DNA of 64,000 nucleotides from Acidobacteria bacterium SCN 69-37 (GTDB lineage: Bacteria; Acidobacteriota; Vicinamibacteria; Vicinamibacterales; SCN-69-37). Below, piece by piece: positions 1-64,000 of the stretch; the stretch's first letter is position 1; each line of letters starts with the position of its first letter. The position numbers and the translations under genes are program-made. Under the pieces are notes generated by a model that made no database searches, was not told the DNA's origin, and worked only from the letters and a program-made list of their open reading frames with translations. The DNA is taken from the NCBI GenBank assembly GCA_001724025.1, contig MEDJ01000019.1:94359-158358 (forward strand), in the 5' to 3' direction.

Positions 1-65
1 ATCATCCCGGTGATCGGCCTTGGCACGCGACGGAAAACGGTCACGAAGGTCATGGCTTCCTCCGA

Positions 66-1181
66 TCAGTGCGCGGCGGCCGGCGCGGGGAACCAGTGCC
101 GTGTTCGATTGCATACCGAACAGACCGACAACATCACCGGCACTTCGATGAGCACGCCGACCACGGTGGCGAGCGCCGCCCCGGACTCCGGTCCGAAGAG
201 CGCAATCGCCGTGGCCACGGCGAGCTCGAAGAAATTGCTGGCGCCAATGAGTGCGCCTGGCGCCGCGACGGCGTACTCGACCTTGAACAGGCGCATCAAT
301 CCGTACGTCAACGAGGAGTTGAAATAGACCTGGATCAGGATGGGCACCGCGATCAGTGCCACGTGGAGCGTCTTGGTCGTAATGTTCTCGGCCTGGAACG
401 CGAAGATCAGCACCAGCGTGGCGAGCAGGGCCGCCATGCTGACAGGGGCGAACCGCGGCAGGAGGACATTCTCGAACCACGCGCGGCCCTTCGTCCGTAT
501 GAACCAGCGCCTGAGCAACATGCCGGCCGTGAGCGGGACGACGATGAAGACCAGCACCGAGTAGAGCAGCACCTGGAAGGGGACGTGGAGCGAGGAGGCT
601 CCGCTGACGAGGAACGTCACGATCGGCGCGAACAGCACCAGCATCAGCAGGTCGTTGACCGACACCTGGACCAGCGTGTAGGCGGGATCGCCGTCGGTCA
701 GATAGCTCCAGACGAACACCATCGCCGTGCAGGGGGCGGCGGCGAGAATGATGCTGCCGGCGATGTACTGGTCGGCATCGGCGGGCAGAATCCACGGGCT
801 GAACACGTAGCGGAAGAACAGCCAGGCGATCGCGGCCATCGAGAACGGCTTCACCAGCCAGTTCACGAACAGCGTGACGAACAGACCGCGCGGGCGACGC
901 CCGACGTTGCGAATCGAGCCGAAGTCGACCTTCATCATCATCGGCGTGATCATCAGCCAGATGAGGATCGCGATCGGCACGTTGATCTGACTGCCCGCGC
1001 CGAACTCCAGGCCTCGCAGCCCCTGCATCATCGCCGGTACGGTCAGGCCCAGCCCCACGCCGACGGCCATGCACAGGCCCACCCAGAGACTCAGGTACCG
1101 CTCAAAGACGTTCAGCCGCTTCGGCGACGACACACGAGTGGTCGGTGCGGAAGACGGAATCGATGTAACGGCGTGATTCAT
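66..1181 (-). CDS. acr3: ACR3-family arsenite efflux permease
   Basis: Multi-TM ORF resembling ACR3 permeases (GAGSQINVPIAILIWLMITPMM, AAAPCTAMVFVW). Start trimmed to ATG 1181, just after the arsA stop at 1190. Last gene of the arsR-D-A-acr3 string. Confidence 0.9.
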   Translation of the reverse strand: MNHAVTSIPSSAPTTRVSSPKRLNVFERYLSLWVGLCMAVGVGLGLTVPAMMQGLRGLEFGAGSQINVPIAILIWLMITPMMMKVDFGSIRNVGRRPRGLFVTLFVNWLVKPFSMAAIAWLFFRYVFSPWILPADADQYIAGSIILAAAPCTAMVFVWSYLTDGDPAYTLVQVSVNDLLMLVLFAPIVTFLVSGASSLHVPFQVLLYSVLVFIVVPLTAGMLLRRWFIRTKGRAWFENVLLPRFAPVSMAALLATLVLIFAFQAENITTKTLHVALIAVPILIQVYFNSSLTYGLMRLFKVEYAVAAPGALIGASNFFELAVATAIALFGPESGAALATVVGVLIEVPVMLSVCSVCNRTRHWFPAPAAAH

Positions 1182-1189
1182 CGCCCACC

Positions 1190-2929
1190 TCACGCGCCAA
1201 CCGGATCCGCGGCGGGGACGTCGGCGTGCCACGGTTCGAGCGCGGCACGTGTCCCGTGGGCTGCCAGCTCGCCGAGATGAACGGCTTCATGCCTGCGTCG
1301 CGCACGCAGCACGGGGTCGGTCACCGCGAGCGGCGTCAGGCTCTGGTTGACTACCCACGCAAACGGTGTGATGTCGGCGCGTGCCAAGTCATGTTCGAGC
1401 TGCATCGCCTCGTGAATCGGCGTGGCCTCGGGCAGCGTGACGAGCAGGACCATCGTGAACTGCGGGTCTCGCAGGCGTGGCAGCAGCCGCTGCACCGCGT
1501 CCGGGGTCCCACTGGCCTTCCGCAATACCTCGCGGTGATACGCCTCGGCCGCGTCCAGCAGCAGCAACGTGTGGCCGGTCGGCGCCGTGTCGATGACGAC
1601 GAACTGGTCCTCACCCTGTGCGACGGTGTCAGCGAAAGCGCGGAAGACCGCGATCTCCTCGGTGCACGGCGAGCGCAGATCCTCCTCGAGCAGCGCACGG
1701 CCCTGCGCATCGAGTCCCTGGCCGGCTGTCGCGAGCACCTCCTCGGTGTAGCGCCGCGTCTCGGCAGCCGGATCGATGCGCGCGACGTGCAGCGTCGCAG
1801 GCCGTTCCCGGGCGGCTGCATCCACGTGCGCGGCGGGGTCGGTCGTGGTCAGCACCACGAGGCGGCCTGCGCGTGCCAACTGCGTGGCGATACGCACGGC
1901 AAGCGTCGTCTTGCCGACGCCGCCTTTCCCCATCGTCATCACCACACCCTTCCCGCGCGCCGCGATCTGCGCGACGAGCTCGTTCAGTGTCTCGCCGTGC
2001 TCAACAGGGTCCGCGGCGACTTCGACACGTGTGGGGCCTGGACTTCCGCCGGTTCCGATCTGCCGGAGCGCATCGACGCCGATCAGGCCGAACGGCAGGA
2101 GCGGTACATCGGTGCGCGGAAGGCTGCGGAGGCCGGCGGGCATGTCGTCGAGCGCCGCACGGCCGCGCGCCTCCAGGGCCGCGGCAATGGCATCGCCCGT
2201 GTTCGGCGCGTGGAAGACACCGTTGAGAATCAGCTGCACATTCCGAATCCCAAGCTGGTGGAGCTCGTTGCGCGTGCGTTCCGCCTCGGCGAGCGATGGC
2301 GCATCCGGACGCGCCACCAGGACGAGGGTTGTCTGTGTCTCATCGCGCAACGCCGCGTGTGAGGCGGCATAGAGCGACTGTTGCGCCTTGAGACCCGACA
2401 GCGGTCCGAGACACGACGTGCCGCCCACGTTGGTATCGATGAAGGTGGACCACGCCGCCGGCAACTCGAGGAGGCGGAGTGTGTGGCCAGTCGGCGCCGT
2501 GTCGAAGATCACGTGGTCGAAGGCCGACGTGGCGTTCGCGTCGCCGAGGAGTTTCGAGAACTCATCGAATGCGGCGATCTCGACGGTGCATGCGCCCGAC
2601 AACTGCTCTTCGATGCTGGTCACAGCGGCGGCTGGCAGCACCCCGCGATAGGGACCAACGACGCGCTCTCGATACGCACGTGCGGCCTGCTCTGGGTCGA
2701 TGTTGAGCGCGGACAAGCCAGGAACGCCCGGCAGGGCCTTCGGAACCGAGTCCAGCGTGACGCCGAGGACTTCGTCGAGATTCGAGGCCGGATCGGTTGA
2801 GACGAGCAGCACACGCGTGCCAGCATCCGCTAGGCGAATCGCGGTCGCGCAGGCGAGCGACGTCTTGCCGACCCCGCCCTTGCCGGTGAAGAACAGAATG
2901 CGCGTCGGGGCAAACGGTAAGGCACCCAT
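1190..2929 (-). CDS. arsA: Arsenite-stimulated ATPase ArsA (pseudo-dimeric)
   Basis: Two P-loops (GKGGVGKTS and GKGGVGKTT) and DTAPTGHTL in both halves. Start ATG 2929 overlaps the arsD stop (TAATG). Confidence 0.9.
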   Translation of the reverse strand: MGALPFAPTRILFFTGKGGVGKTSLACATAIRLADAGTRVLLVSTDPASNLDEVLGVTLDSVPKALPGVPGLSALNIDPEQAARAYRERVVGPYRGVLPAAAVTSIEEQLSGACTVEIAAFDEFSKLLGDANATSAFDHVIFDTAPTGHTLRLLELPAAWSTFIDTNVGGTSCLGPLSGLKAQQSLYAASHAALRDETQTTLVLVARPDAPSLAEAERTRNELHQLGIRNVQLILNGVFHAPNTGDAIAAALEARGRAALDDMPAGLRSLPRTDVPLLPFGLIGVDALRQIGTGGSPGPTRVEVAADPVEHGETLNELVAQIAARGKGVVMTMGKGGVGKTTLAVRIATQLARAGRLVVLTTTDPAAHVDAAARERPATLHVARIDPAAETRRYTEEVLATAGQGLDAQGRALLEEDLRSPCTEEIAVFRAFADTVAQGEDQFVVIDTAPTGHTLLLLDAAEAYHREVLRKASGTPDAVQRLLPRLRDPQFTMVLLVTLPEATPIHEAMQLEHDLARADITPFAWVVNQSLTPLAVTDPVLRARRRHEAVHLGELAAHGTRAALEPWHADVPAADPVGA

Positions 2930-3306
2930 TAGCAGCAACCCGATCCGGGCGTACAACACTCTTCCGACAGGCGAATCCGCGGCTTGGTCGGCGAGGCGCT
3001 CGCGGCGAGCCCGGCTGCGCGCGCCAGCGCCTCCCGTCGTGGATACGCGCCGTGGCCGAGCTCCTCACCATTGACGAGCACGATCGGCAGACACGTCGTG
3101 CCCTCGCGCTGCATGAGATCCAGCACATGCGTGTTCGAGACGAATGGCTGCGGATCCTGGGAAAGGTTGTGCCGCACGACGGTCACGCCCTGAGCGGTCA
3201 GCCACTCGACATCGGCCGCGAACGCGGCAAGCAGCGGATCCACACTTGGACCACACACCCCGGTCGAGCAACACATGGGCGGGTCGAAGACATCGATATG
3301 CGTCAT
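2929..3306 (-). CDS. arsD: Arsenic metallochaperone / operon regulator ArsD
   Basis: N-terminus MTHIDVFDPPMCCSTGVCG carries the ArsD-type Cys triad. The C-terminus is Cys-rich. It lies directly upstream of arsA. Confidence 0.9.
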   Translation of the reverse strand: MTHIDVFDPPMCCSTGVCGPSVDPLLAAFAADVEWLTAQGVTVVRHNLSQDPQPFVSNTHVLDLMQREGTTCLPIVLVNGEELGHGAYPRREALARAAGLAASASPTKPRIRLSEECCTPGSGCC

Positions 3307-3319
3307 ATGAAACCCCTTC

Positions 3320-3697
3320 CTACACGGCCTCGAGGAGTGCCTTCAACCGCTTCAACGCCGACGGGACGATGCAGTAGCCGACGCGCGGACCGTTCTCGTT
3401 CGCTTGAACGAGCCCGGCGCCACGCAGGATGCGGAGATGCTCCGACACCGTTGACTGCGCCAGCGGCAATTCGTCCACGATGTGACTGCACATCCGGGCC
3501 TCTTTCTTGGCGAGCATCCGCAGGATCCTCACCCGCGTGGGATGGGCAATCGCCTTGGCAAACGCGGCGAGCTCGTCGTCGGCGGCTGGTCCATCGACCG
3601 GAACGGTCAGCAGCTCCACGGTTTGCCCCTCGGGTGCGCAGCAGACCGGCTCGTCGGACTCGCAAGCCGGAGTGTTGGGAATGGTCTTGGTAGTCAT
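3320..3697 (-). CDS. arsR: ArsR/SmtB-family metalloregulator
   Basis: Winged-HTH signature AHPTRVRILRML...STVSEHLRILRGAGLV. N-terminal CC pair (EPVCCAPEG). First gene of the ars operon. Confidence 0.85.
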   Translation of the reverse strand: MTTKTIPNTPACESDEPVCCAPEGQTVELLTVPVDGPAADDELAAFAKAIAHPTRVRILRMLAKKEARMCSHIVDELPLAQSTVSEHLRILRGAGLVQANENGPRVGYCIVPSALKRLKALLEAV

Positions 3698-3718
3698 CGT
3701 TAATCGTCGATTAACGAT
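3696..3718. promoter_or_regulatory. Perfect 11-1-11 palindrome overlapping the arsR start codon (candidate ArsR operator)
   Basis: ATCGTTAATCG-T-CGATTAACGAT read directly from the sequence. The arsR ATG (3697-3695, minus strand) lies inside the left arm. Confidence 0.5.
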
Positions 3719-3785
3719 ATCACTGCCAAAGACCTGGCGTCAACTCCTGTAAGTCATTGATTGGATGAGGCGTTAGGGGCGGCCT

Positions 3786-4439
3786 TCAGCGGTGCTCGTT
3801 GGTAGGGGCAGTCCGGGGAGAGGGCTCGCTTCCTGCTCGCTCAGAAGGCTCCTGACAAGTGCCGCACTGATCCGTGCGGGCTTCGTAGCTGATGATGCCT
3901 CCACGTCGGTCGAGTGCGATTCGGCAACACTCGTCCAACGCCGTGCGCAGGTGCAATCGAGCACGCTGGACGCGGCTCTTCATCCCGGACACCGAGAGCC
4001 CAAACCTTTCGGCGGCTTCGACCTGGGTGACGCCCTCGAACTCGACGAGACGCAAAGCTTCCTGGTCAGCGGACCCCAGCGTGCTGATGAGAGGCTTCAA
4101 GCAGGCGCTGAGTTCCTGTAATGCGCTGCCGTCGGCATCGTCATCCGGCGCGTCCGCGATCTGCGGAGCGAAATCGACCGGCGCCCCCGCCGGCACCTCT
4201 CGCGTATGCGACGGTGCGCGGTAGTAGTCGGCGATGACTCGGCGGGTCGTCTGATAGACCCACGCGTGGAGCCGGTCCGAATCGCGAAGCGTCGGCAATG
4301 CGCGGTGCACCTGAAGGAACACCCGCTGCACGATGTCATCGACGTCGGCCGGCTGCCGAACGCGCCGGCCGACGAACCCACGAATATTGGCGCGCAGCTC
4401 AGTCCACACGCCTTCCGTGCTCAGCGACACGTCGGGCAT
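3786..4439 (-). CDS. ECF (sigma-70 family) sigma factor with Cys-rich C-terminal tail (SigZ-like)
   Basis: Region 2 (DDIVQRVFLQVHRALPTL...WVYQTTRRVIADYYR) and region 4 (ALRLVEFEGVTQVEAAERFGLSVSGMKSRVQRAR). The tail is ECCRIALD...QCGTCQ. It starts 7 nt after the arsM stop. Confidence 0.8.
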   Translation of the reverse strand: MPDVSLSTEGVWTELRANIRGFVGRRVRQPADVDDIVQRVFLQVHRALPTLRDSDRLHAWVYQTTRRVIADYYRAPSHTREVPAGAPVDFAPQIADAPDDDADGSALQELSACLKPLISTLGSADQEALRLVEFEGVTQVEAAERFGLSVSGMKSRVQRARLHLRTALDECCRIALDRRGGIISYEARTDQCGTCQEPSERAGSEPSPRTAPTNEHR

Positions 4440-4445
4440 TCTACG

Positions 4446-5249
4446 TCACCCGTTGCTCCCTGTTGCGCGGGGCTTGGTCGCCCGGATCAGCGCTGACGCC
4501 ACGAGCGTTTCGGCACCCGGCGACCAGCCTTGCACCAGCGCATCGCTGTTGGTCTTCAGATCCACGCGAATGCTCTCGAATCCGGCACCACGAAGCATCC
4601 CTTTGACGTCAGCGATGAGTGCGGCGCCGGAGACGCAACCTGCGTACGCGTCGAGATCGTTGCGGACCGCCGCTGGAATCTCCCTGAGCGCGACGATGTC
4701 GGAGATCGCCAAGCGCCCGCCTGGGGCGAGCACACGGTACGCCTCGCGGAAGACGGCTGGCTTGTCGGTTGACAGATTGATCACGCAGTTCGACATGATC
4801 ACGTCGACGGTCTCATCCGCCACTGGCAGGTGCTCGATCTCTCCGAGCCGGAACTCGACGTTGCGCAGGTCGGTCTTCAAAATGTTCCCACGCGCCTTCG
4901 TGATCATCTCGGGCGTCATATCCACGCCAATCACGGAGCCCGACGTACCTACCTGCCGGGCCGCGAGGAACGCATCGAAGCCGGCACCGCTTCCGAGGTC
5001 GAGGACTCGCTCGCCAGGCTGCAGTTCGGCGATAGCCTGCGGGTTGCCGCATCCCAGGCCCAGATCCGATCCTTCAGGGGCGCTCTGCCGTTCATCCTCC
5101 GAATAGCCGAGGGCACTCGAATTCGGCTGTTCGCCCGGGCCACAACAGCCCGAGGTGCCGCAGCAACCCGAGGTTCGCTGTTCTGATGCGATCCGCCCAT
5201 ACGTCTCTCGAACTGCAGCCTTTACCGTCTCGGTGTCCACGCTCGTCAT
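4446..5249 (-). CDS. arsM: Arsenite S-adenosylmethionine methyltransferase
   Basis: SAM motif [11 protein letters not shown] and N-terminal Cys pairs ([12 protein letters not shown]). NCVINL and GGRLAISD are typical of ArsM/UbiE-type enzymes. Start set at ATG 5249, which follows AGGAGG. Confidence 0.85.
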
Positions 5250-5434
5250 CACGTCCTCCTGGCGATCTCCGTCGCTCCTGCCTGTATAGACGGGGCCCCT
5301 TCCGAAAGGACGCACGGTCGTGCCCAATCGCCACATCCCTGCTCGACCGTTTGCGTCCCACAGCAAACCTCCCCGTCATACGGATCAGAACGCTGGTGAT
5401 CGACCTCGCCGGCCACAGCCAGGAGGCACTCAAG

Positions 5435-5653
5435 ATGGACACCACTCGGACACAAACGACAGATCGCGGGACGACCGACACGTCACTTGCAGCGAGAGGC
5501 ACTCCAAGCACCTGTTGCGGGGGATCCGCACCGTCAGGGGCGAATGCCTGCTGCGCGCTCGATGCGGACGTGAAGTCCGCGGGCGGCACGGGATGCGGCT
5601 GCGGGTCGGTTACGGCATCGCCGGCCGCCAAGAAGGCTGCGTGCTGCGGGTGA
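5435..5653 (+). CDS. Small (72 aa) vicinal-cysteine-rich protein, function unknown (possible As(III)/metal binder)
   Basis: AGGAGG lies 8 nt upstream of the ATG. Product is MDTTR...TCCGGSAPSGANACCALD...GCGCGS...AACCG. It is divergent from arsM, with a hairpin terminator downstream. No family recognised. Confidence 0.4.
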   Translation: MDTTRTQTTDRGTTDTSLAARGTPSTCCGGSAPSGANACCALDADVKSAGGTGCGCGSVTASPAAKKAACCG

Positions 5654-5769
5654 TGCCGTAGCGTGCAGTTGTCTCCGCGACGTCGATGCTGGCAAGGTTC
5701 TGAGGATTTCGCCGACGTGCCGAGTGGCTGATGGCGGCGGTTTGCTATGGTCGCCAGACATCAGAGAAC

Positions 5770-5806
5770 GGGCCTGAAATTGACGATTTCAGGCCCGTTT
5801 TCTGTT
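5770..5806 (+). terminator. Rho-independent terminator-like hairpin
   Basis: GGGCCTGAAAT-TGACG-ATTTCAGGCCC followed by GTTTTCTGTT. Confidence 0.55.
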
Positions 5807-5891
5807 GGTAGCTTGGTTGGCGTTGGCTGCCGATTGCTGCTCCTCGGACCGAGTTTGGGCACACTGCCGGACACACTGGAGCCGACGCCAC

Positions 5892-5912
5892 TGTGTGCCT
5901 ACTAAGCACACA
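5892..5912. promoter_or_regulatory. 7-7-7 inverted repeat upstream of brnT (candidate TA operator)
   Basis: TGTGTGC-CTACTAA-GCACACA, 20 nt upstream of the brnT GTG start. Confidence 0.3.
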
Positions 5913-5932
5913 TTGTGCTACGCTAGATCGCA

Positions 5933-6223
5933 GTGAAGTTCTTCGATTGGGATGATGCGAAGAACGCGAAGCTCAGGGCGGAGCGCGGCATCGGGTTTGA
6001 GGAGATCGTCTTCCACATCGAGCGTGGCGACGCGCTCGACATCCTGGAACACCCGAATCCCGACCGTTACGCCGGCCAGCGCATCTTCGTCGTCCGGCGC
6101 GAGGACTACGTGTACCTCGTGCCGTTCGTCGAGGATGAGCAGACGGTCTTCCTAAAGACGATAATCCCGAGCCGGAAGGCGACGAAGCAGTACCTCGGTG
6201 AGGAGTCCGACGATGAAGCTTGA
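5933..6223 (+). CDS. brnT: BrnT-family (DUF497) ribonuclease toxin
   Basis: FFDWDDAKNAKLRAERGIGFEE...VFLKTIIPSRKATKQY matches the BrnT pattern. GTG start. It overlaps the downstream antitoxin gene. Confidence 0.8.
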   Translation: MKFFDWDDAKNAKLRAERGIGFEEIVFHIERGDALDILEHPNPDRYAGQRIFVVRREDYVYLVPFVEDEQTVFLKTIIPSRKATKQYLGEESDDEA

Positions 6224-6479
6224 TGCCGACGAGAAGGAGTTGCTTGGCTCCGTCGAGCGTGGCGAATGGAAGTCCGCCAAGGGCGGCAAGCGCGAGCGCG
6301 CCCGGTACTCCCGTTACGCGAAGGCCACGTTCCGCAAGGATCGACGGCTGAACATCCGGTTGTCGAGCAAGGATCTGGAGGCGATCCAGAAGCGGGCGCT
6401 GGCAGAGGGCTTGCCGTATCAGACGTTGATCTCGAGCCTGCTACACAAGTACGCGTCGGGGCGCCTAAAGGAAGTCTGA
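6213..6479 (+). CDS. brnA: BrnA-type (CopG/RHH-like) antitoxin
   Basis: C-terminal RLNIRLSSKDLEAIQKRALAEGLPYQTLISSLLHKYASGRL. Start ATG 6213 overlaps the brnT 3' end. Confidence 0.7.
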   Translation: MKLDADEKELLGSVERGEWKSAKGGKRERARYSRYAKATFRKDRRLNIRLSSKDLEAIQKRALAEGLPYQTLISSLLHKYASGRLKEV

Positions 6480-6500
6480 CTTCACGGTGTCTGGGCTGTC

Positions 6501-8342
6501 TCAAGTGCCTCGTGCTTTCTCTTGGTCAACAGTGCCGGGCTCGTCGCGGCCTGTTCCACCATAGTCACCGTTTCGAAAGCGTTGCATCGCCGCTTCGGCT
6601 ATCACATCGAATCGCCCCTTAATAATGGCGCGGACGGCCTCAGTATTGAAGCGGTCGCCATTCGGCGCCATGAACTCCTCCAGCGAGATCATCCTCGACG
6701 GATGTGCCCGGTGGAACGACTTCAGGATCGAGTCCAGGCGCTCGCCTGTCACCTGAATCACAGCAGATAACCGATCGAGCGCGTCGGCTGTCATGACTGT
6801 GAGCGGCCACACTTTCGGATGGCCTACCTTCAGTCGTGGTTCCATGGAACGCAGGAAACGATCGGACAATACACGCATGACGGGACCGGCGTTGATGATC
6901 GGGTCCTGAACAACCAACACGGGATATATGTCCTCCACTGCGCGAAGGCCTCGAATGGAACTCTTCGCGGTTTGATTGAACCATACGGCCTCGATTCCGC
7001 TGCGGAGCTGATAGAGTCCTCCGTGCTTGACGTGCCCGAATTTCTGCGTCAGCCCCCTGAAGAACGCGGCTGGCTCCCCAGAGTACTTGTCGCCAGACTT
7101 GATGAATGTCCCCTTGCATTCGATCACGATGGCCGCGCCATCTCGAACAGCGACGGCATCCCAGAGCTCTTCGTTTGAAGATTCGTCGAGCGGGTTGGGG
7201 ACAAAGAACCAGTTTCTGGCCCGAAATATTTTGTCGAGACGGTCGAGGCAATAGGCCTCGAACGCGGACCCCCATGTACTGGTGAATTGCTTGCGACGCG
7301 CCATTGTGTCGAGCGCATTCATCACGCTCCAGAAGGCGTGCGCGCCGAGTCGCTCTACCAAGAGCGCGACGTCAATGCATAGCGCGTCTCCGTTGGGCAT
7401 GATCCAGAGCGGCGAGGCGCGGAACGGAGTCAAGTCGAACAGCGTCGTGCGGGAAAAACTCTCGATCTTGAGCCTGTCAGGCAGTTCGGCGAACGGCGTA
7501 CTAAGCGAGGCTAGCGCCTGAAGCAGCACTTCCTTCGATATCGTCTCGTGTGGCTGATCAGGGTTTAGATAGCCGCGTGACCGATCCGCCATCAGTTGCT
7601 TGAAGGTCACGGCAGACCAGAATGAGAACAGAAGGAAGCTGAGATCCAGCCAAGCTTCCATGCTGAACCCTGTTGTGAACAATGCGATGCGTTCGAGTCG
7701 TTCGAGATCCGCAGGATCCGCTGCGGCGGCCGGGAGCCTGCGGGTGAATAGGTCATGGACGCGAGGCCACGAAATCTCGATCGCTGGGGGATTTTCGGTC
7801 TCGTGCATTGGCCCCATCTGCGTTGCCAACCAGAGCGCAGTGGCTTTCTTGGACGGCGGCTCCTCGACACGGAACAGCCCATTCGTGAGAAACAACAAGT
7901 CGCCGATCACGTCGAAGTCGTCCCGCGTTTGAAGACGATTCCCGCCATCCGCGCGGCCCCAGGTGGCAACCAAACGAGTGACAAACAGGAGCTGCGTCCG
8001 ATGCAACAACGGTCGATTCAGCAGTGATGCGGCACCGAACTGTGCCTGAAGAGTGCGAAGCAACTTCTCGCTGATGACCTCGCGAATCAACCAGGTCTGC
8101 ACATCGCGAACCGGCTCGACGTTGTTGGTGAATTCCGTCTCGATCGTCGCGGACGACAGGAGCAGATTCAGAAACCCGAGAAAGTGCAGAGCCTCGTCGC
8201 GGTTCAACGTCGAGGCAAGCCCCGATAGCTCGGCGTAGTCGACGCTGCGACCGGGGAAGACCTCCTCCGGGGAAATGAAGGTTCTGATGATCTGCGGCAC
8301 GAAGTCACCTTGTTTCGTTCGACGATAGCCCGCACACTTCAA
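6501..8342 (-). CDS. Hypothetical 613-aa protein with PD-(D/E)xK-like motif in the C-terminal half
   Basis: Long ORF with no competing ORF. The motif string is GSAFEAY...ELWDAVAVRDGAAIVIECKG (E ... D ... E-x-K). No family recognised. It lies 95 nt downstream of the DUF6527 gene on the same strand. Confidence 0.55.
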   Translation of the reverse strand: MKCAGYRRTKQGDFVPQIIRTFISPEEVFPGRSVDYAELSGLASTLNRDEALHFLGFLNLLLSSATIETEFTNNVEPVRDVQTWLIREVISEKLLRTLQAQFGAASLLNRPLLHRTQLLFVTRLVATWGRADGGNRLQTRDDFDVIGDLLFLTNGLFRVEEPPSKKATALWLATQMGPMHETENPPAIEISWPRVHDLFTRRLPAAAADPADLERLERIALFTTGFSMEAWLDLSFLLFSFWSAVTFKQLMADRSRGYLNPDQPHETISKEVLLQALASLSTPFAELPDRLKIESFSRTTLFDLTPFRASPLWIMPNGDALCIDVALLVERLGAHAFWSVMNALDTMARRKQFTSTWGSAFEAYCLDRLDKIFRARNWFFVPNPLDESSNEELWDAVAVRDGAAIVIECKGTFIKSGDKYSGEPAAFFRGLTQKFGHVKHGGLYQLRSGIEAVWFNQTAKSSIRGLRAVEDIYPVLVVQDPIINAGPVMRVLSDRFLRSMEPRLKVGHPKVWPLTVMTADALDRLSAVIQVTGERLDSILKSFHRAHPSRMISLEEFMAPNGDRFNTEAVRAIIKGRFDVIAEAAMQRFRNGDYGGTGRDEPGTVDQEKARGT

Positions 8343-8437
8343 GGGAGTTTGGCACGGTAGCCCCTCTCAAGGACGGACCCAGAACAGATCCGCCGACGCT
8401 GTGGTCGTGACGAGCGCTCGTCGCTGCCGTTCGATTG

Positions 8438-8833
8438 CTAACCGGCAAAAAGTCGACTCAGCCACTTCCAGAGTCGCCGCCACCTGCCGACGGAGTAGGG
8501 TTTGGCGTAGTAGGAGCGACGCCGCTCCTGCTCCTGTGCGCGACCGGCGGCGATCTGTTCGGATGACCATGCCTCGCCCCAAACGACTTCGCCATTGCGG
8601 AACCAATAGTGCGAACGACAGCCTTGCTGCCAGTTGCCAACGGAAGGCCACAGGCTGGGTCCCTGGGGATCCTCTTCAACCGACCATTCCGTGGGTCCAA
8701 GTGGAGTGCGGATCTTTGCACCGCATCCGCACGCGCACAGATGCGCCGCCGTAAGGAACTCTTCGGAGACGTACAGAATGCCCGGCTGCAGCTCCTTGGG
8801 CATGTAGTGGACCCGCTGCAGGACGAACTTCAC
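8438..8833 (-). CDS. DUF6527-like Cys-rich (putative Zn-binding) protein
   Basis: CACGCGAKIRTPLGPTEW...PSVGNWQQGCRSHYWF matches my recollection of the DUF6527 pattern. The GTG start overlaps the E1 stop (GTGA). Confidence 0.7.
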   Translation of the reverse strand: MKFVLQRVHYMPKELQPGILYVSEEFLTAAHLCACGCGAKIRTPLGPTEWSVEEDPQGPSLWPSVGNWQQGCRSHYWFRNGEVVWGEAWSSEQIAAGRAQEQERRRSYYAKPYSVGRWRRLWKWLSRLFAG

Positions 8834-10017
8834 GGCAATTCCGATTCACTGCTGATTTTCATATCGCCGATGCCAAACAACAGATTGTAGAGGGGCGTTT
8901 CCTCGAAGTAGAAGCCGCGCAGCTGCTTGAACCTGATGACCGCAAGGCAGGCGTTGAGTGCATTCAGTTCAGCAATCTGAATGTTCGCCCGATAGACGTC
9001 GTCCGGCCGGTCGGCGAGATCGACCAACTGCTTGTCCCGAACGATCTGCGCATTGGCGGCGGAGAAATACGTAACGCGCACCATGCCATTCAGAGCGCCA
9101 CGTTTTCGGTTGAGGCCCATGCCGACATCGATGAAAGGGATCTTCTTCGCGATGAGAGCGTCGATGATCCCCGCGCGAGCAGAACCCTTGTCGACGCAGA
9201 CGAATGCGAACGTGACTCCGTCGAGGTCATCGGCTGATTGCGGATCGATGAATTTGGGCGCTGTTGACAGACCGTGACGAAAATTCTCATAGCGAGCCTG
9301 GTAAACGACACTCTTGTGCTTGCCGAACTCTGCTTCCTCGACGCGACCGGGAGAGCGAAATGCGTTATGCACGTAGTAGAAATCCAGATCGAACGAGCGA
9401 ATCTCGCGCACCGGAGTCTTGACGATGAAGTCCAGCACGTAGGCACCCGTGCCGCCGAGACCAATCACGGCGATGATGTCGTCCTTGAACCTCGCGACGA
9501 GATCCGTGATTTCCGCTCTGCTCGTCAGCGTGTCATGGAACCTAAAAATGCTATCGGGCGCCACCTGTTCAACCGAGCGAAACGTGTAGGGGTTGGCGCC
9601 GTGCCTTTCAATGGCTGGACCGGAAATAATGGCGACGTAACTCTCGATCTTGTCGAAGAAATCAGCAAATGCTCCGGTCGCCTTCGGTTTGTTGGAGAAG
9701 GACCGCTGAACGACCACGTCGTTACAGGCGTCGCTTAGAGTGACCTGACAAGTACCGCCGCCGAGATTCGGGATCGGATTCCCATCGAGACCGTGCGGCA
9801 CGGATCCGGCGAAGAAGACCTGATGGTCATCCTGCCTGACTCGATCCAGATCGAGGAACACGAGTTTCGCAACCAGAGCGCCAGTCTGAAGTGCGCCGGC
9901 CGCGTCGAGATACGGAATGTCGCGCACGACGAGATGGTTCGTGTCGAACGCGACCGCGTGGCCCTTTTCGACGAGCCGGCGGAGGTCGTCGTTACGACTG
10001 ACCAGTCTCTGAAACAT
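8830..10017 (-). CDS. ThiF/E1-like adenylyltransferase with ~170-aa N-terminal (possibly E2-like) extension
   Basis: Rossmann nucleotide loop IAVIGLGGTGAYVLDF. The N-terminal extension contains HQVFFAGSVPHGLDGNPIPNLGGGTCQ. It is translationally coupled to both neighbours. Confidence 0.8.
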   Translation of the reverse strand: MFQRLVSRNDDLRRLVEKGHAVAFDTNHLVVRDIPYLDAAGALQTGALVAKLVFLDLDRVRQDDHQVFFAGSVPHGLDGNPIPNLGGGTCQVTLSDACNDVVVQRSFSNKPKATGAFADFFDKIESYVAIISGPAIERHGANPYTFRSVEQVAPDSIFRFHDTLTSRAEITDLVARFKDDIIAVIGLGGTGAYVLDFIVKTPVREIRSFDLDFYYVHNAFRSPGRVEEAEFGKHKSVVYQARYENFRHGLSTAPKFIDPQSADDLDGVTFAFVCVDKGSARAGIIDALIAKKIPFIDVGMGLNRKRGALNGMVRVTYFSAANAQIVRDKQLVDLADRPDDVYRANIQIAELNALNACLAVIRFKQLRGFYFEETPLYNLLFGIGDMKISSESELP

Positions 10018-10243
10018 TGAAGATCATCCCGTCCTTCACCTTGACCGACCCGCCGGGCGAGAGGATGCCCTCCGGCTTGTTGCCGTGACCCCGGGTGTAC
10101 GTCACGGCGTACGTGATCTCCGGGTGCTGAGCGTAGTCAGGGACCTCCAGAGTGACGACCTCCGCGTAAGTGATCTCCTCCTTCGGCCACTCGTGCGGCG
10201 TGCCTTCCACAATGATCGTGACTGTCTTCTTGTCGGCTGCCAT
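9992..10243 (-). CDS. Multiubiquitin-type single beta-grasp (Ubl) protein
   Basis: KKTVTIIVEGTPHEW...VTYTRGHGNKPEGILSPGGSVKVKDGMIFNVSETGQS. Start set at ATG 10243, which follows AAGGGAGAA. The upstream ATG at 10270 would lie inside the operator. Confidence 0.7.
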   Translation of the reverse strand: MAADKKTVTIIVEGTPHEWPKEEITYAEVVTLEVPDYAQHPEITYAVTYTRGHGNKPEGILSPGGSVKVKDGMIFNVSETGQS

Positions 10244-10268
10244 GGGCTGTTCTCCCTTGAGATCCACC

Positions 10269-10315
10269 ATCGCATTTTTGCGATGTCTTTGTCAACGCAA
10301 TTTTGCGATATTCAG
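10269..10315 (-). promoter_or_regulatory. Promoter/operator element, copy A (twin of 26210-26255)
   Basis: Minus strand reads CTGAATATCGCAAAATTGCG-TTGACA-AAGAC-ATCGCAAAAATGCGAT. It contains two palindromes (CGCAA-AA-TTGCG and ATCGCA-AAAA-TGCGAT) around a TTGACA -35 box. It ends 26 nt before the Ubl start codon. Confidence 0.55.
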
Positions 10316-10405
10316 CTGGACCATTGAGCGGCCTGAGAGGCACACAGGTCTGTGGTGCGGGGCGGTGAATCGGCGACTCGGGCGCGGTGTAGGCCGCCTA
10401 TCCGT

Positions 10406-11539
10406 TTAGTTAAAGGCGGTGAGCACAGCACGCTCGGCTTCGGCTGGCGGGATTCTCTCCTGCTCGAGCATCCATGGCCCTGCCACGACCGCGTTCAAAG
10501 CCTCTCGCTCGACATCGGTCAGATGCGAGTGGCGGGCGGATGCGTCTCGTTGACCCGGTAACGCAAGATGCCTCCATCGACACCAGGCGGTGTGGTCCAT
10601 CAGCAGGCTTCGGACTTGCGGAAAGCTTGATCGGAGCCCCGAGAGAATGCCGTACCCGGCTTCATCGCAATCACCCCAATAGACGATCTGAGTCGACGCC
10701 ATCCAACGGCACGCCGGGAGTATCGATGCCGCCTTGCCTGACCCAAAGATGGCTAACGTGCGAGGGATCTCGGGCAGGCACAGAAACACGTCCCGATTCT
10801 CGACTACGAGTACACGCTCCGGGACCCATGAGATATTCGCAAAACTTGGCGCCGGCACGGAGCAATCATCGACTGGCCAGCCGACGCGTTCCCGAAGCCG
10901 CTGATCCAAGAAGCGAAAGCGAACCGGCGCCGGATCTGCCAAAAGGTGAAAGCGCTCGGCGAACGTCGCGCCCTCTACGTTGACGCGATCGCCCAGCACC
11001 ACATCGAGCAGCTCGCGAAGAATCCCGGCGTGTTCTTCAACGAACTTCGTCCCAGCTGGCAGCGGTATCTGGCGCGCGAAACACCGTGGCGTTGGATTGG
11101 CATCAAAGTATGCGCAGACAGCAACCAGAGCTGGCCACTCTTCAAGGTAGTCAACGATACGGTGCGCTCTCGCGCGCACCCATGGCTCCAGCGCCGGACA
11201 CGACTCCCGCGCTCTACGAACCGCGTCGTGGAACGCTTCAAACTCGCGCGAGCGGCCCAAAGCCGCCGCCATGTCATCGGCTGACCCAAATGTGATTCGC
11301 ATCGGCCAGCGTTGACGTCCCCACTTGCGCGTTTGAATTTCCTGCCATTCGATTTGCCATTCATGATGGGTCGCCGCCAACGCCTCGATGTCGCGCTTCA
11401 ATTCCGCAAAGTCGGCGGTGGTCCGGGGACGGCCGAACGGAATCTGCAGAGGAAACAGACTCTCGCCAGCTGCCTCCGCGCGCAGGACAGCTGGCCACCT
11501 GCTTAGCGCTCCTTCGAGAATATCTTCTGGCTTTAGCAT
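10406..11539 (-). CDS. jetD: Wadjet JetD (DUF3322 + Toprim/DUF2220 nuclease subunit)
   Basis: Toprim-like VLVVENRDVF and YWGDCDEAGYGIL. Last gene of the jetABCD order. Confidence 0.85.
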   Translation of the reverse strand: MLKPEDILEGALSRWPAVLRAEAAGESLFPLQIPFGRPRTTADFAELKRDIEALAATHHEWQIEWQEIQTRKWGRQRWPMRITFGSADDMAAALGRSREFEAFHDAVRRARESCPALEPWVRARAHRIVDYLEEWPALVAVCAYFDANPTPRCFARQIPLPAGTKFVEEHAGILRELLDVVLGDRVNVEGATFAERFHLLADPAPVRFRFLDQRLRERVGWPVDDCSVPAPSFANISWVPERVLVVENRDVFLCLPEIPRTLAIFGSGKAASILPACRWMASTQIVYWGDCDEAGYGILSGLRSSFPQVRSLLMDHTAWCRWRHLALPGQRDASARHSHLTDVEREALNAVVAGPWMLEQERIPPAEAERAVLTAFN

Positions 11540-11556
11540 GCAGACCTTGCGGGCCC

Positions 11557-14500
11557 TTAGGCAGGAGACGCTGGCGATGGCGGGGACTGCAACGCTTCTG
11601 ACTGCAGGCCGTTGGCTTCAGGTCCAGCCTCAACTTGCTCCCGAGTCAGCGCAATCAGCCGCGAACTGTTCCCTGACGGGTTCGAAGCCAAGTGAATCGT
11701 GCGAACAAACGGCACGGCGAGCTTCGCTTTCGCGTCGAATGGTCCGACGATGAGCAGCTGGAATCCAAGCTGAGAGAACAGCTGCATCGCGCGAGTGGAA
11801 TTCGATTCGTCCGTGCGCGAGAACGCTTCATCAATAACCACGAGGCGGAAGTTGGGAGCGTCCTGAGCAGCCGTGGACAGACCGTACTGCGCGGACAAAG
11901 CCGATGCGAGAATCGTGAAGGCGAGCTTCGCCTTTTGTCCTCCAGATTTGCCCGTCGTCGCGGCGTAGTAGTTGACCTCGACGTCGTCCGACCTACGCAA
12001 CTCTCGGACGCCAGCGGCAAACCATGTACGAACGTCCGTCACGCGTTGCGTCCCCTCAGGATCGCGTTGGAACTGTTCCAGGAGCAGGCGGACACGCTCG
12101 AAGATTCGCAGGCGCTCATCCGGTGCCGGCGCGATGCCATGTTCAAAACAGTCGCGCAAAGACCGGCGAAACTCAGCGACCTCATGTCCAGGGCGGCTCA
12201 CCAACCGCAGTTGGACGTATGTGTCGTCGGCGTAATCGATACCGCGTAGAGCCTCATTGATCTCCTCTATTCGGCCCTCGATCGCCTCCTGATGCTCCTC
12301 AAGACGGCGATTGAGCATCAACAGGTCACCTACGAGGTTTTCGTTCAGGTAGTGTTCGAACCGTTCCCTATGACGCGGTAGGTCTTCCTCCTCGATGCGA
12401 TGAAGTACGGCGGCGAAACTGTCGGCGTAGGCGCGGCCCACTTCAAGCGTTTGGCGGAAGTCAGGAAACTGACCTAGGAATTCGCTCATGCCCGCGACCA
12501 TCTTCTCGACGGCTTCGTTCACTCGACGCTGTTCATTGCTGATGCGCCCCTGCAGGCTCTGATGGGCGGAATGTGTGAGCTGATCGGCGTTCTCGAGTGT
12601 GAGGGGAGGCAGGCCTGCGGTGATATCGGCAAAGGCCGCCTCCAACCCGTCGTGATCGAAGCCGCTCAAGTCAGCAAGTTGCTGCTCACGGTCGGAGGTG
12701 CGACGTTGACAAGCTTCCAGCCGGTCGCGCACACGTCCGAGTTCCCCGTCGCGTTCACGCAGGTCATCCTCCCCGGCCTGGATGGCAGTATCAATATTCC
12801 GCAACCGTTCCTGGAGAGCTCGAAGTTCTTTCGAGCTCCGCTCTAAGAGGTCTTGCTCGGTCCGTAACCGCATGACCTCGTGGAGCCAGTGCTCAGGATC
12901 TATCTCAATAAAATCACGGATCGCCAACAGCTCGCGGGCGGCGCTCGCACGTTCCCGCGCTGCGCCCGCGCTCCGACCTGCCGCTGTGGCGGCGTTGGCT
13001 TCGGCTAGGGCTCGTTCTTCCGCTTCGCGAATCTGAAGGCGGAGGGCGGCGATCTTGCGGTCCGTCGACCAGCCGAGAATTCTGGCACTGTAATCGTCGA
13101 CGCGCCTGCCATCATCCTTGACATGCCGAGTGCCTTCACGAATTAGGCCCTCGCGCGTGAGACCGCGGTCCACGCCTTCGAGTTCCACAATTGACGCGCA
13201 ACATCGATGATTAAATCGGCGCACTAGCTCATTCGCCACCCATAGATGCAGCGGATGGTCTATCCGAAATTCAAGCCGCCCCGGCACGCGATCGTTCGAC
13301 AAGCTCGGTGGTCCGACATGTTGATCCGGCACACGATGAAAGGTGAGACGCAGGCCGAGCAGCGTGGAGTTCACGAACTGGGCCGCCGGCCTGTACAAAT
13401 GTTCAGGGACCAAGAGGGACAACCCAAAGCCGCGAAGTAGGCGTTCAATCGCGCCGGTCCAATCCTCGTACGTGTTTCGAACCTCTATCAGCTCACCCGC
13501 GAAAGGCATCGCCTCAGTGCCCACCCCGACTACCTGCGCGATGCGGGCACGAACTGCCAGAAACTCTCGAGGAATATTCACGCGATGGCGTTCGACACTT
13601 TCGAGTTCGGCGGCCTTTTCAACGCGTACCTCAAGTGCCAATTCCTGAGCGTGTCGTCTGGCGGCACGCAGCTCGTCCGCCTCGCTCGCCGCGACGCTTT
13701 CCACGCGCTCGCGTTCCTCCCATCCAACGCGAGCACCGACGAAAGCTGCGGCGTCAGCCAATGAAGAAATCGCGGCAAGCAGCTGCGCCGCAGGTTCGAC
13801 ACGCGTGCGGCGATGCTGCGCGTTCAGTCGCGCTTGTTCGGCGTGGTGCAGTTCGCGCTCGATGGCTTGGAGGCGCGGCCCAACGTCAGTCTGTGCGATA
13901 GCGGCATTGACATCGTCGCGTTCACGTCGGTGGTCGGCTAGACGCGAAGCGACCATTGCGCGCGCGGCCTCTGACGATGCGACCACGGTCGCGAGTTCAA
14001 TGGCATGGGCTCGAAGCAGTGCCAAGTGGCGGCTCGCGAAGTAGGGGATTGCAAGCTCCTGCAGCTGTCTCCAGACCTCGATCCGCTGCTCACCGTCGGA
14101 GATGCGACGACCGCGTTCGGCTACGGGACCGAGTAGGGCAATCTGACGTTCAGCGCGCTCGATCGCTGCCCAGCAATCGAGGAGCGTCCTGTAATGGGGC
14201 TGGACGGTATCGCGGATAAACGAGAATGTGTCAGCGGCCGGCAACATGAACTGCCGAACGAATGCGTCGATGTCGCTGACCTCCTTCATGCCGATCGCCC
14301 GGTTGAACACTTCAAGCGCCTTGTCGCCTGGAATATGCAGCAGACTGCGCATCCTTTCCGCGTAGGCGGCGAAGCTGTCCTCGACCTGCCAACCATTACG
14401 GCGGGCCGCCCGTCGGATTTCACTCGTGTTGGTATGTCCTTCGATCAGGTCGCTCAAACTTCGGCGACCTTGCGCCACCGCGTAAACCTCGCGAACCTGC

Positions 14501-14940
14501 TCTTCGTGCTCCCAAAGGACCTGTGCAAGCGTCGCTGAAAGCTGACGCTGACCGTCCGTGAACACCGCCGCGATTGCGCTGAGGGCCCCGGCCTCGCGAA
14601 GATGCTGCGTCGTAGGAGCAGTTGAATCGACGGTGCTGGAGCTCGCCCAAGCGCCTCGAACATACGAACGCCGCGTGCGATCGCGCCCGCCTGGGCGACG
14701 ACCGTCGCCGGACGCATCGTTGTAGTTCAGGATCCGGGGTGGTACGAGCAACGTTCGTAACGCATCGATGGCGGTGGACTTTCCTGAGCCATTGTCGCCG
14801 ACGAGCAAAGCCCAGCCACCACGCGGCTCAAGCGTCTGCGCTTGGCCATGGAAGGTCCCCCAATTCCACAGTTCCAGCCGCTCCAGTCGAAAGCCGGACT
14901 CCATGTGGGGACGAGTGTCCTCAAACTCCTCGTTCGACAT
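11557..14940 (-). CDS. jetC: Wadjet JetC (SMC/MukB-like ATPase)
   Basis: 1127 aa. N-terminal FRLERLELWNWGTFHG...LLVGDNGSGKST, a long coiled-coil middle, and C-terminal KLAFTILASAL...LVVIDEAF (signature motif and Walker B). An alternative start at ATG 14904 would remove the 20-nt overlap with jetB. Confidence 0.85.
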   Translation of the reverse strand: MSNEEFEDTRPHMESGFRLERLELWNWGTFHGQAQTLEPRGGWALLVGDNGSGKSTAIDALRTLLVPPRILNYNDASGDGRRPGGRDRTRRSYVRGAWASSSTVDSTAPTTQHLREAGALSAIAAVFTDGQRQLSATLAQVLWEHEEQVREVYAVAQGRRSLSDLIEGHTNTSEIRRAARRNGWQVEDSFAAYAERMRSLLHIPGDKALEVFNRAIGMKEVSDIDAFVRQFMLPAADTFSFIRDTVQPHYRTLLDCWAAIERAERQIALLGPVAERGRRISDGEQRIEVWRQLQELAIPYFASRHLALLRAHAIELATVVASSEAARAMVASRLADHRRERDDVNAAIAQTDVGPRLQAIERELHHAEQARLNAQHRRTRVEPAAQLLAAISSLADAAAFVGARVGWEERERVESVAASEADELRAARRHAQELALEVRVEKAAELESVERHRVNIPREFLAVRARIAQVVGVGTEAMPFAGELIEVRNTYEDWTGAIERLLRGFGLSLLVPEHLYRPAAQFVNSTLLGLRLTFHRVPDQHVGPPSLSNDRVPGRLEFRIDHPLHLWVANELVRRFNHRCCASIVELEGVDRGLTREGLIREGTRHVKDDGRRVDDYSARILGWSTDRKIAALRLQIREAEERALAEANAATAAGRSAGAARERASAARELLAIRDFIEIDPEHWLHEVMRLRTEQDLLERSSKELRALQERLRNIDTAIQAGEDDLRERDGELGRVRDRLEACQRRTSDREQQLADLSGFDHDGLEAAFADITAGLPPLTLENADQLTHSAHQSLQGRISNEQRRVNEAVEKMVAGMSEFLGQFPDFRQTLEVGRAYADSFAAVLHRIEEEDLPRHRERFEHYLNENLVGDLLMLNRRLEEHQEAIEGRIEEINEALRGIDYADDTYVQLRLVSRPGHEVAEFRRSLRDCFEHGIAPAPDERLRIFERVRLLLEQFQRDPEGTQRVTDVRTWFAAGVRELRRSDDVEVNYYAATTGKSGGQKAKLAFTILASALSAQYGLSTAAQDAPNFRLVVIDEAFSRTDESNSTRAMQLFSQLGFQLLIVGPFDAKAKLAVPFVRTIHLASNPSGNSSRLIALTREQVEAGPEANGLQSEALQSPPSPASPA

Positions 14941-15499
14941 GATTCGTGAGCCGGCTTCTCACTTCCTCCAGTTCCGCGGGGCCGAAACGAGCTTTCAGGA
15001 TTCGCATTACCTCGAAGGTCTCTGCCTCCGGGGGTCCAAAGGCTCTCAGAAACGCCAACTCCTCGAGGCGGCCGATGGCAGTATCGATTCTCCTGATATC
15101 TCGAATCTGGTTATTCGTTTCACGCACGAACTGGCTGACCAGCTCACGCAGTTGCTGCCGCGTCAGAACCAGCCTAGTTGAGTCTCCGGCGGACGCATCG
15201 AAACGGGCCAGTTCTTCGCGCAAGCAGACCAGGAGCAGAGTAGCCGTGTATCCGAGTGACTGTCGGCGGCCGATTCGCGGCACCGACTCCCCACCCTCGA
15301 CTTCGATTTGGCGCAAGAATGCATAGCCCTCAGCTTCATCGACTACGACCTCCTGCCCAATCTGCCGAAAGTAGTGCGCGATTGCGTCACGCTCTCCTCG
15401 CAGCGCCTCCCACAGCGACTCATCTTCTCGGTAGATTGGTTCGAGTAGTAGTCGGGCCAAGACAAACGAGCGCGACGCGAACAGTGAGTGTGTATCCAT
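14921..15499 (-). CDS. jetB: Wadjet JetB (DUF4194, kleisin-associated)
   Basis: 192 aa, located between jetA and jetC. Sequence LLLEPIYREDESLWEALRGERDAIAHYFRQIG...YTATLLLVCLRE is typical of DUF4194. Confidence 0.8.
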   Translation of the reverse strand: MDTHSLFASRSFVLARLLLEPIYREDESLWEALRGERDAIAHYFRQIGQEVVVDEAEGYAFLRQIEVEGGESVPRIGRRQSLGYTATLLLVCLREELARFDASAGDSTRLVLTRQQLRELVSQFVRETNNQIRDIRRIDTAIGRLEELAFLRAFGPPEAETFEVMRILKARFGPAELEEVRSRLTNHVERGV

Positions 15500-15507
15500 G
15501 AGTAGCC

Positions 15508-16968
15508 CTACTGCGCACGTGTAAACAGGACTTCAGGCACCCGCCACAGCTCGTCCAAACCGGCTCCAGTCACGATCTGCACCTCGGCAAACTGGTCACC
15601 CGGGACGTAGTGTTGCGCATCCTGCATGGCGACGACGAGATAGCCCACAACTTCCAGGATGCCTTCGCGCGGTGGGAATCGTTGGAGAACCTGCGACAGC
15701 AGAACGGACTCTGTGGCTACGAGGCATGAACGCACTTGCTCGCGAAGCCTGGTCAGATTCAAATCCACCAACGCACGAAAGCGGTTCACCATTTCCCAAT
15801 CCAGTCCCTGAGCGGCAAATGTGAGGTCGTCTGTAACCTGACCCGCTGCGTCGGGCTGCCAGAACGGTCGACTGAACGTGGTAAACGCTTCCGGCGGCCC
15901 AGCAAGATTGAAGAAATCATCCTCAGGCGGCGGCGAAGCGCGACAGACGAGCGCTAACCGCTGCGTCTCTCGTATTAACTCACGAAGACGCCTATCCTCG
16001 CCTGTGGCTGCACTCTCAAGCGCTCGTCGCAACGTCGCCGCCATTCGCTCGTTCGAGCGCACGACCCGCTCTCCTTCGACCAGCAGTCGGCTTGAGAGTC
16101 GGTCGAGGAGCCGATTGGCTCGTAACCCTTCGTCGATCGCGTCCATCCGGTACACTTGACGCGTCAACTCTCGCCATCGTTGTTGCCGTTCGGGCGACGA
16201 CAGCAAGTTCCAGAACGCGTAGAAGCTTTGACCTTGAGACGAATCCTTCAGCGCGGCGTGAGTGTCAAGAAGCTGACCGACAATGCGGCCCTTTGTGGCC
16301 CCAGGCTTGGTCTGAGCCTCCGCTAGTGCCCGCGCGACGTCCTTGAAGTTCTCCTCAAGCTGCCGAAAGTCGCCGGCGAGTCCGCGTGCCAGATCAAGGG
16401 CGTTCGCGAATCGTTCAGTCAACTGAACGGCCGTATAGGCCTCGGCAGTGTGAGTCTGTTCGATGGAGTCGATCTGCGCCTGTAGGGCAGCCTGCTGCGC
16501 GCGTAAAGCTGCCACGCGTCGGCTTGCATCGGGCGTCGAGAACAAGACGATCTCTTCGAGTTGACGGAAGATCAGCTCCAGTCGAGATTCGGCACCGACA
16601 AACGGCCGCGCCTGTAAGTCCTCTAACCACTGCATCGCGCGCTCTGCGGCCGTGGTGAGCTCGAAGACAGGTTCCTCTGCTTCATTGCTATATAGCTTCT
16701 TGAGGAGCAGTTGCTCGTTGCCGCACCAGGCGGCCAGGTATTCGGCTGCGGTCTGAGCGTACGCACCTGGCCTTTGAGCACGAGCCTCGTCGAGAAAATT
16801 GTCCAAGCGAGCGCGGAGGTGCGATTCCGGGACGGCTATTGCGTGATGCTCTTTGAAGGCTCGGTGGAGGAAGGTTAGCGTGAGCGCAGCATTCGGACTC
16901 CGCAGCAGCCGGACCGCGGCATGGTCCATCAGTCTTTGCGTCTCGATAAAATCCCACGCTGTGTTCAT
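15508..16968 (-). CDS. jetA: Wadjet JetA (DUF3375, kleisin-like)
   Basis: 486 aa. N-terminal AAVRLLRSPNAALTLTFLHRAFKE... fits the DUF3375 pattern. It lies at the head of the jetABCD order. Confidence 0.85.
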   Translation of the reverse strand: MNTAWDFIETQRLMDHAAVRLLRSPNAALTLTFLHRAFKEHHAIAVPESHLRARLDNFLDEARAQRPGAYAQTAAEYLAAWCGNEQLLLKKLYSNEAEEPVFELTTAAERAMQWLEDLQARPFVGAESRLELIFRQLEEIVLFSTPDASRRVAALRAQQAALQAQIDSIEQTHTAEAYTAVQLTERFANALDLARGLAGDFRQLEENFKDVARALAEAQTKPGATKGRIVGQLLDTHAALKDSSQGQSFYAFWNLLSSPERQQRWRELTRQVYRMDAIDEGLRANRLLDRLSSRLLVEGERVVRSNERMAATLRRALESAATGEDRRLRELIRETQRLALVCRASPPPEDDFFNLAGPPEAFTTFSRPFWQPDAAGQVTDDLTFAAQGLDWEMVNRFRALVDLNLTRLREQVRSCLVATESVLLSQVLQRFPPREGILEVVGYLVVAMQDAQHYVPGDQFAEVQIVTGAGLDELWRVPEVLFTRAQ

Positions 16969-16986
16969 AGAGCCACGTTGAAACAG

Positions 16987-19900
16987 TTAGCCAACTCGCG
17001 CGACCTGCCATCGCGATTGCCCCAGACCCTTCTCGACTTCTATGCAGCCAGGCAAGCGTTCGGTCAGGTCACGGATATGCGTAATGATGCCGACCATCCT
17101 TCCGCCGCTCCTGAGCGATTCGATCGCGTCCGTGACGATTTCAAGCGCTTCAACGTCCAACGTGCCGAACCCTTCGTCGATGAAGAGGCTGTCGATTTGA
17201 ACGGCACCGGCCGTCCGCAGAATTTCTTCACTCAATTGCAGCGCCAGCGACAACGATGCCAAGAAGGTCTCACCTCCACTAAGGGTTTCGGCGCGTCGAC
17301 GCTCACCGCCGTTGTCGTGATCGATCGCGTAGAAGGCGCCGTCATCCCATTGCAGGGTGTAGCGGTTCGTCCATTCCTTCATCCGTACGGACGCACCGTC
17401 GACAAGGCCGCGGAAGGCCTCTTCGAGTAGATATCGCTGGAAGCCGTCATTCTTCAGGTCACGCGCCAACTGCTCCGAGAGCGCAGAACGACCCTCGAGC
17501 GCGGCCTTCTCCTTGCGGAGCGCGACCGCACGCTCGACCTGAACAACCAGCCGCTCCACGTCTTGGCGAGAGCGTGTAAGCGTCTCCAGCGTCGCGTGGT
17601 GTGACTGCGCTGCACGCTGCGCTTGCTGTCCTGCCTCGCGGTGGTCCTGCTCCGTGACATACCGTCCCGCGAGCGCGTTCTCCAATTCGAGCACCCGGAC
17701 CTCGACCTGGTGACGTTCCGTTTCGTAGCCTCGGATCGACGCATCGAGCCGTTGTTGGGCCTCAGCCGGCAGAACTGCAGCACGTGTCACAGTCGGATCC
17801 GCGAATCCGCTGTCAACAAGGGCCTTGGAGGCCTCCGCATTGGCGCGATCGGCCTCCGCTTGCCGCTCCGTCATTCTTTGTTCCGCGCCACGTTCGGTTG
17901 CAATCGCCCGCTCCAACGACCGCTTGGCCGCTTCCAGCGCTTCCTGAGCCTTGCGCTCGGACGTCTCAAGGTTGGCCACTTGTTTGACCAGTTGTTCCCG
18001 TTCGCCGGCAGGATCGGAGCTCTTCGTGACCCCCACTATTCGCGATGTGATCTGGGATCCCTCCTCCTCAAGTTGACTCAATCGGGAACGTAACTCCTCG
18101 GTGCGCGCGAGGAGGTGTTGAACAGCGGTGGCAGCTTGATCCTGCCGATGCCTGGCCTGTTGCCGCGCCAGATCCGCCCGGTTGATGCGCTCGCCAGCCG
18201 CCTCGAATTGCTGCTTCAACGCTGCACAACTGTCGCCCTCAGTCGAAATCGCTTCGAACACCTCGGCCGAGAGGATCACCGCGCGTTGAGAGGCTGCGAC
18301 AACGCCAGCCACCTTCTTGGAAGCCTTCGCGATCCCCTTCTCGATTTCCTGCAGGTCAGCCGTGCGCTCCTCCGCCACTTCACGGCGCTCCTTGGCCTGG
18401 GATACCGCGCCGGCCGCAGTCTCTCGGGATTGCTCGAGCGCACGATTCGCTTTCGATTCTGCGCGTTTCGCCTGTTCTACTGCATCTTCGCGGTCCTCGA
18501 GCTCGGGCGCCCGAAGTCGCCGCGGCAGCCGCTCGATAACGTGTTCACACACGGGACAAGGCTCACCTTGCTCCAGCGTCGGGCGAAGAGCCGCGGCATG
18601 ATTCGCGTTGCGCGCTTGTTGAAGTGCAGCTTCGGCCTTGATGACTTGCTCGTGCGCGCGATCGAATGCCACCTTGTGTTTCTCGACAGACGCGGCGGCG
18701 TCCTTCACGGCGAGTTCCGCCTCGGTCGCTTTGTTCGCTGCGACTGTTGCTTGTCGTTTCGCAGCCGTCAGCCGGTGATGGAACTCACGGCCTCGGATGG
18801 CGTCCGCAACAACCTCTTGAAGCGCACGGTACCTGTCGGCGTCATAACCGATAGTCTTTCTTGCCGTCCTCGCGTCAGCAAGTTCACGCTCGGCGGCGGT
18901 GCTTGTCGATTCGGCCTTTCGCTGCTCCGCCACCGCTGCTTTGTGGTCCTTCGTAACGGTGGCGATCGATGAGTTCGTCGACTGGGCTTCGTTAGCAACC
19001 TTCTTCTGCCGCTCGATTACCCCGCGGAGCTCATCGAGAGCTTGAATTCGCTTGCGAAGTCCGGCAATCGCTGTGAGTTCACGTTGCGCGTGTTCATGGG
19101 AGGTCGATTGGCGCCCTAAATCGGACTGAGCGGACTCTGTTTGGGTGTGTGCTTGGCGAAGCTCTCGCTGAGCGCCCGCGACCCGAGCGTTCGCATCGTC
19201 CAGCGTTTCAAGACGCGGAATCACCAATGCGGCCCGGCGCGCTCTATCGAGCCGGTCGCGATCTGCGGAGACTTGCTCGCGCTGCGAATCGAGTTGCTTG
19301 AGCCGAGCGCGGTTTGAAGCGAGTTCGGTCGACTGAACGAAGCGCGCTTGAATCTCCTGCAGCTGCTGTGCAGCCGTTTCCGAGGCGGTCTTCGCGAGCG
19401 CTTCTTGGCCGCTTGCCTCGTCGAACTTGCCGCGTGCCGCTTCGAGATTCTCGGAGGTCGAATCGGCATAGTCCTGATCGAGGCGTTCACGCATGAGCCG
19501 CAGTTGTTGTTGCTGCTGACGCGACTCCTGCTCGGCTTGCAGCCGCATTCGCTCATACACATCGAGCTTCAGCAGCTCGCGGAGAATCTTGCCGCGTTCG
19601 CCAGGATCACTGTGCAAGAACCTGTCGAATTCACCCTGAGGTAGAAGGACCGTTTGGATGAACGTCTCGTACTGCAAGCCAGTGAGGGCGGCGATCTGTT
19701 CGTCCGCGTCGCGAACCTTGTCGGCAAGCAGCCGTGTGTTGCCGTTCGTGATCTCTTCGAGAATCACGGAGGCCGCCTTTTTACGTCGCAGCGCACGGCC
19801 GACGCGGAATTGCCGATCACCGACGACGAATTCCAGCCGGACCGCCATGCGGTCTCGCCCTAGCGACACGGCGTCAGAGATACCTTGCTTCCCCAGGCGA

Positions 19901-20064
19901 GGCACGTACCCATAGAGCGCGAACGTGATCGCGTCGAGGATGCTCGACTTTCCGGCTCCGGTCGGGCCCGAGATCGCAAAGAGGGAGAGCGCGCCGAAGT
20001 CGAGTACATCCTGTGCGTCGCGAAAGCACGTGAACCCCTCGACGTAAAGGCTGCTGGGGCGCAT
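16987..20064 (-). CDS. sbcC: Rad50/SbcC-family ATPase with zinc hook
   Basis: N-terminal FAISGPTGAGKSS, a ~700-aa coiled coil with a central CPVCEH hook, and C-terminal LSGGETFLASLSLAL...LFIDEGFGTLD. Confidence 0.85.
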   Translation of the reverse strand: MRPSSLYVEGFTCFRDAQDVLDFGALSLFAISGPTGAGKSSILDAITFALYGYVPRLGKQGISDAVSLGRDRMAVRLEFVVGDRQFRVGRALRRKKAASVILEEITNGNTRLLADKVRDADEQIAALTGLQYETFIQTVLLPQGEFDRFLHSDPGERGKILRELLKLDVYERMRLQAEQESRQQQQQLRLMRERLDQDYADSTSENLEAARGKFDEASGQEALAKTASETAAQQLQEIQARFVQSTELASNRARLKQLDSQREQVSADRDRLDRARRAALVIPRLETLDDANARVAGAQRELRQAHTQTESAQSDLGRQSTSHEHAQRELTAIAGLRKRIQALDELRGVIERQKKVANEAQSTNSSIATVTKDHKAAVAEQRKAESTSTAAERELADARTARKTIGYDADRYRALQEVVADAIRGREFHHRLTAAKRQATVAANKATEAELAVKDAAASVEKHKVAFDRAHEQVIKAEAALQQARNANHAAALRPTLEQGEPCPVCEHVIERLPRRLRAPELEDREDAVEQAKRAESKANRALEQSRETAAGAVSQAKERREVAEERTADLQEIEKGIAKASKKVAGVVAASQRAVILSAEVFEAISTEGDSCAALKQQFEAAGERINRADLARQQARHRQDQAATAVQHLLARTEELRSRLSQLEEEGSQITSRIVGVTKSSDPAGEREQLVKQVANLETSERKAQEALEAAKRSLERAIATERGAEQRMTERQAEADRANAEASKALVDSGFADPTVTRAAVLPAEAQQRLDASIRGYETERHQVEVRVLELENALAGRYVTEQDHREAGQQAQRAAQSHHATLETLTRSRQDVERLVVQVERAVALRKEKAALEGRSALSEQLARDLKNDGFQRYLLEEAFRGLVDGASVRMKEWTNRYTLQWDDGAFYAIDHDNGGERRRAETLSGGETFLASLSLALQLSEEILRTAGAVQIDSLFIDEGFGTLDVEALEIVTDAIESLRSGGRMVGIITHIRDLTERLPGCIEVEKGLGQSRWQVARVG

Positions 20065-20066
20065 CG

Positions 20067-21224
20067 CTATTCCTTCACGACCAGGTCACGGAGGTCATCG
20101 AATGCGGTCAGGAGTTGCGCCTCTGCCTCGCGCCGGTGTTCCTTTCGGTGATATGCCGCGTAGAGCTCCCGAGGGGGAGCGCCGGGTGCTGGACGGTCAA
20201 TGTCCGGTGCCTGCTCGTCTCGTGGCAGGTCCGCGTTCACCACGACTGCATTTGGCAGCAGTTGGCGCACTTTGCGAGCAATATCCGGATCACGGGCGGG
20301 CAGTAGCACCTTTACACGGAGGTGACCACTCGACCGATGACGTTCAGCGTCCCTTTCAATCTCCTCCAGCGTCCCCGACACATCGTTCAGCGGCACGCCA
20401 CCCTGATAAGGAATCGCCTCGATTCGGACAGGCAGGTGCGATGCGGCCTCGAGCAGGAGAAACTGCTTGATCTCGCCCACCTCACCGAAGTCGAGCTGGA
20501 GTGGGGAACCTGCGTAGAACGTCGGCGCAGCTGCTTCGACTTTCTGGTGCCGGTGAATATGACCGAGGGCTACATACTGCGCCGTGGCTGGAATCGCCTG
20601 AGGCATCATTGCCCACTCCTCACCGATGTGGACCCTTCGTTCCGATCCCGCAAGAATCGCATTCGCCAAGTGTGTGTGCGCGACTATCAGCCTGATGGCG
20701 TCAGGTCGGAATCCTCCAGCGAGGTGCTCCAGAATGCGCTGCATGCCATCCGCGTACTCTTGAGCCGCAATGCTGGCATCGGCGGTCACGTCAATGGCCG
20801 ATACGAGTCGGCCGACTGATGCAAACGGAACGGCGGCAATCTGTGCACGTTCTCCACTAGACGACTCGATCTCGATCAGTCCTCCGTCTTCACGGCGCCG
20901 CGGCAGGCCCACCGATCGAACCCCCACCAACTCCGCCAATGTGCCCCAGGCCTCCATCCGGGCAGGGTGGTCGTGATTGCCCGCGATCACTACACTGTGT
21001 ACGCCAGACGATCCAATCCGGCGGAAGAAGCTGAACACCATCCGCTCGGCTTCAGCCGACGGTCCGGCGCTATCAAACACATCGCCGGACATCAACAGCA
21101 GATCTACGCGCTCGCGAACCAGGAAATCTGCAAGATTGTCGAGAACAGCACCAAGTTCGGGAAGCCGATTCACGCTCTTCCAGAGCCGGCCAGCATGCCA
21201 ATCGCTCGTATGAACAATCCGCAC
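20067..21224 (-). CDS. sbcD: Mre11/SbcD-family nuclease
   Basis: Calcineurin-like motifs VHTSDWHAG, SGDVFD, IAGNHD and GHIH. GTG start at 21224, 2 nt after the herA stop, preferred over the upstream ATG at 21299. Confidence 0.85.
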   Translation of the reverse strand: MRIVHTSDWHAGRLWKSVNRLPELGAVLDNLADFLVRERVDLLLMSGDVFDSAGPSAEAERMVFSFFRRIGSSGVHSVVIAGNHDHPARMEAWGTLAELVGVRSVGLPRRREDGGLIEIESSSGERAQIAAVPFASVGRLVSAIDVTADASIAAQEYADGMQRILEHLAGGFRPDAIRLIVAHTHLANAILAGSERRVHIGEEWAMMPQAIPATAQYVALGHIHRHQKVEAAAPTFYAGSPLQLDFGEVGEIKQFLLLEAASHLPVRIEAIPYQGGVPLNDVSGTLEEIERDAERHRSSGHLRVKVLLPARDPDIARKVRQLLPNAVVVNADLPRDEQAPDIDRPAPGAPPRELYAAYHRKEHRREAEAQLLTAFDDLRDLVVKE

Positions 21225-21226
21225 GG

Positions 21227-22951
21227 CTATCCCATCCTCTCGAACGGATCGTGCGCATCGACGGTTGCGGCGACCTCGCTTTTCCTGGTCGCCCAGCACG
21301 GAAACGGGAACCGCAACAGGATCGCCATCGGGATCTCCGGCTGCGACACAATCATCGAACCGGGTTGAAGCATCGCGGCCCGTTTGCGCCCGACCGTGGT
21401 GAGAAAGCCATACTCGCCCCGGTCCGCTTCGGCTGCGTCCAGTCTTCCCACTACCTTAATGGCGGCGTTCGCCACGATTCTGCGCTCGACCTCGCTCGCC
21501 GTCTGCTGGGCGCCCAGAAGAGACACGCCGAGCGAGCGGCCACGTTCCGCGATGTCAAGGAGCACATCTCGAATAGGGCTCCACCCTTCGCGTGGCGCGT
21601 ACTTGTTCAACTCGTCGAGCACGACGAACACAAGGGGCTTCGCGCCGCCCTGCTGTTCCTTCTGCTCCATCATTCGCTTGAGCAGTACGCCCACGACAAA
21701 CATCTGTGCCGTCGAGTGCAGGGTGTGAATGTCTACGACCGTCACCTGTTGCCCGCTCCAATCGATCTGTTTACCGCGAGCGGAGGAGTCACCACTCACA
21801 AGATGACCCATGTGCTCGGCCGCCGCGTGGAGGCGCCGCCTAAACGCGTCAAGCGTTCCGCCCGCGACTGGAGCGCCTGCCATCATCGCGTCTAGCGCCG
21901 GTGTGTCGAAGAGCTCCACCAGGTCATCAAAACTGCAGATCCTGGTACCGCTGAGCGTTATCGCGGCCTCGGTTTCGTCACCTTCACGCGAGGCTCGTTC
22001 GAGTTCTCGTTCCACCCGGGTGATTACGAAATGGAACTGGGCCCGAACGTCATGAGCGCCGGCGAACGCAAAGCGCAGGAACCGATTGCGAGCAAACTCA
22101 CGGATCGTCCAGACGTACGGGTTCACGCCGTTTTGTCGACTGCCAGTGTCCGGGACCGGCGTCGAGCTGCCTCGACGGGCGGGCGCGAAGAACGACACGC
22201 TCTGAAAGGGCCCTGACGGAAGTCCAAGCGCTTCATACTCAGTCTGGTCTTCCGGTCGCAGACGCACATTCGCCTTGTCGAGCCACAGGAGATCCTCGCC
22301 CTTGACGTTGAAGATCAAGGCCTTCGCATTCGCCGCATCGATCCCGAGCGCTCCTGAATGAAAGAGCGAGTAGATCAGGAACGTCGCATAGCTCGTCTTC
22401 GTCGCGACGCCGGACACTCCGCTAATAGAAGCGTGCGCACCCCGCGTGCCGTCCAAGAACTCCAAGTTCGCGAAGATCGATTCGCCGGCTCGGGTCAGTC
22501 CGATCGGCACCGTGTGCTCCATCTGATCGAAGTAGAGCGCCCGCCGAAACGCTTCACCACGAACAACCGCTACCGCGTCACCGGGGGCGGGTGGGACAAA
22601 GATTTCTGGGTCGACGCGAGTCACCTGTACGTGGGCCGCGTACGACACTTCCACCGGGAGCGTTCCAGCCGCGACTCTGAAGGCGTCGGTGTCGAACTGG
22701 TTGCCCTCGAATTTCTTCCGGACGATGTCAACGATTCCATAGAAGGAGACGCGCGTGCCGTCCGGGGTCACCGTTTCGACGACGATAAGGTCGTCGAGCT
22801 GGACCATCTGACCCTCACCAACACCGATCCAAAACTCGAGCGGGGTCGCATCCATTGAGCCAAGGACAAGACCGACTGGCTTGATTAGGCGTTCAGAACT
22901 GTCTACGCGGCCCGGTTGAGGCGACGGTACCGCAATTGAAGCATCAGGCAC
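21227..22951 (-). CDS. herA: HerA-like (DUF87/FtsK-HerA superfamily) ATPase
   Basis: N-terminal barrel-like VGLVLGSMDATPLEFWIGV, Walker B VFVVLDELNKYAP, and DIAERGRSLGVSLLGAQQTASEV. The P-loop is atypical (GVSGVATKTS). The GTG start at 22951 (overlapping the nurA stop) was chosen and is uncertain. Confidence 0.75.
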   Translation of the reverse strand: MPDASIAVPSPQPGRVDSSERLIKPVGLVLGSMDATPLEFWIGVGEGQMVQLDDLIVVETVTPDGTRVSFYGIVDIVRKKFEGNQFDTDAFRVAAGTLPVEVSYAAHVQVTRVDPEIFVPPAPGDAVAVVRGEAFRRALYFDQMEHTVPIGLTRAGESIFANLEFLDGTRGAHASISGVSGVATKTSYATFLIYSLFHSGALGIDAANAKALIFNVKGEDLLWLDKANVRLRPEDQTEYEALGLPSGPFQSVSFFAPARRGSSTPVPDTGSRQNGVNPYVWTIREFARNRFLRFAFAGAHDVRAQFHFVITRVERELERASREGDETEAAITLSGTRICSFDDLVELFDTPALDAMMAGAPVAGGTLDAFRRRLHAAAEHMGHLVSGDSSARGKQIDWSGQQVTVVDIHTLHSTAQMFVVGVLLKRMMEQKEQQGGAKPLVFVVLDELNKYAPREGWSPIRDVLLDIAERGRSLGVSLLGAQQTASEVERRIVANAAIKVVGRLDAAEADRGEYGFLTTVGRKRAAMLQPGSMIVSQPEIPMAILLRFPFPCWATRKSEVAATVDAHDPFERMG

Positions 22952-23927
22952 GAACGGTCTCCCGCAGAATAAGTTCGGCAAGACGACGTCGAATGACGCG
23001 CGGATCGCCGAGCTGATGACGAAGATGCATTTCGAGCGCACCGATAGGTAGCAGGTTCTGTGGAGCCCGCGGATCACGACCGCGATTTGGCACAAACCGT
23101 GGCAGGACAACCGTCACCGCATCCGCCAACGCGCGCGCGGTCTCGAAACCAACAACGTCGGCAATTTCGAGCCGCGCAAGACCGGTTAGATCCCCGTCGA
23201 TCGGGAGCCGCAATGCCAGGCGCACGAACCACGAGAATCGTCCGAATCGCGCGCCTCCTCGAATATGAAACACTGGGGAACGAGCGCCAAGCGGCAGGTT
23301 TGCCAGCGTTCGGAGTTGAACATTCCCTACGTAAATCTTGAAGAATCGCTTGACGAACCCAAGGGCCTGACCACGCGACGCCTCTCCAAACGTCAGGGGG
23401 CCATCTGCAACGACGAGAGTGGCTCCATCCGCCGCGCATGTGCGAGCCAGTAGCGCCTCCGCTGCCCGCATCGCTTCGAACACCACCAGCGGCGGACCAT
23501 CTGCGTCGTCACGAGGTGAGCTTGAAGGCTGGTAAGTCAGCGCTGCGCCGAGATCGAGCGGCCGAGGAAGACATTCGCCGCTACCGAGGACCGCAATGTG
23601 GCCGATTTCTTCTTGACCGCACGCTGCTCGCCCATCCGCAACCCGGACCGCTCCGACACCGTAGCTTCCGATTACGCCGTGAATCAGGCGGTCATCGCGG
23701 CGAACCAGAAGTCGTGCCTCTACCCGACGAACTCCATCTATAAAGACAATCGTCGCTGGGAGGTGGCCAGTCACCGGCAAGACTGGCGTCCACGCGTCGG
23801 ACTGCTGTTCAACTGAAAGATCAACTTCTTCCGCTGGCTCAAGAGAGCCTGCCTCGATTGACAATTCGCCGGAGTACTCCGCTTCCCAAGGGTCCAGGCG
23901 CACGTCAAAGGTTCCGAAGAGCCCCAT
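22944..23927 (-). CDS. nurA: NurA-like nuclease
   Basis: Acidic motifs IVFIDGVRR and LVVADGPLTF, and position immediately upstream of herA. Start ATG 23927 follows AAGGGAG. The call rests on weak motifs plus context. Confidence 0.6.
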   Translation of the reverse strand: MGLFGTFDVRLDPWEAEYSGELSIEAGSLEPAEEVDLSVEQQSDAWTPVLPVTGHLPATIVFIDGVRRVEARLLVRRDDRLIHGVIGSYGVGAVRVADGRAACGQEEIGHIAVLGSGECLPRPLDLGAALTYQPSSSPRDDADGPPLVVFEAMRAAEALLARTCAADGATLVVADGPLTFGEASRGQALGFVKRFFKIYVGNVQLRTLANLPLGARSPVFHIRGGARFGRFSWFVRLALRLPIDGDLTGLARLEIADVVGFETARALADAVTVVLPRFVPNRGRDPRAPQNLLPIGALEMHLRHQLGDPRVIRRRLAELILRETVRA

Positions 23928-23944
23928 CAACGCAACTCGCTCCC

Positions 23945-24214
23945 TTACGCAGCTGTTCCCACAATGCGAATTCCAGCGCGGACTTGCCCGGCGCGCCCGC
24001 CGAGATCCACGACGACATGCCAATGGCCAATCGAAGGCGGACGCATTTGGACAGGCGACTTCGTCGCCCACCCTCCGTAGTACGTGAAACGGCCACCGTT
24101 TCGATACGATGAGAATGCGAGATCATCCAGCAGCATGACATTCGCTTGACCATCGAGCGTTACGACGACGACGTTGTCGGGGCCACCATTGAAATCCGTG
24201 TGAAGAAAGTTCAT
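23945..24214 (-). CDS. DUF1883-like small protein
   Basis: 89 aa. Sequence ANVMLLDDLAFSSYRNGGRFTYYGGWATKSPVQMRPPSIGHWHVVVD matches my recollection of DUF1883. Its ATG overlaps the ImmA stop (ATGA). Confidence 0.55.
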   Translation of the reverse strand: MNFLHTDFNGGPDNVVVVTLDGQANVMLLDDLAFSSYRNGGRFTYYGGWATKSPVQMRPPSIGHWHVVVDLGGRAGQVRAGIRIVGTAA

Positions 24215-25137
24215 TCCTCACCTCCTTCGAACCCAGTGATCTGAATACGGCGATGCGGAATCACGACTCGAGTTTCGGTGACTCGTCGCTCCTCCACGAA
24301 GAGTGTCAGGAGATAGTGCTGATTGTTGAATGACCACGCACGCACTTCATGGCGATCACTCCTGGCATCAACCAAACCGAGACGAAATTCGGCAACCTTT
24401 CCGCCCTTCTTGTAGCTCGCATGGCTATCGACGGCCACACGAAGTGACTCGGCGGAACTGTCTGGAAACAGTCTGGAGAACCGTTCGGACGGAACGAAGT
24501 GGCGCCATCGATGTTCCTGGTCATCGGGTTGCTGCGCCCACAGCGGCGTGCTGACCAGCATCGCCATCGCCAGATCTGGCCCTTGTTCGACGTAACGCCT
24601 TAGCGTCGTAGTCAGGGATGCTCGGTAACGCTTCGCGAGTGACTTGACGGATTCGATCGTCGGCACCACATCCCGTGCGTCCTTTGTGAATCGGTCGCCG
24701 AGGAACAACAGCCGACCAGCCGCGTAGTTGGCCTCGGCCTCCAGATCCGCCTGATAGGCGGGATCGAGCGTCTGAGCGGTGTCCCCGAAGAAGAACGGTT
24801 TGTGCCATGGGAGCAGCCGATGCCCAGTCTCGTGGCATGAGGCCCACGGATGCTTGATTCTCGGTAACTCCTGATCGATACAGATGCGGTTCTCGTCAAA
24901 GAGAAGCACGGCTTGCAGACGGACCTTGTTGATGATGTCGACGAGTTTGTGGCCCTGGATGCGAAGCTTGTGTTTGGCGCGATCAAGAAAACCTGGATTG
25001 GCCAGGTCGTAGTAATCGCGATGGAGTTGAACGTGCTGGAGCAGCTGTTCCACGGAGAGCGGAGGCTCTGTGAGACCGGCGTCCCGCAGCGTCGCCGCAG
25101 CAATCCGTTCGATTTCCGCGCGTGTCGCTCGGTCCAT
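24211..25137 (-). CDS. ImmA/IrrE-family zinc metallopeptidase
   Basis: HExxH motif in WASCHETGHRLLPWH, with a downstream EANYAAGRLLF segment typical of the DUF955/ImmA fold. It follows an XRE gene. Confidence 0.8.
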   Translation of the reverse strand: MDRATRAEIERIAAATLRDAGLTEPPLSVEQLLQHVQLHRDYYDLANPGFLDRAKHKLRIQGHKLVDIINKVRLQAVLLFDENRICIDQELPRIKHPWASCHETGHRLLPWHKPFFFGDTAQTLDPAYQADLEAEANYAAGRLLFLGDRFTKDARDVVPTIESVKSLAKRYRASLTTTLRRYVEQGPDLAMAMLVSTPLWAQQPDDQEHRWRHFVPSERFSRLFPDSSAESLRVAVDSHASYKKGGKVAEFRLGLVDARSDRHEVRAWSFNNQHYLLTLFVEERRVTETRVVIPHRRIQITGFEGGEE

Positions 25138-25154
25138 AGCTACTCACTGCGCTG

Positions 25155-25820
25155 TTAGCGATCTGATCGAAGAAACCCAACAAACTCATCCAACACGCGC
25201 TGTTCTTCCTTCGTCAACTTTGAAAAGGAGTTTGACTGTGCCGCGAACCGTGCGGCGTGTTGTCGCAAGTCTTCTGGCACCTCACGGATGGCGCCGGCGA
25301 GAACTGCCAGCTTTCGGTCAGGCACCCCGAAGAACTCACTGAGGCGGTGCAGTGTCAACGGTGATGGACGATACGCGGGACTTCGCTCGAGAGCCACGAG
25401 CTCAGTGCGATCGATCTTGGTCTTCTCCGCAAGGTCATCGATCGACAATCCGCGAGACCGGCGAAGCATCTGGACGACGCGGTGAAATGCCTCGCGAATC
25501 TCCAATTCCTCGGGCTCGCGGGCGGTCATGACGACCGTGAGCTTCTGATTGAGCGCTGTCGCAATCCGTTCCAGCACCGAAAGAGACCGCCCCTCGTAGT
25601 CGGCGTCTTCGAGACGACTGATCACGGACTGCGTTGTCCCGATGAGTTCGGCTAGTTGCTGCTGTGAGAGGCCCGCTGCATTCCTCATCTCGTGAATCAA
25701 GCGGGCCACTTCAGCATTGACTCGTTCTTCTTGAAGCGCAGCCTTGCGCTCTGGATCATCCTTCACGTACCGACCGTGAAGGATCCTGACCGCATCCCGC
25801 GTCTTGTCCTTCTTGGTCAT
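25155..25820 (-). CDS. XRE-family regulator with two HTH modules
   Basis: HTH 1 is LSQQQLAELIGTTQSVISRLE and HTH 2 is LSIDDLAEKTKIDRTELVALE. It lies between the toxin-like gene and the ImmA gene. Confidence 0.8.
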   Translation of the reverse strand: MTKKDKTRDAVRILHGRYVKDDPERKAALQEERVNAEVARLIHEMRNAAGLSQQQLAELIGTTQSVISRLEDADYEGRSLSVLERIATALNQKLTVVMTAREPEELEIREAFHRVVQMLRRSRGLSIDDLAEKTKIDRTELVALERSPAYRPSPLTLHRLSEFFGVPDRKLAVLAGAIREVPEDLRQHAARFAAQSNSFSKLTKEEQRVLDEFVGFLRSDR

Positions 25821-25823
25821 CGT

Positions 25824-26186
25824 TCACTCCTCATAGGTATGTCGCTTGGGGTTTTGAATGAACCGAGTTCTGTTACCGACCGCGCGATCGATCTCAGCCG
25901 GCGGAACGACGTCCTCCTTGGTACATCCGTGGCTCAAGATCGCGCGACCTTCATGGAAGAAATAGAGAATCCGGTGATGCACGTTGCCATGTCGCACCCG
26001 CAGTTCATAGATGTCATCGCGCAAATAATCCGCTTCTGGACGTCTCAATTCGTGTCCGCGTTCCGCGAGCCGTTCGATGCGAACGGTACACTTGTCGCGA
26101 GCCTTGACTTGGAGAGCGTCCATCCACGCCAGTAGCGGCGATGAACCATCCTCGGCGGCAAAGATCACAACCTCCGTCTGGGGCAC
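25824..26186 (-). CDS. Gp49/HigB-like (RelE/ParE superfamily) toxin-like protein
   Basis: 120 aa. Sequence LRVRHGNVHHRILYFFHEGRAILSHGCTKE is typical of the phage Gp49 (DUF891) family. GTG start. Confidence 0.7.
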   Translation of the reverse strand: MPQTEVVIFAAEDGSSPLLAWMDALQVKARDKCTVRIERLAERGHELRRPEADYLRDDIYELRVRHGNVHHRILYFFHEGRAILSHGCTKEDVVPPAEIDRAVGNRTRFIQNPKRHTYEE

Positions 26187-26209
26187 TCGGGCATTCCTCG
26201 CTGCAAACT

Positions 26210-26255
26210 ATCGCATTTTTGCTATGTGTTGTCAACTCAATTTTGCGATACTGAG
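26210..26255 (-). promoter_or_regulatory. Promoter/operator element, copy B (twin of 10269-10315)
   Basis: Minus strand reads CTCAGTATCGCAAAATTGAG-TTGACA-ACAC-ATAGCAAAAATGCGAT, then AGT completes a GATAGT -10-like hexamer 17 nt after TTGACA. It ends 24 nt before the GTG start of the toxin-like gene. Confidence 0.55.
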
Positions 26256-26516
26256 CCCTCATGGCTGGCGACTCCGCCACCTTCAGCGGTTGAGTTCCAC
26301 TTGGAAGCCTCAATCGGATTCTGAAGCTTGGCTGTAGACCGGCTCGAATTCTGGCGGGTCGCGGATCTCCGATCACATTCCTGAGATCGCGCAGGCTATC
26401 TTCGTCTCGCACAGGGCACTCGATCTCCCCATCGTGCTGAAAGAAGGCCTTCAAGCTGTGGCATTGCATGTGAACCGGAACATAGCGCCGGCCTCTCACC
26501 AGCTCCCAGGAGCCCT

Positions 26517-26897
26517 ATGTCACCGCGCGGAAAGCCCGCTGGTAGCCGACGTCTATCCGCAGCGGACTCTTCGAGAACGCCCATCGAAAGGGGCGGCTCC
26601 CGCAGGGCCGACAGCGCTACGCGTCGTTGGCGTCGGGATACCCGGCCGAAGTTGTTTCGCGCTGCGGTCTCCGTGACGAAGGGAATCCGATGGACACGCC
26701 CGCTGATCGAGGCCACCCTCGAGGAGCTGTACGTCGACGACCACTTCGAGGAGTTGCTCGGGCGGGCTCCAGGCGACCTTCGGTCCGCTCAGTACGCCCA
26801 GGCGATCGCCGTGGCTTTGATACTCCGACACAGCTGGCACCCGGACGATCTCGCCTGCATGCTCAAACGTCTCAAGCTTCGCGTCGGTGACGCGTGA
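26517..26897 (+). CDS. Hypothetical protein, paralogue of 46730-47173
   Basis: WTRPLIEATLEELYVDDHFEELLG...SAQYAQAIAVALILRHSWHPDDL aligns with WTRRLVNTLLDELHVTDEFDRLVG...SQYPRLIAIALLLRHSWSLYDL. The true start is uncertain. Confidence 0.4.
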   Translation: MSPRGKPAGSRRLSAADSSRTPIERGGSRRADSATRRWRRDTRPKLFRAAVSVTKGIRWTRPLIEATLEELYVDDHFEELLGRAPGDLRSAQYAQAIAVALILRHSWHPDDLACMLKRLKLRVGDA

Positions 26898-27182
26898 GTG
26901 CCGGCGCACCTCCCGCCGAAGGGCGTGTAATGTTCACGGCCACCTGTTCACTCGGGCAGGTAGAACTTTCCCAGTGCCAAGGAGCGCCCGCCTCTTCCGT
27001 GTCGGTAGCTCTACCCGCAAGCGACTGAACCCGCGAGAGTTCGCGGCGGCTCTGCCGTTAGAAGCCGCTGGGCACGTGATCTGCACTAGTCCAGCCGCCA
27101 TTTCTTCCTCTTCAGCTGACGCTCAACTGGCTATCCGTCTGCTTCTATAGCCCATCAGCAATGCGTTAGCTTGCATGTCTAT

Positions 27183-27225
27183 GTACTGCACTGTCCTGTA
27201 CTGCTAGTACGCAGATTCTGCGTAC
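27183..27225. repeat. GTACTGC(A/T) direct repeats plus 9-1-9 palindrome GTACGCAGA-T-TCTGCGTAC
   Basis: GTACTGCA lies at 27183, GTACTGCTAG at 27198-27207, and the palindrome at 27207-27225. All sit at the 3' end of the 27225-27563 gene. Confidence 0.45.
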
Positions 27226-27563
27226 TACTTCTTCCCCTGGTTGTCTTCGTCGCGATTGTTGCGACGCGGTTTCGCCCACCGAGCCTGCGCAGCCTTCCGC
27301 AGTGCCTCGCTACGCTCCTCGGGGCTCACGTTGCGCCATCGGGCTGCTCCCAGTCCGACAGCCTGCCTTTTTATTGGCGATGGCGACAGTTTTCGGCTGG
27401 CGATGTCGAGCATCTCCAGCGCGAGATCGAGAAGCACCTCCGGCGGCAGTCCGGTCTGTCGCATGATGCGCCGTAGCGTCATCGTTCGTCTGACGCCCAG
27501 ACACGATGCGAGTTCCAACGAAACATGTCCGCCTGCCGGGGAGCTGGCTTTTGTTGTTGACAT
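27225..27563 (-). CDS. Small basic hypothetical protein (possible DNA-binding regulator of the transfer region)
   Basis: 112 aa. HTH-like MTLRRIMRQTGLPPEVLLDLA and a basic tail SPEERSEALRKAAQARWAKPRR. It is divergent from virB2 and flanked by GTACTGCTAG copies. Confidence 0.45.
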   Translation of the reverse strand: MSTTKASSPAGGHVSLELASCLGVRRTMTLRRIMRQTGLPPEVLLDLALEMLDIASRKLSPSPIKRQAVGLGAARWRNVSPEERSEALRKAAQARWAKPRRNNRDEDNQGKK

Positions 27564-27573
27564 GCGTAAGCTC

Positions 27574-27594
27574 GTACTGCTAGATCAATTCTAG
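27574..27594. promoter_or_regulatory. Second GTACTGCTAG copy fused to palindrome CTAGA-TCAAT-TCTAG in the divergent promoter region
   Basis: Read directly from the sequence. It lies between the start of the 27225-27563 gene (minus strand) and virB2 (plus strand). Confidence 0.4.
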
Positions 27595-27624
27595 TTCCGA
27601 CGACACCAGCGCGGGAGGTTCTCG

Positions 27625-27918
27625 ATGCCCTGCGACCACGTAGTCAGAGTGATTCGACGCGTGAGTGCGATGGTGTTCACGGCTCTCCTTCTCCTGCCCA
27701 CACTGGCATTCGCCCAGTCTCCTTGGGAGCGCGCCGCGAGCAATCTCGAACGCACGTTCACAGGCCCCTTGGCGCGCTCGCTCGCGCTCGTGGCCATCGT
27801 CATCGGTGGACTGATGTTCATGTTCGGAGAGGGCGGCGCGAAACGCCAGATCTCCGGCATCGTGTTCGGCGGCGGACTCGCGCTCTTCGCGGCGCAGTTC
27901 CTCGTCTGGTTGTTCTGA
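27625..27918 (+). CDS. virB2: VirB2/TrbC-family pilin
   Basis: Signal peptide ...LPTLAFAQSPW, then two hydrophobic helices (LALVAIVIGGLMFMFGEG and GIVFGGGLALFAAQFLVWLF). GGGAGG RBS. Confidence 0.75.
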   Translation: MPCDHVVRVIRRVSAMVFTALLLLPTLAFAQSPWERAASNLERTFTGPLARSLALVAIVIGGLMFMFGEGGAKRQISGIVFGGGLALFAAQFLVWLF

Positions 27919-27948
27919 AACGTCCGTAAGGTTTGCGGAGGTGCGGGC

Positions 27949-28245
27949 ATGCCTGATCGCCCGACGTACCGGCCCGTGTACAAGGCGCTGCATCGTCCCC
28001 TGACGATCTGGGGCGTGGACAGGCGTCTGTTCTTCCTGTCACTGCTGCTCGGGGCGGCGACGTTCAACCTGTTCTACTCGTTCCTCGCCGGCCTGCTCAT
28101 GGCCGGCGGGTTGTACGGGTTTGCCCTGTGGGCGACGGCTCGCGACCCGGAGATGCTCCGGATTCTACTCGCTTCGTCGAAGGCGCGGAGACGATACGAC
28201 CCCGGAAAGCACGATCGCGTGGACGTGGAGGTGACGCCGTGGTGA
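27949..28245 (+). CDS. virB3: VirB3-family protein
   Basis: 98 aa. Sequence YKALHRPLTIWGVDRRLFFLSLLLGAATF is typical of VirB3. It lies directly upstream of virB4. Confidence 0.75.
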   Translation: MPDRPTYRPVYKALHRPLTIWGVDRRLFFLSLLLGAATFNLFYSFLAGLLMAGGLYGFALWATARDPEMLRILLASSKARRRYDPGKHDRVDVEVTPW

Positions 28246-30662
28246 GCGTTGGGCGCATCCTCCGCGACTACCGCGACGCAGGGAGCGTGAACAACCTCCT
28301 GGCGCTGTGGGGGTTCGTCGACGACTCGACGTTCCTGACGAAGGCCGGTCACGTCGGCGTCGTCTATCGCCTTCGCGGCGTCGACTACGAAGGCCTGTCG
28401 CATCCGCAGCGACAAGCGCTCGTGCATCGCTTTGAGGCGGCGCTTCGACTGCTCGATGAGCACTGCCGCGTCTACCAGTACCTGCTCAAACGCACGGTCA
28501 GCCCGTTCGTCGCCGCGCAATGCGACGCGCCGGTCGCAAACGAGGCGATTCAGCGTCGAGCGACGTACCTGAATGGCCGGCGACAGGACCTGTACGACTT
28601 GTCCCTGTACATCGTGCTGCTCTACGAAGCACCGCATGTCGTCAGACGACGGACGGAATTGCGCCAGTTCTGGCAGGCGCCGCGGGAGGCACTCCGCGCC
28701 TGGCTCTCGACGGACCAGACACTCCAGCTTCTTGAATCGGAACTCGATAGAGCCATCGGGACGCTTCACCACAAGGCGCAGGCATTCGAGGTTCAGATCG
28801 GGGAGTTCGGTCCCGCGCGGCTCGAGAAGGCAGAAGCGTTCCGGTTCCTGCGTGAGCTCTTGAACTACTCCCCGGCCATCGTCGACTCGGCGCGGCTCGC
28901 GTACGACACACACCTCGACTACTTCGTGTCGGATTCGGCCGTCGATTGCCACCGCGATCACCTCGTCGTCGGTGACCGGATCGTCAAAGTGCTCTCGATG
29001 AAGGAGCCACCGAGTCAGACGTTCGCGTTCCTGCTGCAGGACCTGCACGAGATTCCGGGGGAGTTCATCGCCTGCCTCGAGTGGCAGCGGATCCCGAGCG
29101 ACCGCATGCGCCGCGACGTGCAAAGCCGCCGACGCCACTTCTTCAACAAGCGAGTCTCGATCGTGAACTACGTGTCGCCGGAGACGCGGCCCGAGGAAAT
29201 GCTGGTCGACGACTCGGCGAGCACCACGGTGAGGCAGTTGGGCGACGCCCTGACGGAGCTGGAGGTCAACGGTCACTTCTTCGGCCAGTGCTCGCTCGCC
29301 CTGGTACTGCACAGCACCGACGCCCGCGCGCTCCAGCATCAGACGGCCGAGGCGATGAAAGCGATGGCCGTCCATGACGGCAGCCTCTTCGAGGAGACGT
29401 ACAACCTGCTGAACGCCTGGTTGAGCATCGTGCCAGGCAATGGCGCGCACAACCTTCGACGCCTCGCGCTCCTCGAAACGAACATTGCCGATCTCAGCTT
29501 CTTGTTCACGCTCGACCACGGCGACGCCGTGAGCCCCCACCTGGGCAAGGAAGCCCTGGCGGTATTCGAAACACCGCATCGAACGCCGTATGCGTTCAAC
29601 CTCCATGTGCAGGACGTCGGCCACACGCTGGTCCTCGGCGCGACCGGTAGCGGCAAGAGCTTCGCACTCAACTTCCTGATCACGCACGCGCAGAAGTACG
29701 CCCCGCTGACCGTGGTGCTGGACATCGGACACAGCTACCGGAAGCTCGCGACCCTCCTCGGTGGGCGCTACCTGGAACTCGGCCTGCGTCACGGGGTCAC
29801 GATCAATCCGTTCGCACTGAAGCCAACGCCCGAGCACCTCCACTTCCTGCATGCGTTCGTCCGCGTGCTGCTCGAGGGCGATGACGGGTATCGAATCAGC
29901 GATCTCGAGGATCGCGAGATCTACGAGGCGGTCGAGAACCTCTACGTGCTGGACCCGAGCCAACGGCGATTGTTCACGTTCGCGAACCTGTTGCCGCGAG
30001 CGCTGGCCGCACGGCTGCACAAGTGGGTCGGAGAAGGCCGCTATGCCAGTCTGTTCGACAACATCGAGGACACCCTGACGGTGGAGCGATTCCAGGTCTT
30101 CGACCTCGAAGCGATGCGGGCGTTCCCTGCGCTCCTCGAGCCGCTGCTGTTCTACGTCCTGCACCGGGTCGTCGCTCGTATTCAGGAACCGAGCGAAGCG
30201 GCTGCCTTCAAGGTGTGCGTCCTCGATGAGGCGTGGCGCTTCATCCAACACCCGACACTGCGCGCGTACGTGCAGGAAGGGTTGAAGACCTGGCGGAAGC
30301 ACAACGCCGCTATGATTCTGGCGACGCAGACCGTTGACGACTTCGCGTCGGCCGATCTGCTGCGCACGATCGTCGAAAGCTGCCCAACGAAACTGCTGTT
30401 GGCGAATCCGGCGGTGGATCGCCGGCACTACGCCGAACTGTTCCAGCTCAACGAGATGGAACTGGACCTGCTGACAGGATTGATCCCGCGTCAGCAGATT
30501 CTGCTCAAGCGTCCGGACCTGGCTAAAGTCCTCACTTTGGCAGTAGACCCCAAGAGCTACTGGATCTACACCAACACTCCCATCGACAACGCACGGGTCG
30601 CCGAGACGTTTCGCGAGTACGGCTTCGAGGCGGGTCTGGACCGCCTCGCAGCCTCTGCGTGA
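28242..30662 (+). CDS. virB4: VirB4/TrbE-family T4SS ATPase
   Basis: Walker A LVLGATGSGKSF and Walker B FKVCVLDEAWRF, followed by AAMILATQTVDD. The GTG start overlaps the virB3 stop (GTGA). Confidence 0.9.
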   Translation: MSVGRILRDYRDAGSVNNLLALWGFVDDSTFLTKAGHVGVVYRLRGVDYEGLSHPQRQALVHRFEAALRLLDEHCRVYQYLLKRTVSPFVAAQCDAPVANEAIQRRATYLNGRRQDLYDLSLYIVLLYEAPHVVRRRTELRQFWQAPREALRAWLSTDQTLQLLESELDRAIGTLHHKAQAFEVQIGEFGPARLEKAEAFRFLRELLNYSPAIVDSARLAYDTHLDYFVSDSAVDCHRDHLVVGDRIVKVLSMKEPPSQTFAFLLQDLHEIPGEFIACLEWQRIPSDRMRRDVQSRRRHFFNKRVSIVNYVSPETRPEEMLVDDSASTTVRQLGDALTELEVNGHFFGQCSLALVLHSTDARALQHQTAEAMKAMAVHDGSLFEETYNLLNAWLSIVPGNGAHNLRRLALLETNIADLSFLFTLDHGDAVSPHLGKEALAVFETPHRTPYAFNLHVQDVGHTLVLGATGSGKSFALNFLITHAQKYAPLTVVLDIGHSYRKLATLLGGRYLELGLRHGVTINPFALKPTPEHLHFLHAFVRVLLEGDDGYRISDLEDREIYEAVENLYVLDPSQRRLFTFANLLPRALAARLHKWVGEGRYASLFDNIEDTLTVERFQVFDLEAMRAFPALLEPLLFYVLHRVVARIQEPSEAAAFKVCVLDEAWRFIQHPTLRAYVQEGLKTWRKHNAAMILATQTVDDFASADLLRTIVESCPTKLLLANPAVDRRHYAELFQLNEMELDLLTGLIPRQQILLKRPDLAKVLTLAVDPKSYWIYTNTPIDNARVAETFREYGFEAGLDRLAASA

Positions 30663-30680
30663 ATTCATGGGAGGTGTTGC

Positions 30681-31481
30681 ATGCTCGCTCGTAGCCTTGG
30701 TCCCGCGTTGGCACTCGCATTCGTCGCGTCACTACCAGTCCCCGCGTCCGCGCAGGCCAACGGAACGCAGGCCAACGGCACCGGCATCCGCGAGGTGTCG
30801 GCGACCGGCAGAAGCCTGATTACGCTTCAAACGCGGGTGCGCTACACCACGATGGTGCTCCTCCCGGATGGCGAGGAGATCCTGGACGTCATCTGTGGCG
30901 ACCGGGACTTCTGGGTCATCACCGCAACGCACAACATCGCGCACGTGAAGCCCGCAAAAGAAGGCGCCGCCACAAACATGAACCTCGTGACGGCCAGCGG
31001 CGCGGTCTACTCGTTCCTGCTCACCGAGAAGGGCGGCACCGGCATGCCCGACCTCAAGGTGTACGTGAACGCTGATCCGAGCGCGCCGCAGGGCAAGCCG
31101 AAGTACTACACCGCGGCACAGCTCGAAGAGCTGCGGAGCGAATTGGAGGAGGCCAGGGCTGCAACTGATGCCGCCAACCGGCGGACGACGGAGGCGCTGG
31201 CCGCTTATCAGCAGGAGTATCCCGGCAAGCTGCAGTTCGTTTACGGCGCCCCGAAGTACGAGCGGCCGTTCCTGGTGCGCTCGATCTGGCACGACGGCCA
31301 GTTCACGTACATCAAGGCCGACGCCACTGAGCTGCCAGCGCTCTACGAGATCAAGGACGGGAAGCCTGGGCTCCTGAACTTCCAGGTTCAGAACGGCACG
31401 TACGTCGTTCCGAAGGTGCTCGACCGCGGCTATCTGTCACTCGGCAAGGAACGTTTCGAGTTCCTTCAGCAGGGTCGGTGA
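30681..31481 (+). CDS. virB9: VirB9/TrbG-family outer-membrane channel subunit
   Basis: Signal peptide, then ILDVICGDRDFWVITATHNIAHVKPAKEGAATNMNLVTASGAVYSFLL (VirB9 N-domain pattern). Confidence 0.7.
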   Translation: MLARSLGPALALAFVASLPVPASAQANGTQANGTGIREVSATGRSLITLQTRVRYTTMVLLPDGEEILDVICGDRDFWVITATHNIAHVKPAKEGAATNMNLVTASGAVYSFLLTEKGGTGMPDLKVYVNADPSAPQGKPKYYTAAQLEELRSELEEARAATDAANRRTTEALAAYQQEYPGKLQFVYGAPKYERPFLVRSIWHDGQFTYIKADATELPALYEIKDGKPGLLNFQVQNGTYVVPKVLDRGYLSLGKERFEFLQQGR

Positions 31482-31484
31482 GTC

Positions 31485-32765
31485 ATGAGTGACACTCCCT
31501 CGATCTCCAGCGCACAGCCAGACCCGGTGCCGCCTGCCGTGACCGATCGTCGGCCGGTGCCTCGCGGTGTCCTGCCGCGCGGCGTGCAAACGTGGATCAT
31601 GGCCGGAGTGGCGGTCGTGATGCTGGCGATCATGTTGATCGTCGGTCGTCCAGACCCGCCGCCTCGCCCTGCACAAACCGCCGCCCCCGCGCAGGCGCCG
31701 AGCGCTGATCGCGTGCGCGACTATCAGGACCGCCTGCGTCTGCTCGAGGCTCAGGCACTCCGTGAAGCGCAGACAGCAGGAGTGACGCAGCCGGATCCGG
31801 CTCCGTACGCCGCCGACACAGGAGCACCTCCACCGCAGGATCCGATTGCCGAAGAGCGGAAGCGCCGTGAGTACGAAAGCCTCTTCGCGAGCAACGTCGT
31901 CCTCAGCCGGCGCCCCGAAAGCGAACGACCCGATCAGGGGCGGACCGACTCAATGCCCGGCGCCGCTGCCGCGCAGACAGGCTCACCGAGTCCGTCTGTC
32001 GAAGAAGTGGCTGACGCAGTTGTGCGAGCCACTACTAGGACCGCCGGGGCGTTCGGCACCGGAGCGCCCGCTGCTCAGACCGCCGTGACACCGGCGGCCA
32101 GCGAATCACGGCCGCTGGATCCGGCGCAGCGGCACACGCCCGACTACACACCGCCGATCAGCGCCGCCGGACCACTTTATCGCGTGCTCGAAGGCACGAT
32201 CATCGACACCGTTCTCACCAATCGGCTGGACGGCGCGATGGCCGCGCCCGTGAACTGCTTGGTCACCAACGCTCTCTATTCCCACACGGGCCGACAAGTC
32301 CTCGTGCCGGCCGGCGCCAGGATTCTGGGCGAGACGAAGCCGGTGCAGGCCTTCGGCGAGACGCGCCTCGCTGTGTCGTTTCATCGGTTGCTCATGCCGG
32401 ACGGTCGCAGCTACCGCCTCGATCAGTTCATGGGCCTCAACCAGATCGGCGACGCCGGACTGCGCGACAAAGTCAACCACCACTTTCTGTCGACGTTCGG
32501 CGCGGCTGCCGCCGTTGGCTTGATCAGCGGTCTTTCGCAGTACTTGGGCAGCGCCGGACTCGGAAGCGGCGATGGGGACCGAACGATTGTCATCGCTGGC
32601 GGCGTGGGTGACGCGACTTCTCAGGCCGCAATGCAAGTCATGAATCGCTTTCTCAATCGGCTGCCGACGATCACGATTCGCGAGGGACATCGGGTGAAGG
32701 TGTACCTCACGAGCGACATCGAGCTGCCGTCGTATACCGCTGCCGTCGCTTCAGGACGGTTCTGA
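31485..32765 (+). CDS. virB10: VirB10/TrbI-family protein
   Basis: An N-terminal TM segment, a Pro-rich linker, then VLEGTIIDTVLTNRLDG...VLVPAGARILGE...RLAVSFHRLLMPDGRSY. Confidence 0.8.
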   Translation: MSDTPSISSAQPDPVPPAVTDRRPVPRGVLPRGVQTWIMAGVAVVMLAIMLIVGRPDPPPRPAQTAAPAQAPSADRVRDYQDRLRLLEAQALREAQTAGVTQPDPAPYAADTGAPPPQDPIAEERKRREYESLFASNVVLSRRPESERPDQGRTDSMPGAAAAQTGSPSPSVEEVADAVVRATTRTAGAFGTGAPAAQTAVTPAASESRPLDPAQRHTPDYTPPISAAGPLYRVLEGTIIDTVLTNRLDGAMAAPVNCLVTNALYSHTGRQVLVPAGARILGETKPVQAFGETRLAVSFHRLLMPDGRSYRLDQFMGLNQIGDAGLRDKVNHHFLSTFGAAAAVGLISGLSQYLGSAGLGSGDGDRTIVIAGGVGDATSQAAMQVMNRFLNRLPTITIREGHRVKVYLTSDIELPSYTAAVASGRF

Positions 32766-32778
32766 ACGGGAGGGACTC

Positions 32779-33555
32779 ATGTTTCGCCGACTTCTGTTGC
32801 TCGTCACCGCGCTGTGCACGATCGCGGCGCCCGTTCATGCGCAGTTCGTCGTCATCGATCCCGCGAACCTTGTCCAGACGACGTTAATCGCGTACCGCGT
32901 GCAACAGCACTACACCGAGTTGCGGGCGCAGTACCTGACCGTGCTCCGAATGGCGCAGAGGCTCGGAAGCCTCGATCGCTTTCGGACTCCTCCAATTGCA
33001 CTGACCTCGCACGATCCGTCTCGATGGGACTTCGGTCGCCCGTGGATTCAGGCACTCAACAGCGGCGATCCAACCGGCTCGGCGTACTTCTCAACCGCGT
33101 TGCCGCTTCTTCGCCCGACGAACACACCTCCGACGCTGAGCGCAGCGGCCAGACAGATGCTGCAGCGGCAGTACGCCACCGTCGAGATCACCGATTCCGT
33201 AGCGACGATGGGCGGCCACCAGGTCGCTTTGGCACGCGGCTACCACGGCCAGCTTCAGAACGCTGTGGAATCCCTTCAGAACGATGTTCTGAACCCGGGC
33301 TCGCAGTACCACGAGATGACGGCCATCCTCGACAAGATCGCGGCTGGCGAACTGCTCGGCCGGCGGCAGGACATGCTCTCGAACCAGCTCCTGTCACACG
33401 CCCTCGAGCAGCTACTCGCACGGGGCAAGCGGCTGCGAGACACCGAAGCCGCAACTATCAACATGCAACTCGTGACGTGGCGTGATGGGCGCGCCGCCAA
33501 CGACGCGTTCGCCGCCGGTACCGGCGATGCGCTTCGGACATGGCGTCAGCCGTAG
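32779..33555 (+). CDS. TrbJ/VirB5-like protein, copy 1
   Basis: Signal peptide ending AQFVVIDPANLVQTTL. The protein is predicted helical. It is a paralogue of the next gene. Confidence 0.5.
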   Translation: MFRRLLLLVTALCTIAAPVHAQFVVIDPANLVQTTLIAYRVQQHYTELRAQYLTVLRMAQRLGSLDRFRTPPIALTSHDPSRWDFGRPWIQALNSGDPTGSAYFSTALPLLRPTNTPPTLSAAARQMLQRQYATVEITDSVATMGGHQVALARGYHGQLQNAVESLQNDVLNPGSQYHEMTAILDKIAAGELLGRRQDMLSNQLLSHALEQLLARGKRLRDTEAATINMQLVTWRDGRAANDAFAAGTGDALRTWRQP

Positions 33556-33581
33556 CCATCGCTCAAGGAATGGGGGACATC

Positions 33582-34364
33582 ATGCGACGACTTCTCCTCG
33601 GGCTGCTGATGGTCGCCTTAGCTGCACAACCGACGCGTGCGCAGCTGTCGGTCTACGACCCGGCGAACACGGCACGCAACACGATCTCGGCCATCTATCA
33701 GGAGTACCTACTCCAAACGGAGCAGGCGCAGCACGCGAAGCTCTGGGCGATGGCGCGGCGCCTTAGCGCCTTTGCCGATCTCCGTCGTTACGCCCTTCTG
33801 GATGTGCCGCGCTGGCGAACACATGGAGGAGATTTCCTTTACGCGAGTGGCTTCAACGACGCCCTCATCTTCGGGGACCCGCGAGGGGCGGCGTACCTCG
33901 CCGTCAGCCACCCGGTACTGAGTGCGCGGGCGGCTCTCGGACGGCTCACGCCGACGGCGCAGCGGGCGATGGACAGCCGGCTGGCGACAGTGGAGATGGC
34001 CGACGCCGTGGCGATGTCAGCCATCAACGACACGGGGTCGCTGCGCCTGAACGGGCGCCGGCAGGAACTGCAGGCGATCGACGCGCTGGAGGCGCAGGTC
34101 ATCGACCCGTCGCTCGAACAGAGCGCAACGGCGGTGCTCGACAAAATCAGTGGATCAATTCTGCTCGGAACCCGACAGCGTCAGGCGCGCAGCCAGCTGC
34201 TGACAGCCTTCGTCGAGCAGCTCCTGGTCGACTCGAAGCGAGCGCGCGACGTCGATGCGACGGCGATCAACATGCAGCTCGTGACGTGGCGCGACAGCCG
34301 AGCGGCAAACGCCGCGTTCGTGGCCGGCACAGGGGACGCGCTGCGTACGTGGAGACAACCGTAG
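33582..34364 (+). CDS. TrbJ/VirB5-like protein, copy 2
   Basis: Signal peptide ending AQLSVYDPANTARNT. Its C-terminal 32 aa are nearly identical to copy 1 (INMQLVTWRD.RAAN.AF.AGTGDALRTWRQP). Confidence 0.5.
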   Translation: MRRLLLGLLMVALAAQPTRAQLSVYDPANTARNTISAIYQEYLLQTEQAQHAKLWAMARRLSAFADLRRYALLDVPRWRTHGGDFLYASGFNDALIFGDPRGAAYLAVSHPVLSARAALGRLTPTAQRAMDSRLATVEMADAVAMSAINDTGSLRLNGRRQELQAIDALEAQVIDPSLEQSATAVLDKISGSILLGTRQRQARSQLLTAFVEQLLVDSKRARDVDATAINMQLVTWRDSRAANAAFVAGTGDALRTWRQP

Positions 34365-34382
34365 AAAGTCCGGAGGCCCGTC

Positions 34383-35216
34383 GTGCAGCTCAATCTCTTG
34401 CCCACAATTCAGCAGGCAATCGCGAACCTCCTGACAGTGTATGAGCCCGAGTTCCTGCGCTTCGGGTACAGCCTCTTCCTGTCATTCGCGACCATCCTGA
34501 TCGTGTGGCAGGGCGTCAAGATGATGTTCTCGCACGACAACCTCGGGGACTCGATGTTCGACTTCGCGAAGCTCTTGATGCTGATCTCGTTCGGCTACGC
34601 CTTCATCGCGTTCTACGAGGCGCCGATTCCAGGCATCGGGGTGTCATTCAGCAACCTCATCACGGACCAGACGGGGTACTTCCAGAGCGTTCTGGAGGCG
34701 CGTGCCTTCGACAACATCTACCGCCACTTCGACGAGTTGTCGGACCATTTTCTCCAGCCCGATGCGTGGTCGATTCTGGCGAACCTGATCTACTGGGCGA
34801 TGCTCCTACTCATTGCTTTGGCCAAGGGACTGTCGCTCGCCGTCATCGCCTTCGGGCTGATCGCGAGCGCGGTGTGCGGACTCCTGGGGCCGATTTTCGT
34901 GCCGTTCTTCATCGTGCCCAAGCTGGAGTGGCTCTTCTGGGGCTGGTTGAAATCGTTCATCCAGTACTCGTTTGTCCCGGTGGTCGCCATCGCGTTCCTG
35001 ATGATCTTCGAGCAATTCGTCTTCCGCTATGTGACGACGCTCCCGCCAACGATCACGTCAGCGGAGTACGGCGTGTATGGCCTTCAGGCGGTCGCCGTCG
35101 TGGTGACCTTCTGTATCGGGATCGCGCTTGTCCCCTCGCTGACGAGTTCGATCTTCTCCGGGCAGGGCGGCCAGAGCATCCTCTCCTCTGTTCCGCGCCT
35201 AATCCGCATGCGTTGA
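34383..35216 (+). CDS. virB6: VirB6/TrbL-like polytopic membrane protein
   Basis: 277 aa with at least 5 hydrophobic helices. It follows the VirB5-like genes. GTG start. Confidence 0.6.
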   Translation: MQLNLLPTIQQAIANLLTVYEPEFLRFGYSLFLSFATILIVWQGVKMMFSHDNLGDSMFDFAKLLMLISFGYAFIAFYEAPIPGIGVSFSNLITDQTGYFQSVLEARAFDNIYRHFDELSDHFLQPDAWSILANLIYWAMLLLIALAKGLSLAVIAFGLIASAVCGLLGPIFVPFFIVPKLEWLFWGWLKSFIQYSFVPVVAIAFLMIFEQFVFRYVTTLPPTITSAEYGVYGLQAVAVVVTFCIGIALVPSLTSSIFSGQGGQSILSSVPRLIRMR

Positions 35217-35227
35217 AGGAACACGTT

Positions 35228-35404
35228 ATGCCACGCCGATTCCAGACGCCCGTTCCAGACCATTTGCGCGAGCCTCACGAGGTCAATGTGCCAGGTCTGT
35301 GGAACGTCTACATCCTCGGTATCGGCATCGCCATCCTCTTGGGCCTTGTCGGCGGATCGCTGTGGATCGCGTGGCGACTTCTGGCTGCCCGCTTCTTCGA
35401 GTGA
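35228..35404 (+). CDS. Small single-pass membrane protein
   Basis: 58 aa with TM segment LWNVYILGIGIAILLGLVGGSLWIAW. It fits exactly between virB6 and virB8. Confidence 0.35.
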   Translation: MPRRFQTPVPDHLREPHEVNVPGLWNVYILGIGIAILLGLVGGSLWIAWRLLAARFFE

Positions 35405-35414
35405 GGGGTGCATC

Positions 35415-36125
35415 ATGAGCGCGACCACGGCGGACCTGAATCCCAAGACGCTCGAGGGCGCCAAGCGCCAGTTCGTGGAGTTGTACGGGTCCGCGCTGGT
35501 CACGAACACGTACCTCCGAATCGCGCTGGCACTCGTCTCCCTGGTGGCCGTCGGGCTGGTCGGACTCAACGTCTACACCGTGTCGCGGTACTCGCAGGTC
35601 AAGCCGCTGGTCATCCGGATCGACGACGTCGGCAGGGCCGAGGCGGTGCAGTACGACGCGACGAGCTACCAGCCGCAACCGCCTGAACTCCGGTACTTCC
35701 TCACGCAGTTCATCGTGAAGCACTTCAGCCGGCTGCGCGCCACAGTTCAGCGCGAGTACCCCGATTCTCTCCTTTTCCTGGAGCCGGGCCTGGCGGACGC
35801 CACCATCGCTCAGAACGAACAGAGCCGGGCCATCGAGACGTTCATGACGAACCCGTCCGCCGACGAAGTGGACATCGTTGTTCAGAACGTCAGCCTGACC
35901 GAGTTGGCGCAAGCGCCGCACAAAGCCTCCGTCAGCTTCCAGAAGCTTCTGTACGCTCCGGGAACGCGCCAGGAGCGCGCCCGCCAGACCTTCATCGCGC
36001 AGATCGATTTCACCTTGAGGGACCGGGTGCCCAACGAGTTCGTTCGCGTCAATCCGCTCGGCCTTCAGATCTCGTACTTCCGCGTAGATCAGGCGTTCGA
36101 GGAGGGGCAGGCCAATGGTCGCTAA
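35415..36125 (+). CDS. virB8: VirB8-family protein
   Basis: N-terminal TM segment (LRIALALVSLVAVGLVGL), then an NTF2-like region LVIRIDDVGRAEAV...RYFLTQFIVKHFS. Confidence 0.7.
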   Translation: MSATTADLNPKTLEGAKRQFVELYGSALVTNTYLRIALALVSLVAVGLVGLNVYTVSRYSQVKPLVIRIDDVGRAEAVQYDATSYQPQPPELRYFLTQFIVKHFSRLRATVQREYPDSLLFLEPGLADATIAQNEQSRAIETFMTNPSADEVDIVVQNVSLTELAQAPHKASVSFQKLLYAPGTRQERARQTFIAQIDFTLRDRVPNEFVRVNPLGLQISYFRVDQAFEEGQANGR

Positions 36126-36405
36126 CGTCGCCTTCCTCGCAGCCCTGACAACCTTCCTGGTGGTCGCGTGGCTTGCCGGCGAGCTGTCGTTTCTTGCGCC
36201 TTTCAAGGCGGGGATCTTTCGCAATCACGGAGTCACGATCGGCGTGACGATCCTGGTCCTCTTTCTGAATCTGTTCGCCGCGTACTACGGCATCGCACGC
36301 TGGCTTTTCCTGCGCGACGCCGGGCGCAAGCTGGCACACATGGACCAGCAGCTCGGGTCGCGAGACGCCGTCTTGAGCGACCTCCACAAGGAATTCAAGC
36401 CATAG
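36115..36405 (+). CDS. Small membrane protein
   Basis: 96 aa with two hydrophobic helices. It overlaps the virB8 3' end. Confidence 0.4.
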   Translation: MVANVAFLAALTTFLVVAWLAGELSFLAPFKAGIFRNHGVTIGVTILVLFLNLFAAYYGIARWLFLRDAGRKLAHMDQQLGSRDAVLSDLHKEFKP

Positions 36406-36415
36406 GAAATGACGC

Positions 36416-37339
36416 ATGTGGCGCGACATTGACCCTCGTGACGAGGAGCGTGACCGGCCCGACTTGGGTCGAGGAAGTACCGCGCGTGCCGACGAGTCGA
36501 CATCCAAGAGCGATGAGCCTCGAGACGCCCTGACACGAGATCTGGACCTGCCGCGCGGCTCCACGCGCCGCCCTGTGAGGGACCGGGATCGCATGATCAA
36601 TCTGCGCGAGTCCGAAGTCCGAATGCTGGCTACTGCCGGCGCGTTTCGCGTTGTAGTTGCCTCCGACCTTCGCGATCAACGCGGCTGTCCCGCACAGGCC
36701 CGCAACGGCGAGTTGAGAGCCCTCCGCGACGCTGGCCTCGTGGAGACAAGACCCTACCTCCTCGGCCGAGACCGGGCGACGCTAGTGACATTGACGGAGC
36801 GCGGTCGCGAACTGTTGGAGCGGCATCGCAAGACCGACCGCGACGGCACAGCGCAGACCTACTACGCCGGCTTCGTGAAGCCGCGAGAACTGTCTCACGA
36901 CGCACAGCTCTATCGGGCCTACGAACGGTCGGCCGAGCGGCTCAAAGACAAAGGCGCATCGGTCACACGAGTCGTTCTCGACTACGAGCTGAAGCGGGAC
37001 TACCAGCGGTTCCTGCACGATCTGAAGCGCGAGCGCCGCGGGCAGGAACAGGACGCCGATCGCCACGCCGCCGACGTTGCGGAGTGGGCTGCCAGCCGAG
37101 AGCTTCCGGTGGTGGACGGCCACGTCCATTTTCCCGACGTTCGCATTGAGTACGAACGGCCCAACGGCGAACGGAAGGTCGAGGACGTCGAGGTCGTGAC
37201 GCCCCACTACCGCGGCGCCTACGCCGCGGCGAAGGGGCGGACCGGCTTCAGCTCCTATCGCATCAGCACCGGTCTCGGAGGCCGCGGCGGGCGGTCCGGA
37301 CGCAGTCCCAACCCGCGCATCTTCGAGGAGTTCTTGTGA
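36416..37339 (+). CDS. Hypothetical wHTH protein, possibly replication-relaxation-like
   Basis: MLATAGAFRVVVASDL...LRALRDAGLVE looks like a winged helix. H-V-H occurs in VVDGHVHFPD. The family assignment is tentative. Confidence 0.4.
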   Translation: MWRDIDPRDEERDRPDLGRGSTARADESTSKSDEPRDALTRDLDLPRGSTRRPVRDRDRMINLRESEVRMLATAGAFRVVVASDLRDQRGCPAQARNGELRALRDAGLVETRPYLLGRDRATLVTLTERGRELLERHRKTDRDGTAQTYYAGFVKPRELSHDAQLYRAYERSAERLKDKGASVTRVVLDYELKRDYQRFLHDLKRERRGQEQDADRHAADVAEWAASRELPVVDGHVHFPDVRIEYERPNGERKVEDVEVVTPHYRGAYAAAKGRTGFSSYRISTGLGGRGGRSGRSPNPRIFEEFL

Positions 37340-38337
37340 CCCACGAAGAGCGCGTCAAGCGCGTGGCAGGCTTTGGCTTCACACATCGACAGGCTGCCTT
37401 TCTAGTCGAGGTGATGCTCCATTCCGGCTTCTTTCTTGGCCGGCAGTACTGCACGTTTGCCCGGATCGTACGCGGGCAGAAATTGGTCGACTTTCTCCAG
37501 AAGCTGACCAGCCGCAAGCTGGCGACACCCTACTTGTGTGGCCACAGCAAGGCTCGGGTCTACCACCTGCACCACGCCGCGCTGTACGAGGCGATCGAGC
37601 AGCGAGACGTCCGGTTTCGCAAGCGGATGGCGGCAGGGCAGGCGCTGGAACGCCTGATGATCCTTGACCATGTGATCACACATCGGGAGTTTCGCTGGCT
37701 CGGATCCGAACAGGACAAGGTCGCCCATTTCCTGACCACGACTTCACTTGAGCGGGACGCATTGCCGCGACTGGCCTTCGGCGTCAGACCCAACGTCACC
37801 ATCCGACACTTCCCGGACAAGCTGCCGATTGGTGTCTCGCCTGATGGCCGAATGCACACGTTCCTGTATCTGCTCGTGAACCCGGTGCCGTACGACTTCC
37901 GGGTATTCCTCCGCCGCCACGCAGAGTTGCTTCGGGCCTTGCCTGCGTGGTCGATCCGCCTCCTTGTGCCTGTCGACCAAACGGACCGGGACGGCTGGGC
38001 GCAGCACCTGGCGGACGACTATGAGGGTGTGTTCAGGCAGGAACTCGCTTCGCCGCTCGATACCGTGACCGCGAACGAACTCCGCTGGTTTTGGGAGGCG
38101 CAGACCCTTGGCTCAGGAGTCGCCGAGGAGAAGCGGATGCGCCGTGCCCGGCGCATCTTCGGGACACCTCGCTTTCGTGGGCTGCGCCGTGCGTTGGAAC
38201 TCGATGGATCCCGTGCCGTTGATGTCGCGATGTCGAGGAGTCTGGCCGACGCCATCGAGCGGAATGAAGGCAGGTTTGAACGCCATGAGATGCGCCGTCA
38301 GTACCTTCGTCTCTCACATCTGGTCGGTACGGCCTGA
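37336..38337 (+). CDS. Hypothetical protein (second wHTH-like protein, function unknown)
   Basis: FTHRQAAFLVEVMLHSGFFLGRQY...KLVDFLQKL looks like a winged helix. H-L-H-H occurs in RVYHLHHAALY. It overlaps the upstream gene by 4 nt. Confidence 0.4.
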   Translation: MTHEERVKRVAGFGFTHRQAAFLVEVMLHSGFFLGRQYCTFARIVRGQKLVDFLQKLTSRKLATPYLCGHSKARVYHLHHAALYEAIEQRDVRFRKRMAAGQALERLMILDHVITHREFRWLGSEQDKVAHFLTTTSLERDALPRLAFGVRPNVTIRHFPDKLPIGVSPDGRMHTFLYLLVNPVPYDFRVFLRRHAELLRALPAWSIRLLVPVDQTDRDGWAQHLADDYEGVFRQELASPLDTVTANELRWFWEAQTLGSGVAEEKRMRRARRIFGTPRFRGLRRALELDGSRAVDVAMSRSLADAIERNEGRFERHEMRRQYLRLSHLVGTA

Positions 38338-38346
38338 CCGGACTCG

Positions 38347-38405
38347 AGGGGAACGGGAAGGGGAACACAGGGGGGAACAGTACCCGCGCGCGAGGTGTTC
38401 CCCCC
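38347..38405. repeat. Three GGGGAAC direct repeats at 13-nt spacing plus an inverted copy forming a 10-bp stem
   Basis: GGGGAAC occurs at 38347, 38360 and 38373. GGGGGGAACA (38371-38380) pairs with TGTTCCCCCC (38396-38405). Confidence 0.5.
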
Positions 38406-38572
38406 TCGCGATAAATGGACTCGCCGGTTCTGCTGCTTCCTGGTCCGACGGTGCCGGTGAAGCGTCCACGGCGAAGTCGTTGCCCCGCTGCTGGTTGCGG
38501 TCGTCACGAACGGGCGGCGGTTTCTGCCGCCCGCTGGCTGCCGGCAGCCGAGCGCGGCGATCAAGTAGGAAG

Positions 38573-38650
38573 CCGTGGCGTGAGCGACCACGCGTTTGCA
38601 CCGATCGCGCTGCCAAGCCTGCGGCCAGCGCGTGGTCGCTCACGCCACGG
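38573..38650. repeat. Perfect 22-bp inverted repeat with 34-nt spacer (oriT candidate)
   Basis: CCGTGGCGTGAGCGACCACGCG (38573-38594) pairs with CGCGTGGTCGCTCACGCCACGG (38629-38650). It lies in a 460-nt non-coding gap upstream of an RHH-like gene and virD4. Confidence 0.5.
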
Positions 38651-38800
38651 CAGCCCGTGACTGTCGAGGTTCATCTGCAGCGAGATCCGCAGGTGGTCAC
38701 CACCGCGGAAACGTCACTGCATCTTGCCGCGATTCTGCCGCGCCCAGTGCCGTGGAACCAGCGGGCGATCTGTTCGCGTTAGCCCCGTGTAGGAGGAACC

Positions 38801-39118
38801 ATGCCGCTCATCAAACCGCGCACTCGTGGCAAGCAGTTGGTCCGTCGGATGGTCAGGCTCGATCGCGAAACGAACGAGACGCTGTTTGCCTATGCGCACT
38901 TCCTCGGTGAGTCCACCGACTACGTGCTCAATGAGGTCATCGACACCGTCCTGGCCAAGGACAAAGAGTTTCAGGCCTGGCGTGCTGAGCACACCGCCTC
39001 GTTCGTGCCACCGTCGCCAGCCGGTCAACCCCTGAAGAAGCGCCGGAGCAGACGCCGCACCGAATCGCCGCCCGCCGCGGCCGACGCTGCAGCCGAACCA
39101 TCCGTGACGCACGCCTGA
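38801..39118 (+). CDS. Small RHH-like protein (possible relaxosome accessory factor)
   Basis: RRMVRLDRETNETLFAYAHFLGESTDYVLNEVIDTVL has a beta-alpha-alpha look. It lies immediately upstream of the coupling-protein gene. Confidence 0.4.
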   Translation: MPLIKPRTRGKQLVRRMVRLDRETNETLFAYAHFLGESTDYVLNEVIDTVLAKDKEFQAWRAEHTASFVPPSPAGQPLKKRRSRRRTESPPAAADAAAEPSVTHA

Positions 39119-39119
39119 C

Positions 39120-41135
39120 GTGCGGGCAGGAAAGGCACGAGCCGTGAGCCGGATGATTCTCGAACAACGAGCGCTGGTCGCGATGCTGATCGCGATGGGT
39201 GTGGGCACGGTGGGTGTCCACGCCTATCCGGTCGATCGCGCCAACGTGTACCTGCAGATCATCGAGTTGCGGAATCCCACCGCATTCCTGGTGTTGGTGT
39301 ATGGGTACGCGGCGCTGTGGTTCACGACGCCGTTCTTCGCCGCGTCCGTCCTTGGTTCCCTGACGGCCATCGTCGCGTACCGCCGGCCGGCGAAATCTAA
39401 ACAACGCGCCCTTCCTGCGTACATCGCACCCGAACGGCGGCCGTCGCCCACGTTGGTACTTGGCGAGAGCCATTTTGAGACAACAACAGGACGTGCGCCC
39501 GCGCCGACGTGGCTCACGATTCCCCAGCGTGGCCTCTACACGGGGGTGATGGTAGTTGGCGCCGTTGGAACCGGCAAAACGTCCGCGTGCATGTACCCGT
39601 ACACCGACCAGCTTCTGCGCTGGAGAGCGGATGATCCTCAGCGCAAGATCGGAGGGCTCGTCCTCGAAGTGAAGGGCGACTTCTGCCAGCAGGTCCGCGG
39701 CATGCTGTCGCGTGCCGGGCGCGCCTCGGACTACACCGAGATTCGGCTCGGTGGCGACATCTGCTACAACCCGCTCCATAACGATCTCGATCCCTACGCG
39801 GTCGCGTACGCCATCGCGACGCTCGTCAACAACCTGTTTGGCAAGTCGAAGGAGCCGTTCTGGCAGCAGGCGTACACCGACCTGCTCAAGTTCGTCATCC
39901 TCTTGCGGCGTCTTGCCGATGGGTACACCACGTTCGCAGAGGTCTATCGCTACATCCTCACGGACGGCCTGATCGACGGCGAGATCTCGAAGCTGAAAGC
40001 CACGCTGAAAGAACCGCCGGAAGTGATCGTGGTGCCGCTGACGAACTACGAGCTCCAGGATCTGGCGAACTCGGCGTGGAGAGACTGGTTCTCGGATGGA
40101 CCCGATCACATGGCTCGCCAATACAGCGGCGACCTCGAAGGATACCTGGCCGATCGGAAGATCCCATTTGAGGTTCGCCGCGCGCAGGGAACCGCATGGC
40201 TGGATCGCAAACACCAACTCGAAGCCGTTGACCGATGGTTCACGCACAGCTGGAAGAAGCTGGACAACCGCCTGCGTTCGTCGATCACCGAGGGCATCGT
40301 GGTCTTCCTCTCGCTCTTCGATGACAACCCGGCCGTCCACCGGACGTTCTGCCCGCCGCGAAGCGCCTACGCCAGTCCGCCGAAACCGGGCGAACCGAGG
40401 CCGTTGCCTCCGCTTCAGGAACTCCTTGAATCGGGTCATGTACTGGCGCTGAACTTCCCGGTGGGCCTGAACCCCGGACTCGCGCGCGCCGTAGGCGTCA
40501 TGCTGAAGCTGGACTTCCAGCGCGCGGTCATCCAGCGCATCCCGAAGATCACGGCGCACCCTGAGCGGACCTGGCGCGATCTGCTGTTCGTGTGCGACGA
40601 GTACCACGCGTTCGCGACGGTCGGCGAAACCGACCCGACCGGCGACGAGCGCACCTTCGCGTTGTCACGGCAGGCACGGCTCATTCCCATCGTCGCGACT
40701 CAGAGCGTCAGTTCGCTGCGTTCCGCGCTGCCCGGTGACGAGAGTTGGCGCACGTTGCTCCAGTGCTTCCGCACGAAGTTGTTCCTCGCTACCAGCGATG
40801 AGTTCACGGCGCGCGCCGCGGCGGATCTATGCGGTCGGCGCGACCGTCTCAAGGCCCACTACACGCTGTCCGAAGGCGGCCAAGGCGCACACATCTCCTT
40901 GCTGACGGGCAGGGCAACCGCCGCAAGGCAAACGGTGAGCGCGAGCAAGAGCTACGCGCCGCATCACGAGTACATCTTCTCGCCGCGCGTCTTCACCGAG
41001 TTGCAGAACGGGCAGGCCATCGCGTTGCCGTACGACGGTCTCAATCCGATGCGTCCGCAGTTCTGCTACCTGAAACCGCACTACCTTGACGTCCAGACCA
41101 GCTACTTCGACCAGGTGGCGCGAGGGCAGTTGTGA
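39120..41135 (+). CDS. virD4: VirD4/TraG-family type IV coupling protein
   Basis: N-terminal TM helices, Walker A VVGAVGTGKTSACMYP, and Walker B LLFVCDEYHAF followed by IVATQSVSSL. The start could be GTG 39120 or ATG 39153. Confidence 0.85.
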   Translation: MRAGKARAVSRMILEQRALVAMLIAMGVGTVGVHAYPVDRANVYLQIIELRNPTAFLVLVYGYAALWFTTPFFAASVLGSLTAIVAYRRPAKSKQRALPAYIAPERRPSPTLVLGESHFETTTGRAPAPTWLTIPQRGLYTGVMVVGAVGTGKTSACMYPYTDQLLRWRADDPQRKIGGLVLEVKGDFCQQVRGMLSRAGRASDYTEIRLGGDICYNPLHNDLDPYAVAYAIATLVNNLFGKSKEPFWQQAYTDLLKFVILLRRLADGYTTFAEVYRYILTDGLIDGEISKLKATLKEPPEVIVVPLTNYELQDLANSAWRDWFSDGPDHMARQYSGDLEGYLADRKIPFEVRRAQGTAWLDRKHQLEAVDRWFTHSWKKLDNRLRSSITEGIVVFLSLFDDNPAVHRTFCPPRSAYASPPKPGEPRPLPPLQELLESGHVLALNFPVGLNPGLARAVGVMLKLDFQRAVIQRIPKITAHPERTWRDLLFVCDEYHAFATVGETDPTGDERTFALSRQARLIPIVATQSVSSLRSALPGDESWRTLLQCFRTKLFLATSDEFTARAAADLCGRRDRLKAHYTLSEGGQGAHISLLTGRATAARQTVSASKSYAPHHEYIFSPRVFTELQNGQAIALPYDGLNPMRPQFCYLKPHYLDVQTSYFDQVARGQL

Positions 41136-42133
41136 GCAGCCTGGACCGGATTCTGCCGTTCCTGAAACCAATCGAGGATCTCCTCTGCGATCCGACGATC
41201 ACCGAGGTCATGGTCAATGACGGCGGCCGGCGCATCTTCGTTGAGCGCGACGGCACCATCGAGGCGGTCCAGGACCGAACCCTCGAGACGCGGAACCTTA
41301 CGGTCGCGATCAAGAACATCGCGCGGGCCTGCGGTGACGAGATCTCTGACGCGCAGCCGCTCCTGGATGCGCGCCTCGAGGACGGCTCCCGCGTGGCGGC
41401 GATGTTTCCGCCTTGTGCGGTGGCGGGTCCGGTCCTGACGATCCGGAAGTTCACGCGGCGCTACAGCCTCGACGACCTCGTAGCGGTCGGGTCGCTGACT
41501 GCTGAAACCGCAACGGAACTAACCGGCGCGATTGCGACTGAGCAGAACGTCCTGTTCTCCGGCGGTACCGGCACCGGTAAGACCACGCTGCTCAACGCGC
41601 TCGCGGCGCACATTCCCGATCACGATCGGATCGTCCTGATCGAGGAGACCGCAGAGATTCATCTGAACAAACCGAATGTTGTTCGACTCGAGGCACGGCG
41701 TGCACAGCCGGCGCTTGGCCAGGAGGCGCCGCTACCTCCCGTCACGATTGCCGACCTGCTTCGTGCGGCCCTGAGGCATCGACCTGACCGCATTCTAGTT
41801 GGTGAGGTCCGTGGCGCGGAAGCGTTCGACCTGCTGCAGGCGCTGAACACCGGGCACCTCGGCAGTCTCAGCACGATCCACGCGAATTCCGCGGAACAGG
41901 CCCTCACACGTCTGGTGCACTGTGTGCTGACCGCAAACGTGGGGCTGCCGCACCGCAGTATCCGAGAAGCCATCGGACTGGCGATTCACCTTGTCGTGCA
42001 CATCGGGAGAATGGGCGGACACCGGCGCGTTACACAAGTCGCGGCATTGCGCGGTTACGACGTTCAAAGCGATCGGTTCCTGCTCGAATCGCGGCTTCTG
42101 GAACATCCAGTGCCGCAGGGAGCCTTGTCATGA
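41132..42133 (+). CDS. virB11: VirB11/TrbB-family secretion ATPase
   Basis: Walker A FSGGTGTGKTTLLNAL, Walker B RIVLIEETAEI, and the His-box region TGHLGSLSTIHANS. Confidence 0.85.
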   Translation: MSSLDRILPFLKPIEDLLCDPTITEVMVNDGGRRIFVERDGTIEAVQDRTLETRNLTVAIKNIARACGDEISDAQPLLDARLEDGSRVAAMFPPCAVAGPVLTIRKFTRRYSLDDLVAVGSLTAETATELTGAIATEQNVLFSGGTGTGKTTLLNALAAHIPDHDRIVLIEETAEIHLNKPNVVRLEARRAQPALGQEAPLPPVTIADLLRAALRHRPDRILVGEVRGAEAFDLLQALNTGHLGSLSTIHANSAEQALTRLVHCVLTANVGLPHRSIREAIGLAIHLVVHIGRMGGHRRVTQVAALRGYDVQSDRFLLESRLLEHPVPQGALS

Positions 42134-42609
42134 GGGTACGAATTCGACATTGGGTGGCCTTGCTTCTGTTCCTTCCGCTGGGCGCGTGCGGCGGTGGCGG
42201 CTCCGCGCCGACCTCGCCGTCGCCGGCGCAGTCGTTCCTCGCCGGAACATGGCGAGGCACCATGACGATCCAGCCGGATCCCACGGGTGCCCAGCCTGGT
42301 GCTCCGGTCACCGGCGCCGTGACGTTCACCTTCGAGGTGGTTCCGCAGACGAACCTCCAGTCCTTCCGCACCACCATTCGCTCGGAGAACGGCTGGCTTC
42401 CAATCACCCTGACCTCATCGACATCGATGATTCCTGGCAACACGCCGCCAGCGCAGATCAGCACCCAAGGCGAGTACAACTCTCCGCGCGGATGCCGCGG
42501 GACATTCGGGAGTTTCGCGACCGCCGAAGCCCGCAGCATTCAGGGCAGCATCACCGGAGTCGATTGCCCCGTGCCGTTCACGGGTTCGGTCGCCCTCACA
42601 AAGGAGTGA
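42130..42609 (+). CDS. Lipoprotein, function unknown
   Basis: Lipobox LLFLPLGAC followed by a Gly/Ser/Pro linker. Confidence 0.55.
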   Translation: MRVRIRHWVALLLFLPLGACGGGGSAPTSPSPAQSFLAGTWRGTMTIQPDPTGAQPGAPVTGAVTFTFEVVPQTNLQSFRTTIRSENGWLPITLTSSTSMIPGNTPPAQISTQGEYNSPRGCRGTFGSFATAEARSIQGSITGVDCPVPFTGSVALTKE

Positions 42610-42613
42610 CGAC

Positions 42614-43510
42614 GTGGTAGCGATCGACCGGAGCGCGCCAGGTCGCTTCTTGCGAGCGGCGTTTGCTCCGAACGACTCGGTAGGCGTACTCCTCAAGACC
42701 TATCGCACAGGTCAGGTGATTCAGCGCATCGTGCCTGTCACAACAGCGGCTGGCGACCGCTTTCAGGCATGGCTCCGTTATCTGAACTCACACGGCTGGA
42801 ATGTGTACGTCAGCGTGAACGCCTATCGGCCGGGCCGATCGCGCGCGCGCTCGGCCGTCGCCCAGGTGCGGCATCTGTTCCTCGAGGAGGACGTCGACGG
42901 TCCAGGGCTGCTCGCCGCCCTGTCGACACGACCGGATCTGCCACCGCCTTCGTACGTGCTGCATTCGTCACCTGGCAGGCTGCACGTGCTGTGGCGCGTG
43001 CGGGACATCGCGCCCCCGGGAGTCGAGTTGCTGCAGAAGCAGCTCGCGCGGGAACTGCTGACAGATCGAGCGGCAACTTCGAGCGCGCAGACCACAAGAT
43101 TGCCGGGATTCTTCAATCACAAGCGGAATCCATCGAGTCCAGTCGGCATTGAGTACCTCCGTTGGCGAGATGTCTTCTGCGCGGAGGATCTGCCAGAGGT
43201 CAGTGCCGCAACACCTACGCGAGTTGCGACAACGACTCGTCGTTCTGTGATGGCCTCCGGTCCGGTGGAACGCGCGCGCGCATTTCTCCAGCGCGTCGGT
43301 CCCGCGGTGTCAGGTCAATGCGGCGATCTGCTGACGTTTCGCGTGTGCTGTCGACTCGTGCGGGGATTCGGTCTCTCGGATGACGAGGCTGTGCGGGTGC
43401 TCAGCGAGTGGAACGCGCGATGCGAGCCGCCGTGGTCAGAACGCGAGCTGCGACAGAAGATTGCGAACGCGAGGAGGTACGGGCGTGAGCCTCAGGGTGG
43501 CCTCTTGTGA
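42614..43510 (+). CDS. RepB-family / plasmid-type DNA primase
   Basis: NVYVSVNAY, HLFLEEDVDG and YVLHSSPGRLHVLWRV fit the RepB-primase pattern. The C-terminal region looks PriCT-like. GTG start. Confidence 0.6.
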   Translation: MVAIDRSAPGRFLRAAFAPNDSVGVLLKTYRTGQVIQRIVPVTTAAGDRFQAWLRYLNSHGWNVYVSVNAYRPGRSRARSAVAQVRHLFLEEDVDGPGLLAALSTRPDLPPPSYVLHSSPGRLHVLWRVRDIAPPGVELLQKQLARELLTDRAATSSAQTTRLPGFFNHKRNPSSPVGIEYLRWRDVFCAEDLPEVSAATPTRVATTTRRSVMASGPVERARAFLQRVGPAVSGQCGDLLTFRVCCRLVRGFGLSDDEAVRVLSEWNARCEPPWSERELRQKIANARRYGREPQGGLL

Positions 43511-43546
43511 AGTCACCTCATGCGTATGCTCGTATCTCGGCAATGA

Positions 43547-43594
43547 AGAATTGGCAATTCTCCTATTGACATCGAAGGCGCATGGTTGTATTGA
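43547..43594 (+). promoter_or_regulatory. Candidate sigma-70 promoter with an upstream 7-1-7 palindrome
   Basis: Palindrome AGAATTG-G-CAATTCT (43547-43561), then TTGACA (43566-43571), 17 nt of spacer, and TATTGA (43589-43594). Confidence 0.35.
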
Positions 43595-43725
43595 TGGATC
43601 TTCCCGTCACCACGCACGCGCTCCCAGGGCCGTGCGTCCCACCCCTGTTCGACGGCGTCCTCAGGACCTGCTCGAACCAGCCACTGCCAAGCGGTCTCAG
43701 GCCCACGGCAGTCTTGGAGACAACC

Positions 43726-44049
43726 ATGTCCAAGTCAAAAGGCGAAGTCGTCGTGTCTGTGTCGATCATCCCGAATCAGCAGGGATCTCCCGCAGGGAAG
43801 CTTGCTGACGCGGAGGTGATGTTCGAAGCCGCATCCGGCCCGCTCAGCGGGATGAAGTTGATCGGCTTCGCAGTGTGGGAACGTCGCGATGGGGGAAGAA
43901 ACGTGACGTTCCCGGCCCGACAGTACTCCGTGAACGGAGAACGTCGGAGCTTCGCACTGTTGCGTCCCGCGAACGGGGACGCCAGCGCGCAGGAGGCGAT
44001 TAGGCAGTGCATCCTCGACGCGTACCAGCGCTCGGAGGCTCACACCTGA
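43726..44049 (+). CDS. SpoVG-like small protein, copy 1 (family call tentative)
   Basis: GKLADAEVMF...GMKLIGFAVWERRDGGRNVTFPARQYSVNGERRSFALLRP. GGAGA RBS. It is a paralogue of 48302-48607. Confidence 0.5.
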   Translation: MSKSKGEVVVSVSIIPNQQGSPAGKLADAEVMFEAASGPLSGMKLIGFAVWERRDGGRNVTFPARQYSVNGERRSFALLRPANGDASAQEAIRQCILDAYQRSEAHT

Positions 44050-44169
44050 TCGACCAGAAGGTTCCCAGGCGGTGCGGGCTCAGCCCCGCCGCCTGGGGCC
44101 GCGGTTCTCTCCCGATGGAATGTTGTTTCGTCGGCTGCGCAGCCGACGTCTCGCGGAAAGGACGCAGTT

Positions 44170-45336
44170 ATGGAGACCGTGACGCGCTTTGTCGACAGGC
44201 AATCTGGCTCGCTCTCGGCGGCTTCGACGCCGGGCGCTGATGCCGCGCGCACGCTCTCCGCGACCGCAGGCTATCTGCTGTCTGAAGACGGCAGGAAGGC
44301 GTCACTTCTCTCGGGCGGCGACGGCCGGTCGGTCCAGCAGATCACGCTGCAGGTTCCGGCGAATCGCCTCCACCTCGTATCCGTCGACCGGCAAGGCGTG
44401 GCGCGGCTCAAGCTCAGGCCGCGATTCGAGATGGATGCCACGGGCATCGTTCGTATCGACACCGCGCCGATGTACGACGCGCCCCCGACCGTCGACGAGT
44501 TGTATCGCGCGGCGGCGAAGAACCACGAACTCGAGGCCGTCTACCACGCTCAACGCACGACGCTGAAGGCCAAGAGAACGGATGACGACCGTGTGCGGAG
44601 ACAGAGCCTCGCCGAGACGTTCTTCGCCGACAAGGGTCTGCGTGCAGCCTCCCATCCACCGCCGACTCCGAAGACGTGCTACGTGATCACCGAGCGCGGA
44701 GGAGTGCTGTTCGACGTGTCGACTGACCAAGGTCTGGCCAAGGATGTCCCTCCGGAAGCGCATCGGCGATTTCGTGCCGACCAACGCGCCTACCAGGAGA
44801 AGGTCCGACAGGATCAGATCGCTCAGGCGGCGTTGCACGAAGAGAAGAAGCGGTTCATTGCCGAGTGGATCAGCGTCAACGGAACCGAGGAAGAGAAGGC
44901 GCGGCACGCATCCGGAGTTCTGCCGATGGCCGAAGCCATCGCGCGAATCAGTGGCCAGGTCTTCGCGGCCATCGACACCATGCCCATTTACGTGCACGAC
45001 GGCGCGCAGCGGCTTCAGAGGTTCATCCGGCAGTTCACGGGTTCAGCGGACGTTACCGTCACCCCTGCCGACGTCGTCGCCCGCAGCGCCCACGCCATCA
45101 TGGCGTCGGCCGACGAATGGGCAGCCATCCGAGAGATTCAGGAACGGCTGCCCGAGGCCCACGCAGTGCTCCGTCATCATCTGCTGTTGTCGCGCCGACA
45201 CCAGGGAGTGCCGAGCCTTGTCATCATCGGCGCCCTCGTAACCCTGAAGCACGGGCCGTTCGTGCTACGCCGCGAGTACATCGTGTCCGACAAGCAGTCG
45301 GCTGCTGCTTCTACCACGGAGGTGGATCGCAACTGA
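44170..45336 (+). CDS. Hypothetical protein (388 aa)
   Basis: Long ORF with normal amino-acid composition. No motif recognised. Confidence 0.5.
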   Translation: METVTRFVDRQSGSLSAASTPGADAARTLSATAGYLLSEDGRKASLLSGGDGRSVQQITLQVPANRLHLVSVDRQGVARLKLRPRFEMDATGIVRIDTAPMYDAPPTVDELYRAAAKNHELEAVYHAQRTTLKAKRTDDDRVRRQSLAETFFADKGLRAASHPPPTPKTCYVITERGGVLFDVSTDQGLAKDVPPEAHRRFRADQRAYQEKVRQDQIAQAALHEEKKRFIAEWISVNGTEEEKARHASGVLPMAEAIARISGQVFAAIDTMPIYVHDGAQRLQRFIRQFTGSADVTVTPADVVARSAHAIMASADEWAAIREIQERLPEAHAVLRHHLLLSRRHQGVPSLVIIGALVTLKHGPFVLRREYIVSDKQSAAASTTEVDRN

Positions 45337-45471
45337 GAACGGATTGGTCCCCTTCGCCAGGGGATCACAACTCTCTCTCGCTGTGGTCGTCCTGACCACC
45401 CCCTCACGCCGCCCGGCGTGAGGCTTCGTTCCACCTCGTCGCCCTCAGGGCACGCAGAAAGGAGCAGTCCA

Positions 45472-46578
45472 ATGAACGGAATAGGTGTGTCTGCTGTCAA
45501 CGCGTACACGGCTCACCGGGAATGGGCGTCACGCCCGCCGGATGAACGGTACGGCAGTGTTCACGCGCTCTACGAGTCGGCTCGCGCACGGCGCATCCGC
45601 ACCGAAGAGCGCACCATCGAGACCGTCGCCGTCAGGACAGAAGCGGTGGCAGCTGACGCGCTCGCGCTACGCGACACGTCCGGTCGCCCGGCCGCCCTCA
45701 CGAACTGGAGCTTCGAGCAGCTCGCCGGCATAGCCGGGGCGCCGCCGAAGTACCTCCGAACGCTGCCCGCCGTAATCGCCTCGGACGCGATCAACTACGG
45801 GCTGCACCGTCAACGTCGTGAGCAGCATCAGCTGCTCCTCGATCGCGACGATCCGTGGACCGTGCACGCCGTCACCTCCCCGAGGTACGCGCGTGTGCAC
45901 CATGACGAGCTGACCGCACGGGTGCTCGACCTCATGGCCCAGCATTCGGCCTGGTCCTTGCCACTCGGCTATACGGACGGCGTATTCGGCGCTGAACGGG
46001 TTCCGTCCGGCGCCTACCTGGGAGATCGAGACATGTTCCTGTTCCTCGTGGATGGCAACCGCGATCTCGACGACCCCACTGACACGTCGCATGCTGGTTT
46101 GTTCCGCGGATTCATTCTCCGGAACAGCGACGTCGGTGCCGCCGCCCTCACCCTGGATGTGTTCTTGTTCCGCGCGGTATGCGGCAACCACATCATCTGG
46201 GGCTTCCAGCACGTGGTCGGCTTCCGGCGCCGGCACGTGGGAGTGTCGATTCAGGACGAGTGGACCGCCTCTCTCGAGAGTGTCCGCTCAGCCCTGGATG
46301 CGGACGTCGCCGACGATCGCCTCGTGCTCCTGCGGGCACAGTCCCAGGAACTCGGGTCGGATCGTGCGGCGGTGATCGATACGGCGGTGCAGCGACTGGA
46401 GCTGTCGCGAAAGCACGCCGATGAGGCGTACACGCTCGCGGAGACGTTCGAGTCGAATCCTCGATCCGTCTGGGGCTACGTGCAAGGGCTCACGCGTTTG
46501 AGTCAGCGCACACCCTGGCAGGACGGGCGCTTCAATCTCGATCGCGCCGCAAGCCGCCTCTTGACCACGGTCCACTAG
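45472..46578 (+). CDS. DUF932-family protein (typical of ICE/plasmid leading regions)
   Basis: TAHREWASRPPDERYGSVHALYE...FRAVCGNHIIWG matches my recollection of DUF932. Start ATG 45472 follows GAAAGGAG. Confidence 0.65.
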   Translation: MNGIGVSAVNAYTAHREWASRPPDERYGSVHALYESARARRIRTEERTIETVAVRTEAVAADALALRDTSGRPAALTNWSFEQLAGIAGAPPKYLRTLPAVIASDAINYGLHRQRREQHQLLLDRDDPWTVHAVTSPRYARVHHDELTARVLDLMAQHSAWSLPLGYTDGVFGAERVPSGAYLGDRDMFLFLVDGNRDLDDPTDTSHAGLFRGFILRNSDVGAAALTLDVFLFRAVCGNHIIWGFQHVVGFRRRHVGVSIQDEWTASLESVRSALDADVADDRLVLLRAQSQELGSDRAAVIDTAVQRLELSRKHADEAYTLAETFESNPRSVWGYVQGLTRLSQRTPWQDGRFNLDRAASRLLTTVH

Positions 46579-46729
46579 GCCAGGTCATTCGCCGTTCGGG
46601 TTCAGCCCGCGGCACCCAACCACGCAACAGCGGACGCTGGCGCCACGCCACGTCCATCACCCGCCCCTCGCGACAGACCGTCGCGCAAGGTGGCCGCCTT
46701 CGCTCCCAGAGCCAGGCGCTCTGCCGGAG

Positions 46730-47173
46730 GTGTCTGCCATGCGCGACGGATCCGCCCGCCAACGAGTCACGAAACCACAGCCACGCACCTGGACGCCGGA
46801 GCGCGTCGAGGCTCGACACTGGAGAGTGCGTCACCGCCTCGCTGTCCTACAAGAGATGGCGGAGGACGCACACGATCTCCCGTGGACGCGTCGGCTCGTC
46901 AACACCCTCCTCGACGAACTCCACGTCACTGACGAATTCGATCGACTCGTCGGTCCTGTCTCCCGCGTGCCCGTCAGCCAGTACCCACGGCTGATCGCTA
47001 TCGCGCTGCTGCTGCGCCACAGCTGGTCGCTCTACGACCTGTCTCGCACAGGGCATCGCATCGGGCTCGGGTGCGGTCCGCTCCAAGCAGAACTCAACAC
47101 CAACGGCTGCGATTGCGCACGGCGACGGCGTCGTGCGTCCCGGGCGGCGCTCTCAGGGCCACGCCCGCACTGA
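46730..47173 (+). CDS. Hypothetical protein, paralogue of 26517-26897
   Basis: Shares a conserved core with 26517-26897 (see that entry). The start could be GTG 46730 or ATG 46739. Confidence 0.4.
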   Translation: MSAMRDGSARQRVTKPQPRTWTPERVEARHWRVRHRLAVLQEMAEDAHDLPWTRRLVNTLLDELHVTDEFDRLVGPVSRVPVSQYPRLIAIALLLRHSWSLYDLSRTGHRIGLGCGPLQAELNTNGCDCARRRRRASRAALSGPRPH

Positions 47174-47182
47174 AAGGAGTTC

Positions 47183-47692
47183 GTGATGACTGCTTCCGTC
47201 CTTTCATCGGCCTCGCCGCGCGGCCACCGCGTGCGCGAACTCGTCGTCGGCTACCGCTCGCTGCGCAACAGCGACGGCCGCGTCGTCGATGTGCCCGCCG
47301 TGGCGCTTAACAACCCGCGGAACGCGGCGGCCGTCCTTGGTCCGCTGGTCGCCGATCAGGCCGTCGAGGTCTTCGGCGTCGCCTGTCTCTCCACCAAGCA
47401 TCGCCTCCTCACCTGGCATGTGCTCTCGCGCGGCACGCGCGACAGCACGCCGGTGTCCCTGCCGGACGTCTTCCTGCCCGCGTGTCTCACACCGGGCGCG
47501 ACCGGCGTGATGGTCGTCCACAACCATCCGAGCGGCGATCCCACCCCGAGTCCCGACGATGCGCGGCTCACGCTCCGCCTGTGTGCCGCCGCCGACGTGC
47601 TCGATATCGCGCTGCTCGATCACCTGATCGTCGGCGACGAAGGCCGCTACTTCAGCTTCCACGAGAGCGGTCAGTTCACGAAGAGGACGTAA
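47183..47692 (+). CDS. radC: RadC-like JAB/MPN domain protein
   Basis: JAMM motif VVHNHPSGDPTPSPDD followed by LLDHLIVGD. Confidence 0.85.
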   Translation: MMTASVLSSASPRGHRVRELVVGYRSLRNSDGRVVDVPAVALNNPRNAAAVLGPLVADQAVEVFGVACLSTKHRLLTWHVLSRGTRDSTPVSLPDVFLPACLTPGATGVMVVHNHPSGDPTPSPDDARLTLRLCAAADVLDIALLDHLIVGDEGRYFSFHESGQFTKRT

Positions 47693-47869
47693 CCCATGCC
47701 CGCCGCTTCGACCTTCGCATTCTGTGGAAGTCCTCAGCCGCGTCAAGGCTTCGCTCGCTGCGCTCGCCGCTCTGAGAGGCAACAGCGCCGCGGCCTTGAC
47801 TCGGCCTCGGTACTTCCCACGGAGGGCATCTATCGAAGCGGCGGGGGATCTCGAAGAAAGGAGAACCCC

Positions 47870-48238
47870 ATGAACGAACGGTCGCTCACACCCAACATCA
47901 CGGTGACGATCGGCCACCACTCGCGAATCTATTTCGCGTTCGTCACGACGGCACCGATCGAGCTCGACTCGCCGGCAACCGTCACGCTGCACGCGGCGAC
48001 GTTCGCAGACGTCGTCAGCTTCACAGCGGAGCCGATCACGCTCGATCACGCTCGCGCCCGAATACCGGCGCGCTTGGTGCTGATCGACGCGATGGAGCTC
48101 GCGTGGCAACGAGCCAAGTACCGCGGTCATCAGCACCCGTTGCTGGCGGCGGATCCCGGGCTCGTCGGCCTCAACACGCTCCAGCACTGGCTCTGGCAAC
48201 GGCTTCAGGCCACGCCATCCAGCCAGGTCGCTGCATGA
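47870..48238 (+). CDS. Hypothetical protein (122 aa)
   Basis: AAAGGAGA RBS 6 nt upstream of the ATG. No motif recognised. Confidence 0.4.
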   Translation: MNERSLTPNITVTIGHHSRIYFAFVTTAPIELDSPATVTLHAATFADVVSFTAEPITLDHARARIPARLVLIDAMELAWQRAKYRGHQHPLLAADPGLVGLNTLQHWLWQRLQATPSSQVAA

Positions 48239-48301
48239 CTCGCACACACACGTTCGCGTCAACCGCTCGCCGAGGAGGCGAGCTTCTCAGGAGGTTCAAT
48301 C

Positions 48302-48607
48302 ATGGTCGTCAAGATCGTTCCGAACGACAAAGCCAACCCGCCCGGCAAACTCGCCGATGCCGAGCTGCACTTCAACGACGGCGTGCTCGACGGCTTGAAG
48401 CTGATCGGATTCGCCGTGTGGGAGCGCCGCAGCGGCAGTGGCCGCAACGTCACGTTCCCGGCGCGTCAGTACTCCGTGAATGGTGAGCGCCGCAGCTTCG
48501 CGCTGCTGCGGCCCATCGCGGACGCGGCGTCACAGGAACGTGTGCGTGATCTCGTGCTGCAGGCGTACGCCGAGTACGAGGAGACCGCAACTGAGGCCGC
48601 TTCATAG
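48302..48607 (+). CDS. SpoVG-like small protein, copy 2
   Basis: GKLADAELHF...GLKLIGFAVWERRSGSGRNVTFPARQYSVNGERRSFALLRP. Confidence 0.5.
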   Translation: MVVKIVPNDKANPPGKLADAELHFNDGVLDGLKLIGFAVWERRSGSGRNVTFPARQYSVNGERRSFALLRPIADAASQERVRDLVLQAYAEYEETATEAAS

Positions 48608-48609
48608 CG

Positions 48610-48864
48610 GTGCAAGGCAAGGTTCTGGACGTCCTCCTTCGGGAGGGCGTCCAGGACAACACGAATGTTGTGGGCGTCGTCATGGAACAGCCGAAGATGT
48701 CTGAGCCGGAGCATGACCCGATTCCGCTCGACCTCTGCCGCGAGTTGCTCGCAGGCGAAGCTGAAAGCCTGTCCGATGAGGAAGTCGAACTGATTCGACA
48801 ACACGCCGATGCCATGGCCCACTTGTTGATCGAGATCGCGGTTCAGGGGCAGTCGGAAGGCTAG
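48610..48864 (+). CDS. Small acidic hypothetical protein upstream of the recombinase (possible directionality factor)
   Basis: ORF only. The start is ambiguous (GTG 48610 or internal ATGs). No motif recognised. Confidence 0.3.
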   Translation: MQGKVLDVLLREGVQDNTNVVGVVMEQPKMSEPEHDPIPLDLCRELLAGEAESLSDEEVELIRQHADAMAHLLIEIAVQGQSEG

Positions 48865-48868
48865 ACGC

Positions 48869-50440
48869 ATGCACGGCACCGAGGCCTTGCGGGAGCTCGA
48901 GAGTGGGTCTAAGCTGCCGTTGATGGTCGGCGCAATCATCTACGTCCGCGTGAGCACGAAGGAGCAGACCGAGAACTTGAGTCTGCCCACGCAGCTTCGC
49001 GCGTGCGAAGAATACTGTCGCCGACAGGGCTACGAGATTCTCGAGCAGTTCAGGGAAGAAGGCGAGAGCGCGAAGACTGCCGACCGACCTCAACTGCAGC
49101 GGCTCCTCAAGTACTGCCGGACAAACAAGGGCAGGGTTCACTTCGTTGTCGTCTTCAACCTCACGCGGTTCGCGCGCGAAAAATACGACCACTTCGCGCT
49201 GCGGTCGCATCTGAAATCGCTCGGCATCTCGTTGCGATCGGCGACCGAGCCCATTGACGACACGTCTACGGGAAAGTTGATGGAGGGCGTCCTGGCGTCC
49301 TTCGCGCAATTCGACAACGACGTGCGATCGGATCGCACACGTGCAGGGATGAAGGCCGCTTTGGAACTGGGCCGCTGGACATTCCTCGCTCCTATCGGCT
49401 ACGTCAACGTTCCAAGGACGTACGGAAAGAGCCTGATCCCAGACCCCGAGCGAGCTTCGGTTGTCCAGCAAATCTTCCGAGACTTCGCCACCGGACGATT
49501 CACGAAACAAGAGCTGTTGAACGAAATGACCCGCCGAGGGCTGAAGACGCGAAAGGGCCTGCCTGTCAGCGCCCAGGCGTTCAGCACCATGCTGCAGAAC
49601 AAGCTGTACGTCGGCATCGTGGATGCACCCGGCTACGGTATCGTCGGAAAGCGTGGCGATTTCGATGCTCTGATTCCGGACGACGTGTTCTATCGAGTTC
49701 AGGCGATCCTGGCTGGACGAGTGCACACAACGGGCCCATACAATCGACGTCGGCCTGAGTTCCCATTGCGGGCGTTCATCAAGTGCGCTGCCTGCGGACG
49801 CGGCGTCACCGCAAGCTGGTCAAAGGGACGCAGTGCTCGTTACGCGTACTACCACTGCCTGCCGCCTTGCCGGTCGGTCAACATCACAAAGGCAAAGCTC
49901 GAGGGGCTGTTCGTGGACGAGTTGGAGCGATTCCAGCCGACGCCGGGATACATGAGGCTACTCAAGGAATCAGTGCTGCGCGTGTGGCACGATCGCAAGG
50001 CGGTCGTCAAGACCGAGGTGGCGGGCGCCGAGCATCGAGCCAAGGCGATCCAGCAGAAACTTGACCGCCTGGATGACGCGTTCATCTACAAGGAGTCGAT
50101 TGACCTTGGCACGTACGAACGGCAACGCGACCGACTCCGCGAAGAACTGACCCTGGTCGAGATTGACCGGCACGGCTCGAAGGTCGAGGAGTTTGACGTC
50201 GAGGGCATCCTGAACTTTGCAGAGCGAGTGCTACCGCGGGCCGCGGACCTGTGGATTCAAGCGTCGTTGGAGCAGCGCCAGAGACTTCAGCGCCTGTTCT
50301 TCCCGGAAGGCGTGGCGTTCAGCGGAAAATCCTTCGATCGAACCGTCGTAACGTCTTCTCTCTTTGAGTACTTAAGGCCGCTTGATGGGCCGCAGGAAAA
50401 TTTGGTGGACCTGACCGGGATCGAACCGGTGACCTCATGA
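48869..50440 (+). CDS. Large serine recombinase
   Basis: Resolvase catalytic N-domain (IIYVRVSTKEQ...SLPTQ), a recombinase domain, the zinc ribbon CAACGRGVTASW...YYHC, and a coiled-coil tail. The last 38 nt overlap tRNA-Ala. Confidence 0.9.
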   Translation: MHGTEALRELESGSKLPLMVGAIIYVRVSTKEQTENLSLPTQLRACEEYCRRQGYEILEQFREEGESAKTADRPQLQRLLKYCRTNKGRVHFVVVFNLTRFAREKYDHFALRSHLKSLGISLRSATEPIDDTSTGKLMEGVLASFAQFDNDVRSDRTRAGMKAALELGRWTFLAPIGYVNVPRTYGKSLIPDPERASVVQQIFRDFATGRFTKQELLNEMTRRGLKTRKGLPVSAQAFSTMLQNKLYVGIVDAPGYGIVGKRGDFDALIPDDVFYRVQAILAGRVHTTGPYNRRRPEFPLRAFIKCAACGRGVTASWSKGRSARYAYYHCLPPCRSVNITKAKLEGLFVDELERFQPTPGYMRLLKESVLRVWHDRKAVVKTEVAGAEHRAKAIQQKLDRLDDAFIYKESIDLGTYERQRDRLREELTLVEIDRHGSKVEEFDVEGILNFAERVLPRAADLWIQASLEQRQRLQRLFFPEGVAFSGKSFDRTVVTSSLFEYLRPLDGPQENLVDLTGIEPVTS

Positions 50441-50478
50441 ATGCCATTCATGCGCGCTCCCAGCTGCGCCACAGGCCC
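50403..50478 (-). tRNA. tRNA-Ala (anticodon GGC), CCA encoded
   Basis: Hand-folded cloverleaf: GGGCCTG/TG/GCGC-AGCTGGGA-GCGC/G/CATGA-ATGGCAT-TCATG/AGGTC/ACCGG-TTCGATC-CCGGT/CAGGTCC/ACCA. The G3:U70 alanine identity pair is present. Confidence 0.9.
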
Positions 50479-50689
50479 ACGCGTCGGACGCGAGAACACC
50501 GAAGTATACGGCTGTCGATGCGTTTCGTCAAAGTCTCCGGCCAGGCCTCCCGTCCGCTCGAGACGGATCCGCGGTTTTCGGCCGCAATCCCGCCGGGCGA
50601 CCTTGACTTGACCGGAGGTCCGTGCCTAGACTGGCCACGGTTACATCGCAACTGGTCCGGAGCACAGGCTCCCCGTCAAAGGAACAATC

Positions 50690-50896
50690 ATGCCCAGTGG
50701 CACGATTGCACGTTTGTTGATCGATAAGGGTTTTGGGTTCATCCGCGACGAAGGTGGTGTGGAGCATTTCTTCCACCGATCGGCGGTACGTGGGGCAGTC
50801 TTCGAACTGCTCCGTGAAGGACAGCGCGTCGAGTTCATCAACGAGGACTCGCCGAAGGGACCGCGCGCGGCTGACGTGCGCCTCCTCGACAGCTGA
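50690..50896 (+). CDS. Cold-shock domain protein
   Basis: 68 aa. RNP-1-like KGFGFI and RNP-2-like HFFH motifs. Confidence 0.9.
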   Translation: MPSGTIARLLIDKGFGFIRDEGGVEHFFHRSAVRGAVFELLREGQRVEFINEDSPKGPRAADVRLLDS

Positions 50897-51088
50897 GATC
50901 CCCCGGGCGGAGGACGCATCGTCCTCCGCGTGGTCAGCCTCGGGTTCCCCACGGCGCAGGTCGCCTTCGCACACCCCCGGAGAGATCCGTCCGCCCGTCA
51001 GATCGTGACGTTCGACGGTCCTCTGGCGTCGGTGCAGGCGCTCGTCCGTAGTCGCGCTCCCCAGCGTCTGTTGCAGGAGGGAGATGCC

Positions 51089-51280
51089 ATGTCGCTGCAG
51101 GACATCAAGGACAAACTCGAGATCGGGCTCAAGCCGGACGCGCCCTACCGCCCCGCCAACCAGCCGGAATCCGAACAGCCACACCCGCCCCATCCGGCGG
51201 GCACGGACCCGGATCCGACCCGGACACCGCCGGTGCCCCCGGCAGAGTCCGCCGGCGACCGGCCGGAGGATCCGACCTAA
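51089..51280 (+). CDS. Small Pro-rich hypothetical protein
   Basis: AGGAGGGA RBS. Product is MSLQDIKDKLEIGLKPD... Composition is biased, so it could be spurious. Confidence 0.3.
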   Translation: MSLQDIKDKLEIGLKPDAPYRPANQPESEQPHPPHPAGTDPDPTRTPPVPPAESAGDRPEDPT

Positions 51281-51981
51281 CCCGCGACCGCGGACAACGC
51301 CGCCAGGCGCTCGGCGATCGGCTCGAGCTCTTCGAGTGTCTCGACGACGACCTCGGCGCCGGTGGCTGCCAGGGCCTCTGCTGAGTACTCGCCCGTCGCG
51401 ACCGCCACAGCGGTCGCCCCGTGCGCGTGCGCGCAGTCCACGTCGAGCGGCGTGTCACCGATCACCACGACACCCGCCGCCTCGATGCCACACGCCCGTG
51501 CGCGCGCGATGGCCACCGGCACCAGGGCCCGGCGATCGGCGTGCGCGTCGCCAAATGCGCCGAAGCGGAACCGTCGCCACAGGTCGACGTGCCCGAGTTT
51601 GAGGGCCGCGCCCTCCTCGAAATTTCCCGTCAGCAGACCGAGCGCAAACGACGGGTGCGCCTCGAGCGCGTCGAGCGCTCGCTGCACACCCGGCAGGACC
51701 TCCACGCCCGGTGCCGGCACCTGCCGCAGCGCGCGGGCGAGTTCCGTCAGGTACGACTCACGCAGCGGGCCGACGAGGTCCTCGGTCAGAACCTGGTCCC
51801 AGCGTCCGAAGACCTCCTCGAGGATGGCGCGATCGGTCCGCCCCGAAACCGGCACGCCGTCGAGCGCCCCCGATCGCCCGTGCAGGCGCGCGAACGCCTC
51901 GTTCATGCCACGTACACCGGCCCCGCCGGACCGAATGAGCGTGCCGTCGATGTCGAACAGGACGAGTACCGCCGGTGTCAT
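51277..51981 (-). CDS. HAD-superfamily hydrolase (phosphoglycolate-phosphatase-like)
   Basis: Motif I VLFDIDGTL and motif IV VVIGDTPLD. Confidence 0.75.
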   Translation of the reverse strand: MTPAVLVLFDIDGTLIRSGGAGVRGMNEAFARLHGRSGALDGVPVSGRTDRAILEEVFGRWDQVLTEDLVGPLRESYLTELARALRQVPAPGVEVLPGVQRALDALEAHPSFALGLLTGNFEEGAALKLGHVDLWRRFRFGAFGDAHADRRALVPVAIARARACGIEAAGVVVIGDTPLDVDCAHAHGATAVAVATGEYSAEALAATGAEVVVETLEELEPIAERLAALSAVAG

Positions 51982-51995
51982 CGCATCTGCCCCGC

Positions 51996-52823
51996 TCATC
52001 GTCCATCCCCGAGATGGGCCACCAGGCGCGTGAACGCCGTGGGCGGCAGGCCAACGTGGCCCAGCGCCGCGTCCCTGGCGCTGCCCGCCCCGTGAAAATC
52101 CGATCCGCCCGTCACCAGCAGGCCGTGTCGATCGGCCATCGTCTGGTACCGCACGACATCGGCCACCGCGTGATCCGGGTGGTAGACCTCGATCGCCCCG
52201 AGCCCCGCCTCGATCATCGGCGCGATCAGGTGATCGCGCTGCAACTTGCCCGGGTGCGCGATGGACGACAGGCCGCCCGACGCGCGCAGCCGCGCGACGA
52301 CCTCGGCCGGCTCGGGCCCGATGCGCGGCAGGAACGCGGGACGGCCCTCGGCAAGATACCGATCGAACGCGTCGGCCAGATCCGCCGCATGGCCGGCTGC
52401 CACGAGCAGCGCCGCAACAGCGGGACGTCCGACAGATCGGCCCGACGTCGCAGGCGTGGCCAGGAGCGACGTCACGTCGACCGGCGCACCGAGCTGCGCG
52501 AGCCGATCGCCTATCGCCGCCACCCGATCGAGCCGCCGCTCGCGCTGTACGCGGAGAAAATGACCCAGGGTGGAATCGGTGATGTCGATGCCGTAGCCGA
52601 GAATGTGCACGTCGACATCCTCAGCCACGGCCGTCATTTCGATGCCGGCGACAAACGTGAGACCGGCACGGGTCGCCGCGTCGCGCGCGGCCGGAATCCC
52701 TGCCACCGTATCGTGGTCGGTCACGGCCATGGCCACGCAGCCAACACGCGCGGCTGCGGCGACGAGCGCCTCCGGGCTCAGCTGTCCGTCGGAGGCGGTC
52801 GTGTGCAGATGGAGATCGATCAC
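51996..52823 (-). CDS. PHP-domain metal-dependent phosphoesterase
   Basis: MIDLHLHTTASDGQ, AVTDHDT and GGSDFHG. Confidence 0.8.
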   Translation of the reverse strand: MIDLHLHTTASDGQLSPEALVAAAARVGCVAMAVTDHDTVAGIPAARDAATRAGLTFVAGIEMTAVAEDVDVHILGYGIDITDSTLGHFLRVQRERRLDRVAAIGDRLAQLGAPVDVTSLLATPATSGRSVGRPAVAALLVAAGHAADLADAFDRYLAEGRPAFLPRIGPEPAEVVARLRASGGLSSIAHPGKLQRDHLIAPMIEAGLGAIEVYHPDHAVADVVRYQTMADRHGLLVTGGSDFHGAGSARDAALGHVGLPPTAFTRLVAHLGDGR

Positions 52824-53851
52824 CGCGACGACTTCCGCGCGCCGCCCGTCTTGCCGCGCGGCTTCGCGGCCCCGTCCACGCCCCTGGGTGAAGCGACGGA
52901 TCGGCTGCGCGGCCGTTTCGCCGCCTGCCGCGCGACGAGCGCGCGGAATTCACGGACCAGCAGATCGAAGTGATCGCGCTCCTCGTCGGCAAACTCGAGG
53001 AAGATCCGCCGCCCTTCCGACTCTTCGAAGCGCTCGCCGTACTGCTTGAAGAACCTGTGCGATGCGCGCTCGCAGCGGATGCCGATGCGCAGCGCCTCGC
53101 GATCGCCCACGCCCGGAGCCGCCAGTTCCTCGACGCCGGCCGAGAACAGGCCGTTCGAGGCGCTCTTGAAGAAGAGGAACGCGGGCTGCGCCTCGAGCTG
53201 CGGCTCGGCGTCCGTCAATTCCTTGTACCGGGCCTCGAGCGTGGCCAGATGCTCGCGCTCCTCGGCCGCCAGCCGCTCGAATACCCGCTTGCCCCGCGGA
53301 TCGCGCGCCAGGCGTGAGGCCCGCGTATAGAACGCCAGGCCGCTGCGTTCGGTGGCAATAGCGACGCGCAGCGCGTCGCGCGCGAACACCTTCTCGAGCG
53401 GCAGGCGCGGCACCGACGACGGCAGGCCCGTCTGGCACTGCTCACACGTGCCGTAGATCTGGAGCACGCTCTCGGACGGGGTGAAGCGTCGCGCGTTCGC
53501 GACGTCCTCGATGATGGCCTCGATGTCCGAGCTGAGGAACTCGAACGACTGCTGGCACGACTTGCAAATCAGGTGGAAGTGCCGCGGGTGCCGGTACGAG
53601 TGCTCGAACCGGTACTTGCCGTCGCCGAAGTCCACGCGACGGGCGATGCCGGCCTCGACCATCCACTGGAGCGTGCGATAGATCGTGGCCCGGCTGATGC
53701 GTGCGTCCTCGGACCGGATCAGCGAAACGAGATCATCGGCCCCGAGGTGCCCGCTCTGACGCAGGAACACGTCGACGATGAAGTCACGCTTACCGGAGCG
53801 GCGACCGCCGGCCGGCCGATGGTTCTCGATGAATTGCGACGGCGACAACAT
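52820..53851 (-). CDS. Fur-family regulator fused to a ferritin/rubrerythrin-like domain
   Basis: The N-terminal half has SRATIYRTLQWMVEAG...HFHLICKSC...GTCEQC. The C-terminal half has AIATERSGLAFY...AAEEREHL...IRCERASHRFF...ADEERDHF (ExxH pairs). Confidence 0.7.
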   Translation of the reverse strand: MLSPSQFIENHRPAGGRRSGKRDFIVDVFLRQSGHLGADDLVSLIRSEDARISRATIYRTLQWMVEAGIARRVDFGDGKYRFEHSYRHPRHFHLICKSCQQSFEFLSSDIEAIIEDVANARRFTPSESVLQIYGTCEQCQTGLPSSVPRLPLEKVFARDALRVAIATERSGLAFYTRASRLARDPRGKRVFERLAAEEREHLATLEARYKELTDAEPQLEAQPAFLFFKSASNGLFSAGVEELAAPGVGDREALRIGIRCERASHRFFKQYGERFEESEGRRIFLEFADEERDHFDLLVREFRALVARQAAKRPRSRSVASPRGVDGAAKPRGKTGGARKSSR

Positions 53852-53939
53852 GAGCGCACCAGTCCCGTGCGTCCCGTCGGACGCACCCACAACAGTCGGG
53901 CACGCGGGGCCGCCCGCCCGTTCCGTGTCGATTGATCAG

Positions 53940-54269
53940 CTACGCACTGAACGACGAGCCGCACCCGCAGGTCGACTTCGCGTTCGGATTCTTGATGGTG
54001 AAGCCGCCGCCCATGTTGTTGTCGACGAAGTCGACCTCGGCGCCATTCAGATAGCGCAGGCTGATGGGATCGATGAGCAGCTTGACGCCGTGCACCTCGA
54101 AGACCTGATCCGAGTCGGCGTCCCCTTCCCCTTCATCGATCATCAGGCCGTACTGGAAGCCCGAGCACCCGCCGCCCTGCACGAACACCCGCAGACCAGC
54201 GCCCACCTTCGCCTCTTCGGTCAGCAGCTCGTTGATCTTCTCCGCCGCAGTCTCGGTTACGTTGATCAT
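53940..54269 (-). CDS. iscA: Iron-sulfur cluster insertion protein (IscA/ErpA/HesB family)
   Basis: 109 aa. Sequence VFVQGGGCSGFQY...STCGCGSSF. Confidence 0.85.
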   Translation of the reverse strand: MINVTETAAEKINELLTEEAKVGAGLRVFVQGGGCSGFQYGLMIDEGEGDADSDQVFEVHGVKLLIDPISLRYLNGAEVDFVDNNMGGGFTIKNPNAKSTCGCGSSFSA

Positions 54270-54369
54270 GCCCTCGATTATACGGGACCACCGGGCTCCC
54301 ACGACCTCCGCCACTTTTTCGTTATGCTGTGGGCACTGGGCGGCCTCAGCCCTGCCCGGCCCGACACTT

Positions 54370-55989
54370 ATGACACTCGACCAGCTCCTCTCCGACCACA
54401 CAGTCAATCGCGTCGCGTCCCGGATCTGGGCGCGGGATCCGGCCGTGTTCGTGGGGGCCGATGCCGCCCCGGCCGTCACCGCCGCCATCCGGAACCGCCT
54501 GGGCTGGCTCGATGCCCCCGCCGCCATGCCGGCCCGGGCGGCCGAAATCGAGGCCTTCCGCCAGCGAGCCGCCGAGGATGGACTGACCGACATCTACCTG
54601 CTCGGCATGGGCGGCAGCAGTTTGTGCGCCGAGGTCCTGCGCGACGTCCTGGGCGTGCCGGGCCACCCCAACCGGCTGGTCGTGCTCGACACGACCGACG
54701 AACTGGCCATCCAGCGGGTCGCGACGTCCCTCGTGCCGGCGCGCGCCCTGTTCCTCGTGGCCAGCAAGAGCGGCTCCACGCTGGAGGTCACCTCGCTCGA
54801 GCGGTATTTCTGGGGCCTGATGTCGGCGGCGGTCGAGAACCCCGGCCGCCATTTCGCCGCCATCACCGATCCGGACACCTCGCTGGTAGCCCACGCGACG
54901 GCACACGACTATCGTCACGTCTTCATCAACCCGGCCGACATCGGCGGTCGCTACTCGGCCCTGTCGCTCTTCGGCCTGGTGCCCGCCGCCCTGCTGGGGG
55001 TCTCCGGGGCCACGCTGCTCGCCCCGGCGCTCGAGATGGCCGACGCGTGCCAGCTCGATTCGCCGGCCAATCCCGGCCTGCGCCTTGGCGTGTTCATGGG
55101 CACGCAGGCGGCAGCCGGCCGCGACAAGCTGACGTTCTTCGGCTCACCGGCCCTCGCGCCGCTGGGCGCCTGGATCGAACAACTGGTCGCCGAAAGCACC
55201 GGCAAGCTCGGTCGCGGCATCCTGCCCGTCGTCGGGGAACCCGCCGCCCCGCCCGAGCGGTTCGGCGCCGATCGCGCGTTCGTCGTCGTCACGACGCCGG
55301 GTGATACGACGCCGGAACGGTTCGCCGACAGCCTCGAGGCCGCCGGTCACCCGGTCTTCCGCATCGAAACGCAGCCGGTGGCGCTGGGTGCCGAGTTCTT
55401 CCGGTGGGAGTTCGCCACCGCGGTCGCCGGGGCCGTCCTGGGACTCAACCCGTTCGACGAGCCGGATGTCCGCAGCGCCAAGGCGCGCACGCAGGCCCAG
55501 CTCGATATCCGCCGCGAGAGCGGCGCGTTCCGGCTCGATCCGCCGCTCGATGCGGGGTCGCTCTATGCGCGGCGTGACCATGCCGGCGGCGCGCGCGCGG
55601 GCGCACCTGGCAGCTACGTCGCCATCCTCGACTACCTGCCCGCGGATCCGGCGCGGACCGACGCCATCAACCGGCTGCGCGGGTCGCTGCGCGCACGGCT
55701 CGGTGTGGCCACCACGCACGGCGTCGGCCCGCGGTATCTCCACTCGACGGGGCAGTACCACAAGGGCGGACCGAACACGGGCCTCTTCGTCCTCGTGACG
55801 TCCGATGACGCCAGCGCCACGCCGGTGCCGGGCACCGAGTACACCTTCAGCACGCTCAAACAGGCGCAGGCGCTCGGCGATTTCGATGCGCTCGTGGCGG
55901 GTGGCCGCACCGTCATCCACTGCCACTTCCAGACCCACGCCGCCGATGTCCTGACACGACTCGAGCACGTGCTGGCAAGCCTGGCCTGA
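54370..55989 (+). CDS. pgi: Glucose-6-phosphate isomerase-like (SIS-domain) protein
   Basis: [16 protein letters not shown] and [12 protein letters not shown] are SIS motifs of the PGI type seen in transaldolase/PGI proteins. Start chosen at MTLDQL. Confidence 0.6.
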
Positions 55990-55993
55990 CGCG

Positions 55994-56659
55994 ATGCCTG
56001 TCGGCCGGCTCGCGGCGTGCGCGGTGCTGTTCGTCGCCTCGATCCTCCCGGTCGACGCGCAACGCCCGACGACGCACGGCCGGCTGTTCCCGCCCGAGGA
56101 TCTCGGCATCCTCGAGAGTCCGGATCGAGACGAGTGGCAGCAGCCCGAGCGCATCATGGACGCGCTCCGGATCGCGGACGGATCGCGCGTCGCCGACATC
56201 GGCGCGGGTGGCGGGTGGTTCACCATCCGCCTCGCCGCGCGCGTGGGCCCGAACGGCACGGTCTACGCGCAGGACGTCCAGCGGCAGATGATCGACTCGA
56301 TCCGCCAGCGCGTGGCCAACCTCGGCCTTGCCAACGTGGAGACCATCCTCGGCACGGTCGACGACCCACACCTGCCGCCGGCACTCGACGCCGTGCTCGT
56401 CGTCGATGCCTATCCGCAGTTCGGCGAACGGCGGGAGCAGCGCGTGCCGGTGCTGCGCCGCCTCGCCGAGGCCCTGGCCCCGCACGGCCGCCTCGGCATC
56501 GTCGACTTCAAGCTCGACGGCGTGGGCGGCCCCGGGCCGCCGATCGACGAACGCCTCGATCCAGCCGTGGTCCGTGACGAGGCCGAGCAGGTGGGCCTGC
56601 GGCTGCTGCGCGAGGAAACGTTCCTCCGCTATCAGTACCTGCTCGTGTTCGGGCGCTGA
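55994..56659 (+). CDS. Class I SAM-dependent methyltransferase (secreted or periplasmic?)
   Basis: N-terminal signal-like segment. Motif [13 protein letters not shown]. Confidence 0.75.
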
Positions 56660-56693
56660 TGGCGCACGGGTGAGGATGAGGTCGCAACGATCC

Positions 56694-57482
56694 ATGAAGA
56701 CAGCCTTGACGATTGCAGGAAGCGACTCGAGCGGCGGGGCCGGCATCCAGGCCGATCTCAAGACCTTCGCCGCGCACGGCGTGTTCGGTGCAAGCGCCAT
56801 CACGGCCCTGACCGCGCAGAACACGACGGGGGTGCGGGCCGTTCTGCCCATCCCCATCGACATGGTGGTCGCGCAGATCGACGCGGTGATGAGCGACATC
56901 GGCGCCGATGCCGTGAAGCTCGGCATGCTGGCGAACGCGGACATCGCCCGGGCCGTGGCCGACGCGATCACCCGATGGGAGATGCGCGCGGTCGTGCTCG
57001 ACACGGTGATGGTGGCCAAGGGCGGCGCACGCCTGCTCGACGATGACGCGATCACCGTGGTGCGGCAGCGGCTCGTGCCGCAGGCCGCGGTGGTCACGGC
57101 CAACATTCCCGAGGCCGAGGTCCTGACGGGGTTGTCGCTGCGTTCGGTTGCCGATCTGCGTCGCGCGGCGCGCGCGCTCGTCGACGCCGGCGCCGCGACG
57201 GCCGTGGTCAAGGGCGGTCACCTCGACGGTCCGGCCATCGACGTGTTCGACGACGGCACGACAGCGATCGAGCTCGAGCAGGCGCGGATCCCGACGCCGC
57301 ACACGCACGGCACGGGGTGCACGCTGGCCGCGGCCATCGCGGCGCACCTGGCCCTGGGGCAGTCTGCGTCCGAGGCGGTGGCGGCGGCCAAGCGCTACGT
57401 CACGCGCGCGATCGCACGCGCACCGGGCCTCGGTCGCGGCCATGGTCCGCTGGGCTGGGGCGAGGCCCTCGTCGACCGCTGA
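56694..57482 (+). CDS. thiD: Hydroxymethylpyrimidine/phosphomethylpyrimidine kinase
   Basis: [22 protein letters not shown]...AVKLGML...[10 protein letters not shown]. The start could be ATG 56694 or 56676. Confidence 0.85.
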
Positions 57483-57558
57483 TCGGCATCGGGTGGCATC
57501 TCGAGTGCTCCCGCAGGCCGGCACGCACCAGCACGACGAGGCGCAGTACACTGATTCG

Positions 57559-58053
57559 ATGGCCGTGCCGTTGTTCGTCGTGACGCCGGCGCGGCTGGCC
57601 CTCGAACCGCTGGTTGCGCAAGTCGAGATCACCGGGCGCCTCGACGGCGAGGGCTGCGGGGCCGTGTGCACGTTCATCGGCGTGGTGCGCAGGTCACACG
57701 CGGGCCGGACCGTCAGGTACCTCGAATACGAAGCGCACGCGACGCTGGCCGTCAGGACCTTCGAGCGTATCGCGCACGAGGCGGTCGAACGCTGGCCGCA
57801 GGCCACGCTGGCGATCCACCATCGGGTTGGACGACTGGCCGTCGGCGAGACCAGCGTGCTCGTGGCCGCGGCAGCGGCGCACCGGGACGAGGCGTTCCGC
57901 GTGTGCCGGTACGGCATCGAGCGCGTCAAGCAGATCGCCCCGGTCTGGAAGCGGGAAGTCTGCGAGGACGGCGCGCATTGGATCGAGGGGCCCGTCGCCG
58001 ATCCCGCCAACGATGACCTGCGACGTCAGGCCCTGGTGCGTGCGTGCGCGTGA
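57559..58053 (+). CDS. moaE: Molybdopterin synthase catalytic subunit
   Basis: GAVCTFIGVVR...LEYEAH...IAPVWKRE is the MoaE pattern. Confidence 0.85.
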   Translation: MAVPLFVVTPARLALEPLVAQVEITGRLDGEGCGAVCTFIGVVRRSHAGRTVRYLEYEAHATLAVRTFERIAHEAVERWPQATLAIHHRVGRLAVGETSVLVAAAAAHRDEAFRVCRYGIERVKQIAPVWKREVCEDGAHWIEGPVADPANDDLRRQALVRACA

Positions 58054-58304
58054 CGGTGCAATACTTTGCTCGACTGCGCGACCTGGCCGGCTGCGGCACG
58101 TGGACGTGCGACCTGCCGGACCGTGCCACGGTCGGCGACGCCTGGCGCGCCGGGGTCGAGCGGTTTCCGGCCACGGCCGCGCTCGGTGACAGTCTGTCGT
58201 GTGCGGTCAACGCCGACTTCAGCCGCATGGACGCCCCGATACACGACGGCGATGAAGTCGCTTTTCTCCCCCCGGTGTCCGGCGGGGCCTGGACAGAGCC
58301 ATGA
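58044..58304 (+). CDS. moaD: MoaD/ThiS-family sulfur carrier with a 5-aa extension after Gly-Gly
   Basis: [14 protein letters not shown]...[19 protein letters not shown]. It overlaps moaE (10 nt) and prfA (ATGA). Confidence 0.75.
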
Positions 58305-59398
58305 CCCCGCAGGTGTTCGACAAGCTCAGGACGATTGCCTCCCGCTATGACGAGCTCACGCAACTGGTGAGCGATCCGGCGGTGCAGGCCGACGCGGCGG
58401 CGTACCGCACGCACTCGAAAGCCATCGCCGACACGCAGGATCTCGTCGACTGCTTTCGCGATTACCAGCAGCAGGAGCGGGCCCTGGCCGACGCGCGCGA
58501 AATGGCGGCCGGTGAGGACCCGGAACTGCGGGCGCTGGCGGCCGACGAGATCGGCGTGCTCGAAGCGCAACTGATCGCCCTCGAAGATCGGCTGCGCGTG
58601 CTGCTGATCCCGAAGGATCCGAACGACGACCGCAACGTCGTGATGGAAATCCGCGCGGGCACCGGTGGCGACGAGGCCGCCCTGTTTGCCGGCGACCTGT
58701 TCCGGATGTACACGCGATTCGCCGAGCGGCAGAGCTGGAAGGTGGAGGTCATGTCCTCCAGCGAGACCGGCGTGGGCGGCTTCAAGGAAGTGGTGGCCGC
58801 CATCGAAGGCAAGGGCGTCTACCGCCGGCTCAAGCAGGAGAGCGGCGTGCACCGCGTCCAGCGCGTCCCCGTCACCGAGGCCAGCGGACGCATTCACACG
58901 TCGACGGCCACGGTCGCCGTGCTGCCGGAGGCCGAGGAAGTCGACGTGCAGATCGACGCGAAGGATCTCCGCATCGACACGTTCTGCTCGAGCGGTCCCG
59001 GCGGTCAGAGCGTCAACACGACCTACTCCGCCGTCCGCATCACGCACCTCCCCACGGGCATCGTCGTCTCGCAGCAGGACGAGAAGTCGCAGATCAAGAA
59101 TCGCCAGAAGGCGATGAAGGTGCTGCGATCGAAGCTGTACGAGATGGAGATGCGCAAGCAGCAGGACGCCATCGCGAAGGAGCGGCGCGGCCAGGTGGGA
59201 TCGGGCGACAGGTCCGAGAAGATCCGGACCTACAACTTCAAGGAGAACCGGATCACCGACCACCGCATCAACTTCACGATGCACCAGCTGGCCGACGCCC
59301 TGGATGGCGATCTCGAGGAGCTGATCGCGGAGCTCGAGGCGCGCGCGCAGTCCGAGAAGCTGCAGCTGGCGACGGAAACCGAGCCGGCCGCGTCGTAG
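58301..59398 (+). CDS. prfA: Peptide chain release factor 1
   Basis: The PVT tripeptide ([14 protein letters not shown]) and the GGQ motif ([11 protein letters not shown]). Confidence 0.95.
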
Positions 59399-59402
59399 TC
59401 CG

Positions 59403-60272
59403 ATGACGATTGCCGCGTGCGTCCATCGCGCCGTCGCGGTACTCGTCGACGCGGGCTTCGCTCCCGACGCCGCCAGGATCGACGTGGCGGTCCTCGGCCG
59501 GCACCTGCTGGGCTGGGACACGGCCGCATGGCTGACGCGGCAGCGCGACGACGCCCCGGCTGCCTGGGGCGAAGCCTTGATGCCGCTCGTCGTACGCCGC
59601 GCCTCCGGCGAGCCGGTGGCCTATCTCACCGGCACGCGCGAGTTCTACGGCCGCGCATTCACTGTCACCCCCGACGTCCTGATTCCCCGGCCCGAGACCG
59701 AACAGATCGTGGACCTCGCCCTGGTCCGGATCGGCGAGACGGCCGCGGCTGACGCGCCCGTCACGGTCGTCGACGTCGGTACGGGCAGTGGCTGCCTGGC
59801 CGTGACGCTTGCGGCCGAACGTCCGCACCTCCGGGTCATCGCGACTGACACTTCGACGGCCGCGCTGCACGTGGCGGCCGGCAATGCCGCGCGTCACGAC
59901 GTCGCCGATCGCGTGGCGTACACGCATGGATCGCTCACCGCGGGCACGGCAGGCGCCCGCCTGATCGTCTCGAACCCGCCGTACATTCCCCTGACCGATC
60001 GCGATCGCCTGATGCGCGACGTCCGCGACTTCGAACCGGCTACTGCGCTCTTCGGCGGCGCCGACGGTCTCGACGTCATTCGCGCCCTGGCGCCCGACGC
60101 GTTTCGCGCGCTCGGCGGGGGCGGCACGCTGCTGATCGAGGTCGGCGCAGGTCAGGCGTCGGCCGTCGGCCGTCTGCTGGCCGACAACGGGTTCACCGGG
60201 CTGGCCACACACGCGGATCTGGCCGGAATTCCGCGGATCGTCGAGGGTCGGACACCGGCGACGTCCGTATAA
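59403..60272 (+). CDS. prmC: Release-factor glutamine N5-methyltransferase
   Basis: VVDVGTGSGCLA and the NPPY motif (IVSNPPYIP). It lies downstream of prfA. Confidence 0.9.
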   Translation: MTIAACVHRAVAVLVDAGFAPDAARIDVAVLGRHLLGWDTAAWLTRQRDDAPAAWGEALMPLVVRRASGEPVAYLTGTREFYGRAFTVTPDVLIPRPETEQIVDLALVRIGETAAADAPVTVVDVGTGSGCLAVTLAAERPHLRVIATDTSTAALHVAAGNAARHDVADRVAYTHGSLTAGTAGARLIVSNPPYIPLTDRDRLMRDVRDFEPATALFGGADGLDVIRALAPDAFRALGGGGTLLIEVGAGQASAVGRLLADNGFTGLATHADLAGIPRIVEGRTPATSV

Positions 60273-60279
60273 TCAGCGC

Positions 60280-60621
60280 ATGGACTGCCTGTTCTGCCGC
60301 ATTGTCGCCGGTGAGATCCCGGCCGCCAGGGTATTCGAGAACGATCGCGTGGTGGCGTTCGACGACATCGCGCCCATCGCCCCGATGCACGTCCTCGTCG
60401 TGCCGCGCACGCACATCGCCACGCTCAACGACGTGACGCCGGACCACGATGCGCTGATTGGCGAGATGCTGCGCGCCGCCGCGACGATTGCCGCCGAGCG
60501 CGGCTATGCCGAGCGTGGGTTCCGGACGGTCTTCAACTGCCAGGCCGGCGCCGGCCAGTCCGTCTTCCACATCCATCTGCACGTCATCGGGGGACGGCCG
60601 CTCGCCTGGCCGCCGGGCTGA
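60280..60621 (+). CDS. HIT-family (histidine triad) protein
   Basis: CLFCRI...APMHVLVVPR...VFHIHLHVIGG. Confidence 0.9.
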   Translation: MDCLFCRIVAGEIPAARVFENDRVVAFDDIAPIAPMHVLVVPRTHIATLNDVTPDHDALIGEMLRAAATIAAERGYAERGFRTVFNCQAGAGQSVFHIHLHVIGGRPLAWPPG

Positions 60622-60641
60622 CGCACGCGCGGTGGCGGCGT

Positions 60642-61328
60642 TCAGAACAGGACGTCCGTCAATTCGCGCAGCGAGGTGATGACCGGGACGTCATCGCGTG
60701 GGACGGCAGCGGGACCGTTCCTCGCGAGCAGCACGCCGCGCATGCCGGTCCCGATGGCCCCTGCCACATCGTGCGTGAAGCTGTCGCCCACCATCACGGC
60801 GTGGGCAGCCTCGACGCCGACCTGCTCGAGAGCTTCCCGGAAGATCCGCGGATCGGGCTTCATCACGCCCAGCGCCGACGACGAGACAGCGGCCGCGAGC
60901 AGGCCGTCGAGCGCGAAATGCGACTGGAACGACCGCAGGCAGCGGTGGGAGTTGGTGATGATGCCCAGCCGGACGCCGCGCGCGATCAACTCGCCCAGCG
61001 TCTCCCGGACGTCGTCATAAAGATCGAAGTGCGCGGGATCGGCCCAGGCGTCGTAGAGTTCGCGGGCCACCGTCTCGACCGCCGGCGACTCGCCGCCCAT
61101 CAACTCGATGATCCGGGCGGTGTACCGCACGAACACCTCGCCGTCGTAGGTGTGTCCGGCCGCCTCGAGGACCGTGGCGGCGCCGGCGACGGCGGCCTCG
61201 AAACGGGCCGGATCGACGGTAATTCCGTGCTGCGCGCAACTGTCGGCGTAGCCAGGGCCCTGGAATCGGCGACCCGGGTGGATCAACGTGAAGTCGACGT
61301 CGAAGAAGACCGCCTCGGTCGGGCTCAC
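60642..61328 (-). CDS. HAD-superfamily hydrolase
   Basis: Motif I VFFDVDFTL and motif IV VMVGDSFTHD. The GTG start at 61328 is preferred because the ATG at 61364 would overlap the divergent ileS start. Confidence 0.7.
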   Translation of the reverse strand: MSPTEAVFFDVDFTLIHPGRRFQGPGYADSCAQHGITVDPARFEAAVAGAATVLEAAGHTYDGEVFVRYTARIIELMGGESPAVETVARELYDAWADPAHFDLYDDVRETLGELIARGVRLGIITNSHRCLRSFQSHFALDGLLAAAVSSSALGVMKPDPRIFREALEQVGVEAAHAVMVGDSFTHDVAGAIGTGMRGVLLARNGPAAVPRDDVPVITSLRELTDVLF

Positions 61329-61362
61329 CCGGTCGATTATAGAATGAGGGTTTCGGCCGACC

Positions 61363-64000
61363 ATGTCCGACTGGAAAGACACACTCAACCTCCCCCGCAC
61401 CGACTTCCCCATGAAGGCGAACCTTCCGGCTGCCGAGCCGGTGGCCATCCGCCAGTGGGAGGCCCTCGACCTCTATCGGCGCATCCGCGAAGCCCGGCAG
61501 GGCCGCCCGAAGTTCGTCCTGCACGACGGCCCCCCCTACGCCAACGGACAGATTCACATCGGTCACGCGCTGAACAAGGTCCTGAAGGACATCATCGTGA
61601 AGTCGCGGACGATGGGCGGGTACGACGCGCCGTACGTCCCGGGGTGGGACTGCCACGGCCTGCCGATCGAGCTCAACGTCGAGAAGGAACTGGGCCCGGC
61701 GGCCAAGGATCAGTCCCCGGTCGAGTTCCGCCGCGCCTGCCGGGCGTATGCCGGACGTTTCGTCGACTCGCAGCGCGAGGACTTCAAACGCCTCGGCATC
61801 GTGGGCGACTGGGCGGATCCGTACCTGACGATGACGCCGGCCTACCAGGCGCAGATCGTGCGCGCCCTGGCGCGGTTCGTCAGCCGCGGCCTGGTCTACA
61901 AGGGCAAGAAACCCGTGCACTGGTGCCTGCGCGACAGGACGGCCCTGGCCGAAGCCGAGGTCGAATACGACACGCACCGCTCGCCGTCGATCTACGTCGA
62001 GTTCGACCTGACGGCCGAGGCCACGGCGCAACTGGCCAGCCGCGTGCCGGCCCTTGCTGGCCGTGCGCTCTCCGTTCTCATCTGGACGACGACCCCGTGG
62101 ACGATCCCGGCCAACCTGGGCATCGCGTTCCACCCGGACTTCACCTACGCGGGCTACGACATCGACGGTCGCATCGTCATCATCGCCGAGCGCATGGCCG
62201 AGAGCGTCTCGGCGGGCACGGGCCGGACGTTCGCCGCGCCGATCGCGTCGTTCCCGGGCACGACGCTCGAGCACCTGACGTTCAAGCACCCGCTGTACGA
62301 CAGGACGTCGCTCGGGGTCCTGGCGCCGTACGTGACGCTCGAGCAGGGCACGGGCGCGGTACACACGGCGCCCGGACACGGCGCCGAGGACTTCGTGACC
62401 GGCGTGAAATACGGGCTCGACGTGTACGCGCCCATCGGCAGGGACGGTCGTTTCCTGTCCGATGTCGGCATCGTCGCGGGCCTGAAGATCTTCGACGCCA
62501 ATCCGGTCGTGCAGGCTGCGCTGGCCGAGCGCGGCCGTCTGTTCGCGCACGGCGAGGTCGAACACTCCTATCCTCACTGCTGGCGCTGCCATCAGCCGGT
62601 CATCTTCATGGCCACGCCGCAGTGGTTCATCAGCATGGACGGTCTGCGCGAGAGCGCCCTGAGCGAGAGCAACGGCGTCCAGTGGCACCCGGACTGGGGC
62701 CGCGAGCGCATGACGGGCATGTTCGTGAACCGGCCCGACTGGTGCATTTCCCGCCAGCGCGCCTGGGGCGTCCCGATCCCGGCCGTCGCGTGTACGGGGT
62801 GCGGACACTCGATGCTGACGCCGGCCATCCTCGATCGCACCGCCGCGGTCTTCGAGGCGTCGTCGGCCGACGCGTGGTACGAAGCGCCGCTCGACGCTTT
62901 CGTTCCCGAGGGTCTCCGCTGCGAGTCGTGCGGCGGTACGACGTTCGAGCGTGAGCGCGACATCCTCGACGTGTGGTTCGACTCGGGCTGCAGCCACGAA
63001 GCCGTGCTGGCGAAGCGGCCGGCGCTGCAGTGGCCCGCGGACCTGTACCTCGAGGGCACCGATCAGTACCGTGGCTGGTTCCAGTCGTCGATGCTGGTCG
63101 CGCTCGGGACGCGCGACAAGGCGCCCTACCACGCGGTGCTCACGCACGGCTTCGTCGTCGACGAGCGTGGCCGGAAAATGTCGAAGTCGCTCGGCAACAC
63201 GGTCGTGCCCCAGCAGGTCATCCAGGAGCACGGCGCCGAGGTCCTGCGCCTTTGGGTCTCGATGGTCGACTACCGCGACGAAGTACGGCTCGGCAAGGCC
63301 GTCCTCGCGCGCACGGTCGAGGCGTATCGCAAGATGCGCAACACCTTCCGGTACCTCCTGTCGAACCTGTACGACTTCGATCCCGCACGCGACATGGTTG
63401 CGCCGGCGGATCTGATCGAGGTCGACCGCTTCGCGCTCTCGCGGCTCGCGGGCCTGGCACGGGACGTCGAACAGGCGTATCTCGCGTACGACTTCCAGAG
63501 CATCTTCCACGCGGTCAACGAGTTCGTCACCGTCGACGTGAGCGCGTTCCACGCCGACGTGTCCAAGGATCGGCTGTACACTCTGCGCGCCGACTCGCCC
63601 GAACGGCGGTCGGCCCAGACCGCGTGCTACGTCATCGCCGACACGCTGGCGCGGCTCCTCGCCCCAATCCTCTCGGTGACGGCCGACGACGTCTGGCGGG
63701 CGCTGCCGGGCAGCCGGGAACCGTCGGTGCACCTCGCGCTGTTCCCCGCCGATCTGGATCGCTGGATCGACACGGCCCTGGAAGAGCGGTGGCGCCAGTT
63801 GCGGGCGATTCGCGATGTCGTCAACCAGGCGCTCGAAGGCGCTCGACAGCGCAAGGAGATCGGCAGCGCCCTGGCCGCGCACGTCACGGTGCGCGCCTCC
63901 GGTGATCGCGCGGCCCTGCTCGATCAGTACCGGGCTGATCTGCCGATGCTCTTCATCACGTCCGGCGTGACCCTTGAATCCTCGACCGGCGACCTCGAGG
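61363..64000 (+). CDS. ileS: Isoleucyl-tRNA synthetase (3' end beyond the window)
   Basis: Translated by hand: [21 protein letters not shown]...[16 protein letters not shown] (HIGH motif) and [10 protein letters not shown] near 63170. It is absent from the ORF track because it has no stop in the window. Confidence 0.95.

Follow-up and report, generated by a model that had tools for sequence, protein, structure and literature searches.

With moderate confidence, we read four adjacent genes in the 64-kb window (the whole stretch of DNA analysed) as a portable cassette in which a HigB/HigA-type (Gp49/Tad-Ata) toxin–antitoxin (TA) pair is welded to a CapH/CapP-type repressor–protease switch. The cassette is an autonomous unit, and heading a defence train is one of its uses rather than its definition. 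Here it is the probable switch of a long anti-plasmid/anti-phage operon. Its parts are known; their combination has not been described before.

The cassette is a compact operon on the minus strand. Three of its genes, with gaps of 3 and 17 nt between them, code for a Gp49/HigB-like protein, an XRE protein containing two helix-turn-helix (HTH) regions and a HExxH peptidase of the M78 family; an earlier note had placed this trio here, and open reading frame coordinates and profile matches agree. The note left out a fourth gene, which encodes a DUF1883 protein, and the conserved unit comprises all four. Junctions measure +3 nt (Gp49/XRE), +17 nt (XRE/peptidase) and -4 nt (peptidase/DUF1883, an ATGA overlap), followed by +17 nt after DUF1883. 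A scan for terminator-like sites found none at the gene junctions, with total matches at the level of shuffled sequence; the single minus-strand match in the cassette stretch falls within the peptidase coding sequence. A search for RNA runs from the source organism found none. In metatranscriptomes from soil and rhizosphere, contigs of relatives cross all three junctions, which is weak evidence of co-transcription since such contigs may contain DNA and are silent on induction. The cargo may hold internal promoters of its own. All four genes show dN/dS values of ~0.06–0.07 where dS is unsaturated, a figure drawn from the 3–9 usable pairs out of 15 per gene, most pairs being saturated at synonymous sites.

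The first gene encodes a predicted toxin of the RelE/ParE superfamily. This 120-aa Gp49/HigB-like protein (25824..26186, minus strand) matches PF05973 at E=1.1e-15 (57.9 bits against a cut-off of 23.9), and its gene begins with GTG, 7 nt downstream of the ribosome-binding site GAGGAA. Its sole matches in the PDB are weak ones to M. tuberculosis HigB1 (E=0.21–0.25). In 17 distinct orthologues drawn from several phyla, R51, P52, E63, L64, R65, R74, Y77 and K89 are invariant, the putative catalytic residues among them. The toxin gene precedes the antitoxin gene at every locus. Apparent loss of the toxin in L040/41 looked at first like a sign that Gp49 is dispensable; a 3' remnant of Gp49 persists there, however, in a decaying, IS-riddled locus. 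The toxin-like gene had been regarded as an unusual addition to a regulatory pair; it is instead the ancestral partner of the HigA-type half of the XRE protein. The toxin would make the cassette addictive, and growth arrest upon loss of the antitoxin may be an added effect.

The XRE protein (221 aa; 25155..25820, minus strand) is bipartite, HigA-like over residues 1–100 and CapH-like from about 100 to 221. HTH_3 matches it at E=8.6e-20 in two stretches, residues 42–94 and ~119–171, and its AF2 model contains two bundles of five helices each and, after them, two helices at the C-terminus. A conserved N-terminal tail, modelled at low confidence, precedes HTH1; HTH2 and the two C-terminal helices make up the CapH-like part. 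The N-terminal half matches the structures of HigA3 (6LTY, 1e-5) and HigA (6AF3). Single-HTH homologues, 51–65% identical over residues 1–96, are encoded after Gp49 toxins in Planctomycetota, Verrucomicrobiota and Cyanobacteria, where plasmid copies are annotated as a RelE/ParE toxin plus HTH. Residues 117–216 match positions 13–98 of the 103-position PADLOC capH profile (2e-7), whereas the N-terminal half aligns to its HTH part only (positions 9–65). The C-terminal half is also 39–42% identical to standalone CapH-like proteins of 166–168 aa, encoded directly upstream of peptidases 34–39% identical to that of the cassette. These standalone pairs adjoin CBASS (on a Nitrobacter plasmid) or Bub operons (Agrobacterium pAt1 and L045); to count as representatives of the C-terminal half, proteins had to have a distinct N-terminus or an annotated context, and fragments starting at an internal Met were excluded. 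Foldseek searches with the XRE model returned generic HTH_3 matches only (HipB, SinR, C.BclI, DdrO and the CapH N-terminal domain) and did not distinguish the halves.

We rejected an origin of the two HTH regions by internal duplication. They are 27% identical, and the standalone relatives of one half keep other partners than those of the other half. What had been described as a duplicated HTH, an odd extra, is thus, as judged from sequence, a fusion of a HigA-type antitoxin with a CapH homologue. HTH1 carries the most conserved segment of the protein, its recognition helix, with a column identity of 0.93 compared with 0.67 for HTH2.

The third gene encodes an ImmA/IrrE/CapP-type zinc metallopeptidase of 308 aa (24211..25137, minus strand) with HETGH at residues 102–106. 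A peptidase domain, a helical linker and a GAF/PAS-like C-terminal domain (~190–288) make up its layout. PF06114 scores 21.5 bits, just below the cut-off of 22, and the PADLOC capP profile matches at E=1.3e-15. Among 58 peptidase homologues, H102, H106, E133 and E135 are invariant and E103 nearly so. Neither the single sequence nor a 58-sequence profile found a match in the PDB, and the placement among known structures comes from the predicted structure: the AF2 model (pLDDT 84.7, pTM 0.80) retrieves ssDNA-bound PprI (8SLN, E=5e-10), IrrE (3DTE, 5e-9) and CapP (7T5T, 1e-7) in Foldseek, in full-length alignments of 286–311 columns. NCBIfam holds no model for the peptidase, the DUF1883 protein or the product of the next gene.

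The fourth gene is coupled to the peptidase gene, its start overlapping the peptidase stop. Its 89-aa product (23945..24214, minus strand) matches PF08980 at E=2.5e-23 and the PDB entry 2B1Y (Atu1913) at E=1.7e-8. DUF1883 accompanies the trio in every intact relative. The loci in which they occur together are L003/38, L004, L006, L009, L010, L026-35, L036/37, L040/41, L047-49 and L050-52. The protein is probably a modulator or sensor of the peptidase, to which its translation is coupled.

A conserved palindrome marks the cassette promoter and recurs before a second immune operon. The promoter region (26207..26250, minus strand), whose architecture is conserved upstream of relatives' cassettes, contains a strong sigma-70-like promoter at 26235-26207: TTGACA, a 17-nt spacer and TGcGATAGT, with 10 of 12 matches. 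Two operator palindromes flank and overlap it. O1, TATCGCAAAATTGAG (26250-26236), abuts the -35 box TTGACA (26235-26230), and O2, ATAGCAAAAATGCGAT (26225-26210), overlaps the extended -10 box TGcGATAGT, which ends at 26207. The palindrome TATCGCA-N4-TGCGATA overlaps the -10 box in nearly every relative, in single- and double-HTH loci alike. In nearly all loci it lies 33–53 nt ahead of the first gene, with very few other matches in ~620 kb. Single-HTH loci have one copy; 11–12 of 14 double-HTH loci have two, the second at the -35 box. On this comparative evidence it is a candidate autoregulatory operator, as in HigBA or Tad-Ata TA pairs. Within the window the motif occurs at only two places, the cassette promoter and, 16 kb away, the promoter of a Bub (ubiquitin-like) operon, where the whole promoter with its operator recurs (10266..10310, minus strand) as TATCGCAAAATTGCG, TTGACA and then the perfect palindrome ATCGCAAAAATGCGAT.

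The cassette travels with different cargo or with none. It forms the 5' end of a same-strand operon here, co-directional with its cargo, and lies upstream of a possible NurA, HerA, SbcCD and Jet (Wadjet) both in the window and in loci L026-29. Elsewhere it precedes type III CBASS (L036/37) or DUF2188 with SbcD/AAA_27, which form SbcCD-like pairs (L009/10/40/41). In L004, L038 and L050-52 there is no cargo behind it. The proposal that the module is the head of a defence train therefore survives in part: it does precede immune operons here and elsewhere, but it is autonomous and often cargo-free, so immune-gene regulation cannot be its sole function.

The earlier note's comparison with XRE/metallopeptidase pairs of the CapH/CapP and IrrE kind is well founded: the peptidase model aligns with the structures of PprI/IrrE and CapP, and the capH profile recognizes the XRE protein in its C-terminal half. 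CapH/CapP (Lau et al. 2022, bioRxiv 10.1101/2022.04.27.489752; Calloji et al. 2026, 10.64898/2026.05.16.725639) is related to the DdrO/IrrE(PprI) pair of Deinococcus. On ssDNA, CapP cleaves CapH in its C-terminal dimerization helix, at F82-R83. The cassette shares with these pairs an M78 peptidase made of peptidase, linker and GAF-like domains, and ties to CBASS, Bub, DUF2188 and Wadjet-type immune operons; its XRE protein, modelled with two helices after HTH2, may correspond in its C-terminal half to their repressors. There are differences too. CapH is a ~100-aa protein of one HTH plus the two-helix domain, whereas the cassette protein adds a HigA-like module of 100 aa, apparently the part that reads the operator. 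The cassette operon opens with a HigB-like toxin gene and closes with a DUF1883 gene. In all cases of Lau et al. (10.1101/2022.04.27.489752), capH/capP runs divergent from the regulated operon, in contrast to the co-directional cassette. Finally, about 33% of CapPs have a cysteine-switch loop over the active site, a feature that is not obligatory; the cassette peptidase lacks it, with no Cys between H106 and E133, and instead carries invariant His112 in the equivalent loop (residues 107–125), which is predicted to be flexible and is conserved, F116, T120 and A121 being invariant as well.

An XRE/M78 pair joined to nuclease and SMC genes in one tight operon makes proteolytic derepression the most economical reading. 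Gene content, domain homologies, the peptidase fold, operator conservation, cargo variability and the standalone occurrence of each half are observations; DNA binding, toxin neutralization, cleavage, trigger and outputs we infer as follows. HTH1 of the 221-aa protein would repress its own promoter by reading the palindrome over the -10 box and the second copy at -35, while the conserved N-terminal tail probably keeps the Gp49 toxin inactive. The CapH-like half, HTH2 with its two helices, probably serves for oligomerization and as docking and cleavage site for the peptidase. By analogy with CapP and PprI, the trigger would be ssDNA from DNA damage or infection. The activated peptidase would then cut the C-terminal domain, and cooperative binding to the operator would be lost. 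Derepression would extend to the cassette itself, to the co-transcribed train of a possible NurA, HerA, SbcD, SbcC and JetABCD, and to the Bub operon that bears the same operator. Since a cut in the C-terminal tail leaves the N-terminal antitoxin part intact, release of the toxin is not a necessary consequence.

Toxin–antitoxin defence systems with similar parts suggest a rival reading. PD-lambda-2, a proven abortive-infection defence (Vassallo et al. 2022, PMC9519451), likewise begins with a HigB-like gene, followed by a HigA-like HTH with an ImmA/IrrE peptidase and a small accessory protein in third or fourth place. RosmerTA (Millman et al. 2022, bioRxiv 10.1101/2022.05.11.491447) is a TA defence whose antitoxin, RmrA, joins an XRE HTH to a Zn-peptidase; the PADLOC RmrA profile weakly matches the cassette XRE protein (1e-8) and peptidase (3e-4). 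Makarova, Wolf and Koonin (2009, PMC2701414) predicted that COG2856 proteases cleave the Xre repressor that acts as antitoxin of RelE or PIN toxins; Gp49 (COG4679) with an Xre antitoxin is the Tad-Ata type. Like HigBA and Tad-Ata pairs, the cassette places the toxin first, with the XRE antitoxin 3 nt downstream. It could accordingly be a self-contained abortive-infection TA in which the signal-activated peptidase destroys the antitoxin, the HigB-like mRNase halts translation, and the defence genes are read-through passengers. PD-lambda-2 and RosmerTA show that HigB/XRE/M78 combinations are able to defend on their own, and a three-component TA of this sort is what Makarova and colleagues foresaw. 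The four genes are kept as a unit down to ~50% peptidase identity, the putative catalytic residues of the toxin never vary, and the cargo-free loci set the cassette among housekeeping genes or small ORFs. We nevertheless consider this account unlikely. The CapH-like half has its homologues among regulators of CBASS and Bub operons, large co-directional immune operons repeatedly follow the cassette directly, with gaps of 17–120 nt, and a copy of the operator before a second immune operon is sensible only for a transcriptional regulator. The resemblances are incomplete. RmrA is one fused protein of a two-gene system, while the XRE and peptidase genes here are separate, with a 17-nt gap; RosmerTA toxins are unrelated to Gp49, and that system lacks a CapH-like tail, DUF1883 and cargo. 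The 2009 prediction dealt for the most part with Xre-COG2856 fusions, was never linked to control of immune operons, and described neither the double-HTH fusion nor the DUF1883 partner found here.

PD-lambda-2 also invites the opposite assignment of roles. Its HTH-peptidase protein is toxic alone and is rescued by the HigB-like protein (PMC9519451), so toxin and antitoxin could be reversed in the cassette, with the metallopeptidase, perhaps together with the XRE protein, as toxic effector cutting targets in the cell and the Gp49-like and/or DUF1883 proteins as restraints. The small third protein of PD-lambda-2 is needed for defence, and the coupling of peptidase and DUF1883 fits such a scheme. 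We judge it improbable. No PADLOC PD-lambda-2 model matches any of the four proteins, the peptidase fold is that of regulatory proteases whose known substrates are cognate repressors, and the Gp49 family retains RelE/HigB-like invariant basic residues even in plain two-gene pairs. PD-lambda-2 holds its single HTH and its peptidase in one polypeptide, whereas the cassette has separate genes and an extra CapH-like half; its accessory protein is P4-antitoxin-like rather than DUF1883; and control of downstream immune operons is not known for it, while the cassette precedes such operons. A chance arrangement is more doubtful again. An ordinary HigBA pair, with a degenerate second HTH, might merely neighbour a peptidase and DUF1883 to which no proteolytic link ties it, and both the operator and the N-terminal half are indeed common to plain two-gene HigBA-like pairs. 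Yet the four genes are inherited together in several phyla, with no junction above 15 nt, dN/dS is ~0.06 in all of them, and the C-terminal half is a full homologue of CapH, the standalone relatives of which always adjoin homologous peptidases. Lastly, a divergent VirB2/3/4 operon lies 1.4 kb away and the classical XRE/M78 pair is ImmR/ImmA of ICEBs1, which could make the cassette a switch for the excision or transfer genes of a conjugative element, including the neighbouring T4SS, rather than for defence. In ICEs and prophages, the ImmR/ImmA repressor controls such genes or lytic ones; here the operator motif is absent near the T4SS genes. The cassette is also present next to CBASS and in chromosomes that carry no conjugation genes, and it has no matches among 50,697 phage records. 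We rejected an ICE or prophage lysogeny-type switch on the missing T4SS operator and phage matches, and rate control of conjugation the least probable of the readings.

A bolder extension of the repressor–protease reading is possible, though we hold it only tentatively. Here a dedicated, signal-activated peptidase, not Lon or Clp, would inactivate a type II antitoxin. A single cut would release a HigB-type mRNase and at the same time derepress the immune operon that is fused downstream or bears an operator copy. DUF1883 would sense infection or ssDNA and gate the peptidase. The pairing of TA with CapH/CapP (HigB-HigA here, RHH-GNAT in alphaproteobacterial plasmids) would then be a rule that makes immune switches addictive and lethal when tampered with.

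The 2009 idea, in which a signal-sensing protease of its own rather than a housekeeping one inactivates the type II antitoxin in some systems, becomes testable, and the cassette offers a clean test case: a HigA antitoxin naturally fused to a CapH substrate domain, with the protease on a separate polypeptide. CapH/CapP-type regulation emerges as modular, one head serving Wadjet with a possible NurA, HerA and SbcCD, CBASS, and SbcCD-like pairs. The operator copy at the distant Bub operon suggests joint induction of several immune systems on one mobile element, and the recurrence of TA pairs beside CapH/CapP-like switches suggests that immune regulation carries an added layer of addiction or protection against tampering. 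The cassette represents an abundant, unstudied family in soil and bioreactor bacteria of the Acidobacteriota, Methylomirabilota and Gemmatimonadota.

A portable four-gene cassette appears to join a toxin-antitoxin module to a proteolytic switch. Three genes lie on the minus strand exactly where the earlier note had seen them, encoding a 120-aa Gp49/HigB-like protein (26186–25824; PF05973, E=1.1e-15), a 221-aa XRE protein (25820–25155) whose two HTH modules are borne out by two HTH_3 matches, and a 308-aa HExxH peptidase (25137–24211). A fourth minus-strand gene encodes an 89-aa DUF1883 protein (24214–23945; PF08980, E=2.5e-23). The Gp49 and XRE genes are separated by 3 nt and the XRE and peptidase genes by 17 nt, the peptidase stop overlaps the DUF1883 start (ATGA), and a train of genes for a putative NurA and for HerA-like, SbcD, SbcC and JetABCD proteins begins 17 nt past DUF1883. 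Toxin residues R51, P52, E63, L64, R65, R74, Y77 and K89 are invariant, and dN/dS, taken only where dS was usable, is ~0.06–0.07 for each of the four genes.

Sequence comparison indicates that two distinct regulators have been fused in the XRE protein, which does not carry a duplicated HTH as first proposed: its N-terminal and C-terminal HTHs (HTH1 and HTH2) are merely 27% identical. Residues 1–105 match HigA-type antitoxin structures (HigA3, 6LTY, 1e-5; HigA, 6AF3, 1e-4), and residues 1–96 are 51–65% identical to ~100-aa single-HTH proteins that come after Gp49 toxins in Planctomycetota, Verrucomicrobiota and Cyanobacteria, including on cyanobacterial plasmids, where the pair is annotated "RelE/ParE toxin" and "HTH regulator". 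Residues 100–221 align with positions 13–98 of 103 in the PADLOC capH profile, covering the HTH and the C-terminal dimerization part, whereas the N-terminal half matches the HTH part only (9–65). The C-terminal half is also 39–42% identical to standalone 166–168-aa proteins that match capH end to end and are encoded immediately 5′ of peptidases 34–39% identical to that of the window. On Nitrobacter hamburgensis plasmid 2 such a standalone pair adjoins a CBASS operon; on Agrobacterium pAt1 and at metagenomic locus L045 the neighbors are Bub (ubiquitin-like) operons. An AF2 model of the 221-aa protein (pLDDT 78.8) comprises an N-terminal tail, five-helix HTH1, a linker, five-helix HTH2 and two C-terminal helices; the tail has low confidence, yet is strongly conserved. 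In P0243, a 320-aa family member from the representative library, a ~100-residue low-complexity insert separates the HigA-like half from the CapH-like half precisely at their boundary, which shows that they are independent modules on a tolerant linker. No plasmid record contained the fused protein at ≥80% coverage.

Modeling assigns the peptidase to the regulatory proteases of IrrE/PprI/CapP type. It matches the PADLOC capP profile (E=1.3e-15), scores 21.5 bits against a Pfam Peptidase_M78 cut-off of 22, and had no match in a sequence search of the PDB. A confident AF2 model built from 58 homologues (pLDDT 84.7, pTM 0.80) divides into a peptidase domain, helices and a C-terminal domain of alpha/beta type. 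Foldseek matched the entire chain to ssDNA-bound PprI (8SLN, E=5e-10), IrrE (3DTE), CapP (7T5T, E=1e-7) and the IrrE-like M. tuberculosis regulator 6CYY; together with the capP match, this upholds the ImmA/IrrE-type assignment of the earlier note. Residues H102, H106, E133 and E135 are invariant. In the segment HETGHRLLPWH, invariant His112 gives a metzincin-like HExxHxxxxxH spacing. The cysteine-switch loop is absent. The loop at its position (residues 107–125) is conserved, with F116, T120, A121 and His112 invariant, and is flexible and of low confidence in the model; it could serve as a histidine-based autoinhibitory switch in place of the CapP cysteine-switch loop.

A paired operator marks the cassette promoter. 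The sole convincing promoter in the 20–28 kb stretch of the window (TTGACA, 17 nt, TGcGATAGT; 26235–26207) lies ~20 nt before the GTG start of the Gp49 gene, which has the ribosome-binding site GAGGAA. One palindrome, TATCGCAAAATTGAG, abuts the −35 box (O1) and another, ATAGCAAAAATGCGAT, overlaps the −10 box (O2). Across ~620 kb of fetched loci, the T[CA]GCA-N3-5-TGC[GT]A palindrome is found almost only once per locus, 33–53 nt 5′ of the first cassette gene. In single-HTH pairs a lone palindrome sits over the −10 box, and 11–12 of 14 double-HTH loci have a second, usually 24–25 bp upstream. No segment of the family is better conserved than the HTH1 recognition helix, TTQSVISRLE (0.93 column identity, against 0.67 for the HTH2 equivalent); this conservation and the palindrome shared with single-HTH pairs argue for HTH1 as the operator reader. 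A protein-contact role is likelier for HTH2, by analogy with the published CapH/CapP model, in which the CapH HTH docks onto the GAF domain of CapP. The window has just one further site with the motif: directly 5′ of the Bub operon, 16 kb away, a near-copy of the whole promoter (10310–10266, minus strand) carries both palindromes, including a perfect ATCGCAAAAATGCGAT.

The cassette travels as a unit with variable cargo. All four genes co-occur with junctions of ≤15 nt, at peptidase identities from 97% down to ~50%, in Terriglobia, Methylomirabilota and Acidiferrales MAGs as well as numerous soil contigs; L007, an Obscuribacteraceae locus, retains the trio without a DUF1883 match. The genes that follow are the NurA?/HerA/SbcCD/JetAB train in the window and L026–29, type III CBASS (Trip13-like AAA, Cap8, HORMA, SMODS, SAVED) in L036/37, DUF2188, Metallophos and AAA_27 in L009/10/40/41, and small ORFs or housekeeping genes only in L004, L038 and L050–52. 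The module thus precedes a defense train here, as the earlier note held, but elsewhere it heads varying cargo or none. Within the window's cargo (16987–23110), the HerA-like ATPase matches PADLOC mad8 (1.5e-13) and the SbcC-like protein matches LmuB (2e-23) and mad3 (5e-16), so components of the MADS and Lamassu families are common to it; the 327-aa putative NurA between DUF1883 and HerA had no family match in Pfam, PADLOC or NCBIfam. In metatranscriptomes from soil and rhizosphere (runs X22, X23, X25, X27), contigs 85–99% identical to the cassette (23900–26300) span all three of its junctions, which suggests in situ transcription of relatives as polycistronic RNA; with DNA carry-over possible, this weak evidence is no more than compatible with co-transcription.

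Degraded copies riddled with IS elements also exist (L040–44). In L040/L041 (9889–10001), Gp49 is reduced to its last ~35 codons and IS elements cut the cargo, and in L042–44 IS transposases stand in place of the peptidase and DUF1883. L010, also a decaying copy, carries a ~1.3-kb insertion between the XRE and peptidase genes (10666–12023), with an opposite-strand 311-aa ORF matching no family. In L047 (4529–8187), on an integrase-bearing element, the cassette lies back to back with an ordinary ImmR/ImmA-like pair (132-aa HTH, 259-aa Peptidase_M78), so that two XRE/M78 switches adjoin. None of 50,697 phage records matched the cassette.

The cassette varies known kinds of system and is not a kind apart. 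Its mechanistic template is CapH/CapP, for which links to CBASS, Bub, DISARM and Wadjet are on record (Lau et al. 2022, 10.1101/2022.04.27.489752; Calloji et al. 2026, 10.64898/2026.05.16.725639). Those pairs are divergent from their operons and use a single-HTH repressor, whereas the cassette is co-directional with its cargo and has a fused HigA-CapH repressor; that literature does not discuss a toxin, listing without comment a vapC-like gene beside a CapH-CapP fusion. Makarova et al. 2009 (PMC2701414) predicted a three-component toxin-antitoxin system whose COG2856 protease would cut the Xre protein that serves as antitoxin to a RelE or PIN toxin. In PD-lambda-2 a HigA-peptidase fusion is toxic and is rescued by a HigB-like protein, and a small third protein completes the system (PMC9519451); RosmerTA, with experimentally proven defense, has XRE-peptidase fusions as antitoxins (10.1101/2022.05.11.491447). 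Unlike in these fusions, the cassette peptidase stands alone. From all four precedents the cassette differs in its fused HigA and CapH modules, its DUF1883 gene and its co-directional position heading immune operons.

Another cassette type orders RHH (CopG-like), GNAT acetyltransferase, CapH-like HTH (~166 aa) and ImmA/IrrE peptidase genes. On Nitrobacter hamburgensis X14 plasmid 2 (L053, 6127–8382) it lies divergent from the CBASS operon, and on Agrobacterium fabrum pAt1 (L054, 6024–8264) and in L045 (4237–6505) from Bub operons; the GNAT-like proteins of L045 and L053 are 40% identical. As a second kind, it makes the pairing of toxin-antitoxin modules with CapH/CapP switches look recurrent. 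The CapH/CapP papers (Lau et al. 2022; Calloji et al. 2026) do not mention the RHH-GNAT pairing.

The interpretation in the earlier note is supported in part, with corrections, and we lean slightly toward a composite mechanism in which a HigBA-type module and a CapH/CapP-type switch are joined. The module would be autoregulated, with the toxin neutralized by the N-terminal tail and the palindromes bound by HTH1 dimers, and the CapH-like domain would probably supply oligomerization for cooperative occupancy of O1 and O2. DUF1883, elsewhere fused to TIR effectors and here coupled in translation to the peptidase, probably acts as a modulator or a sensor. Once activated by ssDNA or some other signal of damage or infection, the peptidase would cut the C-terminal CapH-like domain; this would leave the antitoxin part intact, so toxin release need not follow. 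Cleavage would lift repression of the cassette itself, of the train co-transcribed with it and of the Bub operon.
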